A model generated the notes under the pieces. The model was not told where the DNA came from and made no database searches. It saw only the letters and a program-made list of their open reading frames with translations. The position numbers and the translations under genes were made by a program. From Xylographa opegraphella (lineage: Eukaryota), in the NCBI GenBank assembly GCA_022813865.1, contig JALDZX010000004.1:558001-622000 (forward strand): a stretch of 64,000 nucleotides of DNA. The letters are read 5' to 3'. This document shows, piece by piece, positions 1 through 64,000 of this stretch. Every line of letters begins with the position of its first letter. Position 1 is the stretch's first letter.

Positions 1-1462
1 AGGCGTTGGCGGGCGTGAGGAGCGGGTGCAGGATGAGGGTCGGCGTGCCGCGGGAGCCGGGGAGGGGGAGGAGGGCGAGCCCGGTGGGGATCATGTTGGT
101 GGAAGCGGAAGCGGAGGAGGACGGGGCCAGAGGCGCCGCGATGGGGGCGGCGCCCTTGCGGTGGATGTAGACCTCGCGCGTGTGGTCCGCGGGCGGAGCG
201 TTGGGGGCCGAGGGCGGCCAGGAGGTGCGCTCGACGCTGTTGTGGCAGAGGTCGACGACCCTGCGGGCCTGGACGGCACGGCGGGCGGCGCGGACGTCCG
301 CGGTGGGGCAGGGCTTTGGGGCCGCGAGGGCGTCGGTGCGGCCGAGAGCCCAGGCGTCGTGGCCGGGCTCGAGGCAGGCCAGGAAACGCAGGGCGATGAG
401 GTCCCGGTTACAGGCCGCCCACGCGCACGCGCGGTCGTGCTCGGCGAGGTAGGCACGCGCGTGGGGTTCGGCCGCACGCATGCTGGTGGCGGCGTCGCCG
501 GTGCCGCTGTGCCGCTTGAGCACGTCGCTGCCGTAGCCGCGGGAGCCGGAGTGGACGAGGAGGACGACGTCGCCGGCGTGCAGCATGCCGGCCTCGCCGC
601 GGGTGTTGGTGGCTTGCCACGCGCCCGGGAGGACTTCTTCGACGACCTGGATCTCCGCGAAGTGGTTCCCCGCGCCGATGGTGCCGAGGGTGGCGTCCCA
701 TGCTTCGCCCGCGCTGGCGGTTGGGGGTGGTGGTGGGTCGATGGACGAGGAGGCAGCGGTGTGACTCGGAGACGAATCTTCTTCGTCGCTCAGCCACGCT
801 TCTCGGTCGAGCTGAGTCCGCCACGCCCCCTCGAGTCCCCGCAGTTTCTGGGCAACCTTGCGGCCCTTGTCGCCTTCGACGTGGGATGCCGAGAGCGTGG
901 TCTTGTACCAGGCCATGCCGCAGCCGATATCGCCCCCGATCAGCGGCGGGTGGATCCAGCCTTCGGAGACGAAGACGGCGCCGATGGGGAATTTCGTCCC
1001 GGGGTGCAGATCTGGCTGGGCGACGGCGTGGATGATCCCCGGGAGCGTGCGCGCCGTCGTTTCGAGCTGGGTGATGGAGAGAGGGTCGACGTAGGCTTTG
1101 TTGGCCATGATGTAAACTGGGTTACCGAGCGTGAGGGCGTCGAGGTCGGGGCTGATATTTTCGCCGGGGGAAGACTCTTCTTTCTTCGTGCCCACGAAGT
1201 CTTCGCCCGCTGAGATCAGAAGCACCACATCATCCTCCATACATCTCTTCCAATGCGATTCCTCGAGAAGCTCTTGCCCGGTGCTGGCCACAAAAATACG
1301 TGACCCCTTCTTGAGGCGGAGTTTGGACTGCGCAGCCTTCATCACAAGGGAATGACAGGAGCCGGGGTCACTAGGGCTGTAGGACGCAGAGCTGGGGATC
1401 AGGAGCGGACATTTTTGAGACCGATTGCTGTTCAGAGCCAAGGTGACACGTGTAGAAGGCAT
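1..1462 (-). CDS. rtcB: RtcB-family RNA ligase (RtcB2 / release-factor-H-coupled type) with N-terminal DCX/ubiquitin-like domain; 3' end runs off the window
   Basis: Manual translation from ATG 1462 is open to position 1 (487 codons, no intron): MPSTRVTLALN...KAAQSKLRLKKGSRIFVASTGQEL...DDVVLLISAGEDFVG...QPDLHPGTKFPIG...IGGDIGCGM...LGTIGAGNHFAEIQ...LLVHSGSRGYG...VDLCHN...YIHRKGAAP...LPGSRG. These are the RtcB motifs in the expected order. Absent from the ORF track because there is no stop in the window. Confidence 0.93.
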   Translation of the reverse strand, partial: MPSTRVTLALNSNRSQKCPLLIPSSASYSPSDPGSCHSLVMKAAQSKLRLKKGSRIFVASTGQELLEESHWKRCMEDDVVLLISAGEDFVGTKKEESSPGENISPDLDALTLGNPVYIMANKAYVDPLSITQLETTARTLPGIIHAVAQPDLHPGTKFPIGAVFVSEGWIHPPLIGGDIGCGMAWYKTTLSASHVEGDKGRKVAQKLRGLEGAWRTQLDREAWLSDEEDSSPSHTAASSSIDPPPPPTASAGEAWDATLGTIGAGNHFAEIQVVEEVLPGAWQATNTRGEAGMLHAGDVVLLVHSGSRGYGSDVLKRHSGTGDAATSMRAAEPHARAYLAEHDRACAWAACNRDLIALRFLACLEPGHDAWALGRTDALAAPKPCPTADVRAARRAVQARRVVDLCHNSVERTSWPPSAPNAPPADHTREVYIHRKGAAPIAAPLAPSSSASASTNMIPTGLALLPLPGSRGTPTLILHPLLTPANA

Positions 1463-2051
1463 GTTTTACAAAGAAGACACCAGAGTGCAGCTCTTGACAG
1501 TGGGGAGAAATTAGGTAGCTCTCGTGCAGCGATGGATAAGAAACTTCCTTTTCAGGTATGTGTGAGAAGCAATAATGAGAAAAACTATACCAGTCTGCAG
1601 GTACAGGTTTATGAGAGATGATGATAGAATCGCAACTATAGAAGTTGTGTTGATTGCACTCAATTTTGAGTCATACCTCAAACACTCAGCCACCACACGT
1701 GCGAAGCGGGATAGTAATTATATCATGAGTTTGTGGACGAAGAAATGCTTCAAATACAAGGTAGGAACTCCGGCACAAGATGGTCAAAGCGATGGATGTT
1801 TCACTTCCTTGGTAGAGATTAGTCTGTGCTCGATGACAGAAGTGAGGTACGTGTCGTGACGAACTTTAGCGTCATAATACATCTTGATATATCCAGTGCA
1901 TCTTATACGAAGATTCGACGTCGCTACAGCAAGACTTCGAACTCCTTCCGAACCCAGTCAACCCATAGAACATCCCATATATACAGAATTCGTTAAGTAT
2001 GCACATCTACCGTATGAACCGCTCTAACAAGTATTTCCAGTCGTTCGTGTT

Positions 2052-4457
2052 TTACCACCCATCTGCTCTGACGCCCTCAATCACCAAGTCGACGCCTTTG
2101 ACTGGGTGCAGGAGAACACCGGGTAAGCACATCCTGCCCTCGCCGGCGAGTTCCTCCTCTTCCCCGCCGTCGTTATCCACCCTGTAGCCCAGCCATCGTC
2201 TCCATAGATTACCCGAAAATCCTGCGTTATAGTACCATGTCGTTCCACGGAAGTTGTGCTGTCTGCTATCACCAAATACACTGGTCCGTGAGCCTCCGCT
2301 GGCGCCGTTTTTACCTCCGTTCATAACACCAGCAAGATAGCTCGTGGGCCAATTACGATCGATAAACACCGGGTGAGGGACATAAACGGCTTTCAGGCCG
2401 TGGTGCAATGCACAGGAGGCGGGCCACATTTCCGAAAACATCGTATGCCGCTGTAGCGCAACTTCTTTGTGCATCGTGACCAGAAGCCGCTTCGATAAGC
2501 GGGAGGCTGTGATGACTGCTGTCCGTCGGGGCGGAAATTTCTCGGTGGTGTTGTAGCCTGTGACATCCTCCGCTAAGATCCAAGGAGTTTCGTCTGGGTC
2601 AAACATAGGATTGAGGGTAATAAGATCTGCCTCTTCCCCAACTCCCCATAAGTATTTATCCTTTTCGTGGCTTGTCGGAGGCACAGGATCATTCTCCGGC
2701 TGATAGACATCCTCCGGTGCCCGAGGGCCCCAGACGGGTGACTCGATCTGTGATTGGGAAGATCCTCCCGGGCCCTGGCCAGCTGGGCCAGGCTTCTTGC
2801 TTGTCCATAGATTATTGGAATTTTGGGCACCCATCTCGCTCTGGACTCGAACCATCTGTTTGAAGTCTTCCCATGAACCATGTACATCTGGAACGTAAAA
2901 CCGAGCGTTCCGCTCCCACAGTCCTTTCCGAGGTTGTGCTTGAGCCCACTTTCGCAGACTGTCAAACAAATGATACCAGTGACCGGTGTAACGCACGTCC
3001 ATCTCCCAGTTCCAGAAGTAGTCGTATTCGGGATGCTTGTGGGCGAAATATTGCATTGGCATGAATGTACTGCGATAGACGCCATGAACTGGAAGATCAC
3101 GGTAGTAGCTCTCGGCTAAACCCCCATAGATGAGACCCATTTGTCGCTCACTCCACAAGGTAGCCATGCCATGAAATTCCCTCGGCAGTGCATTCTCCAA
3201 CGCTCGATTGTAAGTCTCGGGATCCGCCCAAATTGGAAGATTGTCATCTTTGACATGAATTAAGAAATGTAAAGTATATTCTCCGCCCGACCCGAGCGAG
3301 AGCTCCGCGATCAACGATCGCAGATACAAAATATCTTCTTGGGTATACTGAAAGTCCCACCACGTCCGTAATACGAGTGCGGTACGCGGAAGAAGTTTTG
3401 CATTGGCTTCTTGCGTGGTACCATTGCCTGTATTTGAATCCGCTGTGTTTTCTGTGAGAGCCCCGAGTGCCAGATCATCGGACCGTTCAACGAGCATGTC
3501 TTCAAAGGCATCGCCTAGACCACCAGCAGCGGTTTTGAATCGGTGTTTGTTCTTGGCTGCGCACGCTCTTTGTGCCTTGCCCCACTGTACATTGGTATAA
3601 TCCACCTCTTGATCTACACTCCACACGTTCTCCGCACCTTCTCGTTCACCCGCCAATCCTGCTCCGATACCCCCTCTTCGCAGACTATATCCAAACCCAT
3701 ACGGACCGAGCCTCCCATACCGTTCGAAGCACATAGTGTCCAACAATCCCACTGTCCGATATGAACCCATCACGGCGTCTGGCTGACCACGAGGCACTCC
3801 CATGTATGTGTACACCTTCGGCACCCGGACTGTCTCCTGTAGATCGAGAAAGCACTCGCCTACGTGACCATACTCGAGTTGGTATGCGGAGGAGTTGTAG
3901 TCGGGGTATGGACTGAATGGTATGCTTGGAGGAGAGGCGCGGGCAGTCACCGTTGAGTTGCTGACACCAACCAGGCTGGGCTCTGCATCGCGAGGATACT
4001 CGGGAATGTTTTCAGCTCTGGCCACCAGAGTCCGTATCCCACCAAAATATCTCTCCAAGAAGTTGAAATTCTCCCATGGAGGCGGTGGTGGAGGTTTGTC
4101 TCTCAGACGTTGCGCGTCTAAGCGCCTCGACGATACGTAGCTCATCCGGATGAGAGTTAGAATGAACAGGATGACGGAGGCCATTAGCGCCAGACAAAGC
4201 CATCGTACCGTCCGGTTGGGAATTCGGTAGAAGTAGAAGGATTTCATTTTCCGTTCCGAATGTTTGCTACCCAACATTGGCTGATGCGACCCCGATATTT
4301 CTCTTGATGAATGAAGAGAGGAGTGTGCTTCATCGTCCGAGTCGAGAGACGACAACTGCGGATCAAAGTCTTCCTTCTCGAGATCGCGCGCGTTGCCCAC
4401 GTCGTAATGCTCATCATCGTCCGCTCCGTAGGATGCTCGTCTTCGTGAGCCCCGCAT
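2052..4457 (-). CDS. DUF3405-family type II membrane protein (glycosyltransferase-like)
   Basis: Single ~801-aa ORF from ATG 4457. One N-terminal TM helix (WLCLALMASVILFILTLI), then YDYFWNWEMDVRYTGHWY, ASRLS, SEMWPASCALHHGLKAVYVPHPV and LLHPVK motifs typical of DUF3405. Confidence 0.85.
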   Translation of the reverse strand: MRGSRRRASYGADDDEHYDVGNARDLEKEDFDPQLSSLDSDDEAHSSLHSSREISGSHQPMLGSKHSERKMKSFYFYRIPNRTVRWLCLALMASVILFILTLIRMSYVSSRRLDAQRLRDKPPPPPPWENFNFLERYFGGIRTLVARAENIPEYPRDAEPSLVGVSNSTVTARASPPSIPFSPYPDYNSSAYQLEYGHVGECFLDLQETVRVPKVYTYMGVPRGQPDAVMGSYRTVGLLDTMCFERYGRLGPYGFGYSLRRGGIGAGLAGEREGAENVWSVDQEVDYTNVQWGKAQRACAAKNKHRFKTAAGGLGDAFEDMLVERSDDLALGALTENTADSNTGNGTTQEANAKLLPRTALVLRTWWDFQYTQEDILYLRSLIAELSLGSGGEYTLHFLIHVKDDNLPIWADPETYNRALENALPREFHGMATLWSERQMGLIYGGLAESYYRDLPVHGVYRSTFMPMQYFAHKHPEYDYFWNWEMDVRYTGHWYHLFDSLRKWAQAQPRKGLWERNARFYVPDVHGSWEDFKQMVRVQSEMGAQNSNNLWTSKKPGPAGQGPGGSSQSQIESPVWGPRAPEDVYQPENDPVPPTSHEKDKYLWGVGEEADLITLNPMFDPDETPWILAEDVTGYNTTEKFPPRRTAVITASRLSKRLLVTMHKEVALQRHTMFSEMWPASCALHHGLKAVYVPHPVFIDRNWPTSYLAGVMNGGKNGASGGSRTSVFGDSRQHNFRGTTWYYNAGFSGNLWRRWLGYRVDNDGGEEEELAGEGRMCLPGVLLHPVKGVDLVIEGVRADGW

Positions 4458-6590
4458 CACCACAACCTCACCACGTCAAGATGGGCGTGTGTAGCCCACT
4501 GTCTGCATACCTTGTGGTGCAGACTGGATACGGGGCAACGATTGCAAGGCAATCAATCCGAGGTGATTGCCGCAGATGATGCACCGTGATTGATATGTCT
4601 CGCTCTCGTAAGTACTATGAGACCAAGTATGTACAATGAAATGGAGCAAATAGCAGAAAGCGGGTTGCCCTAGATGGATGCAGCGAGCGTGAAGTTGATC
4701 AGCTGCTTTGCTCCTTATCGTTGGCGTTGTTGAGGATGAGACTTTGCCCGGAAGTCGGCGGCATTTTCGCCCGGGTGGGACAGAATTCATGCCTAAAGTA
4801 GTCAGGGACAAGGGGAGAGTGAGTGTTTCCATCCACGCTTCTTCTCTGCTTCCATGGCAGTCGTTTGATTAAAGCAGGCTGCCACTGTTTCACCGGAAGA
4901 ATAAAGCTTCACTCGGTGGAATGGTGTAACCTAGACTACCTATATGGTGAAGAAGTGGCATGGGAAGAGAATGCTCACGCGGGTTGTTTGTTGGTGGCTT
5001 ATGCGGATTACATCCTGGGAGGATTCAGGGGAGGAGCCGTCGGGACTTTTGGTAGACAGACAATGACAGACAGCCAGTGCCTGTTCTGTTTGGTCTATCC
5101 TCGTTATTCCTCAACGTGCACTCGGAACAGATAGAATACATGGGTGACTGCACTATATATACTATCCTGAATTCATAGCATGTCAGGATTCTCATTGGCG
5201 GATATATTGTCTCCACAGCCAGTCCTCAATCGGCTTCGTAACACTGCCGTATCGCCCCGTTTGGGTCTTTGAGCTCTGATGGCTCCAAGCTGTAGACTCA
5301 GCCAAGTGCACTCAATGCACCTGTCGGCACACTCTCGCATACCTCATGCTGGGTCGCCCGGGGACGAAAGGTCCATGAATGAGGCACTTCCACGTACGCC
5401 CGTGCACTGAAGCTGCAGTGGCGCGCGATGGGATATCCAGCAGCGAGGCAGCGTGCAGCGAAGAAGCGGTGTCGGACTGGAACTGTGGGTCGAAGTGATC
5501 TCCCGTCCATTCTCCCTATTACGAAGTCGGTGTTCCAAACGATCTACCGGGCTGCAGCCGGGAAGGAAACACTCTCAATACCACCTAATACCGCCATTTG
5601 AGCGCTCCTCACGCCACATCGTGACCCCCCGCAGCCGCCGACAGCACGTGAGGTGCGCTGTCACGAGCAGATGCCCGGTTTTCCAACACGGCCAAGAGAT
5701 AGACTGATAAAATGAATACCTCGTCGCTGTTTCGTGACCTGAAGATTGGCATCCAGCTCGGAAGTCACAGTCAAAAGGTATACTTATTGTGCGTCTTGCT
5801 TTTAGCGTGCGTGAAGACTCAACGTCAATCCATCCATTCCACGATCACTTCTTGCTGCCCATCGTGAACAAGCGCGTCTTTTATCCTTTGCAGCTGGCTT
5901 CGGTCATAGTTGTGTCAGTGGCTCCGCCGGCTTCTCTTATCCTGGCCCCTGCTGGCCCTTGTACCTGACTTAATCGACCTGACATCCCCTCGTGCTGTAT
6001 CTTTCGTCTTCAAGACCCAAGTCACCACGGCCTCGCTGAGTGCAATTGATTGAGAAGTCCATTGAAATATCGACCGTGGCTGTCAGCACATCACCGCAGT
6101 AGCGACAGCAGGTGGGGCCAACTGCACCGGAAATCTCACGCTCTCAGTCACCGATTTGCTCACTGCTCACTTCCACGAGCCTCCCTTTGCATTCACCAAC
6201 CGGATCCTCTTCCGTTCTGCTCCAACGTCCATCTGACATCACACCCAGCTCCTCTACCGTCACACCCACCTTTCTTACCTGGCAGGACCTGTGTTCCACT
6301 TCAGCTGCTTCGGATCGGCAATTTGTCAGAAACAAACACACGCTTTGGACCGTCGACCTTCGTACTTAAAACCGGTCTGTCTCTAGTGAGGCGCGGAAGG
6401 AAGAGTTCAACTCTGTCGAGAACGGGAGCTGGCCGTGGGATTTTTACCGTCCCCTCAGACCCAGGTACTTCCATCACTCTTGGAACTCCTCTAACACAGG
6501 CCACAGGCATTGCCCCAAAAAGTACTCTGGCACAAGCTAAGCTCGAACATACCCCTCTCCCTTATAAGCTGCCCAGCCATAAGATTGACC

Positions 6591-6602
6591 ATGAATCCAT
6601 AG
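6591..6602 (+). promoter_or_regulatory. 3-codon uORF (M-N-P-stop) upstream of the luciferase-like gene
   Basis: gaccATG AAT CCA TAG with A at -3. It is the only ATG on the + strand between 5715 and the main ATG at 6653. Confidence 0.5.
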
Positions 6603-6652
6603 GTACTTTGTCTTTCTCCCGATCCGTAGAGAACTGACTTCTCACATTCACC

Positions 6653-7702
6653 ATGGCAGCCCTATCTAGCCAGCTCCAAGGCCTGCTGTCCGATAAGGCC
6701 GGTGCGGCCAGCTTCATTGCCGGGACTGTATCCACTAACGGCCGGCTCAACTATCTTGCTACCGCTGGTCCTCTGTCAGGCGGCTCCCTCCTCAGCTACT
6801 TCATCTACTCCACTCTTCTCATTCCGATCGTGGTTCCGATCTACCGCCTCATCCAGAAAGACTACAATGCCTTCCTGGCATTGGGTCCCGGGGGTACGCC
6901 AAGCACCTTCAATGGCTATCTATGGGTGACCTTCTTACGTCTCGTCTTTGCCCGCTCGGACATCTACACGGCCCCTCAGCTAACGCCATATGAACATCCG
7001 GCCCAAGGCTATCTACAGGATATCCCTCAGCGGATTGGCGAACGGCCCAAAGTAGCAGGAATCGCACCTCATCGACAGGTAACTCAGAAAGGGTCCAAAG
7101 TGATGCTCGCTGCACTCACGGCTGCTATCTATGAAATCAAAGCTGCCAATCCACTGCTGCTTGCAACTGGAGTCTCCTGCTTTGAACAGCATAACCTTGC
7201 TCTCTTTTTCTCCCCTCATTCGGCCGAGATCCAAACGTCTCCCACAACGTCTCTCAAGCTGCTCCCCCCACCGGCAGTCAATCCGCGAGCGGTTAGGACG
7301 AACTCTCTTCAAAACCTCAACTCGTATAGCGCTGCATGTGAACACCCAGCCGAAGACAATGCCGCGGTCGTATCGAAGTTTAACACGTGTGACCACCCAG
7401 CCGAAATAGTCCACCTGCATACCACAGAAGCCAGTATGCACCTTACCTTGCACCCTTCGGATGCTGCTTTAGTCATCAGTCGTGGTTGGGGTGAACGGCA
7501 TCCGCTTGCCGGTCGTGGTCCATGGGTGCCCAAGGGTTTCATGATGGTCTACGCTCCGCGCACGATGGAGGAGTTGGATGTTCTGAGGTGCATTATCAGG
7601 GCCTCAGGATGGTGGGTTGGCGGATGTTTATTGCGAGATCTTCCCAACAGTGGAGTGCAGGATAAGACGAACTCCATGGGTCTGAATCAGGCTATCACTT
7701 AA
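6653..7702 (+). CDS. Fungal luciferase-domain (Luz-like, PF17648/DUF5519-type) protein
   Basis: 349-aa ORF with strong caccATGg context and an N-terminal TM segment. Motifs DYNAFLALGPGGTP, RPKVAGIAPHRQ, EIVHLHTTEASMHLTLHPSDA..VISRGWGERHPLAG and MVYAPRT.EEL. Confidence 0.8.
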   Translation: MAALSSQLQGLLSDKAGAASFIAGTVSTNGRLNYLATAGPLSGGSLLSYFIYSTLLIPIVVPIYRLIQKDYNAFLALGPGGTPSTFNGYLWVTFLRLVFARSDIYTAPQLTPYEHPAQGYLQDIPQRIGERPKVAGIAPHRQVTQKGSKVMLAALTAAIYEIKAANPLLLATGVSCFEQHNLALFFSPHSAEIQTSPTTSLKLLPPPAVNPRAVRTNSLQNLNSYSAACEHPAEDNAAVVSKFNTCDHPAEIVHLHTTEASMHLTLHPSDAALVISRGWGERHPLAGRGPWVPKGFMMVYAPRTMEELDVLRCIIRASGWWVGGCLLRDLPNSGVQDKTNSMGLNQAIT

Positions 7703-8342
7703 GCCAACGTGTGGCCGCGAGAGACTCTCATAGTGCTCCGTACGTCACCGAGCTTCCAGGACCACTCTCACGGAACTTGCCTCTACGGACATCCATCAAT
7801 TTCTCAACGACGCATCAGCTATACTCCGCGTTATGAGGAAAACTCTGGCTGAAAGTGTGCTTCTCCCCGGTCTCGGTGAGTCGATCACAAATGACGGCAA
7901 AAAGGTGGCATTCTCGAACTCTTTGCGTGCACGATTCCCTTGCTTCACTTCTCTTAGCGGGCGTCAGCCATCCGAGCTACAGGCGAGCGACTGCGGCATT
8001 TCTATCCCATTTGCAGCAGTGGCGCTTCCACATTGGTGTCTTTCGAGATGGCTATGAGGGTTAGATCGGAATGGGACACGGGATATTGCCTGCTTTACTA
8101 GATTGTCTTCCCGAATTCGAAATATATTTTCTAATGCGTCTCGATGAGTGTCCTGCGTGCTGCTGCATTGTGTCTGCAATAATGGCAGCTTGATTATGCT
8201 CTTCCTATCCCATCTTCCACATGCAAAAATTCTCTCCTATCTCACAACGCCACCCCTACCTTCCACGTAAGCAGCCCACAACCCTGACACATTTCCGCTT
8301 CACTCGCCGCTTGCCTCCGATACCATACGTCGCAGGACACCC

Positions 8343-8622
8343 CCACCCAGCCCGTTATCGCTGACACCCAACCTCACCCTTTCCCCCCCTTCAGCGTGAC
8401 CCATCCGGCCCCTCCACTATCCACACTTCCACCCTCCCAACCCCATCCTTCTCCAGAAACTGCTCACGAAACCAGAGAGGGCAAAATCGCTCCGTCCGCG
8501 ACGCAGCCGGGCGCTTGCAAAGCAAAGCGAACGGGAACCGGGGGATGGGGTTGGGAATGGGACATTTAGGGGGGCGAGGAGGCTGTGTTTGTCAGCTGGT
8601 GGTTACACGAGCGAGTGGGTGG
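8343..8622. repeat. Nested imperfect inverted repeat (fold-back)
   Basis: tcccaaccccatcc (8435-8448) / ggatggggttggga (8543-8556) is a perfect 14-bp pair. Outer pairs are gctgaca 8360-8366 / tgtcagc 8590-8596 and ccaccca 8343-8349 / tgggtgg 8616-8622. Confidence 0.6.
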
Positions 8623-8646
8623 TGCTGGTGCTGGCTTTTGCGGGTT

Positions 8647-8696
8647 TGGTGTGGTGTGGTGTGGTGTGGTGTGGTGTTGTGTTGTGTTGTGTTGTG
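8647..8696. repeat. Pentanucleotide microsatellite, (TGGTG)n grading into (TTGTG)n
   Basis: About 10 tandem 5-mers read directly from the sequence. Confidence 0.9.
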
Positions 8697-9364
8697 GTGG
8701 GGAGGGTTCATGTATACTCGCTGTCAGATTTCTTCGTTGATATGGTAAGGTACCGGGTAAGTAGGGAAATGCCCCTGTGCTGATGCTTCCCATCACGACT
8801 GAGGTAGGTACCCTCGATTTCTCAGCACCGGTTCTGTAGTGGGATGGGCCGGTGGGGTCCTATATTGTGATTGTGGTTCAAATATAGTGGTGCTGTAATT
8901 TATCTTATTAGATCCGGTCAATAGTTCACTAGTAAAACATTGTATTGTGCTTGTTCACGCATGCACACGAACTGCAATCTCAGAAATCTCTGAAAACGTT
9001 ATTCCTATATACAAAGAATCCGACAAACGGCGGGAATTCGCCGCACGCAGCGTCCCACGTACTGGAAGCTTTCTCGAAACTGCCAAACAAAGAATAGCTG
9101 CGGATACCGTTGTTGAAGACGAGCCACCGATCGTGTGAAAAAGAGGTCATCGCGACAGATGCAAAGTGGTATACGACTTTTTTGGTGGTACAAACCGGTA
9201 CAGGTGTTGAGACCTGATGAAATAGAGACGAGACGAATCTGAGCACTCGGGTATTTTTGACCCGTTTTGATGGCGAAGAGATCCGATGCACGCTCCACAA
9301 ACCTGGGGCGAGTGTACCTCGGAATGCGCACCCAGGACACCTTGGCGGTTCGTTACTAGAAGGC

Positions 9365-10819
9365 TCAGTCTTGCGCCAATCTTTGCTCTCTTTCTCCGGG
9401 CCCGACTCCCTCGGCTGTGGCAGCCCTCCAATCCCAGTACTCCTTCAGACGAATCGGCGCATATGCCGCGTAATCGAAGTCTATCTGCGAGATAGTCGCT
9501 TGGATCAGAGCCCAGATGCCCCAGTAGAGCCCAGGAATACCACGAAAGCGATCCACTTCTGCCAAGAGGCTGTCTACCTCCGCATTCAGATCCGACTCGT
9601 CCAACGAAGATTTCGTTGTCTCGATTTTAGAGATCGGATCATTGTTCGCCGTGTCCAGATGTTGGTAGTACGACAGGAGATATTCTTGAAGGAAAGCCCG
9701 GCGTGTGGACCGCGTTGGCAAGACGCTGTAGTCACAGTCAAAACCACCCCATTCCGCAAAATGGTTGGCAATATCAAAGGCGGCTGGACAAGGGGTAGTG
9801 TATTCGTAGTCAATGAAAGAAACCGTTCTGACGGTCTCCTTGGCATCAGCCTCAGACGGTAGTATGATGACATTTCCCGAGAGTAGGTCACAGTGGCCAA
9901 CGACAATCTAAAAGCTTAGCATAATGTTCTTGAGATGCAGATAATAGGGCAACAAACCCCATCTTTTCCTAGGCCAGGGTTGCTTCCCAACTCGACGACA
10001 GTACGTTCCAACTCCTGCTGTAACCTGGATTTGCGTTCCACCTCGACCTCTGTTCGTACTGGTAGCGCAAAAATCCATTTCTGGATGACAGTCCATATAT
10101 TGGGTGTAGGCTTATTAGGCGTAATAGCATTGATACTATCTAACGAAATTTTTGAGCTACCGACAGAGCCAAGGTAATCGAAATCCATTGGCTCACTTCC
10201 CAACGATGTCGTCGATTCTGTCGAGCGAACAGGAAGGACTGCGTGCCACTTCCCAAGTCTGCGTGCGACACCTCTCCAAATGGGCTCTTTTGTTAGGTCT
10301 TGTGACTGGCACACACATCCTCTAATGAACCGGTACATAAGACCATTCTGAAAGCGAGCAAGGAGCGGAGGAGCAAGATTATACTGGGCCAGAAGGAAGT
10401 GGGATGCCGATTCCCCTAGGATCATATCAGTATACCAATGCTTGACCAAGGTAAACGGGACGATATTACTTTCTCGATCAATGAGTACCTCCGTGCCTTT
10501 GCCATACGCCCGCAGCAGAACAGCTTCATTGTCGATCTCTTCGTCCGAATAACCAGGACGTCGCTTAATCGCTTTCAAGAGCTAATATTTCGTTAGTATC
10601 TGAGCTGGTCGTAAGTCTCTGCATCAACAAGTATTATCTGTTATCCCATACCGTGTTTGTGATCCCATCCTTGAAGCGTATAAACTCAATCTCTCCGCTG
10701 GTATGCTCCCAGTCTGGGAATAACGCAAGGACCAAACGAAGAGCGGAAGCGTAGGAGTCCGCATTATTGTAGGATAATGATATACGTCGTAAAGCGTTCG
10801 TAGAAGTGTGGTCACCCAT
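9365..10819 (-). CDS. EKI1: Ethanolamine/choline kinase (4 exons)
   Basis: Spliced frame MGDHTST...FKDGITNT|LLKAIK...VLLRAYGKGTEVLIDRE|...LLARFQNGLMYRF...|HCDLLSGNVII...FIDYEY...GLYWGIWALIQ. Contains the Brenner and choline-kinase motifs and three GT-AG introns. Confidence 0.92.
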
Positions 10820-11671
10820 TGCAGCCTATTTCCTCTGAAGTCATGCAACTCCTTAGGATGCTTGCTTGGAGGCCCTTCAAACCACCCACGTTCGTCAGTA
10901 ACAATCCACCAGACTTGTGTCTCCACAAAGGCATGACGAAAAGCATTTTCACCAAGGGTAATGAAGAAGGAATAATGTAAGTCAAGGGTGGTTCGTTATG
11001 CGCAAACAATACCCACGACGTCATACTACAGGAAGGGAGGCAACAAGAAATGTACTGCTACATACCCACAAATTCTCTCCTTCGTCGTCCGCAAAACAAG
11101 TAACTAGCGGGGCTGATTCAGAAGAGTAGCTTCATGCTCATATCCTGTCTCAATTCCAGATTCAATCGTGCTACTCGAGAGAGACAATTGATCTCGTGCT
11201 TCGAGGACCCGATGGAACGGCTAGACAATACGCCGAACCATCCGCTCCGGTCTCCGGTTGACTTTTGTGACACAATGGCAGCCTATTATTGTTCTTTGTT
11301 TTATCAGACTTGGGACGTGATTTGCTGGTCATCGTGACTGCTTTTCTCAGGGCACACATGTTTGGACTTCATACCGGAAGGCACTTCTGCTGAACGGAGT
11401 TCCGAAGCGGCGCGAGTTTGTTTCATCGTCCTCGGAGTACTCTTAACCATGGTCTTATCTCTTATCTCTTATCTTGACATCGACGCGCGAGAAGACAATT
11501 GATTGGCTGCACGAGAGTGTCAACCTCGATGGAGCGTTTAGCCATACTCAAAGCCGCGGGAAAAGAAATGAGCAAGATGGAACCCTGCCTGTGGAGGTCC
11601 CGATGTTGTCTTGAGAGTATGATACCGAGAGGCTCTCAGAGTCCTCGAGCTCAAGCATTGTTGCCTGAACC

Positions 11672-14175
11672 ATGCCGGCCGACCTCGAGCGCGCCACTGA
11701 GCGCACCCATTTGCTGCCAAATGGCACGAATGATAGACGACTGAGTTCTGTACAGCAAGATGGAGACTCCCGTTCCATACTTTCGTCCCACATCAGCAAA
11801 GACGAACAAGCGTTATTTGCGCAACCAATTGGAGAACGCTTGCCTTACAACGACTATACCACCATTGACTGGCTTCATGATCTGGTACTCTTCGTGACCT
11901 CAAATTCTAAGCGATTTGACTTACATACTTCAGGTCAAGGACTCGTTCCGATTCAGAGCAATTCATTCACGACCTGGCATAAGAAATGCCATCTACTCAG
12001 CGTTCGATTCTTGCCAGGGATGGATTGCAGCTGTCATAATCGGTGCTCTCACAGCGTGCGTCGCGTTCGCGGTCGATGTTGCAGCAGCTATTTTGAGCGA
12101 TTGGAAGATCGGTTACTGCTCGTCGAACTTCTGGTCTAATCGCGAGACATGCTGTACGAACCGGAGTCCGCTGAACATTGCTGAAGAGCTGGGGGAAGAC
12201 TGCAAGGCATGGCACACCTGGAGCTTTGACTATGGGGGAGCATTTGCTATATATGTGGGATTTGCACTTCTATTCGGCATCATTAGTGGCTCGGTGACTA
12301 TGTTGACGAAGAGCTCTTTGCCGGCCATCGCAGCCAAACAGGATGATGTTAAGAGTGGTAGGGAACAGGGGGTCGCAGGAAAGACAATGTATTTAGCTGC
12401 AGGGTCTGGAATTCCTGAGATCAAGACTATATTATCCGGATTCGTCATCCCGAATTTTCTCGACTTCAAGGTGTTGGCTGTAAAGGCGGTCGGATCCACT
12501 TTTGCTGTGGCTACTGGGATGTGCTTAGGTAAAGAGGGACCGTTTGTGCATATTTCGACTTGTGTGGCATATTTGGTGGGGATATGGTTTCCAAAATATC
12601 GTGATAATGGCCGGAAGATGAGAGAACTTCTTAGCGCTGGCTGCTCCGCAGGTTTATCGGTTGCTTTTGGAGCTCCGCTTGGCGGAGTCCTATTCAGTTA
12701 CGAGGTAGCAAATCCCTCTCGTGCTTCCAGATTGCAAGCTGATTTGCCAATAGGAGATAAGTACTTATTTTCCACGGAAAGTGCTCTGGCGTGCCTTTTT
12801 ATGTTCATTGACCGCTGCAGTGGTGCTGAGGGCATTAAATCCTACAGGCACTGGCAAGCTAGTTCTTTTCGAAACACACTATGGGACTTCATATAAGCCA
12901 GTCCATTATCTGATATTTGTAGTTCTTGGCCTTGCAGGCGGTCTGTTTGGTGGTGTGTTCTGCAAGGCAAACTTCTTGTGGTCCAAATCCTTTCGACAAA
13001 TTTCAGTCATCAAGAAGTATCCAGTATTCGAAGTCTTCCTTGTGGTACTGGTTACAGCGCTTCTTCAATACCCTAATCCCATTACAAGAGAACCTGGTGA
13101 TGTTATTATCAAGAACTTACTGGTAGACTGTCGAAGCTCGAAATACTCCTGGATATGCGAGAGGGAGACCGGTGAAGGCGATTCTGTTTATATTGGATGG
13201 CTTGTCTATGGCACTGCCGTGAAGCTTGTTCTAACGACCATTACCTTCGGATGCAAAGTTCCGTCGGGTGTTATCATTCCCGCTCTTGATGCAGGAGCTT
13301 TTTTCGGAAGACTCATTGGGCAATGGATCACGACCATCTCCCCAGGAATTTTTGCAATGGTTGGAGCGGCTGCCTTCCTAGCTGGAGTATCACGGATGAC
13401 AATATCATTAGTCGTTGTTATGTTCGAGGTAGTCTCTGTCTATTTATATCATGTCTGCTTTAGTGAGAGCACTAACACAACACAGCTTACTGGAGAACTG
13501 GAATACATAGTACCGAACATGATTGCCATTCTGGTAGCGAAATGGGTTGCGGACGCTTTGGAACGTGAGGGAGTCTACGACCTTGCTCAAACAGTTTTAG
13601 GACATCCCTTTCTGGACCTCGACCACTCTTTGAGTATTGTTCAGAAAGAAAACGCTCTCGTCGAAGTCCTCATTCCTCCACAGCAGACAATGGAAGAAAT
13701 TACTGTAGACGTACCCAAAGATGGTACCATCTCCCGCTACGTCCTGGACACGAAATTGGACCAGCTAAGACGGCGAGGTCTCATGGATGCTGGACTGGTC
13801 CTTGTACAGAATGGGTTGCTGCAAGGCTATCTTGCGGAAAGCGAGCTGGATTTCGGTCTGAATAATTTGGGTCGCTTATGGGAAGCCACTTCGCGCATAC
13901 GACTATTAGGAAATGCCGATGAAGGTGATTTTGATCTCTCGATGTTTGTGGATCGCACTCCATTAGCGATTTGCGCTTCCGCGCCTGTGGAGTATGCCGT
14001 GGAAATGTTTGGTAAGTTAGGGCTACGATATCTCATTGTGGTCGAGGAGGGCTCTTCGAAGGTGGTTGGGGTAAGCTGTCTTTGGCTCCATATGCTACCC
14101 ACGGATTGCTAAAAACCGTCTCAGGTGATCATCAAGAAGCGCTTAGTAGTGTGGCTTGAGAAGAAGAAGCATTGA
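11672..14175 (+). CDS. CLC-family chloride/proton exchanger with CBS domains (5 exons)
   Basis: DYTTIDWLHD, GSGIPEIK, GKEGP (gating Glu), GGVLFSYE|EIS (proton Glu), PSGVIIP and C-terminal CBS (MFGKLGLRY). Introns near 11885, 12705, 13429 and 14071; stop TGA 14173-14175. Confidence 0.93.
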
Positions 14176-14936
14176 TCAGCACAGCCAAGGCCTGTACGAT
14201 ATTCTTAGTATTGTAGAATCAATGGTCCTTGTACTGCTCCACCGGTTGTCAACGTGACCAATCAAAAGAACCAATCTCTATGGTTGTTTTTATGAAGCAT
14301 AGGTAGTTTACTCCCCGTTTGGTCCTAGCAAATTGCTCAGCGCTGACCATTGTGTCCATCTTGTCCCCAATCGCCACAACATAGCCACGACAGTTTGCTA
14401 TTCAGACCCTCTCCACTTCTGGACTTTAGTTTGATTCTGCAGGACCTGGTCCAAAACATGTGCAGGGCCCACGCTCGAATTGAAGTCTATCGAATGACGC
14501 GGTCAGTATAGGCCGAGCGGATGGAAGTCTGTTCCTGTTGTTTATTCGTTGCGGCAGGCAGATCCCTGGTCTGTTCTATTGTAAGACCTTGACTCTTACA
14601 GTATCTGTGCCGCTTCGGTGCCATTGCTGGGCGAAACCCTAGGAAAGGTACCAGTACGACTAGAACATGGATGTAGTAATGGCAAATCGAGGCGAATCAG
14701 ACTTGCAGGCACCGCTGAATCGAGATTTCCAAACAGCGCCGTGGCTAATGGGGTTCACCGTTTGTGAGAAGCGCTGTGCTCTAGGTGTGATGTTGGCGCA
14801 GTCTTTGTGCAACCTGCCTGATGGGATTCGTGGTTAGGCGCTGCGACTGAGCTCACGCTCGATTCCATACTCTCCAAGCTCTATCGTCGATATCCTTTCT
14901 AGAGGCGATGAATCTATAGCTTGTACTGCATTGATA

Positions 14937-17900
14937 ATGGCAGGCACTTTCCATGGCCAAGCTTCAAAGCAACAACTCACTACGCTTGACCAGACCCATG
15001 ACGATCAGGTTGGGAATTCCCCAAAAGACAGCGAGGAAGCTGCACAGATACAATTGCCTCCCTCACTGAATTCGATCGGTAACCCTGTAAATACTGAAGA
15101 GGGATCCAAGGCAGACTTGCTAGACCCTTGGGAATGGATGAGCTATATTATGCACGGTCACAGTCTCCCAATGGTGGGTCGTATCGCATTTCCCTCGCTC
15201 ATGCACTTGGTGCTCCACAGAAGAATACTTTATGCATTTCCAGGATAGTTTTGCAGCTCAAACATCGGACTTTGGCAACGAAGACTATACTGCCTCGCTC
15301 ACCGACTGCCACGAAATCCTACAACTGACAGCACCTGACCCATTATGTGGCTTGGTCTACGCACGTGGGGATTTCCCAGGTACTGCAGAATCTATGCTGG
15401 CCAGAGCCCAGAATCGCGATGATGGTGGTGGAAAAGGAACATTTGGCATCCAGTTATTGCAAGATCCCTGTCGCGAATACCAGCTTGGGAACATCTACGT
15501 CCATGGGCTCTTCAATTACCGATGGCCATTTATCGAATATGTCATCCGGATCAAGGATGCACATGAAGGCTTGTTACACATATGTTCATTCGTGCATCAG
15601 AAAGCTGTCTATCAGATTGCGCATGTGCAGCTACCAGCAGAAAGCAGTGCCGAAACACGAACTGCACCTACAGAGAATGAGACACGACCTCGATCCAAAA
15701 CCTTTCATTTCCGGGTTGGGGGACAGATAACTTTTGGTTGCATGTGCACAGGCGTTGAAGGAACGTCGTCGAAGTTCTCTTGCATTATCCAGCAGATGGA
15801 CGACGGCAAATCTTTCTTGTCACGCCACCAGTAAAGCTTGCGAAGCGCAAAATCTGTGTCGCTGCCAATTAGGTATGCAAATCTTTCTTAATGGTGAGCG
15901 AAGGCAGATGAAGGTGCTTCCAACAGGGGGGTTATTTACGAGCGCGGACCCACAAAACAAGCCCAACGACACAGATTCACTGAAAATGGATTCGGAAAGC
16001 AGCCCACTACGCGATAACTGTATTAACATCTCTGAAATGATTGATGTTGAACTCGAAACTGGGAAAGGCTGTCTTTTAATGCTTGTCTTCGCGTTTACTA
16101 ATGAACCCGTGCCAATACTTCCCCGACATGCCGTTAGAGATATCCTTGGAGTGACTAGTGGACTGAACAACTGTGTGGGCCCTATATGGAACAATAATTC
16201 GATCAACAGCAGTGATCAAGTTAATGCAGATAACATACACTCTATTGCCCGATGTGTCGAATATATTTGCTCTGTGAAAGCTATACCTATACCCATACCG
16301 GGATTTCGAAGTGATTCGCCGGTTAAAGTCGACTTACGCTCTAGTCACAACGGAAGAGCTACCTCCGGATGATGTAGGATTGAAGTCCGCTGTCAGGTCC
16401 AACAGGACATCTATCCACCACCAAGTGGAACCGTCCTTCACCGCCTTTTCAGTAAGCCCTCAATCCGAAGTTCCACAGATCTCAGATTCAATCCAAGCTA
16501 AGGTAAATGATCCTTCCCAGCAGAGCATAGGGAGTAGTACGATTCTACCACCAGCTACGTCTACCTTACGTCAACCAGATGATGGAGAGTTGCTACCACG
16601 TTCGGTCTCACTTCCCGTGTCCGGACAGTCACTACTAATCGCTGGAGACTTGAAGGCCCGATCCGATGAGAATTACCGGATTGGTATAGGGGAAGTAGAC
16701 GATAAGGACTATACTCACGAGGTTCTAGCTGTTGCGCTTGTTCGCAACATCATGAATTCCCCGTATGTAGATTTGGAAGATGCGTTGTACGACAACATTT
16801 TATGTAAAGCAATTGTATTCATTAACTAATACTCTACCAGTTGGCAGCTTCGTTTTCTGGTTAAACCCGGCCAGTTTCTGCAACGCCAATTCGGAGATTT
16901 CGATTCTCCAGCGAATATACTGGAAATGCGACCACATGGCAGCAAATTCCATGAAACATCAGTGGCCGCCTGCAAGCAATACCAGACAAGACTACGGGGC
17001 GTTATAAAAGGAGTTCTATTATGGATTGTAAATCTAAAGTGGAATACGAACTCTATGTCAGTCATGCAGACTGATGAAGATATGGACCCTCATCGATATT
17101 TACGTCTTACAACGAATCACCAGAATCAAGAGTTCTGGATCTTTAGCAACCAAATTGAAACGACCGCAAACTACTCGAAGTATCAGCCTTTCTCGTCCTC
17201 TAAATGGCAGAGGTCCTGCTTTGTCTCAATTTCAATAAACTATGTCCTGACCTCCTGTGCTTGGATAGCTAAGGAACTAGCCTTGAAAAGCGAGTTGTGC
17301 GAAAGTCTCCCGACGCTCTCCATTATGAGAGCGCCTCGTGATCTGACAATGAAAACAGCGCTGTTGCAATGGTTGCATTCGTCTTGTCTGTACAATATAC
17401 TTGAAATGGTTAACAAAATACCAGCTGGAGACGTTGAGACAATCTATTGGTCCCACGTTGAGAATCTCAAACGTCTGTGCTCAAAGCTTATAAAGTCGTC
17501 ACAGAACGCCGACTTCGACCTTTATACTGAGGAAGAGGAGGAAACTCATCGGCTTATCCTTGCGTTTCATGAATTAAGCTCGAATATCGCTTCTAACGAC
17601 TATGCATTAGGCTATGTTTTAAAAAAGATTCAATGTCGAGTAGCCACCAGGGTGATTAATACTGGAATCAGTGATTCAGAACGGGTAGCTCCTACTCAGG
17701 CTCCGTGGAAACTCTCATGTCTGAATCACCACACTGCTCTCAAAGTCGCCATCAAGCGGATCGACAGCGATAATTGCAAAGCTGCTAAAGATGCCTGCTC
17801 CAAATTTCAGTCGTCAGATTTGATGTTTCTCCCAACATGGGACAGAACTAGACCTAGTATGCTAGAAGGTTGGTGGAATACAGATGTCTCTAGTATAGTC

Positions 17901-20342
17901 TGTGCTACTCTTCTCGACCTCTGTGGTCGTCCTATTGGTAAGACTACGTATCGTCTGTGCCACGCAGCAACGCGGCTGATGTATACAGACAACGAGGATT
18001 CAATAACAGTACAGAACCAAAATATGGTAGAATATAGCTCTCCCACCATGAAGAGCAATTCGTTACCAGTCAAGTGGAAGTGGCTCACCACTGCACCAGT
18101 ATTCCATGATGAATGGATTCAGTCGTTAGAAGACACACCTGATGGATTTCACAACTCCCAGACAAAGACTATCAGTCTTCGACATTCGTTGAATCTATAC
18201 CTAAGGAGCTTTGAAGACTTTGGCAAAGACCCTCCATCTTATTCACGTGATAATATATATGAACTAGTACCCGCAGAAGACTTACTATACTTTAGCCTTT
18301 TTGATATTGATATAAACTTTCCATTCACGATTTATTATTGCGGTCCCGATGATCTGGACTTACCGAGATACAGAGACCGCTTTTCCGAGGTTATACGTGC
18401 CCCCAAGAGTTCTGAAAGCTTACTGTGGGCGTGGGTGATTGATGGTCATCCCTGGGAGTGCTTAAACAATACCGAAAGATTATCTGATGAATTCAGAGTC
18501 AAATTGCAAAGGCCAAATTTGAGACAAGATTTGTTTAAGGATCATCAATCCGAGATCTTACGGCGCCTTAGTGATAGTGTAAGCCTATGACCAAACATGC
18601 AGTGCGGACATACAACAGTGGCTGACTATCTTGCAGTTAGTGGATCAAAACATCAAATTCCGTATCATGTAAGCAAGTAGAATTCTCGTGAGCACGGTTC
18701 ATTCAATTAATGGTTATCTTCCAGGTTGCTTCAACGTTGCAGCCCGACCGTAGTACAGGCGTTCGTTTATATGTGGCATCCCCGCGCCATAGACACGTTT
18801 GACAATTCTTCGGCTCAGTTAGTAATCATGCGGACTCCCGAGAGACTCAATCATGGAGTACCTCAATCGCGGTGGTTCATTGGGCATTTGACCCGCCAAC
18901 TTGCAATCTCGATATCAACTCCACATCCGTCCGAAGTAGATATAGTGAGGATCGACTTCGAGGCGAATGCCCGCCTAGAAATGTCAGGATGTTATCGAAG
19001 CACGATATAAATAAGCGATTCATCCCTGGTTATATAGAGGAACGATCTTCAATAATAGTTATAACCGGTGATCCGAAGGGCTACATGTGGACTTGCTCCA
19101 TATGGTCGTCCCTAATAGAAACAAGGCACTTACCAGTGTTATCCATCCAAACGATTTCCGAGCGCTTCAAACATCAACTATCGACTGGAAGAGATCTTAT
19201 CTTTCTAGCGCTGTTAGGCTGTCTTATGTGAGAGGCTCTCCGCCGTGCTAGAGGAAGGGCTAGAAAATCTGAAGAGCTACGTGGAGCTGGGGGTGTGTAA
19301 TATACATTAGATGTTCACCATGTACTTATACTATTTCCAGCAAAATGTCTTCCTCGAAGGATACGACTGGGAGGGGGATGATGATGTTGACAAACTGAGG
19401 AGTATGCTCTGGGGTTTAGAGGCTCTTAAAATGTTTGATGCGCGGCTGGCCCCTTCCTTGCACAAAATTGAGGCCGCACGTAGAGATATAGTGCTACGAA
19501 TGGAAGGCGTATGTACTCAATTGGTCCGCGTTGTGAGCTTAGTGCTCACCGAAACATTTAGGAACCAGGTATACGACACAGCGAACTTGATCGGGCATAC
19601 CGGCTTGAAGTGGAAAATTTTGAAAAGCGCCATAGACTCTTGCTCGGCGTTCACCAGAGGATCAGCTTGAAGATAGCACAGGTGACCAGTTTACGTGATG
19701 GTGTGAGTACTTGGGATCACCAGTTTTGATCCTGGCATTCGGCGTTCTTGATACTGATCGATATTCTGGTAGCTATCGGCAGTGACAAACGTCCAGGACA
19801 GTCGCATCGCTATAAAGTAAGGGAACAATATCCGTATGCTGACGTATATCACGATCGCATATCTGCCACTTGGATTCATCACGGTGAGATGTGCTTTCGA
19901 CCGCTTTCTGTATAGGGAGGTCGGGCAGCTGACGCTTGGAAGGCGCTTTTCTCTATGGGCCACGGGATAGTACCCGATGATGCGGGTAGTGTTTTGTTTG
20001 CTGTTCTCGTGGTATTGTTCGTGCTGGCAACGTACTGCCTCGCCCTCAGCCTGGACAGCATATTCAAGCTCAACAACCACTTGATGAAAACTTTGAAATT
20101 GAACCATCCAAACAAGCTTCGTAATCCGCTATGGTTCATGTCATGGGTTGAAGCAGACCCCGCCCATCACGACCGACGCGGCTGTAGCGCGAGAAGCGAC
20201 AGGTGTTGTCTCACGGCCTTCTGGAACCAAACCTACTGTGGACCACAGATTCGGTATTTTCAGACGGCGGCGAAGAGTCGCGGAGAGCGATCCTGCTTCT
20301 GCGGAAAAAGGCGTCGTGGTGGAATCTACTGAGCACTCTTGA
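14937..20342 (+). pseudogene. Large multi-exon gene ending in a CorA/ZntB-like two-TM domain, apparently frameshifted
   Basis: Chain of same-strand ORFs (15232-15834, 15734-16372, 16311-16829, 16926-18590, 18872-19231 and onward) with GT-AG introns. C-terminal MLTYITIAYLPLGFIT|ALFSM...VLFAVLVVLFVLATY is CorA-like. Frame switches without usable introns occur near 15810, 19225 and probably 16330 and 20140. Boundaries are approximate. Confidence 0.6.
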
Positions 20343-21063
20343 ATTTCGCATTCACGTTAGGCTGATGCTTAGAATTGACTTCTCAGCAATGTATAGTGAT
20401 CATGGCTTTCGTCGTCGGAACCACTAATCCAGTGCAAACTTACGAACAACACAAAGCCTATTGGGATCTTGATATCTGAAATTTCCTTATCTACGCGGAA
20501 GCTTGGGAGTCGATGTAGTGCTCTGTGGTAGTGAGCTCCGAATCGGATGGGGAGTTTGGGATAATTTTTAGCCAATGCAGCACTGTCTTGAATCTGGTTT
20601 TTGAGGCTGGCGTCAGAGAAAGCCGAAATCTACAGCATGCGTCCGGAGTAACTACAGCATGAGAGTGAACTGGGGATCGGGTTTGATAGACCATGGACGG
20701 GCATGATAGTGGCACAAAGCAACGAATCGCTCGTGATACATTGATACAAGTAGAATTGGGAGCCTGAGCTGGGTAGATTCTAGTGTTGCATCACAGGCAG
20801 TTGAAATTCCGTAGCACACGAGCTATACTTCAGCACAATAGTATTATCCAAGCGGGCCTGAATACAGGAAGTTCTTGTGATCAAACTTATCCTCTGCAGC
20901 CAATACTCTCACGTAAAAAGCCAAGAAAGAACGGCCCCCAGGCAAGGACCAGTGCCAGCAAGAAAGCAAAGCAACGCCCATCAACCCCAGAAAGCTGACC
21001 CGCGAGGTAACCTTCAATGCTAAACCTCCGGCAAAACATTTTATCATGACATCCTCTTCACGA

Positions 21064-21922
21064 TCAGAGCAAAAGCGCAAGAACGCCGGCGAGGACGACT
21101 CCACCACTGATGACCTTCGCATCCGCACTGCCGGAGTCCGGGATCGCAGTCGTGGGTGTCGACGCAGGAGGCAGGCCGGAACTTGAGCTCAGCGCGGACG
21201 TCAGGAGGGTGAAGTTAGCGCAGGTGAGGCGGGTGGTATTGCTCAAATGGATGACCAGAGAGCGGTTGCCGAAGAAGGTACTCGCCCCGGGCCGGTCGGA
21301 GAGGTAGAGATCAAGATAGCTATTCCTCCCATCAGTACATATTCCGTCCATGTAGTCTGCAACAGAGGCGAGGTCGATCAACGCTTACGTCGCTTGGAAA
21401 GGCGAGGTGGTCATGTTCCCGTGCTTGCCTGCCAGATCCCCAACTTGGCACATCTGCGGCGTGCTCGGATCGCAAGGCGGGATCTCGCCGCGCGCGTAGG
21501 GGTCGAGGTGAGCGCCGGTGCCGGTACAGTTGCCGTCGGAGGGAACGGGGGATTCGTGGATGTGGTACACTAGCGGCAAGGTCAATTATTGGGGAGTCCC
21601 TCGAAACCTGATGTTCAGAGAGGAGTGGACCCTTGCGGAACGGGCCAAGGGCGGCTTCGTCAGAGAATCCATAGATATTGGTGCTGAACACGATACCGGT
21701 TCCGTTGGTGACCGACGATCCGATGATGTAGCCACGAAAGCCGGTGGTTGTGCTCTGGGGTAGAACGGCTTGGTAGGTCATGCCGATGATGTTATTGGAG
21801 ATGATGGTGGCATCGCCAAGCTTGCCTGTCGTGCCTGGGACGATGGACCCGAATATTGAGCCCGCTTGTGCATCAACGAGAGCCAAAGTGGCTGTTACGA
21901 GGGTGAGCACGTTGCGATACAT
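21064..21922 (-). CDS. Secreted GPI-anchored Cu/Zn-SOD-family protein, Cu-only SOD4/5 type (3 exons)
   Basis: Signal peptide; YHIHESPV..GNCTGTGAHLDP...CQVGDLAGKHG...FFGNRSLVIH..TRLTCANF; Ser/Thr stalk; hydrophobic C-terminal GPI signal (VISGGVVLAGVLALLL). Confidence 0.9.
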
Positions 21923-24900
21923 ATTTCGTCTTATTGCTTAGAAGATCGTGATCTATGATTTTGAGAACGCAAAGTGGACTAGGGAAGAGAGTCTGCAACA
22001 AAGATATGGAAGTTATCAGAGCAGGAGAGCAGATCAGCAGAGGAGTGGTAGCAAGACTGCACAGTTGTGTAAGGGTTTAGGAACAACTGAAAGAGAAGGG
22101 CACCGTATTGGGCATAGAAGCTATCACTAGCATAACGTGCAAGGCGCAGCAGGAATTCATATCAAACTAACAAAAGTGTTGAATGGGGAAATTTTGATAA
22201 TTCCGCTATTCACTGGCCCACAGGTCATTCATTTGTATCACTCGTTCACCTTCACGGAAGGCAGCACGCAAGAGGTACACAAACACGATCCCCTTGGAGC
22301 CGGTTGGAGAATTCAATTGATTGCCCTGACCCACTTATGCAGTGATGAGGTGTGACAGGATAGGCACCTTCTGTGTGTCGTTTGCGAGAACGACTAGGAT
22401 ATGGTGATTAGCGATTCTCTCTCGCTTGGCAACCCGAACATAAAATGTTCAGTATCTGTAAATGCTTAAGCATAACAGAAAGCTTCATCGTTCAGACAAG
22501 CAAGCTTAGTGAAGGACTACGGATTCGGTTAGCAACTTGACTTCGTCGGTACAACCAATGAGGTTGACTCATATACACTGTATAAACCATGGTATGCTAC
22601 AACTCAAACGCGTCGCTCTTATATCCATGCTTAGCATGAAATATGTATGAGCACTACGCGGGAGAACACTGGAAATCTCCAAGCATCTCTTCGCAGTATA
22701 GCGCTTCGAATAATTTTGATAAAATCTGGCAGATATCCTGATCTTGCTATCCTGAGAAACGCCATACCTTACCCTGCAGGCGACACGATGACTTCCGACT
22801 GGTTCAACTGCCTACCGAGAGTGATCATGAAACTGTCGCACAAAATGACTGCGGCTTGTACCATCTGTGTAGAAAGCGGATATACGCGATCTCTCCACAC
22901 ATGTTTTTTCGTTGTCGTCCCGATAGCTCGACCAATTCTGTAATGTGTGACTGATGATGAGCGTCACGTTTAGAGTAGCTAATCATGCAATACGGACATT
23001 CCAGTATATGCTGTTTCAATGCCCAAATGCTCGGCAGCGACCGAGGTGGCTCAATGAATTGTGTCAGGGACGAGCACCAATGCATCTTGGAATGGCAGTT
23101 GATCAGACAGGTCCTGATTTGACTGCGCTCAGAAGACGTTGGCAACTCCCAATGGGATATGATGGTGTATAGCGTCGAGGAAAGCGCCGGTTTCTGATTC
23201 ATACGAGCTCTTGGCCTGTGGTTCCAGGGGCTTGTGTATCCTCAACAGAACATTTGATACATCACAAGCATTGCCCAGCGATGGCAAATGAGAAGATTGC
23301 TGGCTACAAAGCAAGAAATATGAGAAGAAATAGAAACGTATTCATGCGGTCAATACTTGGCGGAGAGTAAAATACTTACCGCTACTCTGTGATGACAGGG
23401 GTTTCCAGGCATCTGACTGTTGAAAACAGTGGTGGTCATTTTCGTAAAATCGTACTATGGTGGTACAAAAGCATAAGTTGGATAACCATGATGCTCAACA
23501 ATTTGATATGAACAAATGCCGCACCCTCAGCACCTTGTTGCTTGTGCTCAGGGCTCAGACTGGGGACATTGAGCATCTTAGGGCAAATTGTGCACGTAAT
23601 AGTGTGCTCCCTGGTACAATGGCAGAACCCAGAACTCTGGAACTAGTCTCTTGAAAGAAGACCTTGGCAGAGTTGCGTATAATTCTCGACAGATATCCTT
23701 GCATTTCACTACTCTGTGACATAGAAAAGAGCTTTTGTAGAATTCGAGAACATTTTGAGTTTGTCTAGAAGTAGAGAAAATGGGCCTTTGTCTAGCACAA
23801 GGTACGCAGACTATTAATCCTTAGAAGATACCAGCTTCTCCCCGAGCTCTGTGGTAATTCAAGCACAAGAACCAAGTATGGAGGCGGCAGGCTGTGGCAA
23901 GTCAGCCATTGAGAGGATCGGGCTACGTCTGACATTGTTGTGGAGTTCATGAAACCCTTTCTTGATTGCAATGCGCTATCCCGAAATCGCCTAGTCTTTG
24001 GATATTCAAATCCAGATTATCTACAACTTCCAACAATACTTTCTTCAGGCATAACAAATTTATAACGCCGCTTCCCCAACACCATTACAGACTCTGTGCG
24101 CGAACGTAGAGATAAGCTGACGTGGGGGCCGCAAGCCAGTGGTTTTCCGCCTTCGGACATTCCTCTACAAGAGGTCCTAGCAGTCGCGCCGTTGAGGATC
24201 TTGTGGGCTGTATCTACACTGGCACTACTCTTTCCAGAAAACCATGCTGTATCCCTTGTCTTGGTCATGTTGACTTGCTATTGTGCCTCTGGGTAACTCC
24301 TGGTCATCCACGAATTTGGAACTTTATGCGTTTATGCGGATATGCTGTAAATAGCCCAAAGTGTCAGCGGTGGACTGCCGGGGCGGTCATGGAGGAAATC
24401 AAACCGGTAAATTGTTGTCACACTTCATGAGGATGAAGGACTTCTTCGGTCAATCAGATTAGGCAGGCCAACGGTGGCCTGGTGCAATCGATATAATCTC
24501 TAACACATCGTGTATCAATCTAGTGCAAGCGGTTGTGGTGCCTCTTGCGAACTATGAAATGGCCGTTGTCATCATACAGACCGAAAATTAATGAGAACAG
24601 GCATCGCAATTGCTACTCTCTCCTCCTGGGACGTCTCCCATGCCACCAAGCGCTCCGGCGATTTATATTGGCGAGTCTACTGTATCGTCCTTTACATTAG
24701 CCTCATAATCGAAGCAATTACGACCGAGCCACCTCCTTGCCATTGAGAACTTTTCTTCATGAAAATTGGCGTTATCCGGCGTCTCATTCCAAACAAGTAC
24801 TGCTGACTCAAATGTTTAGCATGTGCAGAAAAAGCGCCACGACGATGGTGATCACTGCGCTAGGCTTGCGACTGCGTCTGGCATTAGGGAAGACTTTTAT

Positions 24901-24991
24901 TCGTGTGTCCTTGCTCCTCTTCATCTGAGCTTGATATGTATATGAGTAGCTCTACGTGTGCGTCCCTTTCGCGTTGCTGCTTGCTCGGATC

Positions 24992-25948
24992 ATGGTTTAC
25001 TTTTCATCTTCGAGTTACCGCGTGTATCTTGTCTACCTCTTCTATGTATGTGACCACTGTTATGGTGCACAATCGCCCGAAGGCATCTTCCTGTACCCTC
25101 AGGATAACACCAAACCAACTTTCAATTATCTGGACACTATCAACGTCACCTGGGAAACCTACTCGGAAGGTATCATCACGCCATGGCTTATGCTCTGGCT
25201 CGGTACCAGTCAAGCCCCAGTCAACCAGACTCCAGGTACATCTGATGACTTCGGCCTTCGAGTACATCTGTAACTGCCCACTAATAGCAGGATTTTCTCT
25301 CCAGTCTACAATAGATCCGTGACCTCGCTCTCATCAGTACTCCTACCACTTAATTACGGCCAACCATTCAACTCGTCCTTCTTCCGCATACAACAGGGCT
25401 CAGCCAGTGATCCTATACTGGCGTACACCAGTACCCCGTTCAACATTCAGAAAAACGAAAAGGCCCTTCCAGTGACCTGGAACCTGGCCTCTTCTGTGGC
25501 ATCGACATCAACAACCTCGGCTACCTCACATAACCCTGCCACCTCTGCAACTCCATTATCAACAATTTCGTATTCGTCAACCACGGCCCACACATCCACC
25601 ACCCCAACTTCTTCCCCGTCTTCCGCACCTGGCTTGATAGAGTCGTCCACCATCGCCGTTGCAGTATGCGCGAGTCTGACCCTCATCGCCCTCACAGCTT
25701 TGTGCGGCATTCTGGTCCGCCACTGCTACCAAGCCAGATGTCGACCACGGCCCCCAACAAAAAAGACCATGCTTGTTGAGCTGACTGGCGATTTCAGACC
25801 GGTAGAGCTCGAAGCCGGGTCGGTGCACTCCCGACGAAACGAACAATTGCCAGAGGTAAGCTGCAGGCCTGATGAGAAGGAAATCAGCATCGAGGTCACG
25901 TCGCCCAGCACGATCGGGCGACACAGTTGGGACTATCAGCGATGCTAG
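24992..25948 (+). CDS. Single-pass Ser/Thr-rich membrane protein (Mid2-like architecture), 2 exons
   Basis: N-terminal signal-like segment, TFNYLDTINVTW, intron about 25236-25290, S/T-rich stalk, TM (IAVAVCASLTLIALTALCGILV) and a cytosolic tail with VEL repeats. Confidence 0.7.
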
Positions 25949-26679
25949 CGGTTCATGATCTTATCGCCGACCCAAGGTGTGGATGACAATCAATTGCACA
26001 AAGTCTCGCTTTGGATGGGGAAGATTTACCGGGACGGGCGGTTCTTATTGAAACGGTACAATATTTTGTGGACAGTGTGAGAGATGCTTTAGGGGATTGA
26101 ACGGACACAGGACGCTACGTTATTTTAGATCCGTATATACCACCCTATGGGGCTATGTCACTTTATAAAAACTTCATCTGAGTGTCACAAAGTGGAGTAG
26201 AAAGACCAGCACAGGCCCGAATGGATGAGATAACTTGGCTATCAGATGCCTTATGTGGAACTTGGGATTGGCAGACAAAGCATTTGATCATACCAAGTCG
26301 GCAGACTGGAGAGTAGCACCCAAGGCAGTGAGCAGGACTCTGTACGAGATGACCCCGATCTAATATTTATCTTACTGCCCGACAAAAGAGATGCCCTGCA
26401 TTCCACATGGAAAAGTCCACCAGACCAAAGCAGCACATGAAGAGCAAACTAAAGATGATCAGGCACCATGAAGCTAGACTACCCTGTGCATGGTGATATT
26501 GACATCCATATCGTAGACTAAGGGACACAACCCCAGTCGCTCCTACGCCACATGCAAGACCATGAGAGGCAGTACTTCGATTGAATGAAAAGGAGAGAAA
26601 ATTGAAGAGGGCGGGAGGGATGACATTTGAGATCGGGGCAAGAAAACTTGTGCGCTTTAGACAGTACGTCAGGTTGCCA

Positions 26680-27474
<795 letters not shown>

Positions 27475-28270
27475 CTAGCCCACTGCTGATTTTCAATTAG
27501 CGCCAGATCGTATGACAATGATGATCCAAGTTTCGATGCTGAATATGCTCGATAGGAGTCACTCAAGCCTGGACCCGATAACATGTACTATTCCCAACAA
27601 AACACTAGACCATGGAGCCATAAACACTAGATAATCTTACCTGTATTATGTTGTCGAGTTCAGAGCTGATGTCTTGGTAGGATGAGGAAGCAAATGTCGT
27701 CGTCAAGTACGGCGGCCAGTCAGTGGGCGATCATAAGAGGACACCGTCCTAGGGAAATTTTAGTCGGATCTATCGGAGCACGTGACGAGTAAGCGAACGC
27801 CTTCCTCGGTGTCCTGTTGGATGAAATACACTGATGGTCGATGCTCCAAAGTGGCATATGGGATTGGAACGAGTGGAAAATACGGCTACAAGATAAATAA
27901 AGTGCAAGACGAGGCTGCCCTTTATACTATTACAGCTTCACAGTCTGCAAAGACCACGTAGATCTTTGTCCAAGGCTACAATCTTTTAGCAGACCTAGCG
28001 CTTGATTAACTAGGAGCCTTTACTTGAAAGCAACATGTGTTCATTTCTTTCCGACATTTAGGCTGCGTTGATAAAACCCTTGTGATATGCTGCAAAAGTG
28101 GCGAAATCATAATGACCGCAAAGTATACAAGACAGACAGACTGTCTGCTGCCCAAGCAGCCCCAAATTGCTCCAATGTATGCCAAAATGTTACATGCCAG
28201 ACTCAGATTTGGAGACGATTATCGACTACTCATATATGGATATAATTGGAATGTGATCCCCACAATATAC

Positions 28271-30390
28271 TTATGCCGTGACTTTTGTCTTCGGTTGTGG
28301 TGCCGATTTCGAGCGGAAGAAGTCCTTGGATTTGTTGAAGAAGACCCTGGATAACGACTGATAGATAGGTTTTGATTCCTGCGTGCCACTTAATCTCCCG
28401 AAGACCACGAGGAAACAGAAGGACAGTGTGATGATTACTGCGAAGCATGTCCAGTATGTCACAGAGGTATATACGCCCACAAGATCCTCGATTTGGATAG
28501 AAAAGTATCCAGTCATCAAACTTACAGGCAAGAAGAGAATGGTGACCTTGGCTAGGAGGATCGTGATACGCGTGAGACTTTCAACAGCCGAGGACTCTTT
28601 GATTGCAATGAGATTGAAGTTCTGTAGCACAGATTAGTGTACGGCACATGTGTTGCGTAGTGGGATCCTACTAGGAGAACCAAAGCATCCTTTTCGTCAA
28701 TGCAATCCTGGATCTCATTAAGACAATATAGTCCAATTCTGTCTTTCAGTCGTTCAAAACGTACACGTGCCATGGTCGAGATCGGAACACCAATCGAGGT
28801 TGACATTGTGGTTTCACTGGCTTCTGTCGACTCAACTTCTTGCTGCATCCGAGCAGCATTGTCTGACGCGTTGGATCTAGTGTTCTCGATCTGTTTAGAA
28901 CCATCTAGAACTCGCTCAATAATGTTCGAGTAGCTTTGGTAGATTCGCTTCAAGACGGCTAATTGGCGTCCGTAATGGTGAAGATCGTCGACATGCTGAA
29001 GGTCTGCTGTAGTAAACATTCTGGCTCTCTGAGCTTTATCAGCACGAAGTATGTTGACTTTGACAGTTGAGATGACTCACAAGAAGCTCCAACTGTGTTC
29101 CATATTGATGTTCTTTTCTCGCTACCAAGCTATAGCTTGTGTACCAGTCATCAAACAAATAGTAAAACAAAAGACTCGGTATATCGGCTTGGGATGCATG
29201 AGGTTGACCATCAAGTCCATCAATCTTTGGTGAAGTGGCTCGTATTGGTAAAGTCTCAAGGGGGTTTTGTAAATTATGTTCGTTAGCACTCGATATTTGG
29301 CAAAACACATTTCGCAGATTCCGTCGTATAATATCAAGGTTTTTTTGCTCATCATGATCAAGATGTGCATCGTGATTTGGGTATGCATTCTCGTGGATTG
29401 ATATGACAGTTCCTGGAGTTAGGTTAATATTGATAACGTTGACTGGTCGATCAAATAAATATACCATCATCGCACAGAACAAGCCACATCCATACTCTCT
29501 TGCCTGCAGGCCGGTTCTGGTTCCTTGGGGTAGATCCAGAATCAGTCTTGAGAGTGGCTGCCGTATTATACAGGGAGTTGTAGCCGATGCACAGATCTAT
29601 GCTTATCAACCATGATATTCAGCCATGACAATATCAGGTATATCATACATTTGCTACCCCAATCGACTGACGCATAATGCCAGACCTCATTCACAATTGT
29701 ATAGTGATTGAGATCTATAGCTTCGCTTTGTGTCGAGGGGTCGTCAATTCTCTCATGATCTCGCTCGATGTCAATGCTCTTCTCCTGAATAACCTTCTCC
29801 AGATTTGAGCGAGTTTTCGGTGTGTGCCAGAAATCGAGCCGACGATAATGGGCCGTCGTCGGAACAAGCTGAGGTGTAAGGGGTTTACACTTCATTAGAC
29901 CAAGAAGGCGTGGAGAAAACCCATAGTGTGTGGCGATGGCCTGTATAGGTGTTAGCCGATTTGGCACATCCGATTCAGTATTCGAACAACTGACCACTAG
30001 CGACTCTTGCTGCGTCTCCGGGCTCCAGATGTTTCTGAAGTACGAATGTCAGTGTCTTGCCAATGGACTTGTCGAGCAAAACATTACATCCATCTCGTTG
30101 ACGATTTTCTGGTACGCTGAACTTGACATCAGTGGCTTTCCATATTAGGTCCTAGAATATGGGCTCCATTTTCGTACTTTAGATGAACATATTTCTCTTA
30201 TACCCTCTGCATCTACATTCAAGGCACACTGAGCAGACACATTTTCGAATTCCAAAACAAAGTTATTGGTATCTTTTGAAAGAACAGCAGCTTCACACTT
30301 TTCGAAGACAGCTTTCGAGTCGAAGTCTTCGAATATGCCAGAGACCTTCCTTCTTGGAAGCAGTGTAGGCGTAGATGCGGCCAGAGACAT
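28271..30390 (-). CDS. CorA-like Mg2+ transporter-domain protein (multi-exon)
   Basis: Spliced ORFs NFVLEF..., INIWSPETQ, AIATHYGFSPRLLGLM, EVWHYASVDWG, SLLFYYLFDDW, ARVRFERLKDRI, ITILLAKVTILFLPVSLMTGYFSIQI plus a second TM helix. Confidence 0.85.
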
Positions 30391-30917
30391 GATAGCGAGT
30401 TGGGAGCTGAAATCGAGCTTGCACTGGGGACTTCAACCACAGGAGCACAGGATTGGAGGGCGGAGAACTAGGTAATTCATAATTATCTCCAAGGGGAAGC
30501 ATCCTTTATACAGAGAAGAGCTGGACGTGATGGCGGTAGGTCCTCTGAAGGTATCACAAGGCTATTGATAGGTCATATGCATGGGCTGCCAAGCGCGATC
30601 GATGGCGCTTCGCAGTGTTTCAGCCGAACTCAGCCCATTCAAGGAGTGGCTGAGACATGCCGACACAGACACAATTCCGAACCATTATTTGTGCAGCGAG
30701 ACGGCATATTCTGCGTGTATGTGTTCTGATCGAAAAATACAGTAAGTTACTTGGGTCTATGTGACTCCAGCGGGCACTAGCCATACTTCAGGAAGTGCTC
30801 CGTGGGATATAATAGCTAGCGACCTCCCTCTTCAGGTCTTACCACTGGAGTTGCCCCCTGCCCTCTCAAAAGTTTGAGTCTGTCTGGCACTTTTACCTGG
30901 AGTTTGCATTTGCCATA

Positions 30918-31619
30918 ATGACTCAGGATTTTTCACTTAGAATCCTTCCAGTCCACTGGGATGACAAAGATCAGCTAGGAAAAACCGCGAACGCCCTCCG
31001 CAGCGTCAGACTTGACGCGCTGCAGTTGGCGCTTGACGCCTACGCATCAACATATGAGAAGGAGGTGGAATTTCCAAAGGACTTATGGCTGCAAAGACTA
31101 CAAAATCCTCAGGCCAGACATTTGGTTGCTGTTCTCAAGCAGAAGGATGACGGAAAAGCAGGCAATCAAGTATATGGAACTGAGCCGCTTGGAAAGTGGA
31201 TTGGTCTTATAGTTGTGATGGAGAAGCCCAGTCCTGTGAGAGCAAATGCATCCACATCACCTTGGACTTACAACGCTTCGCAGAAGACAACGACCAAGGC
31301 GATGGAAGAGATGGAATCCACGCAAGTACCGACAGATGTTGTCTACCAACTAAATGGTTTGTTCGTTCATCCATCGGTGCGAGGAGGTGGCCTGGGGAGA
31401 GCCCTCATCCAAGAATCTTACACCTATGTGAGGACTAGCATTATTAGGCAAGGATTACTGTCTGCCAGAGTAGACGTCTTGGTAGACTCGTGGAATACTA
31501 GCGCAAGAAATCTGTACCTGAGCTGCGGTTTTGAATTCGTGAGCCAGGACAGCTACGATGTAGGAGGATCTCCGCGCATAGCCTTAAGCCTTTCTGTTAC
31601 TATCCATGCGACCCAGTAA
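30918..31619 (+). CDS. GNAT-family acetyltransferase
   Basis: 233-aa intronless ORF with RLDALQ..DAYASTYEKE, acetyl-CoA motif LFVHPSVRGGGLGRALI and N.SARNLYLSCGF. Confidence 0.9.
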   Translation: MTQDFSLRILPVHWDDKDQLGKTANALRSVRLDALQLALDAYASTYEKEVEFPKDLWLQRLQNPQARHLVAVLKQKDDGKAGNQVYGTEPLGKWIGLIVVMEKPSPVRANASTSPWTYNASQKTTTKAMEEMESTQVPTDVVYQLNGLFVHPSVRGGGLGRALIQESYTYVRTSIIRQGLLSARVDVLVDSWNTSARNLYLSCGFEFVSQDSYDVGGSPRIALSLSVTIHATQ

Positions 31620-31893
31620 ATAGCGATCGTGATCATTCCAAGTTCACAAAACGGGACAGGTTTTGGACCTCCTGTATTTTTTAGAGTACAGCATAAATCA
31701 CATCTCTGATCGTGAACGAGTAAGGATATTGGCCGAGGTGGCAGGAGATAGCCCGCTTTGGGGCTAGCTTTTTTAGCCGGCTCGCCAAGCTCGCCACACA
31801 TTTCATGATTGCTTGAGAGCCCTTTGACCTTGACACGAACGCGCAAATCCTCACCAAAAGAACTAAACATTCTTCTGGAAGACTGAAGTCATC

Positions 31894-32713
31894 ATGTCCA
31901 AAATCTCAGTCGGTCAGTTTTCGGTTTTCCAAGCTCTGGCAATGTGGACTGACTCTACTGCTCTAAAGCCGGAGTGCGCACGAATGTGCAATCGTTGCTC
32001 GAGTTCTCGACCAACGAGAAGAAGCGTAACTTCCTCGAGACCGTCGAGTTGCAAATTGGGCTCAAGAACTATGATCCGCAGCGTGACAAGCGTTTCTCTG
32101 GAACAGTCAAGCTTCCTCGTGTACCTCGACCTGGCATGAGTATATGGTATGCGGGGCATGGGGGCCGTAGGACGATACAGGCTAACATTTCTACCATGAC
32201 AGTGTTCTCGGTGACCAGCATGACATCGATCGAGCCAAGCATCACGGCGTTGATGCTATGTCTGCTGACGATCTAAAGAAATTGAATAAGAACAAGAAGC
32301 TCATTAAAAAGCTTGCTCGAAAGTACGACGCCTTCGTATCATCGGATACCCTTATCAAGCAGATCCCCCGTCTTTTGGGCCCCGGTCTATCGAAGGGTAT
32401 AGCCTCTGAAAGCATCATTCTTCGTATATCAGGCATCTGACATTTTCTAGCTGGGAAATTTCCTACCCCCATTTCCCACAATGAAGATCTTGCTGCCAAG
32501 ATCACTGAAGTCAAGTCAACGATCAAATTCCAATTGAAGAAGGTTCTTTGCCTGGGGGTTGCAGTGGGAAATGTCGGAATGACGGAAGATGAGCTGATCT
32601 CGAACATAATGTTGTCCATCAACTATCTTGTGAGCTTGTTGAAGAAGGGATGGCAGAACGTGGGCAGCTTGACTATAAAGGCATCTATGTCACCACCTAA
32701 ACGCCTCTATTAG
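31894..32713 (+). CDS. RPL1: 60S ribosomal protein L1 / L10a (uL1), 4 exons
   Basis: MSKISV|AGVR...[28 protein letters not shown]...[20 protein letters not shown]...[26 protein letters not shown]. Confidence 0.98.
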
Positions 32714-33947
32714 TATATCGTTTAGAGTACTTGGTCTCCCATCATAAAGAGCTTTTACATATCAGCGTCTAGAGGATTAATAACAACTTCTCTTCACTCG
32801 GACATGTGTATAACAATTGCGAGATGCACCACCATCATTTTTATCGTGCTCAGTCATGGTCGAAACCACTCAGGGTAAGTAGGTGCAACAAGGTAACAAG
32901 TAACTTGTAAAAGTCTCTTATGGCTATCTAAGTTGATGACGTGTAAAATACTTTACAACACCAAATATGGCAGTCTCAGCTGCAAAAAGCCAGACCAGTG
33001 ATAGACTGACTGCAAACCAAAGCACCGGCTGGAGTCCTGCATAACAAACAAGGTAACAAAGAACATCTGTAGCGTTCATCCCACAACTCCGCCCCACGAG
33101 AATCAGGAACACGTAGTTGATTAGGAAGAAACGAAAGCCAAAGTTTCTCAAGGGAGCCGGGAACGGAAGGAAACCCACATGAGAGCTCGCGAAGAGCTCA
33201 TCAGAATGACCCTCAGCAAGCCGCCATAGCGGAGCTCCCATTAGTAAAAGGTAATTTTACTACTGATGATGAAGAAGAGAAGAGGAGCTTGAGGTTCGAC
33301 GCAAATTTGTTAGAATTTCCTTAGCGCGACATCTGTAGCCCAATCTGTTTTAGGACTAGAGTCATGTGGGGCATCGTTTAGAGAGTGGTACTCGAGGAGT
33401 CCAGCACTTGGCCTGCGAGGATTCCAGAGAATTGACACCCACGGCCTGCGTTTACGGAGGACTCTTCACCTCCATCTTTGATATTTGTCGTTCCGTCTAC
33501 GCTCTAAGGTTTGTATTGCATCCGATGTGTGCAACGATTGTATGAGCAGCGCAGCTTCCACTATGGGTTTGCGCACGTGTGAAGCTTCACGTCATGTGAT
33601 TGGTCGCGTGAGTATTCCGTATCATCGTCCGGACGCCCCCATTCCATCAGCTGCCAAAGCTGAAAGAAGGGTGGTGTCCGTCGAACCTGCGGTGAACATT
33701 CCCATCGTCATTGGTATCTCAGAAGCTATAAGAAGTCAATAAGCGTTCTTATTGATCCATTACCTCGTCCTCATCATTCGGAAGTATTTCCGTAAATACT
33801 TTCTGGCGACGAGGGTGATGCCTGTCCGTTCCTGAAACCTGCGTCTCTCCGCATTCCGCTAAAGCGGCCGTGCAAACAATACAGTCTTCAATTCTCTTTG
33901 ACATTGCAATGGACTGGCGTTCGCGTCAATTGTAAAGCTATCTAGGG

Positions 33948-36102
33948 ATGCACCTGCTCATCTGGACTCTTCTTATAGGAGTCCTTTCTTCGAGCAGGGC
34001 AGCACCAGCCACGCAGAAGCTTTTGTATGGTACTGGTCACAAGGATGGTCTGGAACACAATCTGGCCGAGGGATCTAGCGGTCGACCACTACGGGGCAGG
34101 TTCCTTCACATTTCTGGTATCAGTTCTTGTTGACCGGTGAGATGCATTGATTTAATTCTTCCTAGACCTTCATCCAGACCCCTTCTACAAGTATCACTCC
34201 TCCTCGAGACAGGAAGACGCTTGTCACCGAGGTGAAGGACCGGCAGGCATGTTGGGTGCAGAAACCACGGACTGCGATTCTCCAATCTCCCTTATCAATG
34301 CTACCTTCAAGTGGATAGATGATAACCTCAAGGACAAGATCGACTTTGTGATTTGGACGGGAGATTCCGCTCGTCATGATAACGATGAGCAAATACCACG
34401 GACGGTCGAGCAAGTTACAAGCCTAAATCGAATGTTGGTTAACAAATTTGTGGAAGTCTTTGGGAAGGAGGAGAACATCAACGACACAGATCCTACAAAT
34501 GATTTTATCATACCAATAATACCTACGTGGGGAAACAACGATATACTACCGCATAATATACTAGCGAAAGGGCCCAATCCATGGACAAAAACGTACCTGG
34601 ATATCTGGAGAAAGTTTATACCCGAAGAGCAGAGACATAGCTTCGAAAGAGGCGGATGGTTCTATGTTGAGGTCATCCCGAATAAGCTGGCAGTCCTAAG
34701 TCTCAATACGCTATACTTCTTCGATTCCAATGCGGCGGTGGACGGATGTGCCGACCCATTTGAGCCTGGGTACCAGCATCTTGAGTGGCTCCGAATCCAG
34801 CTTCAATTCCTTAGGCAAAGAGGGATGAAAGCAATCTTGATGGGACATGTACCGCCTGCCCGGACTGAGAGCAAGATGAGCTGGGACGAGACCTGCTGGC
34901 AGCGGTACACTCTTTGGGTTCACCAGTTTCGTGATGTTGTGGTAGGGTCTGTTTACGGTCATATGAACATCGACCACTTCATGCTCCAAGATTCGCACGA
35001 TCTGGATCTCCTGAGCATCCTGGGGACCAATCAGCCCAGGGAAGGGATAAATATAGGCGATGAAATGAATGCACAATCCGCGGCCAGCTATTTGACGGAG
35101 TTGCGCTCAGAATGGTCGCACCTACCCAGGCTACCAAAAGCGAACTTGAGGAAAGAGAACAAGAGAAAGCAGGGAAACGAGCATGCCAAGGAAGAAAAAT
35201 TACTCAAGAACATCGGAGGTCCATGGGGTGAGCGGTATAGCCTTTCCTTGGTCTCGCCCAGTGTAATTCCGAACTATTTCCCCTCTCTGCGAGTCATCGA
35301 GTACAACATCACCAATGCAGAATCTCATTCTCAGACGTCCACCACCTCGAAAGCTATCGTTGACGGCCGTCAGAGGACTATGCTCGAGTTTTGCCGGGCG
35401 ACGGACGGCGAAGAACAGAATGAGAATCTGGGAATGGCCAATCTCTGTAACCATGCGATGGACGGCAGCTTTGACAACAAAGCGAAGAAACCGAAGTTCA
35501 AGATACCAAGTGGACCTTCGAAGTCGTCTCCACCAGGACCTGCATATTCTCCGCAGACTTTTTCATGGCTTGGATACACCCAGTACTACGCCAACCTTAC
35601 TGAAATCAATGATGACTTTACAAATGGCATGGTAACGAGAGTTATGAATGAAGGTGTCGTAGGTAGTGGTTGGAAAGAGGGTAAGCATCACGGAAAGCAT
35701 CCGAAGAAGAAGTCAAAACCTTCTCCGCGGGACTTTAAATTTGAGATTGAGTACGATACCAGAGATGATAACATCTTTGGTCTAAAAGATCTGACAGTGA
35801 AGAGTTACGTGACATTGGCCGGGCGCATTGGCCGGTACAAGCCAGGGAAGGGGGATCGTGTCTCGGCACAGACTGTGAACGAGAGGCCAAACGCACAAGC
35901 ACCAGAGTGTCATGATATATCGCAGTCGGGTAAGAAGCACAAGAAAAAGAAGAAACATAGAAAACACCGGAAGCACGAGAAACGGAAGGCTATCAACCGA
36001 GTATGGTTCACATTTGTCGCACGTGCATTTGTTGGCAGTCGAGATGACAATGACCTCCACGATGAGTTTGGTCAGCCAGTAGAGTTTCTTCAAGACAGCT
36101 AG
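33948..36102 (+). CDS. PPN1: Vacuolar endopolyphosphatase (metallophosphoesterase), 2 exons
   Basis: LRGRFLHIS|DLHPDPFY, DFVIWTGDSARHD, WGNNDI, MGHVPP, YGHMNIDHF and SPSVIPNYFPSLRV. Confidence 0.93.
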
Positions 36103-36601
36103 AGTTAGATTTAATTCGCGATCAATTCAATCCGTTATGCAGATGCATTTGTCCATGACCCACGGCATGATTCCGATTCCGCCTTGCCAGTTCGAATGAT
36201 CACGAGCAACAACCGCTGCTCAGCGACAATCAACATCATTGCCCCTCTTTACGTGTCATGAGAGAGGTAAGCAAGTTTGAAGGGGGTCTTGTTTGATACC
36301 TACTGTTCGGGACCAGTGCTACTCACGGTCGATCAAAGCTAGTCTGCCTACCTGAGGTATTATAGTACCTTTGTAGAAAGCTCGGACTCTATGCCAAGCC
36401 AAGGACGGTGACCTCATTGGAGCTCATTTTAATGCCTGCCTACCGAGCCTACTTGAACTGTAACCATCAACAACCTACTTCGCGGCTAGCTCTGTTCTAC
36501 AACTACAACTTCGTGGGTACGTGATAAGGTCATCGACTTGGCCTCTCTACATAGCCAACTACGGTAGCCTTCGGTTCGGTGCACGCATTGCAGTATCGGC
36601 C

Positions 36602-37186
36602 ATGGTTTTCTTGAAGTCCTCACCGAGACTCAGAAGTCTCCTTCTCCAACCATCCCGAAAATACATTCCCCAATCTATTACTCCTCAGCAATATCGCTTC
36701 TATGCTCATCAGTCCTACGGAGGAGGTGAGGGGGACCCGAAGGGCGAAACACCCCAACAACAGGGTGCAAACCCAGTATCAGCAGACAAAGAACATCCAG
36801 GTCCACCACCACCCAGTGTCGGCAAAGGGACCGGCGGAGGGCCTACCAAGGCCGGCAGTGATGGCAACGGTACGCAAGAACATGGCGGAGCAGGGAGTGA
36901 TAGTGGCAGTGGGTCTTCTGGATCGACGCAGTCCAAATCCGGTGCGTCGCCCAAAATCCACTCAGAGAACATGCCAACTGAGGAGAGTGCGGATGTGAAG
37001 AAACATAATGAGGAGCTGGAGAAAAGACACGATAGGGCCTCCAACAAGGTGGATGATGATGGGAAGGACAACGTGAGCAAGCAGTTTTGGAGTGGTAAGA
37101 CTTCCATTACAAAGTGTTCCCGGAATAGACTGGCCAGCTAATGTGTCGCTGCTACAGGTCATGGTGGCACTGATAAAGATCCATGA
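36602..37186 (+). CDS. Small hydrophilic hypothetical protein with mitochondrial-presequence-like N-terminus, 2 exons
   Basis: R/S/L-rich N-terminus, EHPGPPPPSVGKG, DVKKHNEEL and VSKQFWS|GHGG..DP*. Intron 37095-37157. Confidence 0.75.
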
Positions 37187-37899
37187 TCAAGGATGCTTAA
37201 TGTCTTATCGGGAATCATGTGGCATCTTCGCATTGGACTTTGTACATATCATTTCAGCGGCTATATCCAGATCCATGATGGCACTTTGGCCATGCTCGTT
37301 GCCTTGAAGCCTTATACGACTTTCAATATGTTTCTGGCCTTTTCCACGCGGCCGATCTGTTCGCCGGAGTCTGCGTACTCTAAACCGTAATTCGGATGTT
37401 TTGTAACTGCCTAGGTACCTACAAATATGCCAGCGCACTCATCTCCCGCGTTGTAATGTGTACCTAGTGGCTGTGGCTTGTAAACTAACCTTTAGCGGCC
37501 TGCTTGTGGCCGAAACGTCATAGCTGAAGCATCGGCGATCTGGAACGGGTGATGCAAAAGAATGTGGGAGAATCTTCCGACTCGAATCATTGTATCACAC
37601 AGGGCCTTCGACATATTTGTACCACGAGCCTAGGATTGTTTGTCCATATAGAGCACCGACATCTCATCGTGTTGATACTGGCTCACGCTAAATATTGCCT
37701 ATACAAAGCAATTGAACCTTGTTTTCACGCGCCGGTGAAGTAAGCTCATAACAACAAACGACGTCACCCCACAACTGTGGCTTAAGCTCGGCCGTTCCCT
37801 CTCGTCTCCCCTTTCTACGCCTTTTCATTAGTACCTCCAGAGATCTCTGGCTGTGATACACGTAATTTTCCAGCACAACACGGTACACTCATCTGCAAG

Positions 37900-39747
37900 A
37901 TGAAGATTTCACTCGCATCCATTCTGGTGTTGGCTTTGGCTGCTGAGGCCACGGCTTCAACTTGGTTCGGTAACTATGGTCAGTAGATGCTTAGTATATC
38001 CTGTACGCAATCAAGCACTAACACATATGCTTGACTTTTAGCATACAATAAATGGCACGAGACTGAACTTGAGCGATGGCTTTCGGATCACAATATTCCT
38101 TATCCAACTCCTGCTGATCGCAAAGACTTGGAGAATCTCGTGAAGAAGAATTGGGATACCAAGGTTGCTACCCCATATTCAGAATGGGAAGCTCCTCAGC
38201 TACAAGCCTACCTCAAATCAAAAGGTAAGGCTGTCCAGAAAGGCACCGAAACCAACAAGGAAAAACTTGTCAGTCAAGTTAAGAGCTCATGGACCGACTC
38301 TTCCGACTCGGCTTCCGATTCCTACCACAGCATGAAAGACTGGATTTTCAATAAGTCCCCCAGCAGTCCTTTGTTCTATCATTCACTGCTAATATATCTT
38401 CACGCAGCTGGACTGATTCGCAGCTTAAATCATTTCTTGACAAGCATGGTGTTCCGGCTCCACAACCCCGCAAGCGTGATAGCCTTCTCAAAAGTGCCAG
38501 GGAGAACTACGAATCCATCGCTAAGAAGCTTGGCCAGACCGCTGCATATCCCGGGGACTGGCTTTACGAACACTGGTCCGAATCCGATCTCAAAGAATTC
38601 CTTGACGAACGTGGTATCCCCGTTCCTCAGCCAACTACACGTGACAAACTCATCGCTTCAGTCCGTCGTAATTCTCGACTCGCAAGTCAAAGCATGAAAG
38701 ATTCTGCAGCTTCAGCATCTGCCTCTGCAAAAGCAGCCAAGGAGAGCCTAAGCGACTCACTTTTGGAGGCTTGGAGTGATAGTCAAATCAAGGAGTGGGC
38801 TGACAAGAACGGCATCAAAGTACCCCAAGGATCAAAGCGCAATGAGCTCCTTGCATTGGCCCGAAAACACCGTAGCCAGTTGACTGGAGACACTGTCGCA
38901 TCGTCTGCATCAAGTGCCTTTGGTGCCGCCTCGACCAAGGCTGGAAATGAGTTCGCGAAAGCAACTGATGATGCTCAACTGAAAGCTGAGGATGCGTTTC
39001 ATTCTGCCATTGGTACTTGGTCTGATAGCCGTCTCAAGGCCTTCCTCGATGCGCGCGGTGTTCCAGTGCCGCAAGCTGGAAAAAAGGACGACCTTATAGC
39101 CGCTGTGCGACTCAACAAACACAAAGCTGCCACTGGATTTTCTGCTTGGACATTTGATACTTGGACCACTGAAAACCTTAAGTAAGTTCATGTCTGGGTT
39201 CAATAATGCCGGCTGACAGTCTGTTAGGAAGTGGCTTTCGACGCAGAATAGCAAAGCTGCGAACAAAGCTGGCGCAACTCGGGAAGAGCTGATGAAGCAG
39301 GCGCAGGATAGCTATGCTAGCGCGTCTAAGTCTGGTGGATCACAATACGCCTCTGTGACATCTTATTTGGCTTCAGCCACTGATGCTGTCAAAGACACTA
39401 CTTTCGATACCTGGACAGACTCTGATCTCAAATCGTATCTCGACTCTTATGGCATACCTACATATCAGGGCACCACCACCGAGGAACTAAAGGCTGCCGC
39501 ACGTCGCAATGCAAACTATTTCCGTTATGGTACTTCCACTCCGCAAGGGACCATTTGGGCTCGGCTACAGGGATACTCTCAATGGGTTCTTGACCAACTC
39601 AAGATCGGAGCTTCTAGTGGACGTCAGGAGGCTGGCTATCAGGCAGAGAAAGCTGCCGACGCTGTCAAGGAAGGTGTCACGGCCGCTACGCACCGTGCAG
39701 GAGAACAAGCACAGAAAGCCAGCGATAAGGTCAAGGAGGAGTTGTGA
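37900..39747 (+). CDS. ish1: Ish1/Msc1-like stress-response nuclear-envelope/ER lumen protein (4 exons)
   Basis: Signal peptide, YNKWHETELERWLSDHNIPYP, repeated WS(D/E)SxLKxxLDxxGIPVP units and C-terminal KEEL. Confidence 0.9.
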
Positions 39748-40290
39748 ACATTAAACTATTTCGAACCTGATAAGTGGCGATGAAGGCGCAAAGTTGAGAT
39801 GCGAATAGGCAAAAGTGATATTGAAGGGATTCCTTGAATGAGGCGAAAGGTCATTGAGGAAGATTAGCTCAACTGTACATTAGTGAGAGAACAAAGAAGC
39901 CCTTGAGCAATAATACTGATAGTTGTAATGTATCTAAGTTCGCACTATTCGAGTTGTGCGGTCGCTGGTTTGCGGGGAGCGTGTCTCAAACCACAATTAC
40001 TCCTCTACCTAATATAGGTTGCAAGCCTATTTCACGTCATACTCACTTCATATATTTACATTATTCATAACTATTCGGACCTCCATTTCCAATCCAGCAT
40101 GGGACGTGGTGTTCGTAATCACCTCGTACTGACCATGATGTCAATATGGTCTATATGACTCAAGGAGCCGCACATTCATAGTGGCTACAATTCACTTTGA
40201 TTCCAACACTTGCTCGACGTCATTTTTGACAGCGGAGGAGCTTCCGTGGTCCTGCCTATTTATATCGGGAGTTCATGCTGCAGTCAAACC

Positions 40291-40704
40291 ATGTCTTGGT
40301 TTTCAATCCTTCCCAATAGCTTGATTGTACTGGAGACATGGATCGTTCGACTATTTGTGAGCATTGACCTTGCTTTAATCGTGGGCATGACTGATATTTG
40401 TTAATAGATCCTCCTTGGAATTTTGACCATTGGCCCGTGGGCTATTCTCATCATCTATGACCTTGTACTGTATATCGTCCGCGCTGTAACACACGAGATC
40501 CCATACGTTGGTGGCCGAGCTCGCGGTAGGCAAAGGCCGCGCGCCCCGAGCCTCGCCGAAAGACCTAGCGGAAGACCCAGGACATTCAGTCTTAGTGGGA
40601 CGATTGGTAGTGGTGGGGAAAGTGAGGAACATGAGGGGTTCAAACAAAGACAGAGTAGACTACGGTTGAGTGCGGAGACTCCGGAAGTAGTTGAGGACGA
40701 GTGA
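40291..40704 (+). CDS. Small fungal membrane protein of unknown function, 2 exons
   Basis: MSWFSILP...ETWIVRLF|ILLGILTIGPWAILIIYDLVLYIVR...GGRARGRQRPRAPSL, with a gtgagc...ctgat...tag intron. Confidence 0.75.
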
Positions 40705-41641
40705 GTGTGGTTCGACGTAGGTATATGCGAATTAAGTTTTGGATAATCATCGCCAATGGAACTCCAATCACGTTAGGAGTCCATGGGCCACTATGAAACT
40801 GGGCCCAACATCGGCATATCAGCATCCGGGAGGTCAAGCCCGCCATGCCCTCACAGCGTGAAAGGTATAACCGATAAAGCGGTGAAGAAGGGCACCACCA
40901 AAGAACCTCGTCTGAAGCAAAGAGTAACGACACCATTGGAAGTATCGCCCAACAACTGTTCATGATTGATACACCGTACATGATCGAAAGCCTCACATGA
41001 CGACTCTATGAATTGCAGTCCTTTCCGACCACAATTGAGAGCGGATGATACACGATCTGGTGGATGGCTTGCATTGATATGGTGCTGTTCTTCAAAGACC
41101 ACTTGTCAGTCATCGATTTGCCAGCAAAGTCGTCACACTTCTAAATATCACGAGCTCGGGACGACTTGACACTCGAAGGACTATACGAGATCATCGGGAT
41201 GCAAGCAGCTTATAATATCGTTCTGTTGCTAGTATTTTGCTATTCATTGTTACCAACCATATTTGGGGCTTCTGCGTCGGGTCGGTAGAATGACCTTGCG
41301 GCTGAAGAGTCGTGCAGATGTATGGCTGCCTTATGTATGAAATGCTTCCGACTTGCAATGCAGGGTTCCGGTCGTCACAAAGTATAGAAGCTGTTGTATG
41401 CGTTACACGGTGGTACACGATCTTGTCGATCAATATTCATGTTTGCTACATGGTTTGTGTCCCCGAATACGCCTGCCGTTGTGCCGGTTAAGCTTGATCA
41501 ATCTGAATGCCTTTGTGCTACGGCGAAAGACCTTAGTACAGATAAGAGCACCAATTCCTCGATTTTCCATTATGAGTTGAGCACCTACTCCACGATCAGA
41601 TATTCCAGCTCACCGTGCCACTATCTCTCGTCCCACCTCAT

Positions 41642-42499
41642 CATGCTGCGTAGTCCTGCTTACAATCCGTTGACGCCTATGCGATCGTCCCACGATGCAT
41701 ATCGATCACTACCAGCCACACCGATGGGAATGGATCCAAGATCAATGTCTGGTTCGGAGCTTCATATGGCTATGAATCAAGTAAGGACGGGCATAGACGC
41801 TTCGGACTACTTCCATCATCCCGGACGTACTTCTTACCCGCGGTATGATGGTGCTATGGCACCAACTGCACTGTATCCCGGCGACTTTGAGACTGATAGG
41901 CCCATGGCTCCATACGACCTTGAAATGGGGTCGTCTGAATTGAACCACCGGTATGGAATTTTCCGTGCTGCTTCTCACTAGTACGAGCTCACGCACGAGT
42001 TCTTCAACAGTATCAATGCGACCAATCTGGCAGCACAGCTTGCCAACAGTCAAGTCTCTTACTCCACCAAATATGGCAAACTATACCGTAAAGTGGTCTG
42101 GGTCATTGGAAGGATTGGCGGCTGATGGGTCGACAGCTCATATATGTGAAGACGGCCGATATCCGGCTGACTTCAATATTCCGAAAACGGTAGAGACGAT
42201 TCGTCTGTTGGAAGGTCGGCCCCATCCTCTTCTTTGGTGCCTTCTTCAGTCATTGATAGAACTGGATAATTCCCAGCGTTTTCATGGCTGACGCTACAAG
42301 AACAGGCTCATCACTCGACCGTATCTTCCAAGCTTACCGCCTGCCTGTAGACATCCGCCCTCTCGGGGCTGGCAGTCTGCACATGAGGGATGGCACCAAT
42401 AGTGCACGGCTTAGGCAGGCTAAGGTGTTGGCGTTGTTCGAGTATCTGGGAGCTTGGAAAATCGTAGAGCACGAGCGCTTGAAAAGGATTGGCTGGTAA
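41642..42499 (+). CDS. Hypothetical protein, probably 4 exons
   Basis: Three GT-AG introns join MLRSPAYNP..., INATNLAAQLANS..., HICEDGRYP..IPKTVETIRLLE and SLDRIFQAYRLP...KVLALFEYLGA in frame. Confidence 0.65.
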
Positions 42500-42960
42500 T
42501 TTTCTGTGATATTCCATATGAACTCGTAAGGAATTTGCAACGAATCAAGACAGGCATGGGGAACATGTAGACATTGTGAATTTATAGGCCAGATTAGGTG
42601 TCGCGCATCAGAAATTCTTGCTCGAAACAAAGACCGTAAATGTGCATGTAGATTGTGGTCTCAAAGTTGAGAATCATTCCACTATCAGCATGATCCGAAG
42701 TCGATAATACATACCTGATACAAGTTGAGGTGGTTAGCTCTTCGCTGCTGATGAGAAGTATCGCTTATGCAAGAAGAATCCTAGGCACGAATTAGGCCTG
42801 CCTCGGTACAGCTCTCGATATATCAAACTCTAATTCATCATTCAACAAGCACATTTTAGGCTTTGGACAGAGTCTCATAAACACTCGCAGCGTACAGCGA
42901 AACCTCCAAGACTACCGACCACCACCGAAATACCAAAGCGGTAGATCTAGCAGATTTCCA

Positions 42961-45461
42961 ATGACTCAAAACTCGAAGATCAAAGAGTTTCCGGACATAG
43001 GGTCGAAGCTCACCGCACCAACCAAGAAGTCGCTATTCGAACGACAAAAGGCCGAAGCCGAAGCCAAGCGGCATAGAGAGCAGCAGGAAACAGCTGCTGT
43101 GTATGAAGATTTCGTAAAGTCTTTCGATGACGTGGATGGCGATGCAGTGTCGGGCTCCGGTGGTACGCTCGGCGGCCCCACGGGGCTCTTTGGCGGACCC
43201 TCGAAGCGACATTTCAGTGGGCCTCCTGCCGGTGGCGGAGGTCGCGGAGGGATAGGCACCGGTCGTGGGAGCAGTGGACCGGGGAGTCTGGGGCCGCCAC
43301 CATCGTCGCTATCGCGGAAACGAGCGTTCGATGGGACTCCGTCGTCTGGCAGAGACTCTAGCCAGGGTTTGTTCGCTTTTGAGGATTCGGTGGCCGGATC
43401 GCTGGACACGAAAACCGCTTTTCAAACGTCGGACGATGAGGAGGAGAAGACTGGGCGGAGCAGAGCGCACGACAGAGCGGCGCCGAAGCCTACGATGCAT
43501 TTGTCCTCACTTCCACCGGGTACGTCCCCAGCTGTAGTCAAGTCTATTCTGCCTCCAGTACTGCAGGTCGATGCCGTGCGTCTACTCCCTCCCACCGGAT
43601 CTTCTATGGAGCGTCGATCACTATCGGCCATTGTCACTTTGGCCAAGGATACGCCAGCTATAGATATCGATACTGCGGTCAGTGCCTTGCAGAACAAGTA
43701 TCTGGGCTGGGGGTTCTATCTTTCTCTATCCCGACACCTGTCTTCTGCAGCGATTGGCTCAGGCATGCCAGCACCCACCGGACTCTCCTCCACTTCGTCG
43801 TTGCCCTTCGGTGCAAAGCCCATACCACCAACGCCGGGTGGCGGCTTTTCTCGAGGCCTACCAACAAGCTCCCACCGTGGTGGATACGCCCCGCCATCCT
43901 CATATGTGACAGCGAATTCAGGGCCGTTCGGACGCGGGCCTCCACCCGTGCAGGTCAACGTCGCCCCACCAGCCGATCTGAAACAACTCAAGCTCATCCA
44001 CAAGACACTCGAGGCCCTGCTGACGCACGGTCCGGAGTTCGAGGCCCTCCTCATGAGCAGGCCGGCTGTCCAGAAGGAAGAGAAGTGGGCCTGGCTGTGG
44101 GACGCCCGCAGCGCCGGCGGGATCTGGTACCGCTGGCGGCTCTGGGACCTCTTGACGGGCGCCCAGCAGCGCATAAAGGCAGGCCGCACCCGCAACAGCG
44201 ATGCATCGCAGTACGTCTTCGACGGCGGCGCCACGTGGGCGGCGCCGGAGAGGGTTCTCCCGTTCGAGTACGCCACCGCCCTGCACGAGTTCGTGTCCGA
44301 CTCCGAGTACGACTCCTCGGACGACGACGACTCCGGCGACGAAGGCCGCCGCCGCCACCAGCACTACCAGGGCGGCGCCCCGCCGCCGGAAGGCATGCTC
44401 GGCGTCATCGACAACGACGCGCAGTCGTACCTCAACCCGCTGCAGAAAGCCAAGCTCGTCCACCTGCTCGCCCGCCTGCCGACGTCGAACGCCAAGCTCC
44501 GCCGGGGCGACGTCGCGCGCGTGACCGCCTTCGCGATCCAGCACGCCGGCGAGGGCGCCGAAGAGGTCGTCGACCTCATCACCTCGAACGTGCACACGCC
44601 CTTTGCCTTCACGAGCGCGAACCCAGAGCACAGACCTAGCGCCGACGCTGCCAAGTCGGACGACGAAAACCCCAACCCCAGCGCCGACGACGCGCCCAAA
44701 CCGCCCGAGCACGAAGACCCCTCGCCCGCCAAACTCGTCGCCCTGTACACCATCTCCGACATCCTCTCCTCGAGCTCCACCTCGGGCGTGCGCCACGCAT
44801 GGCGCTACCGACAGCTCTTCGAAGCCGCGCTCGCGCGGCGGCAGACGTTCGCGCACCTGGGCCGCCTCGACAAGGCGCTAGCGTGGGGCCGGCTGCGGGC
44901 GGAGAAGTGGCGGCGCAGCGTGCTGGCCGTGCTCGGCCTGTGGGAGGGCTGGTGCGTCTTCCCTGCCGCAGCGCAGGAGGGCTTCGCGGCCGCGTTTGCC
45001 AATCCGCCGCCGACGCGGGCGGAGATGGCGGAGATGGAATTGGTGGCTGGGGAGGCGGGTGTGGTGGTGGAGAGGGCCGGGGGGGGGGGAAGTCGAAGTG
45101 GAAGACTGTGGAGGAGAAGGGGGGTGGGCGGGGCGTGGGAGGTGGGGAGGGCGCGGTGGAGGCGATGGATGTGGATGTGGATGTGGATGTGGATGGCGAG
45201 CCAATGGCCGAGGAGGACGTGGATGGGGAGCCGATGGCCGAAGACGAGGACGAGGCCGACGAGGCCGACATGGACGCGGAGCCGATGGACGAGGACGTCA
45301 GGCCCGACGCGCAGGCCGGGTCGCCGATCGAGGGTGCGCGCCACTCTGCTCCTGCACTCGCGGAGCCGGGCGCGGGCGCCGGGGAGCGGACACTGCTGCC
45401 AGGAGGGATGGGACGCCGACCGAAGGCGGAAGACATGTTTGCCGATTCGGAGGGCGAGTGA
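42961..45461 (+). CDS. U2 snRNP-associated SURP-motif protein (SR140/U2SURP-like; RRM-like, SURP, CID); apparent frameshift at a G run
   Basis: KSLFERQKAEAEAKR, AVYEDFVKSF, HGPEFEALLM..YRWRLW, KLVALYTISDIL, WGRLRAEKWRR..LWEGW. The natural tail KSKWKTVE..DVDGEPM..RRPKAEDMFADSEGE* lies in another frame after G11 at 45079-45089. Confidence 0.88.
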
Positions 45462-46152
45462 GTCGGGCGCGGTTTTGTGGGTGGGGGTGGGATGTTTGGG
45501 TCGCGAGTGGGGAGGGCGGAGAGGTCGGTGCTGCAACGAGGGAAGGGGGGTGGAGGGGTTTACGAGTTGGGGACCTGTGATTGATTGATTGCTCGGGAAC
45601 TGGGTGCGAGAAGACCGGGGGGGAAAGAAAGCGAGTGTAGAGTGTAGAGCGTAGAGCGTACCAACTAGGGAGTAAGGGACCGCGAGTATTATCCGAAACG
45701 CGCAGTCTTCTTCTCCACATCATGCAAAAAGGCTGGCTGGCTTGCATACTATACTATACTATACCATCCCGCACCGGGGTCATCAACGTCAAGGCATAGA
45801 AGAAGTATGGCGATCACATGCCTGCAACCAGCATGCACCAGCGACACCGACCCGACCATCAAGGAACAGCACGGGACCGACCACTGACTGACCGACCAAG
45901 CGAGGAACTCAATCAATTTCTGTACACCGCAGGTTTCAAAAGAGGAAAAACAGGGTGGGGAGACCGGATGAGCACGGTGCATCAACCGTCCCCTTTCGCG
46001 CACTCGCTCGCTCATCGCCCCAGCCTTCCAATTTCAAACTCCGTGCCCGAAAGCCCGACTCGGGGTATTGATTCTTTTACGCAGCCGTGCTCCGCACGTC
46101 GGCAACCAGGCACGGGGATACCACTTGCACCCCCCGGCCCCCCCACCAAGGC

Positions 46153-48359
46153 CTACAGCTCCTCCTCCATCGCCTCGCCGTGCGGCACAACCGATACTTC
46201 CCCGGACGCCGGCACAGCCCCTTGGATGCTCGGCTCGGACGCAGTCCCCCTCGCCGAGCCGACGGCATCCGCGCCCAGGGCAGGCATACTCGCCGACTCG
46301 GCGACACCTCCACTGCGCAAGGTAGCCTCGCTGGCGCGGCGCAACTCGCCCCCGAAATCGGCGCCGACGCCGGAGAAGCCCATTCCGAGGCCGAGGCCGC
46401 TGCCGCCACTCTCGCTCTTGCGGAACTCGCGCTCGAGGCCGGAGACGCTCGCGCGTTGCTTCTTCATCGGGGAGCCGACAATGCTGCCGTCCTCGAGCCT
46501 CTTCTCGCTGAGGCCCCAGATGCCTTTGTCGGCTTCGGCCCACGGGTCTGCGGATTCCGGCGTCGCGGCGGACCAGAGGTCTTTCGGTTCCTGCGGCGTG
46601 GAGGTGGCGGGTTCGTAGACGGCGCTGGTGAGGAGGGTGGGAGGGGAGTGGGCGGATGTGGGGGTGGTGCTGTTGGAGATCGACTTGCCTCTCGTCGCCG
46701 GAGCTTGGGAAGGGGAGTCGTGGGGAGGTTCGAAGGAGTGTTGGCGCTTGAGCTGGTAGGTCGTTAATAAGACATAAACAATTGACGGAAGACCGGGATT
46801 TCAATGGGCAGCACAAACAGTATTTGAAAGACGACGAAGTCAAACTGTACGAAGAAAATGGTCAGGCATACCTTGATCTTCTTCACTCCTTCCGACAACT
46901 CTCCTTGTCGTTTAGCATCCTCGGGGGACAGCAAACCACTCTTGAAGTCATCCCCCTCGACTTCCTCAGTTTTGAGGATCCCTTCCTCCTTCACCGCTTC
47001 ATCGTCATCGCTTTCCATCTCATCGTCGTTCATACTTTTCTTCGAGGTGGATTTGTCGCGGGGATCTGACGCGTCACGGAAAGTAGTAAACCCAACGGCG
47101 CCGCCTGGCTTCAAGGGCTTGAGATTAGCGAAGTCTGTCTGGACGGATCTTCGCTTCGCAGTAGACGACTCCGGCTTTTCGGGCTTCGACGATCTGAGGA
47201 TGCCCATTTTCTGGAGTTGTTCTTTCCTGAATGTTAGTCAAGTACACCATATATGGCCTGTGCACAACTCACTCTCTCCTCTATACAAAAACGTAAAGAC
47301 CGCATAAGGTTTGTCAGGCCCGTCTATACCGGTGACGGTCTGCGTACTTATCGTCTTCGGATCCAATGTCTTTGGCTTTGCAAAACTGGTAGTATGATCG
47401 ATATCCGCCTCCTCGGACGCTTCTCCATTGGTACCGTTCCCGTTCGCCGCGCTCTTACCGGCGTCCTCGTCGTCGTCATGGGCATCGAATTGCGGGGAAT
47501 ACTCTCCCTTCTTGATCTCGCCTGAAGCCAAGACTCGAAAGAGTGCCACCTTGATCTGACCTGTTGCTTCCGGAACGGGATCATCGTCGGATTCGTCATC
47601 CGATGAGAAAAGGTCATCCTCATCCGAGAGTTTTTCCAGTGGCGAATGCTCGTCCGTCCCGTATCTCAGTACCCCCTTGTCGAATCTTCCGGGCCTTTCC
47701 CATCGTGTCCCGTCGTCCTCGTCATCACTCCCTTTGACCTCGGCCCTCTTCCTTCGCTTCTTCTCCATTTTCTGTCGTCGTCTTTCGATCTTCGCTGCCA
47801 CGTCTTTCCCCTCCAAATCCAGACCATTCAGCCATCGTTCCAATCCTACTTCTCGGAAGAGAAATTCCCTTTCGGCCAGGCCACCGCCCTCGGCAGCCGG
47901 TACACTGACCCACCTTGAGTTCACCCATGTTTCCTCTCCCCTTCGCAGCAATGTCGCTACTTCTTCTTTTTGCCTACCATCAAAATATATGTATGCAGCT
48001 ATTGTTTCGTTGGGCGACGTAGTCAACGGTACGTATGGGCCAACGACACTGCTGTATTTTCCTCTTTCGCTCGTTATGCCCGGAAGTCCGCTCACCATTT
48101 GAGGTTTGGGATACGGATCATGGACGCTCGGTTTGGGGGTCGAATAAGGAACATTTAGGCCGGGCGTGAGAAGAGTGATCGATACCGCAAACGTCGACTG
48201 CTCAGGCTTGGCGGTGGCAGAGCTGGTGGTAACCTTGGGAGGTGGGACGGGTATGTAGGATGTTATCCGCGAGGCTCGTGTCTGCTTCTGGATCGAGTAT
48301 TCCGATAGCGGTCCATCTGGTGTATGGATGCTCACTGCCAAGCCCTTGAAGCACGGCAT
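46153..48359 (-). CDS. Conserved-looking fungal hypothetical protein (DUF7918-like beta domain, acidic/disordered tail), 3 exons
   Basis: MPCFKGLAVSIHT...AAYIYFDGR...GQIKVALFRV...PYAVFTFLYRGE|QLQKMGIL...GVKKIK|LKRQHS...SPMKKQRAS..EEEL*, joined by two GT-AG introns. Confidence 0.75.
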
Positions 48360-49320
48360 GCCTGACTCTCAATCCGACTGCTCCAATCGTGAAACGCCTC
48401 GACAGTGGAGTATAATAGGGTGGTCAAAAGCGCGTCGGGCAAAGAACAAGCTGAAATAAGCGAAGACGCAGAAGTGACAAACGATGGCCCCAAGGCGATA
48501 TACTTGCTTCGTACACGAGCCAAGCTGGAAGACGGTGCAATAAGTCTAGATCAAGAGTTGACTATCTGTCCCCACCATGACCCAGACAAGCTCTTTGTTC
48601 GGATGGGGGAAAAAAGAACTAGGCTTTCAACACACAGATGTTGTGGGCGAAGGTGCTGGGTGAGGATGGAATCATATCTATTATCCAAGATGTACTCTTG
48701 CTCGAGTGTAAAATCAAAGTCACGCAGTCGCAGCAGCAGACGTCAAGCTCACCACCGCTGAGACTGTGTGTGACATTCTTCCTTAATCTTGCGGCATGTT
48801 CAGACAGGAGCTTCCAGCACTCGTGGTGGCAGGGGCCGGCCCGGCGCGCTAGCGACACGGTCACGACACACTTCAACGCTCATGCCTGTTTCGGGTCATA
48901 CGCTCGTCCGTCGTGCTTTTTGTACCTGCTGTATTGCTTCTGGTTCTTGGTCATGATGCCTATGCAAGGAACACTCGTAATGCACTATATGCTCAGGGAC
49001 TTCACCAAATGGTCCAGATGGACTCCACTCTGCTCTCACATCGGAGTGACCGGTAACCTTTGAAAGGCCCGGATCAAAAGCAGAACTGGCCTCAGTCCAA
49101 GTTGATAAATACTGGAAACTATATAAGGATATTTCATACACCTGGCCTGGATCCACACTCCCGCTCACGGAAGCGCCACGTGAGTTGGTGCCGTTGAAAC
49201 CCCAGGAACTCCCCACGCCCCAACCCTCATACCCAGTTCCAATGTATGCTTTGCCATTTTCCACCCTACACTCCGTAATATCCCATGCAGTCGTCCCAGG
49301 TTAAGACCAAAGCGCTGTGG

Positions 49321-51580
49321 TCAACAGCTTAGCCACTCGCAGCTGCAAGGGCTATACCAATTTCGTCTTCTATTACGCCACCGGACATCCGTCGGTTCCA
49401 TATTGTCCGCCGGTGATCGACGGCGTACCGGAGACTCGTCTTCTGTGATCATCACTCTCGTGATTGAAGAGGTTGTGTTGGGTAGGGGCACGACGCTCAT
49501 GTCGTAGAGGATCTGCATTTGCTGGCAATACGGTTGAACGTCGTTTGTCACGTTCCGTCGCTCCTCAATCTTGACGACGTTGGGATAGATTGTCGGCATG
49601 GAAGCCGGCCAGTCGGAATCACGTTTGTCATGATCTTCGCGTGATTTGGCGTAATACGAGCTCGAGGGGGTCGCGGATGAGGTCGTTGGTGTCGGCACTG
49701 CAGACGACAGCAACGACTGAACCATGTTCGTAGTGTTCGTGTGAGCCGAGGAAATATTCTCAGTGACGTAGATGAATCCCTCCAAGATGGTGCCATTCCA
49801 GAAACAGAACCATGGCTTGTCCCCAGGTGCTACCGGTGGCATGCGGTTCTGATTTTTGTGCGTGTCTCGTTCCGAGACATACGACTTCGTCACACCCCCG
49901 CCGGCCGTACGTTTCTGGGGTGTCGGTGCAAATTGACTTGCGGGAAGAACGACGATCTTGTCGAAGGTCTGCTGGAAGAAATACGCCGGGCCTCTCCCAG
50001 GGTCGTTGGTATCGTTGACAAGCTGAAGACTTGTTCGACCCTGAAGCGTCGGTACTTGGGGCCCATAATAGAATGGATAATTACTGTGGACGGTTGTGTT
50101 GATGGCGACTTGTGTGGTACCATAATCGGCCGGAACCACGTTCATACCCAGGTACCCATACGAAACACATTGCCAAGTAACCGCCTGACCTGGCTTTGAG
50201 ATACACGAACCCGACAATTCCGCCGGCAGTCCCAGCGGAACGCCAAAGTAGCCTTTTGGCAGCATTGGCAAATCGGCAGGTGGGGATGCGAGTGGTGTCG
50301 CGTCTGCAATTGCCGCTGTCACCGTCACTGTAGAGGCGCCACTGAAAGCCGATCAGTTTAAGAATATCCGGATCGAGGGAAGGTGTGACTTACACAGGAG
50401 ATGTGTCTGGACTTGAGTATGGTCCGTCGCCATCACTATGGCTTTGACCTTGACCGTGATTGTTATGCCCTTGACTAACCCACCTGCCGATGACTCCTCC
50501 CAGCACAGCAGCAAGCAATACGGCCAGGACCACTATGAGGATCACCGCCCATCTTGGGACCGCACCACAGCATGTCCGCTTCTTACTCCTTCTCGTCCAT
50601 CGCTGTCTAGCAGTATCACGCCCAACAGGTTGACCGGCCGCTCCTGCGGCCGCAACATTGATCTCAATGTTCTCGTCATCAGAAGCCTGATTTTCTTCGC
50701 CCGAACCCCGCACCGCCGGTACTTCGGACGGAGTCAATCGACTCGCTGATGCCTCTTCATTATCTGGACGGTCAGGAGCATAGCGTTCCTTGGTCACGGC
50801 AGTATCGGGATATTTGGTATATGGTGGAAGTTGCTCCGTGTGCCCGTCTGGACCGATGATATCGTCCGCTTCCTCGCCATCCGGGCCGAGTCGACGTGTG
50901 TAGTGCTGACCGAGCCCCGGAAAACCGACCGGTGCCAATGGGACAATTGTAGTTGCTGGAATTGCCTCTGGCTCAAGCACCATATTTTGCGGATACATAC
51001 CATAGGGGTGCGTTGGTCCGTTCGGGCCGCTGTACGAGTGTTCGGGCGAGCGTATCGATGAAATTGTTGATGTTCGGTTTGGCACGGTGTCTTGCGGATA
51101 CAGAGCGTAGGGATGGCTTGGGCCCCTGGCGCCTTGATACGGACTCGGAACGCGTGGCACGGAGAAGGTCGAGATCATACTTGCTTGTCTCGTTGAGGTG
51201 AATAGGCCGTCGGACATGCCAGACACGGAAGCCATGCTTGGGTTACGCTGAGGAGTTTGCCATACTGGCACAGCATGGCGAGAGGAGACCGAAGTTCCTC
51301 CAGCATGACGTTTAAAGGATTTCTTCTTCACTGGTGAGTAGTCTGAGGGTGGGTTTGGACGAGGTTCCGATGGGACCGGCCTCCTGGGTATCGATCGCGC
51401 GGCAGGACGGGTGGGAGAGACGGTGGTGTTTCCGACCACATTCGGTCGATAAGCGTCGGACAGAGGTATGGCTTCCAATGCGTGGTCGTCGCTGAAGACA
51501 TCGGGATTCGACCGACGGATTGATGATTGTCGTGATCGTGACGAGGTCGATGGCTGTCGGGTCGGGGTCCGCCCAGCCAT
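49321..51580 (-). CDS. Single-pass membrane protein with Cys-containing lumenal domain (DUF7820-like), 2 exons
   Basis: GPSHPYALYPQ, IIGPDGHTEQLPPY, TM helix, intron about 50343-50392, then KPWFCFWNGTILEGFIY, YPNVVKIEERR, YCQQMQI and C-terminal CSCEW. Confidence 0.8.
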
Positions 51581-51703
51581 GTCGAGGGGGGTTGATCTCG
51601 ACTCCCGTCCCCACAACGCAGCGGAAGGACAGTCTTCCAAGACACAGAAAGCAGGTATCGATTTGCTGTCTACTTCACAATCACTCGGCACACTGGGAGA
51701 TGC

Positions 51704-51748
51704 GATTGACGATTGACGATTGACGATTGACGGTTGACAGTTGACGAT
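51704..51748. repeat. Heptamer tandem repeat (GATTGAC)x4 plus 2 variant copies
   Basis: gattgac gattgac gattgac gattgac ggttgac agttgac, in the 5' leader of the DUF7820-like gene. Confidence 0.9.
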
Positions 51749-52941
51749 CCGAGGACTGACGAGTTCGACGGTGACGCTGGAGAGTGGTCGCAAAGGCGAA
51801 GGGCAGGAAAAGCCAAGAGGTTCGACGGCAAGCGAAACCGCTAGCCCCTGCTTGGAGCCAGCAAGGAAAAGTGTGTCGCAGAGTTCCAGCGTCAGCGCCC
51901 TCGTTTCCGGCTGGACCTCGGGGTGGGGGGGCTGCAATGGGCTACGGAGTACAGTGGACTACATACAATGGACTACTAGCATCATGGCTTTCCCGTTCTA
52001 CGAGTTCGCAGTCATCTTGTGCGTGGTCGTAGCAGCATTCCCCGTCGCAGTGGGCGTGATGATGTCTTGCGGCACGCATGAACGTGAACATGAACCGTGA
52101 AAGCGGGAGGTGCGGGACGGTATCATTTCAACCTCTTCCTCGCTTCCAATTCCCACGACCACCTAACTTTGAAGGTACGGGGGAGGCACTACGGGGGGAA
52201 TGACGCTATTTTTAGTGGGGGTATTTTCTCTTGGCGGGATCGGCGCCCGAACTTCCAGAATCTGCTTTTTCATGCCCGTGACTGGAGGACTGCTTTGGGG
52301 GTTGTGCAAAAGTTGCCTTAATTACCTTGCTCTGGACTGAACCATTTCCCGACAGTAGCGGGGAGGGGGAAAGGACAAAAGGAATGCATTCGCATGCACG
52401 TGATGCGAGTGCTGCCACACTCCTAACCAAAGAACCACGCAATCAACCTACGGGTCAGAAACCACACTTATAGACTACCTACCTTACGCTGACGAACGGC
52501 CATCCACCACGCATTGGGCTTTCCGTTCCGGCTGCGGCATGCTCAACATCGATTTCAGGAGTCTATGGTCCAGGCTCGGCCCAACACGTTAATGCCGGCA
52601 AACACCCCTCCTGCCCTCGACGTGAAACGCATGCTCTCAGCCCTCACTCAGCCCTGAGCCCTCGACACTTCGAACACAGAAGGGGGAATGGAGGGCACGG
52701 GAGAAACGTCGCCCCGGTCCGATACGGGAAATATTAACAGCCTTTATTATCTAAGGTACGTAGTTATGGATGTGCGATGTGTAGTCCGATGCTTGACCGG
52801 CCTCGTACATCGAGCATCGAATTTGGCCCATCCGTCCATCGTCCCTCTATGCTCGTCCGGCCATATGTTCCGCTTACATCGGCTCGGCGCCGCCATCGGC
52901 AGGCAAACCCCCTCCCCCCCTCGTCACTCCGCGTTCGGCCA

Positions 52942-54587
52942 TCACGACTTGATCGCGTACTTTCGCTGGAACATGTCGTCCACCCCGTCCAGGTAGTATG
53001 TCCCCTCGAACATCGTGTCCGGGTTGCCCTTGGGCCAGTAGTTCTTCTGCAGGTGCGCCTTTTCTCGCATGTTGCACATCTGCAGAGTGAATCAGTCGGC
53101 GTGCTCACGCGCACAGGAGAAGGGGGCAGGAGGGGAGGGGGGAAGGGGCAGGAGGGGAGGGGGGAAGGGGCAGGAGGGGAGGGGGGAAGGGGCAGATGTA
53201 CCTCGTCGTAAGTCTCCGGAGGTACGGTCCTCCTCGCGTCCAATCTCCGATGGAGGTCGAGCTTCTCCGCCATCCCGCTCACGTCCCCCTTGACCTGCAA
53301 GCTGAATAGCGAGCTCGCCAATCCGCTTCCGTAGCTGAAGATCCCCACCCGCTTTCCCTGCAGCTGCTCGCTCCCGACGTTGCTGATCAGCCCCGCCAGC
53401 GACCCGTACACGCTGGCGCAGTACATGTTGCCACACATCGTGGCCGTGCGAAGCCCGGGCTGCACCCGCTCCTGGAACCGTTTCTTGCTGAGGCCGAGGA
53501 ACGTCTTCTCCACCGTCTTGTCGCTGATCGACGTGTCGTAGTCCATGTCTCTCAGCTCCGTCGGCACCGTTTCGAAGCCCGGGTGGGTGGGGGCGGCCAC
53601 GTAGTCATTGTACAGCAGCCGTGCGTAGTTCTTGGTGACGAGCTTGCAGTTCGGGGCGTGGAAGACCATGTAGTCGAAGTCGTCGATCGGCGTCTGTGCT
53701 TCCGTCGCTTCGTGGATCCCGTTCGTCGTTCTGTTGGCCTTCTGCAGCTTTGCTTTGCGCTCCTGATACCCCTTGTAACAGGCATCGACGGCCTCGGTGT
53801 AGCATTTGACGGAATAGTGGCCGTCGACGATTGGATATTCGGACGTCAGGTCGGCCTTGTAGAAGTCGTAGGCGTGCTTCATGTATGTTCCGCGCATGCC
53901 AGGCTCGAACACGAGAGGCGCATCAGCCCCCACCAGCATCGCCACACATCCCGCTCCTCCAGTGGGACGGGCATTGCCCTTCTTATATAAGGCGATATCG
54001 CCGGCGCAAACAATGGCGTCCCGTCCATCCCATGCGGATGACTCGACCCAATTGATGGCGTTGAACAGCGCATTCGTGCCTCCATAGCATGCGTTGATGG
54101 TGTCAACGCCCTCGATGCTATTGTTGCCGGAGGGGGAGAAGAGCTGCATGAGCACCGACTTGCAAGACTTGGCTTTGTCGAGCAGCGTCTCGGTGCCGAC
54201 CTCGAGCCGGCCAATCGACTTGGGATCAATTGAATACTTGCGAAGCAGGGAGGACACGGTGGTCAGCGCAACCGAGTAGATATCTTCCATCCGATCAGCA
54301 GCGCATCCACAAACATACAATGCTCTGCAATGATACCTTCGCGATCGTCACAAAAGCTCATCTTTGTCTGGCCCAAGCCAATTGTGTATTTCCCTTGACT
54401 CACACCGTCAAACTTTTCGAGCTCGGCTTGATCAACACACTGTAGCATCTGTGTCAGTTGACTTGGATCCTGTGCTGTTTCGAGCATTCAAAATGCAGCG
54501 CTCCTGGGGGGAAGGGGGGCAACGTACTTGACTTGGGAAGTAGATTTCCATGGCTTTGATGCCGACATTTTGGGGTCTCGAAGACAT
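52942..54587 (-). CDS. ERG13: Hydroxymethylglutaryl-CoA synthase (4 exons)
   Basis: [18 protein letters not shown]|..[57 protein letters not shown]..|[17 protein letters not shown]. Confidence 0.97.
53120..53195. repeat. 22-bp purine-rich minisatellite (about 3.4 copies) inside the last ERG13 intron
   Basis: Unit aaggggcaggaggggagggggg at 53143-53164 and 53165-53186, a 23-nt variant before and a partial copy after. Confidence 0.9.
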
Positions 54588-55364
54588 GATTGCAAAGGAA
54601 GAAGGAACACAGGCAATAAAGATTCAACGGTTACGATCCTCTATGATCGAGCAGGTATCAATGCTCTTCGTGACTTTTGTTGGAGCACGCGACAACTGTG
54701 AAAAGCGTCGAGGACTGAGTTCAGCGTCGCAATTGGCACCTCACACAGAGATTTGTTTCAAAAATTGGGTCGATTGGTTGTGATTGTAAATATTCCGAGT
54801 TGGTGGAAAAGGACTTCCACAAGAGCTCGACTGCCGAATGCGTGAAGGACATTAGCGAGGCAACCCGTCGTATCGGGGGCGAGCTTTAGCAGAGATCCCG
54901 AGTAAAAGTGATGGGCCCCAATTAGGTGGGGGGGATTGAGCCCCAATCAAATCTGCACTCTCACCAAATTTTAGGTTTGCGCCCGTTCCTGACACTTTGT
55001 TACCCGGGAGCCCAGACCCCAGCTTCTCCCCGAGCGCGGACACGGCTGGCAGGTGCTTAAAGATAAGGAAGACTTGTAGAGGATGTCTGGATGATTGGTA
55101 CGGGCCGGTCGTCTCCACACACAAGTTTGTAGAATGCGACAACATGGTCTCGCCGTGCATCTCGCATACCGATAAATGTACGATCGTCCCAAACTTCGTC
55201 TATACGGTTTTAAAAATGTCCAAACAACTCGCTTGTCCACTGGACAGCGCCGCTGGACCACCCTCTTTGTGGACTTCCCTTTTCGTTCCTCGTAGAAAAC
55301 TTGGTTGAAGGAGGCATTATTGGAAAAACTTCATGTTACTAACGAACGCCCTTCTACTCTATAT

Positions 55365-56870
55365 TCATAATCTAGGCAAGACTTTGGCCTCCCCTTCCTC
55401 CCCAGTACTTCGCTTCGCCCGCGCCTCATTCATCATCTGACCGACATCCTCGTCACTCAAATCCTCGAGCAACTTCCTGACACCCACCACGCTCTCCTTC
55501 AGACTCTTGGCTGCGATGAATGATCCGTGGCTCTCGATAGCTCGACCCTCCACGACGTCCTTCATGAACTGAACCCAGGACTCAAAACACTTCACGCCTC
55601 CCGGTAAGTGCTCAAGGATCAACGAAAAGCAGTGCGGCATCGCCTCGTACTCCTGCCAGATCACGTTCCCGCCCTGTCGCGCCATCCTCCGGGCAACTAT
55701 CCTTCCTTCATCCACAAGGCATTCACTCCCATACGCCAACCACACAGGGCAACTATCATGCCAATCCTTGGCGGCCAACGGGGACACCAACGGGTGGCAC
55801 AACATGGACGTCTCGCAGTACAGGTCGCCTCGTGGCGGATCCGTCGGCCACAGATCGTCTTTCGGGAAATGTTTGATCATGTCCTCTGATGGTGGAGCTG
55901 GGAGGTAATCATAATGGCTATTAGCGTAGATAGATGGCATACACCGTGTCAAGTCCATCCATCCCGAGTTGGGGGCGACCCCAGCTGGCAAAGGAATCGC
56001 GACGTCGCGCCCGTTAAAGCGTATCGTAGGCGGTTTTAAGGGTGAGGAGCGATGTAGTTGTAGGATGAATTGGAGAAGAGCCATGCACAGGTTGCCCCCA
56101 GCCGAATCACCTGCAAAGACAATATGCTTAGCCGGTACGGGATCATGATACGATCCTGGCGGTGGTGACAGCAAGTAGAGGTACGCAATGAGAGCATCCA
56201 GAAGCGCGGCAGGGAACGCATGCTGCGGCGCAAGACGATATCGGACAGATAAACAGCGACCTCCGGTCAGCTTCGCCAGTCTCATACAGGCCGGACGATG
56301 CGATGCTGGATCCATAAGGAACAGTGCACCTCCATGAAAATATAGTACCGTAATATCACTCGTAACCTCTTTCATCAGCCGATCATAATGCTGCGCCTCT
56401 GAAAGATCCAGACGGTGCCGATTCTTATCCACGCCTGCCCGGTAGCCGGTCCATTCTGCTTCCACGGGGGCAATACGTGCAGGCGTATAAACCTCCCCAC
56501 CTTCTTTGAGCGCGTCAATAGCATCGTTGAGAGTTTGGGCCACATCATCTTCTTCAGGTGTGGGAACGGTGATCTTCGAGATCCATATGGGCCCCTTGAT
56601 ACCGGGGTCTTTCAAGGTCATGCGCTGCTGCTTTCCGATCGGCGTCGGCTCCGGAGATGTCATGAGAGAACGGATGAACTTGACAGTGAGCTCCGTTCTG
56701 AGATCCCATTTCGAGGATGTGGACGACAGTCCGAAGGTATGCGACGCCGCAGTCTGGAGCAGAAATGGTACTTTGGGAAGGACAACTTTGATACTGCGTG
56801 AGAGAGGTCAGCCTCGAGATCGAGAAGCGCACTGCGTGGCTTACATGGCTGCCGGACTGGAAGCGTCCAT
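55365..56870 (-). CDS. Alpha/beta hydrolase, HSL/Say1-like esterase, 2 exons
   Basis: MDASSPAA|IIKVVLPKVP..SSKWDLRTELTV...; YFHGGA, YRLAPQHAFPAALLDA, GDSAGG, HPLVSP and MPHCF motifs; ends in PRL. Confidence 0.9.
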
Positions 56871-57240
56871 GATGTACAGGTGGTAGTACCACCAGGACTT
56901 GTGGCATCCATCAGGAGAGGGATGTGGAGCTATTATTGGTACATCTTTGGATTCGAAAATCAATGACGATTGAGCCGAGGTACTCGGAGTTGTGCAACTG
57001 TACGGAGCGTAACTGTGCGGCAAACGACCCGTATATAATCTTATGCAGAGCCCCTTGCAAATACACATTTATTACTAATTTCTATTGTAGCAGATCGTCG
57101 TGTCAATTGTTAATCGTGACCGATATAAAAAGTTCTCTATACGAGGAATCCAGTTTCGCGACCAAGAGTACCGTGTCCTCAAATCCTCATACCATTGTCT
57201 GAACTGCTACAGCTTAATGAAGCCCTTCTTCGATTGACGG

Positions 57241-58503
57241 CTAGGGTTCCAGTGCCGGAAGAGCATTGATCCACTTTCCGTCCGAGTAAATGAGCTTTGG
57301 TTTTTTCTCGTAATAGCCATTCGCACGCCAAGTCAGTTCTGCTCTCCGGAGCTGTGGGCGTGACTCCATGTCATCATCCTTGATAGTAACATCTCCGGCA
57401 GCAGCATTGTTACTGCTTGATGACGCATCTTGGATTGCGTTTGCCCCGTCCTCCACAGTGGTCTCGGCTCTGCTGATATCACTGGGTTCCACAATGTTGA
57501 AGATTGGCAAGTCATTGCCCATGTCTCGGCCATTCTCACGCTCAACGTGACTGTTCCATAGATTCTTCCTGAATTTCACGCGTTCTTCACGACACCTCAT
57601 ACACAGCCGATCTGTGCGTTCTATCGCAACGATTTGCACAATCTGACCGCAGCCTTCGCCCAGGAGTATCCATGGCTTGCCTTTCTTTATGCTGCCACCT
57701 TGACTAAGATTCGCAACGGTTTGAAGAAAGGTGTCTCGTTCTCTAGCACTGGCAATAGCTGCAGCTGCTGATTGCGCTGACTCCTCGAATTCGGGCACTT
57801 CCGTGGCTGAAAGACCCGGGGATGCTAAGGGGGTACCATCACTGACGGACACATCTTCGGCGAACCGGAATTTCTCCAGCCCTTGGAGAAGTTCGCGATT
57901 TACCTCAGGCTTCTCTTTTCTCATCCGGATTCTCTGAGACCGAGGCTTTCCGATGGACTCGGGTGGTGCGCGATCGAGGACCCCACTGTTGACTAGCTTG
58001 ATATGGTGATGATGAGTGACAGCGAAATGGTGGAAGAGGTAGGGTTGCGGATTATCTCGGCTTGGCTGGGTTTTGAACCGAAAGGGTGAAGTCATGCATT
58101 GCGGAATTTGTAGGATAAATTTCCCCGACACTTCTGGCGGAATAGGAATGGTGCGATATTTGGGGACCACGGAGCCAAACACCCTGGAAAGGAGGTTGCT
58201 CCTGGATTTCTCGCTACGTTGAGGTGGTGGTGGTTGTGGAAATCCAGGTCCATTGGCTGTTGTCGGCGATATCGGGCGAGTCGCTTGGTCCATATCCAGG
58301 TCCATATTGAGGATGGTGTGTAGAGGTCGAGGCGTCGCTTGTAGCGGACCGCAGCTGGTCTCTGGTCGCTTAGGTGAGGGATGGAAGGACACGTCCAAGA
58401 CGACAGAATTAAGGGTGAAAACTTTGAGAAGAACGTGCGAGTCGAGAGGAAATCTAGGCAAAATATGTGTAATAGAAGTAGGTTCACTTGAGTACACAGA
58501 CAT
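57241..58503 (-). CDS. Hypothetical protein (start may be 58503 or 58305)
   Basis: 420-codon ATG-initiated ORF with protein-like composition; no family recognised. Confidence 0.6.
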   Translation of the reverse strand: MSVYSSEPTSITHILPRFPLDSHVLLKVFTLNSVVLDVSFHPSPKRPETSCGPLQATPRPLHTILNMDLDMDQATRPISPTTANGPGFPQPPPPQRSEKSRSNLLSRVFGSVVPKYRTIPIPPEVSGKFILQIPQCMTSPFRFKTQPSRDNPQPYLFHHFAVTHHHHIKLVNSGVLDRAPPESIGKPRSQRIRMRKEKPEVNRELLQGLEKFRFAEDVSVSDGTPLASPGLSATEVPEFEESAQSAAAAIASARERDTFLQTVANLSQGGSIKKGKPWILLGEGCGQIVQIVAIERTDRLCMRCREERVKFRKNLWNSHVERENGRDMGNDLPIFNIVEPSDISRAETTVEDGANAIQDASSSSNNAAAGDVTIKDDDMESRPQLRRAELTWRANGYYEKKPKLIYSDGKWINALPALEP

Positions 58504-59651
58504 GATTTTCTCGAGAGTGCAAGTAATCCAACATCAAGCCGCCACACATTTCCACCGCTCCGCAACCTACACCAAGCTGGAAGAAAGCCAATTCCGACCG
58601 GTGCGCGGTCGACGAGAACAGCGGAAGGCCGTGGACGGACAATTGCGCAGAGATCTCGCGCACGCTTGAGCCATTCCCACCGTGAAGAGAAGCCGACGCA
58701 GAGAGATGAAGTGTAGGTGAGTTTATGCTTCGGGTATCGGCGCAAGTCTATTTCCAGCAGAATCCACCTCCGCCTTAGCGCGACCCATCCGCTAGCACCA
58801 ACGCGGTCAAGCTCTCCCGGTCTGCGACTCTATTACCCTGCCGAAAGCATCAGAAAGCACACCACAGCAACTCACGCGTTCAAGGTAACGTATAAAGCAT
58901 ATTCGACCAAGCATTTCTGAGCAGGACCGGTGGAAATAAGAAGTCAGGCCCATGGGACGTCAAGGACTGTCACTCCTCATGAAGAATGTAACTCATTGCT
59001 ATGATACAAACGTCATCACCCGAGCACTCCTCGCCAAGTCGTCGGTCGACCACCTTTGCAAACGACCTCACGCCTCTTGTTGCAAACACATCTAGTACCA
59101 TTAAGGTTACTATGCTACCGTAGTGTATCGGGGCCAAACATGATCATTCAGAAGAGTGGGTTGAGTTGTCCGCAATCGGGTCGTTGATGGCCGCCAACTA
59201 CGGATGTATTTATCCCTGTGTACGAAGGACTGGGATTAGGAGTGTCGCTTCCTGCCTTTATGATTGCAAGCATGTAGAGGGAAAAGCTTGGAATTCTTTA
59301 CAGTATTTACTCCAGCCAGCGAGAGGCAAGTTGATACTGCTATCGCTCGTTCGGTCGAGGAAGATCCTCAAGGCATGGTACAAGCTGGAAGGTTGGTGTC
59401 AGGGCGCACAATGAACTGACGAAATCAATTGCTACCGATTGACACTTTTAGGACTCCATAACGTTATGTATCGGAAGAAACAGAATACACACCCAGAGAA
59501 TCTGAACATGAAAGATTTCTTGTTCTGATACAGCGAGCTGGGCTGGTCGCTCGGTGAAGACAACATCAAAGTTGGCGACCGCCCTGTGTAGCGTGCTATG
59601 CAAAATGACCACAACCTCCACCCAATGAGTTCTAATATATTTTTAGTCACT

Positions 59652-62600
59652 TTAGATCTCCTCTGCATGCTGAGTGTGCATTTCTCCTTCCGCTTCAGCT
59701 TCTTTTCTTACCAATGCATCCCCATCTCGTTGTGCTAAAGCATTCTCGTACGCAGTAAGTTTCACTGGCGCATTTGAACTTGTATCCATGTTGATAATCT
59801 TCTCACCCGTCTGGACCCCCGTATTCACTATTTCCGAAGAACTACCAACGGAAGTGGACGCGGCCTCCGCATTATGAGCGACGTCGTCTAGAGTGTGAGC
59901 GCTAGTAGAAGGGGAAGCAGAAATCTCATTTGTGCCGTCCAATGCTTGGTGGGGAATGACATTCTGCTGGCTTGCTGCTTGCTGTGTTTCTGATACTGTA
60001 GTTGACTTTTCTGTCGTGGGTGCATGGCCTTCCTCGTGTGAGTGTGGGGCCTCAACCACATCCTTCGTGCCTTCGTGCTCTGTGTCAGAGATACTTGGGG
60101 CCAAATCAGCTGTGGCAGGCTCCTGCCTATGCATAACGACCAGTCCGTCGCCGCCCTCGGGAGACACCTGCCAAATAGTCCAGGGTTCGGCCATCTCCAA
60201 CTTTGATACAGTTGGTTTCACCTCACTTGCGGCAGCCGGGGAGACAGCGGGCTTTCGACGGACTGGACCTTTAGCACGTCCTTTCCTTGCATCTGTAAGA
60301 GGTACCTTATCTTCATCCTTGTCGGCCTCTACGGTCTTTTCTCGAATCTTCGATGGAGCATGCGGACCTAGTTGGAGACGTTTATCGAGATCGGACATGA
60401 AACCTGCTTTTAAAGCTGCTATCTTATTGCCAGCTGGGCGAGCGGGAAGAGCAGGCTTAGGCCTAGTAGCTGGTGGCGGAGAGATGATATTCCTAGCTGT
60501 GGACTGATCCTCATTACTGCCTACGGAATTTGCAGACGTTGTTTTTGATAATGGAATACTTTCTGACGAATCTCGGGCCACGGGTTTCGCTGGTCGAGCA
60601 GGTACTGGTGGCTTTGCTCGATCAGGTAGAATTGGCTTGCGAAATTCTGTAGGAGATTGTTGCTCGCTCTCTATGTGTAATGACTGTCCAGGATCTTTTG
60701 AAAGCGGAGAGGGCATGGTGACCGCTGGTTGTACTTTATTCTTCTGCGGCCGGGCAGGTATCGATGGTGCAGCTTGGCCTGTAGAGATTTGAGCCTCGTG
60801 TGCATATTTTGGGTTCGTAGGCCTAGGCGGGATCAATGGCTTTTCTAGAACAGGAGCGCCGGCGGTAGCTCCGTCTCTGTCTTGGTCGCTAACAATATGA
60901 CCATCAACAGGCCTTCCTGAGGTTTTCACAATGGCGCCAGCAATGGCGCCTTCATCAGTCGGACTTTGTAGCTCATCCGCCTGTGGTTCCCCAACGGTAG
61001 TCTGAAGGTAGGCACTATCAGGGGAGTCCTCCCAGATATCCCTACTCGGGAAGCGTTGCTTCAATCCAGGTCTCTGCATTTCGTCGCGGATATGTGGCTT
61101 AAAATTAGATCTGGCCCACCTTTCCTCCTTTGGAAGCAGCTCTGCCTTCCCTTCCTCACTAATTTCGCCTTTCCTTGCAGCTTCCGCTTCTGGAGTTTCA
61201 AATACATCAGATGCTGTCGGTAGGTCTTGACTTTCCTTTTCAACAATCGGTTCCGGAGTTGACACTGTTGCTTCTAGCTGCAGGCTGTTAGGAGTATCTT
61301 CCCAAATATCTTGGCTTGGAAATCGTTTCTTCATGTCTGGGCGATGCTTAAAACGATCGGCAGGACTTTGCGGTTTGCCTAACTTGCCATCGTCGTCCGG
61401 GAATAGCGGCTCGTATTCATCTACATCCTCGAGAGGTGTATGCATCTCGTCTCGCTCATCATGCGAGATGAACTTTGTAAGTCCGGGTAAGGAGCCATGA
61501 ATACTGCCCGGTCTGCTTGCGGGTCGACTACTAGCAGCACTACCAGACACGCTACCATGACGACGCCCACTTTGATAGGATGGTGGGAACTCAGAGTCAA
61601 TCCCAGCGTAGTAAGCGCTTCCTCGTCGCTCTTGGGCGGGTGCAACTGCCGGCTGTAAAAATTCCACTCCAGGCTCCTTCGCAACTTCATCTGAAGCCAA
61701 AATAGGAACGCCATATCCGGTTTCTTCTATCCATCCACCTTGTGCTTCAGTGTTGCCCCCCTGAGGTCCAAGATCTTCAGTCGGAGGATCATAACCATTT
61801 CCAAGAAGTTTACTCGTACGAATGCCTGGAGCATCAATATGGATCACATCATCTTCCTCTGTTTCACTTTCCAATGCTTGCTCTTGCGAAGACCTCAGCC
61901 CTGAATGCGAGTCTCTGGTCTTGTCAAAGTCCTCCTTGCCTGAAATGTCAATCGGAAAGCTTGATTTCCGTAGTGGAGACTCCATATGTGTCTGAGAGTG
62001 CGAGTGTGTTTTGTTGTGGTAAGGACCTGACTGAGGTCGCGGTGAGTTGAGTCGCGATGCATACTCTTCAGAAGCAAGATAGCCGATTTGTTCATCAGGA
62101 CGTGCCACGACATTGGGAGAAGTGCCTAGTCAATCTTTAGAAAGAGAATTTAGAATCTTGCCAAATTGATAAAGAACATACCAAATCCAGCACCGCGGCT
62201 TGCGGTGTCTCTGACGATTTTGTTCAAATCCTCACTACTCATCGCCCATTCTCCCCTGCTCCCACCGATCCCAGGGCCATATTGCCCTGATTCTTCTCGC
62301 ACAAGAGCATCGGGGTGCTTGTCATACCATGCTTTCTCAAATTTATCAGGAACTGCCAGACCGTGTCCGTGTAAGCCATAACTGCCAGGCGGGCCTTGAA
62401 AGACCTCTTTTGCGCTACTTCTGCGTCCATGATGTCTAGGCCTACTTCCATCGTTATGGAATCCAATCCCAGAAGGGTGATTCTGCGTATAAGGCGAAGG
62501 CGACGGAGCCTGCACGTCTCCAGCGTTGGGATACATTGGCACTCGTTGGCCAATTTCGGGTATTCCGTGCTCGTCATCGACTTGTGTAGAGCTCGGTCGT

Positions 62601-63199
62601 TCAGTGGATGCAGAAGACTGTATGCTCGAGAAGCTCTCTCTGGGTTTCAAAGGTCTTGCGTACGGATCCTTGTCGTCCACCTGTAATGGTGTAGCTGCCT
62701 TGCCAATTCCCATGGCGGCAGCTTGAGAAGAATCTGTGCGAGTGACAGTCGCAATCCGCGCTTTTGCACCAGAGGTGGAAAGTGATGGCTTCGGTGCGTG
62801 GAGAGGGAGATCATTGCCAACATTCCTAGTTTGTGTAGGAGAGCCAGCCTCGGAAGTAGTTCCAGACTCCTCGTATGCCAACTCCGCATACTCGTTTCCT
62901 TCTTGACCAATGGAAGGGAGACTGACACTGGGCGGCCTTGCTGGCAAGCTCATACTCGAATTCGATATATTTGGTCCATCGCTGCTGTGTAGCCGAGTAT
63001 TCATGTTGCTGTGATTTATAGCAAAAGGAGTTTCATTGAGAGGAGATCGAGCGAAGCTGTCTCTGTGAGGTGATTCAGACCGATCTGCGCGACGCTGAGC
63101 AGGTCGCGGCGGAACCTTTGGCGGCTCCAGCATTGTAGTGGTTGGCGCCTGAGGCACTTGGGCACGATTCGGACGTGGAGGGATCTGAGGCATTGCCAT
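59652..63199 (-). CDS. AIM21: Aim21-like Pro-rich actin-cytoskeleton protein, 2 coding exons
   Basis: IPEIGQRVPMYPNAGDVQAPSP, PPGSYGLHGHG..FEKAWY.KHP, WAMSSEDLNKIV, PILASDEV, KRFPSQDIWED and KIAALKAGFMSDL..LTDARKGRAKGP. Intron about 62128-62180. Confidence 0.85.
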
Positions 63200-64000
63200 T
63201 TTTGGCTCGTGTGCTATCCGACCTATGATAATGGTGAGTATCCGGCACTTCAACACCGGTTACAAAGTCGTCATCAAGAAGCAAAGCATCGCGATGAGCA
63301 TGATATGAGAGTCCGCTATGACAATAAGAGTAATATCTCAGCACAATCGGCGGTCATATCAATTGGTGACTCTTGTACATTCTAGCCGTTGTTATGATAC
63401 ATATAACAGCACTTCGCAATGCCAGAGACTTTCACGGACGGAACTCCCATTGCGTCTGGCAGTTCTTGGGGGATGAATTGCAAGAGTATTCTCCAATGAA
63501 AGGGCTAGGATGCAACGAACAGGCCCTGGGGATGCTCAAGCACTTACCTTGGGATTTGGAGAAGCCTAGCACCACCTCCCTGATGTCTGGCAGACAGTAT
63601 AAGAAGAAGACTCAAGGCAAGAAAGACGTTCAACCGGAAAGTTTGAGGGGCTCGTCCGAGGTCATTCCTTTGATGAAGGTTTCAAGGTTCTGGCTCCCCT
63701 CGGTTCCTGTGCAGGGGACCGATCGATGACGATCCAGCCTAAAACTTAAGCGGAAAGCCCCCAAACAAGGGCAGGCTTAGGGAGGATGGGCCTCACGTTC
63801 TCGACAAAGACGGAATCCGCAATCGTACACATTATATCCTACGGGATTCACACAATCGTGAATAGCCTTTGCAAGGAACTGGCCTGTAAAACATTCCTTG
63901 TTGAGATCTCCTGGTGAGGGAATTAGGTATGGTAGGTACATACCTACCACAGTATTCGACTCACCGCCAAAAAGGGCATGGTTGCCTGCACAAGCAAAAA

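Follow-up and report, generated by a model that had tools for sequence, protein, structure and literature searches.

A gene for a predicted bacterial-type, RtcB2-derived RNA ligase with an added N-terminal domain in the fungus Xylographa opegraphella

Textbooks and recent reviews state that Trl1 took the place of RtcB in fungi and plants. Why does a Xylographa contig then carry a gene for an RtcB ligase of bacterial type, and what might its product do? We studied this gene in a stretch of 64,000 nucleotides of X. opegraphella DNA (contig JALDZX010000004.1, positions 558,001 to 622,000; called the window below), at the left edge of which it lies. Our work indicates that the statement is true only of the canonical enzyme and that a second, bacterial-type RtcB persists in several fungal classes, in at least one chytrid genus, and in a lycophyte.

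Extent of the gene and its catalytic domain

The gene occupies positions 2..1462 of the minus strand, on which all its features described here lie. Starting with an ATG at 1462, its frame runs for 487 codons without an intron or stop and is colinear with full-length homologues of 541 to 625 amino acids; the left edge of the window cuts it, leaving the 5' four fifths or so. The bounds of 1..1130 given in the first-pass annotation were too narrow, because the frame stays open as far as 1462, where its ATG lies, and the approximately 115 N-terminal residues encoded beyond 1130 are conserved in all 22 aligned fungal homologues. A contig assembled independently from the probable source run matches window positions 1 to 4600 with 0 differences and reaches at least 276 bases to the left of base 1; hence, the truncation reflects the edge of the window and not the end of the DNA. 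In the alignment with the 22 fungal homologues, the window protein stops at column 535 and the His of the AHGAGR motif stands at column 546, which places the predicted nucleophile 11 codons past base 1 and is consistent with the earlier proposal that the guanylated His lies beyond the left edge. AHGAGR is found in 116 of the best 120 homologues listed, the other 4 being short entries of 416 to 492 amino acids. Because the C-terminal 125 or so residues, including the predicted nucleophile, fall outside the window, the intactness of the Xylographa copy is not proven.

The RtcB catalytic domain (aa 116 to 487; 2..1117) is incomplete at its C-terminal end. It is delimited by matches to Pfam RtcB PF01139 on aa 137 to 365 (131.6 bits against a cut-off of 27, E 5.9e-38) and to NF007153 on aa 117 to 365, and by comparison of an orthologue model with RtcB structures. 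The model, made for a full-length orthologue with 74% identity (pLDDT 86), matches the RtcB-GMP/Mn structure 4dwq_A with an E-value of 1.6e-24 and 8odp_A with one of about 1e-24, the TM scores (target) for RtcB structures being 0.57 to 0.61. By sequence, the best homologue match has an E-value of 8.5e-229, which together with the Pfam match lies well outside what chance would produce, and the best solved relative is human RTCB with only 62.9 bits.

All seven motifs that had been read from an intronless minus-strand frame are present in frame 2..1462. PDLHPG (aa 150 to 155; 998..1015) keeps its D, L, and H in every one of the 38 eukaryotic and bacterial sequences aligned. GGDIGCGM (aa 176 to 183; 914..937) contributes Asp178 and Cys181, whose aligned counterparts in human RTCB are the D and C of GFDINCGV; likewise, His267 of GTIGAGNHFAE (aa 260 to 270; 653..685) aligns with the His of human GAGNHYAE, and His304 of VHSGSRG (aa 303 to 309; 536..556) aligns with that of human IHSGSRG. 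In CHN (aa 406 to 408; 239..247), His407 and Asn408 are invariant in 23 fungal sequences, and relatives have W, Y, or C in the first position. HRKGA (aa 434 to 438; 149..163) and LPGSRG (aa 467 to 472, with PGSRG, aa 468 to 472, at 47..61) complete the set. Asp178/Cys181, His267, His304, and His407 thus match the human RTCB motifs and are conserved across the 38 sequences, in agreement with the earlier view that the Asp/Cys/His set is intact; we take the roles of these residues in the metal/GTP site to be those described in the literature on RtcB structures. Judged by alignment, the active-site motif set is unbroken as far as the window reaches.

The ligase gene sits in an ordinary fungal chromosomal context. 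Its neighbors are fungal genes encoding a DUF3405 protein (the next gene upstream), a CLC channel, HMG-CoA synthase, and Aim21, and an intergenic stretch with 42% G+C (1463..2051), presumably the promoter region, lies between it and the stop codon of the DUF3405 gene, which is on the minus strand as well. A chimeric contig, a concern raised previously, is contradicted by these neighbors and by the second assembly, which spans the gene and its neighbor without a difference. The frame has a G+C content of 67.8% overall and 82.8% at third positions, compared with 55% at third positions in the neighboring gene. The recent transfer or contamination that this high G+C content brought to mind was rejected on phylogeny and context. 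Only a DNA run, and no RNA run, is listed with this stretch, which counts neither way on expression.

Subfamily, origin, and distribution

To which branch of the RtcB family does the protein belong? The top NCBIfam models for the window fragment are NF007153 (195.3 bits) and TIGR03073, "release_rtcB" (159.3 bits), both below the curated cut-offs of 407 and 271.8, respectively. Full-length fungal orthologues also score below these cut-offs (250 to 299 and 202 to 246), and 17 of 18 bacterial short forms exceed at least one of the two, with L024 exceeding neither. The identity to bacterial RtcB2 proteins is about 30 to 39%. A prfH gene (TIGR03072) lies directly downstream at 15 of the 18 short bacterial loci tested, 12 of which exceed the curated cut-off, and no prfH-like frame was found in the 64-kb window (best tblastn E-value, 0.09).

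Our phylogenetic conclusions rest on a careful tree of 53 rows, an earlier tree being a quick version. The 53-row tree omits L015 (a 187-aa fragment) and 47 of 61 long-type loci, and its bacterial sample is biased because two fungal-type motifs were used to select it. All 21 eukaryotic rows fall into a single clade (100/99) that lies within the group of short bacterial RtcB2 proteins (97/96). The long canonical RtcB proteins are split off by a branch with 100/100 support; the gene is therefore placed outside the long RtcB group, a comparison made with no canonical eukaryotic RTCB among the 53 rows. The stem of the eukaryotic clade is long (0.46 + 0.38 + 0.36; 1.48 in the quick tree), and no sister group of the clade was resolved in the 53-row tree. 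Within the clade, the Pezizomycetes diverge before the Dothideomycetes and Lecanoromycetes, as in the fungal phylogeny.

The assignment to the RtcB2 subfamily made in the first-pass annotation hence stands in that the best models are those of RtcB2 and the gene falls inside a group of prfH-linked genes, and it is qualified by scores under the curated cut-offs. We conclude that the gene is almost certainly derived from RtcB2. The low scores together with the long stem suggest that the substrate specificity of the fungal proteins may have shifted. The single eukaryotic clade nested in a bacterial group and the class-level branching with the Pezizomycetes first fit an ancient rather than a recent acquisition from bacteria, as had been proposed, and we regard the gene as nuclear and as inherited vertically in a lecanoromycete (Xylographa-like) fungus.

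Among the matches listed, the nearest relatives are Xylographa proteins (74% identity), followed by homologues from other Lecanoromycetes and from Dothideomycetes (50 to 66%). Orthologues with 50 to 74% identity occur in dozens of named fungi. The matches listed range over Lecanoromycetes, Dothideomycetes, Pezizomycetes, one chytrid genus, and Selaginella, a range that suggests a patchy distribution, although the lists hold the best 120 matches each and are no census. Saccharomyces cerevisiae lacks the gene. The existence of similar fungal database entries had been anticipated, and many are indeed named "release factor H-coupled RctB family protein," including those of Stemphylium, Cucurbitaria, Morchella, and Spizellomyces. 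Many of the nearest matches come from lichen-forming fungi, which mirrors the lineage of the query itself.

The N-terminal domain

The conserved N-terminal region, which was missing from the first-pass annotation along with the low model scores, folds into a separate domain in an AlphaFold2 model (aa 1 to 92; 1187..1462; pLDDT 87.8, pTM 0.80). The model has strands at residues 3 to 10, 17 to 23, 55 to 58, and 79 to 84 and helices at residues 36 to 47 and 68 to 74, and its topology is clearly that of a beta-grasp. The domain is followed by a variable linker (aa 93 to 115; 1118..1186) that is predicted to be disordered, with pLDDT values below 50 at residues 93 to 112 of the orthologue model and poor conservation in the fungal alignment. 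The domain is specific to the eukaryotic clade and absent from all 13 aligned bacterial RtcB2 proteins.

What could such a domain do? CIDE-N and DCX domains are protein-protein or protein-polymer docking modules, and these are the nearest solved folds in a Foldseek search with the model, which superposes on the CIDE-N domains of Drep4, CIDE-3, DREP3, and FSP27 and on the N-DC domain of doublecortin (TM 0.59 to 0.64; best E-value 1.7e-3, none at or below 0.001). This is a weak fold match without a sequence relation (10 to 18% identity in the structural alignments), is silent on the binding partner of the domain, and gives no evidence that it pairs homotypically. No Pfam family matched the domain at an E-value of 10 or below, and a search of the ESM Atlas gave no usable match.

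Matches to the N-terminal domain number 54, and an RtcB partner is present in 15 of the 23 scanned; hardly any other protein was seen to carry the domain. In chytrids the domain is joined to an unrelated, enzyme-like domain of the HExxH type, for which a search of solved structures returned nothing below an E-value of 0.5 and which has no counterpart within the window. Its position on a second, unrelated enzyme-like domain is what would be expected of a portable docking module. Targeting of the ligase to mitochondria was considered and appears improbable, since the conserved MPxTR N-terminus runs directly into strand 1 of the modeled domain and leaves no room for a presequence.

Proposed function and known systems

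The window gene is predicted to encode a GTP/Mn-type 3'-phosphate/5'-hydroxyl RNA ligase, which would follow the RtcB route from His-GMP to RNA-3'pp5'G and attack by the 5'-OH. From comparison with characterized relatives we infer a function in repair: the enzyme, acting as a stand-alone ligase, would reseal breaks with 2',3'-cyclic-phosphate and 5'-OH ends made by endonucleases in structured RNA of the translation machinery. We estimate the probability that the gene encodes both an RtcB2-derived ligase and a stand-alone RNA repair enzyme at roughly 0.55, and repair rather than splicing seems moderately probable. The stand-alone role is plausible because E. coli RtcB2 alone repairs 30S and 70S particles cut by colicin E3, with PrfH merely speeding the repair of translating ribosomes (PMC13166195). 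The N-terminal domain may serve as the protein-protein (or RNA) docking module that brings the ligase to its target, and it could thereby play the part of PrfH-assisted access in bacteria. Small-subunit rRNA would be the most likely substrate, although we name it as the main one only tentatively. The literature searched held no activity, substrate, expression, or localization datum for any eukaryotic member.

Which cuts would such an enzyme repair? Zymocin-like ribonuclease toxin clusters are present in the nuclear genomes of many Pezizomycotina, and the yeast toxin PiT cleaves a loop of 18S rRNA (PMC13556262); Tian et al. know of no toxin that cuts the eukaryotic decoding center (PMC9304027). 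We also considered a more elaborate, distinctly unlikely version of the repair reading, in which the two-gene rtcB2-prfH system became a one-protein ribosome repair device with the N-terminal domain in place of PrfH. The domain would anchor the ligase to ribosomes that have stalled or split, or to a quality-control factor attached to them, and the enzyme would then reseal 18S rRNA cleaved by ribonuclease toxins that rival fungi or bacteria secrete, for example, zymocin-like gamma-toxins. The chytrid protein would belong to a shared toolkit, its docking domain and phage-like HExxH domain illustrating how horizontally acquired conflict enzymes may be plugged into the translation machinery. The need for a second ligase devoted to this task is not obvious, since Trl1 and human RTCB mend rRNA breaks in vitro (bioRxiv 10.64898/2026.05.26.727988).

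The same enzyme could instead repair tRNA and not rRNA, resealing the anticodon-loop cuts that rival fungi and bacteria inflict with zymocin-like gamma-toxins or further anticodon nucleases. Most characterized zymocin-like toxins cleave tRNA, and their clusters are widespread in Pezizomycotina (PMC13556262); E. coli RtcB is reported to have shielded yeast against tRNA-targeting fungal ribotoxins (PMC9223846), and the fungal clade has diverged so far from bacterial RtcB2 that its specificity may differ. However, E. coli RtcB2, the nearest characterized relative, mends 30S and not damaged tRNAs (PMC9304027), and the literature has such tRNA breaks already sealed by Trl1 in fungi, which makes tRNA as the target unlikely.

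A more general repair role was also considered. The ligase might seal or cap 3'-phosphate ends in mRNA, other noncoding RNA, or DNA and serve lichen fungi under desiccation or oxidation rather than in a response to toxins. The preprint bioRxiv 10.64898/2026.05.26.727988 reports that tRNA ligases repair many breaks in rRNA and structured RNA and aid survival of oxidative stress, and lichen-forming fungi would suit this idea were their frequency among the nearest matches not explained by the query. The family is found equally in nonlichen Dothideomycetes, in Pezizomycetes, and in a chytrid, however, and the bacterial relatives are conflict-system genes linked to prfH; we consider general repair quite improbable.

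A role as a second splicing ligase for tRNA or HAC1 mRNA, redundant with Trl1 or replacing it, appears very improbable even though splicing is the task of RtcB enzymes in animals and archaea and the active-site motifs are all preserved. The gene belongs to the RtcB2 branch and not to canonical long RtcB/RTCB, its patchy range among the matches listed is more typical of an accessory than of an essential gene, and published work credits Trl1 with splicing in both fungi and plants. That it might be no working fungal gene at all but a contaminant from bacteria, the product of a very recent transfer, or a relic in decay is close to refuted: its frame is unusually G+C-rich for its surroundings, but orthologues in dozens of fungi branch like the species tree, the eukaryote-only N-terminal domain is there and conserved, 487 codons run without a stop, and a single contig of the second assembly bridges the gene and its fungal neighbor.

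If repair of the ribosome is indeed the function, the enzyme would be the first one dedicated to rRNA repair in eukaryotes, and toxins that cleave eukaryotic small-subunit rRNA should then exist undiscovered. The putative docking domain, which only the eukaryotic proteins have, offers a concrete handle on the target of the ligase.

The closest known system is the bacterial RtcB2 of the rtcB2-prfH operon (E. coli ATCC 25922; Tian et al. 2022, Maviza et al. 2022, Shiriaev et al. 2026). By HMM and tree it belongs to the same RtcB branch; it shares motifs with the window protein, including PDLHPG, GTIGAGNHFAE, and PGSRG, and both cores are compact, lacking the segments that canonical RtcB has in addition. 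The two differ in that the bacterial gene has a prfH partner, which the window lacks, and in that the fungal protein adds the beta-grasp domain and belongs to a host with 80S ribosomes; the RtcB2-like proteins of Pezizomycotina also carry three lineage-specific inserts relative to bacterial RtcB2. Canonical RtcB/RTCB (HSPC117) of archaea and animals appears, from the orthologue model, to have the same fold and the same metal/GTP motifs and presumably follows the same three-step chemistry. It forms a separate clade with about 20% identity over the structure alignment and acts in the context of a tRNA ligase complex, of which there is no sign for the window gene.

The window gene is, finally, one more member of the eukaryotic RtcB2 entries of Tian et al. 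2022 (PMC9304027). That paper counts 98 eukaryotic RtcB2s, mostly from fungi and plants, restricts PrfH to bacteria, and predicts that the eukaryotic proteins repair 40S subunits since their hosts use Trl1. The novelty claimed in the first-pass annotation was therefore overstated: the family is already in databases and its repair role has already been predicted in print. The N-terminal domain is a new detail, and the domain layout, the tree with its single eukaryotic clade, and the taxonomic range presented here may extend the account of Tian et al., the supplementary information of which may show part of them.

The ligase frame and its family assignment

The gene at the left edge of the window is an incomplete member of an already recorded eukaryotic RtcB2-like group. 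Its minus-strand frame (2..1462, 487 codons) begins with ATG and is stop-free up to the first base of the window. The first-pass annotation had placed its right limit at 1130, which is too short: the frame reaches 1462, and this N-terminal extension is conserved in 22 of 22 aligned fungal homologues. The seven RtcB motifs named in that annotation are all in the frame, at residues 150 to 155 (PDLHPG), 176 to 183 (GGDIGCGM), 260 to 270 (GTIGAGNHFAE), 303 to 309 (VHSGSRG), 406 to 408 (CHN), 434 to 438 (HRKGA), and 467 to 472 (LPGSRG) of the encoded protein. The nucleophile His, in the motif AHGAGR, lies 11 alignment columns beyond the last window-encoded residue; this motif occurs in 116 of the 120 listed homologues, the other 4 being short entries (416 to 492 amino acids). 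The window edge, and not the end of the DNA, truncates the frame, because a contig from a second assembly, probably of the source run, covers window positions 1 to 4600 with 0 differences and continues 276 bases further to the left. A chimeric contig had been considered beforehand; the ligase gene and its neighbor are bridged by this one contig, which does argue against a mis-join between them, although it is not independent support since the window itself may derive from that run.

The Pfam RtcB model matches the window protein with an E-value of 5.9e-38. Among the curated NCBI models the best are NF007153 (195 bits) and TIGR03073, release_rtcB (159 bits), which describe the short RtcB adjoining prfH in bacteria. 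The RtcB2-type models score best, as the first-pass annotation would have it, with both scores below the curated cut-offs (407 and 271.8, respectively), in part because the protein is truncated; three full-length fungal orthologues likewise fall short, at 250 to 299 and 202 to 246 bits. Among solved structures, human RTCB comes closest with only 62.9 bits, and when the two proteins are aligned the D and C of GGDIGCGM, the His of GAGNHF, and the His of HSGSRG match their human counterparts. These motifs, together with HN and HRKGA, are conserved across an alignment of 38 sequences (25 eukaryotic and 13 bacterial RtcB2). For the closest full-length orthologue, from Xylographa parallela (625 amino acids, 74% identical), the AlphaFold2 model has a mean pLDDT of 86 and matches RtcB structures at an E-value of about 1e-24. 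The assignment of the gene to the RtcB2 branch is supported.

The next gene on the ligase strand encodes a DUF3405 protein (2052..4463, minus strand, E-value of 1.1e-221), and the further long frames are ordinary fungal genes for a CLC channel, a Surp-module protein, HMG-CoA synthase, an alpha/beta hydrolase, and Aim21. No prfH-like frame was found within the 64-kb window. The ligase frame has a G+C content of 67.8% (82.8% at third positions), climbing along the gene in the 5'-to-3' direction from roughly 55% to roughly 75%, compared with 55% at third positions of the DUF3405 neighbor and 42% in the spacer. An antisense frame of 403 codons opposite the ligase gene (2..1213, plus strand), which lacks independent support, is most likely a by-product of this high G+C content. 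Elsewhere, the most G+C-rich stretch of the window (44001-46000, 66.5%) lies within the 875-codon Surp-module frame, and two adjacent minus-strand Aim21 frames (59652-63256), matching model positions 1-285 and 293-718, presumably represent one gene split by an intron.

A single eukaryotic clade among short bacterial forms

Of 8000 scored candidates in a protein search with the window protein, 2613 had an E-value of ≤0.001. The 120 matches listed cover 86 to 100% of the query at 50 to 75% identity and include Xylographa (71 to 75%), other Lecanoromycetes, Candelina, and many Dothideomycetes. The similar fungal database entries that had been expected do exist, several of them under the name "release factor H-coupled RctB family protein" or "3'-phosphate/5'-hydroxy nucleic acid ligase." A profile built from remoter members adds Pezizomycetes (Morchella, Tuber, Rhizina, and Maublancomyces), the chytrid Spizellomyces, and the lycophyte Selaginella moellendorffii (on a 1.13-Mb contig). 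The Selaginella protein (P0164, LOC9649069) has the architecture of an N-terminal domain plus an RtcB2-like core and groups with fungal sequences in the eukaryotic clade; its presence there may be due to ancient common ancestry, to transfer from one eukaryote to another, or to an endophyte within the assembly. Three inserts (columns about 444-470, 495-545, and 640-700 of the 38-sequence alignment) occur in Pezizomycotina and are missing from the chytrid, Selaginella, and bacterial sequences; one of them, at residues 529-564 in the orthologue from Xylographa, includes a Gly-rich stretch for which disorder is predicted.

Bacterial relatives were drawn from a set with a single genome for each prokaryotic species, in which two motifs of the fungal type yielded 265 stretches, of which 131 encode relatives. 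The best 80 of these 131 loci comprise 19 short forms and 61 long canonical RtcBs, which a fungal query scores at 86 to 164 and 64 to 100 bits, respectively, with ranges overlapping at the margin. NF007153 is the top model for all 18 intact short forms, and the gene directly downstream gives a match to PrfH (TIGR03072) in 15 of these 18 loci, above the cut-off in 12 and below it in 3 (L013, L018, and L024). At L007, L010, and L020, the single neighboring frame tested gave no PrfH match.

In a careful maximum-likelihood tree of 53 sequences (21 from eukaryotes, 18 short bacterial forms, and 14 long forms; the fragment L015 and 47 long loci were left out), the eukaryotic sequences fall into a single clade (100/99), which is nested within the short group (97/96) and separated from the long one (100/100). 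This nesting supports the ancient bacterial origin suggested in the first-pass annotation; no bacterial sister of the clade is resolved among these 53 sequences. The motif-based selection introduced a bias into the bacterial sample. Xylographa is the partner of the window protein (100/99), Pezizomycetes split off before Dothideomycetes and Lecanoromycetes, and Spizellomyces, Selaginella, and one further sequence form an unresolved base. Within Pezizomycotina, the branching follows the pattern of vertical descent.

Some bacterial loci are unusual in themselves. The rtcB2 gene of a Planctomycetota MAG (L010:3941-5104) has about 60 mid-protein residues out of register with all relatives, lacks HN and HRKGA in that part, and forms the longest branch in the tree; it may be frameshifted or an assembly error. 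In four Neisseriaceae and Cardiobacteriaceae MAGs (L008, L009, L012, and L032) the PrfH frames have 231 to 232 amino acids versus about 200, and in three of the four (L008, L009, and L012) the model match is divided into two parts, suggesting an insertion. Between rtcB2 and prfH, L009 carries an additional 116-codon frame.

An N-terminal beta-grasp domain

A conserved starting segment of about 92 residues, with MPxTRxT at its front, is present in all 25 eukaryotic sequences of the 38-sequence alignment, and none of its 13 bacterial RtcB2s has residues ahead of the catalytic core. Folded alone (25 sequences), this N-domain gives a confident beta-grasp model (pLDDT, 87.8; pTM, 0.80), and in the full-length orthologue model a disordered linker (residues 93-112) joins it to the core. 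Foldseek found no solved structure at an E-value of ≤0.001. The nearest, as weak matches, are CIDE-N domains (Drep4, with an E-value of 1.7e-3 and a TM-score of 0.63, and also CIDE-3, DREP3, and FSP27) and doublecortin N-DC (TM-scores, 0.59 to 0.64), and ubiquitin is further away (about 0.48). The domain has no Pfam family and no usable Atlas match.

Searched alone against 1.84 billion representatives, the N-domain has only 54 matches at an E-value of ≤0.001. Of the 23 scanned, 15 carry RtcB (1 below the gathering score), 1 is an ankyrin protein that probably matches by chance, and 7 have no family. Four of these seven are proteins of 290 to 384 amino acids; a search with one of them returns a second, both chytrid (Irineochytrium and Blyttiomyces), together with a related fifth protein from Chytridium lagenaria. 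In P0167, P0169, P0171, P0174, and P0175 the N-domain is followed by an unrelated C-terminal domain of about 190 amino acids with the motifs HEWAHA(R/H)F and VDEFQAY(V/I)VE. No Pfam family covers this C-terminal domain; the Atlas clusters closest to it are unnamed phage proteins (score, 0.96), with metallopeptidase-like clusters only at 0.83, so that metallopeptidase kinship is a lead and no more. Fused to RtcB and, in chytrids, also to an unrelated domain, the N-domain behaves as a portable eukaryotic module. A basic run (KLRLKK..R) conserved in it and an acidic GE(D/E) turn would suit RNA binding or CIDE-N/PB1-like charge pairing. We found no description of the domain in the literature searched, most subscription journals being outside the search, and it is the sole detail here not found described before.

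Predicted role and comparison with known systems

RtcB enzymes act through a His-GMP intermediate, guanylylation of an RNA 3'-phosphate, and attack by a 5'-OH. By homology, the window enzyme should use the same route: GMP would be transferred from GTP to the C-terminal His in an Mn-dependent step and passed on to the RNA 3'-phosphate, which the 5'-OH would then attack.

According to the available text of the respective sources, E. coli RtcB2 mends 30S subunits cut between A1493 and G1494, and not tRNA (PMC9304027); RtcB2 by itself repairs cut 30S and 70S, with PrfH only accelerating the repair of translating ribosomes (PMC13166195), and therefore an RtcB2 without PrfH is workable. Splicing in fungi and plants is done by Trl1 (PMC9304027; bioRxiv 10.64898/2026.05.26.727988). 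Many Pezizomycotina genomes encode tRNA- and rRNA-directed ribonuclease toxins, and one yeast toxin cuts an 18S rRNA loop (PMC13556262, available part). On these grounds, we consider repair a likelier role than splicing and small-subunit rRNA the single most likely substrate, with a probability of roughly 0.3. Against rRNA repair, however, the accessible parts of two papers state that no known toxin cuts the eukaryotic decoding center (PMC9304027) and that Trl1 itself mends rRNA breaks in vitro (bioRxiv 10.64898/2026.05.26.727988), and by model scores and in the tree the fungal clade is far diverged from its bacterial relatives.

What the ligase does is so far only predicted, and the prediction has been published before. 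We found no paper testing any eukaryotic RtcB2 in the literature searched, most subscription journals lying outside it. As far as the available text goes, Tian et al. 2022 count 98 eukaryotic RtcB2s, mostly in fungi and plants (PMC9304027, Discussion), predict that these repair the 40S subunit because the organisms use Trl1, and restrict PrfH to bacteria. The repair idea of the first-pass annotation is, on that text, nearly identical to their prediction. The absence of RtcB from fungi and plants holds for the canonical type only.
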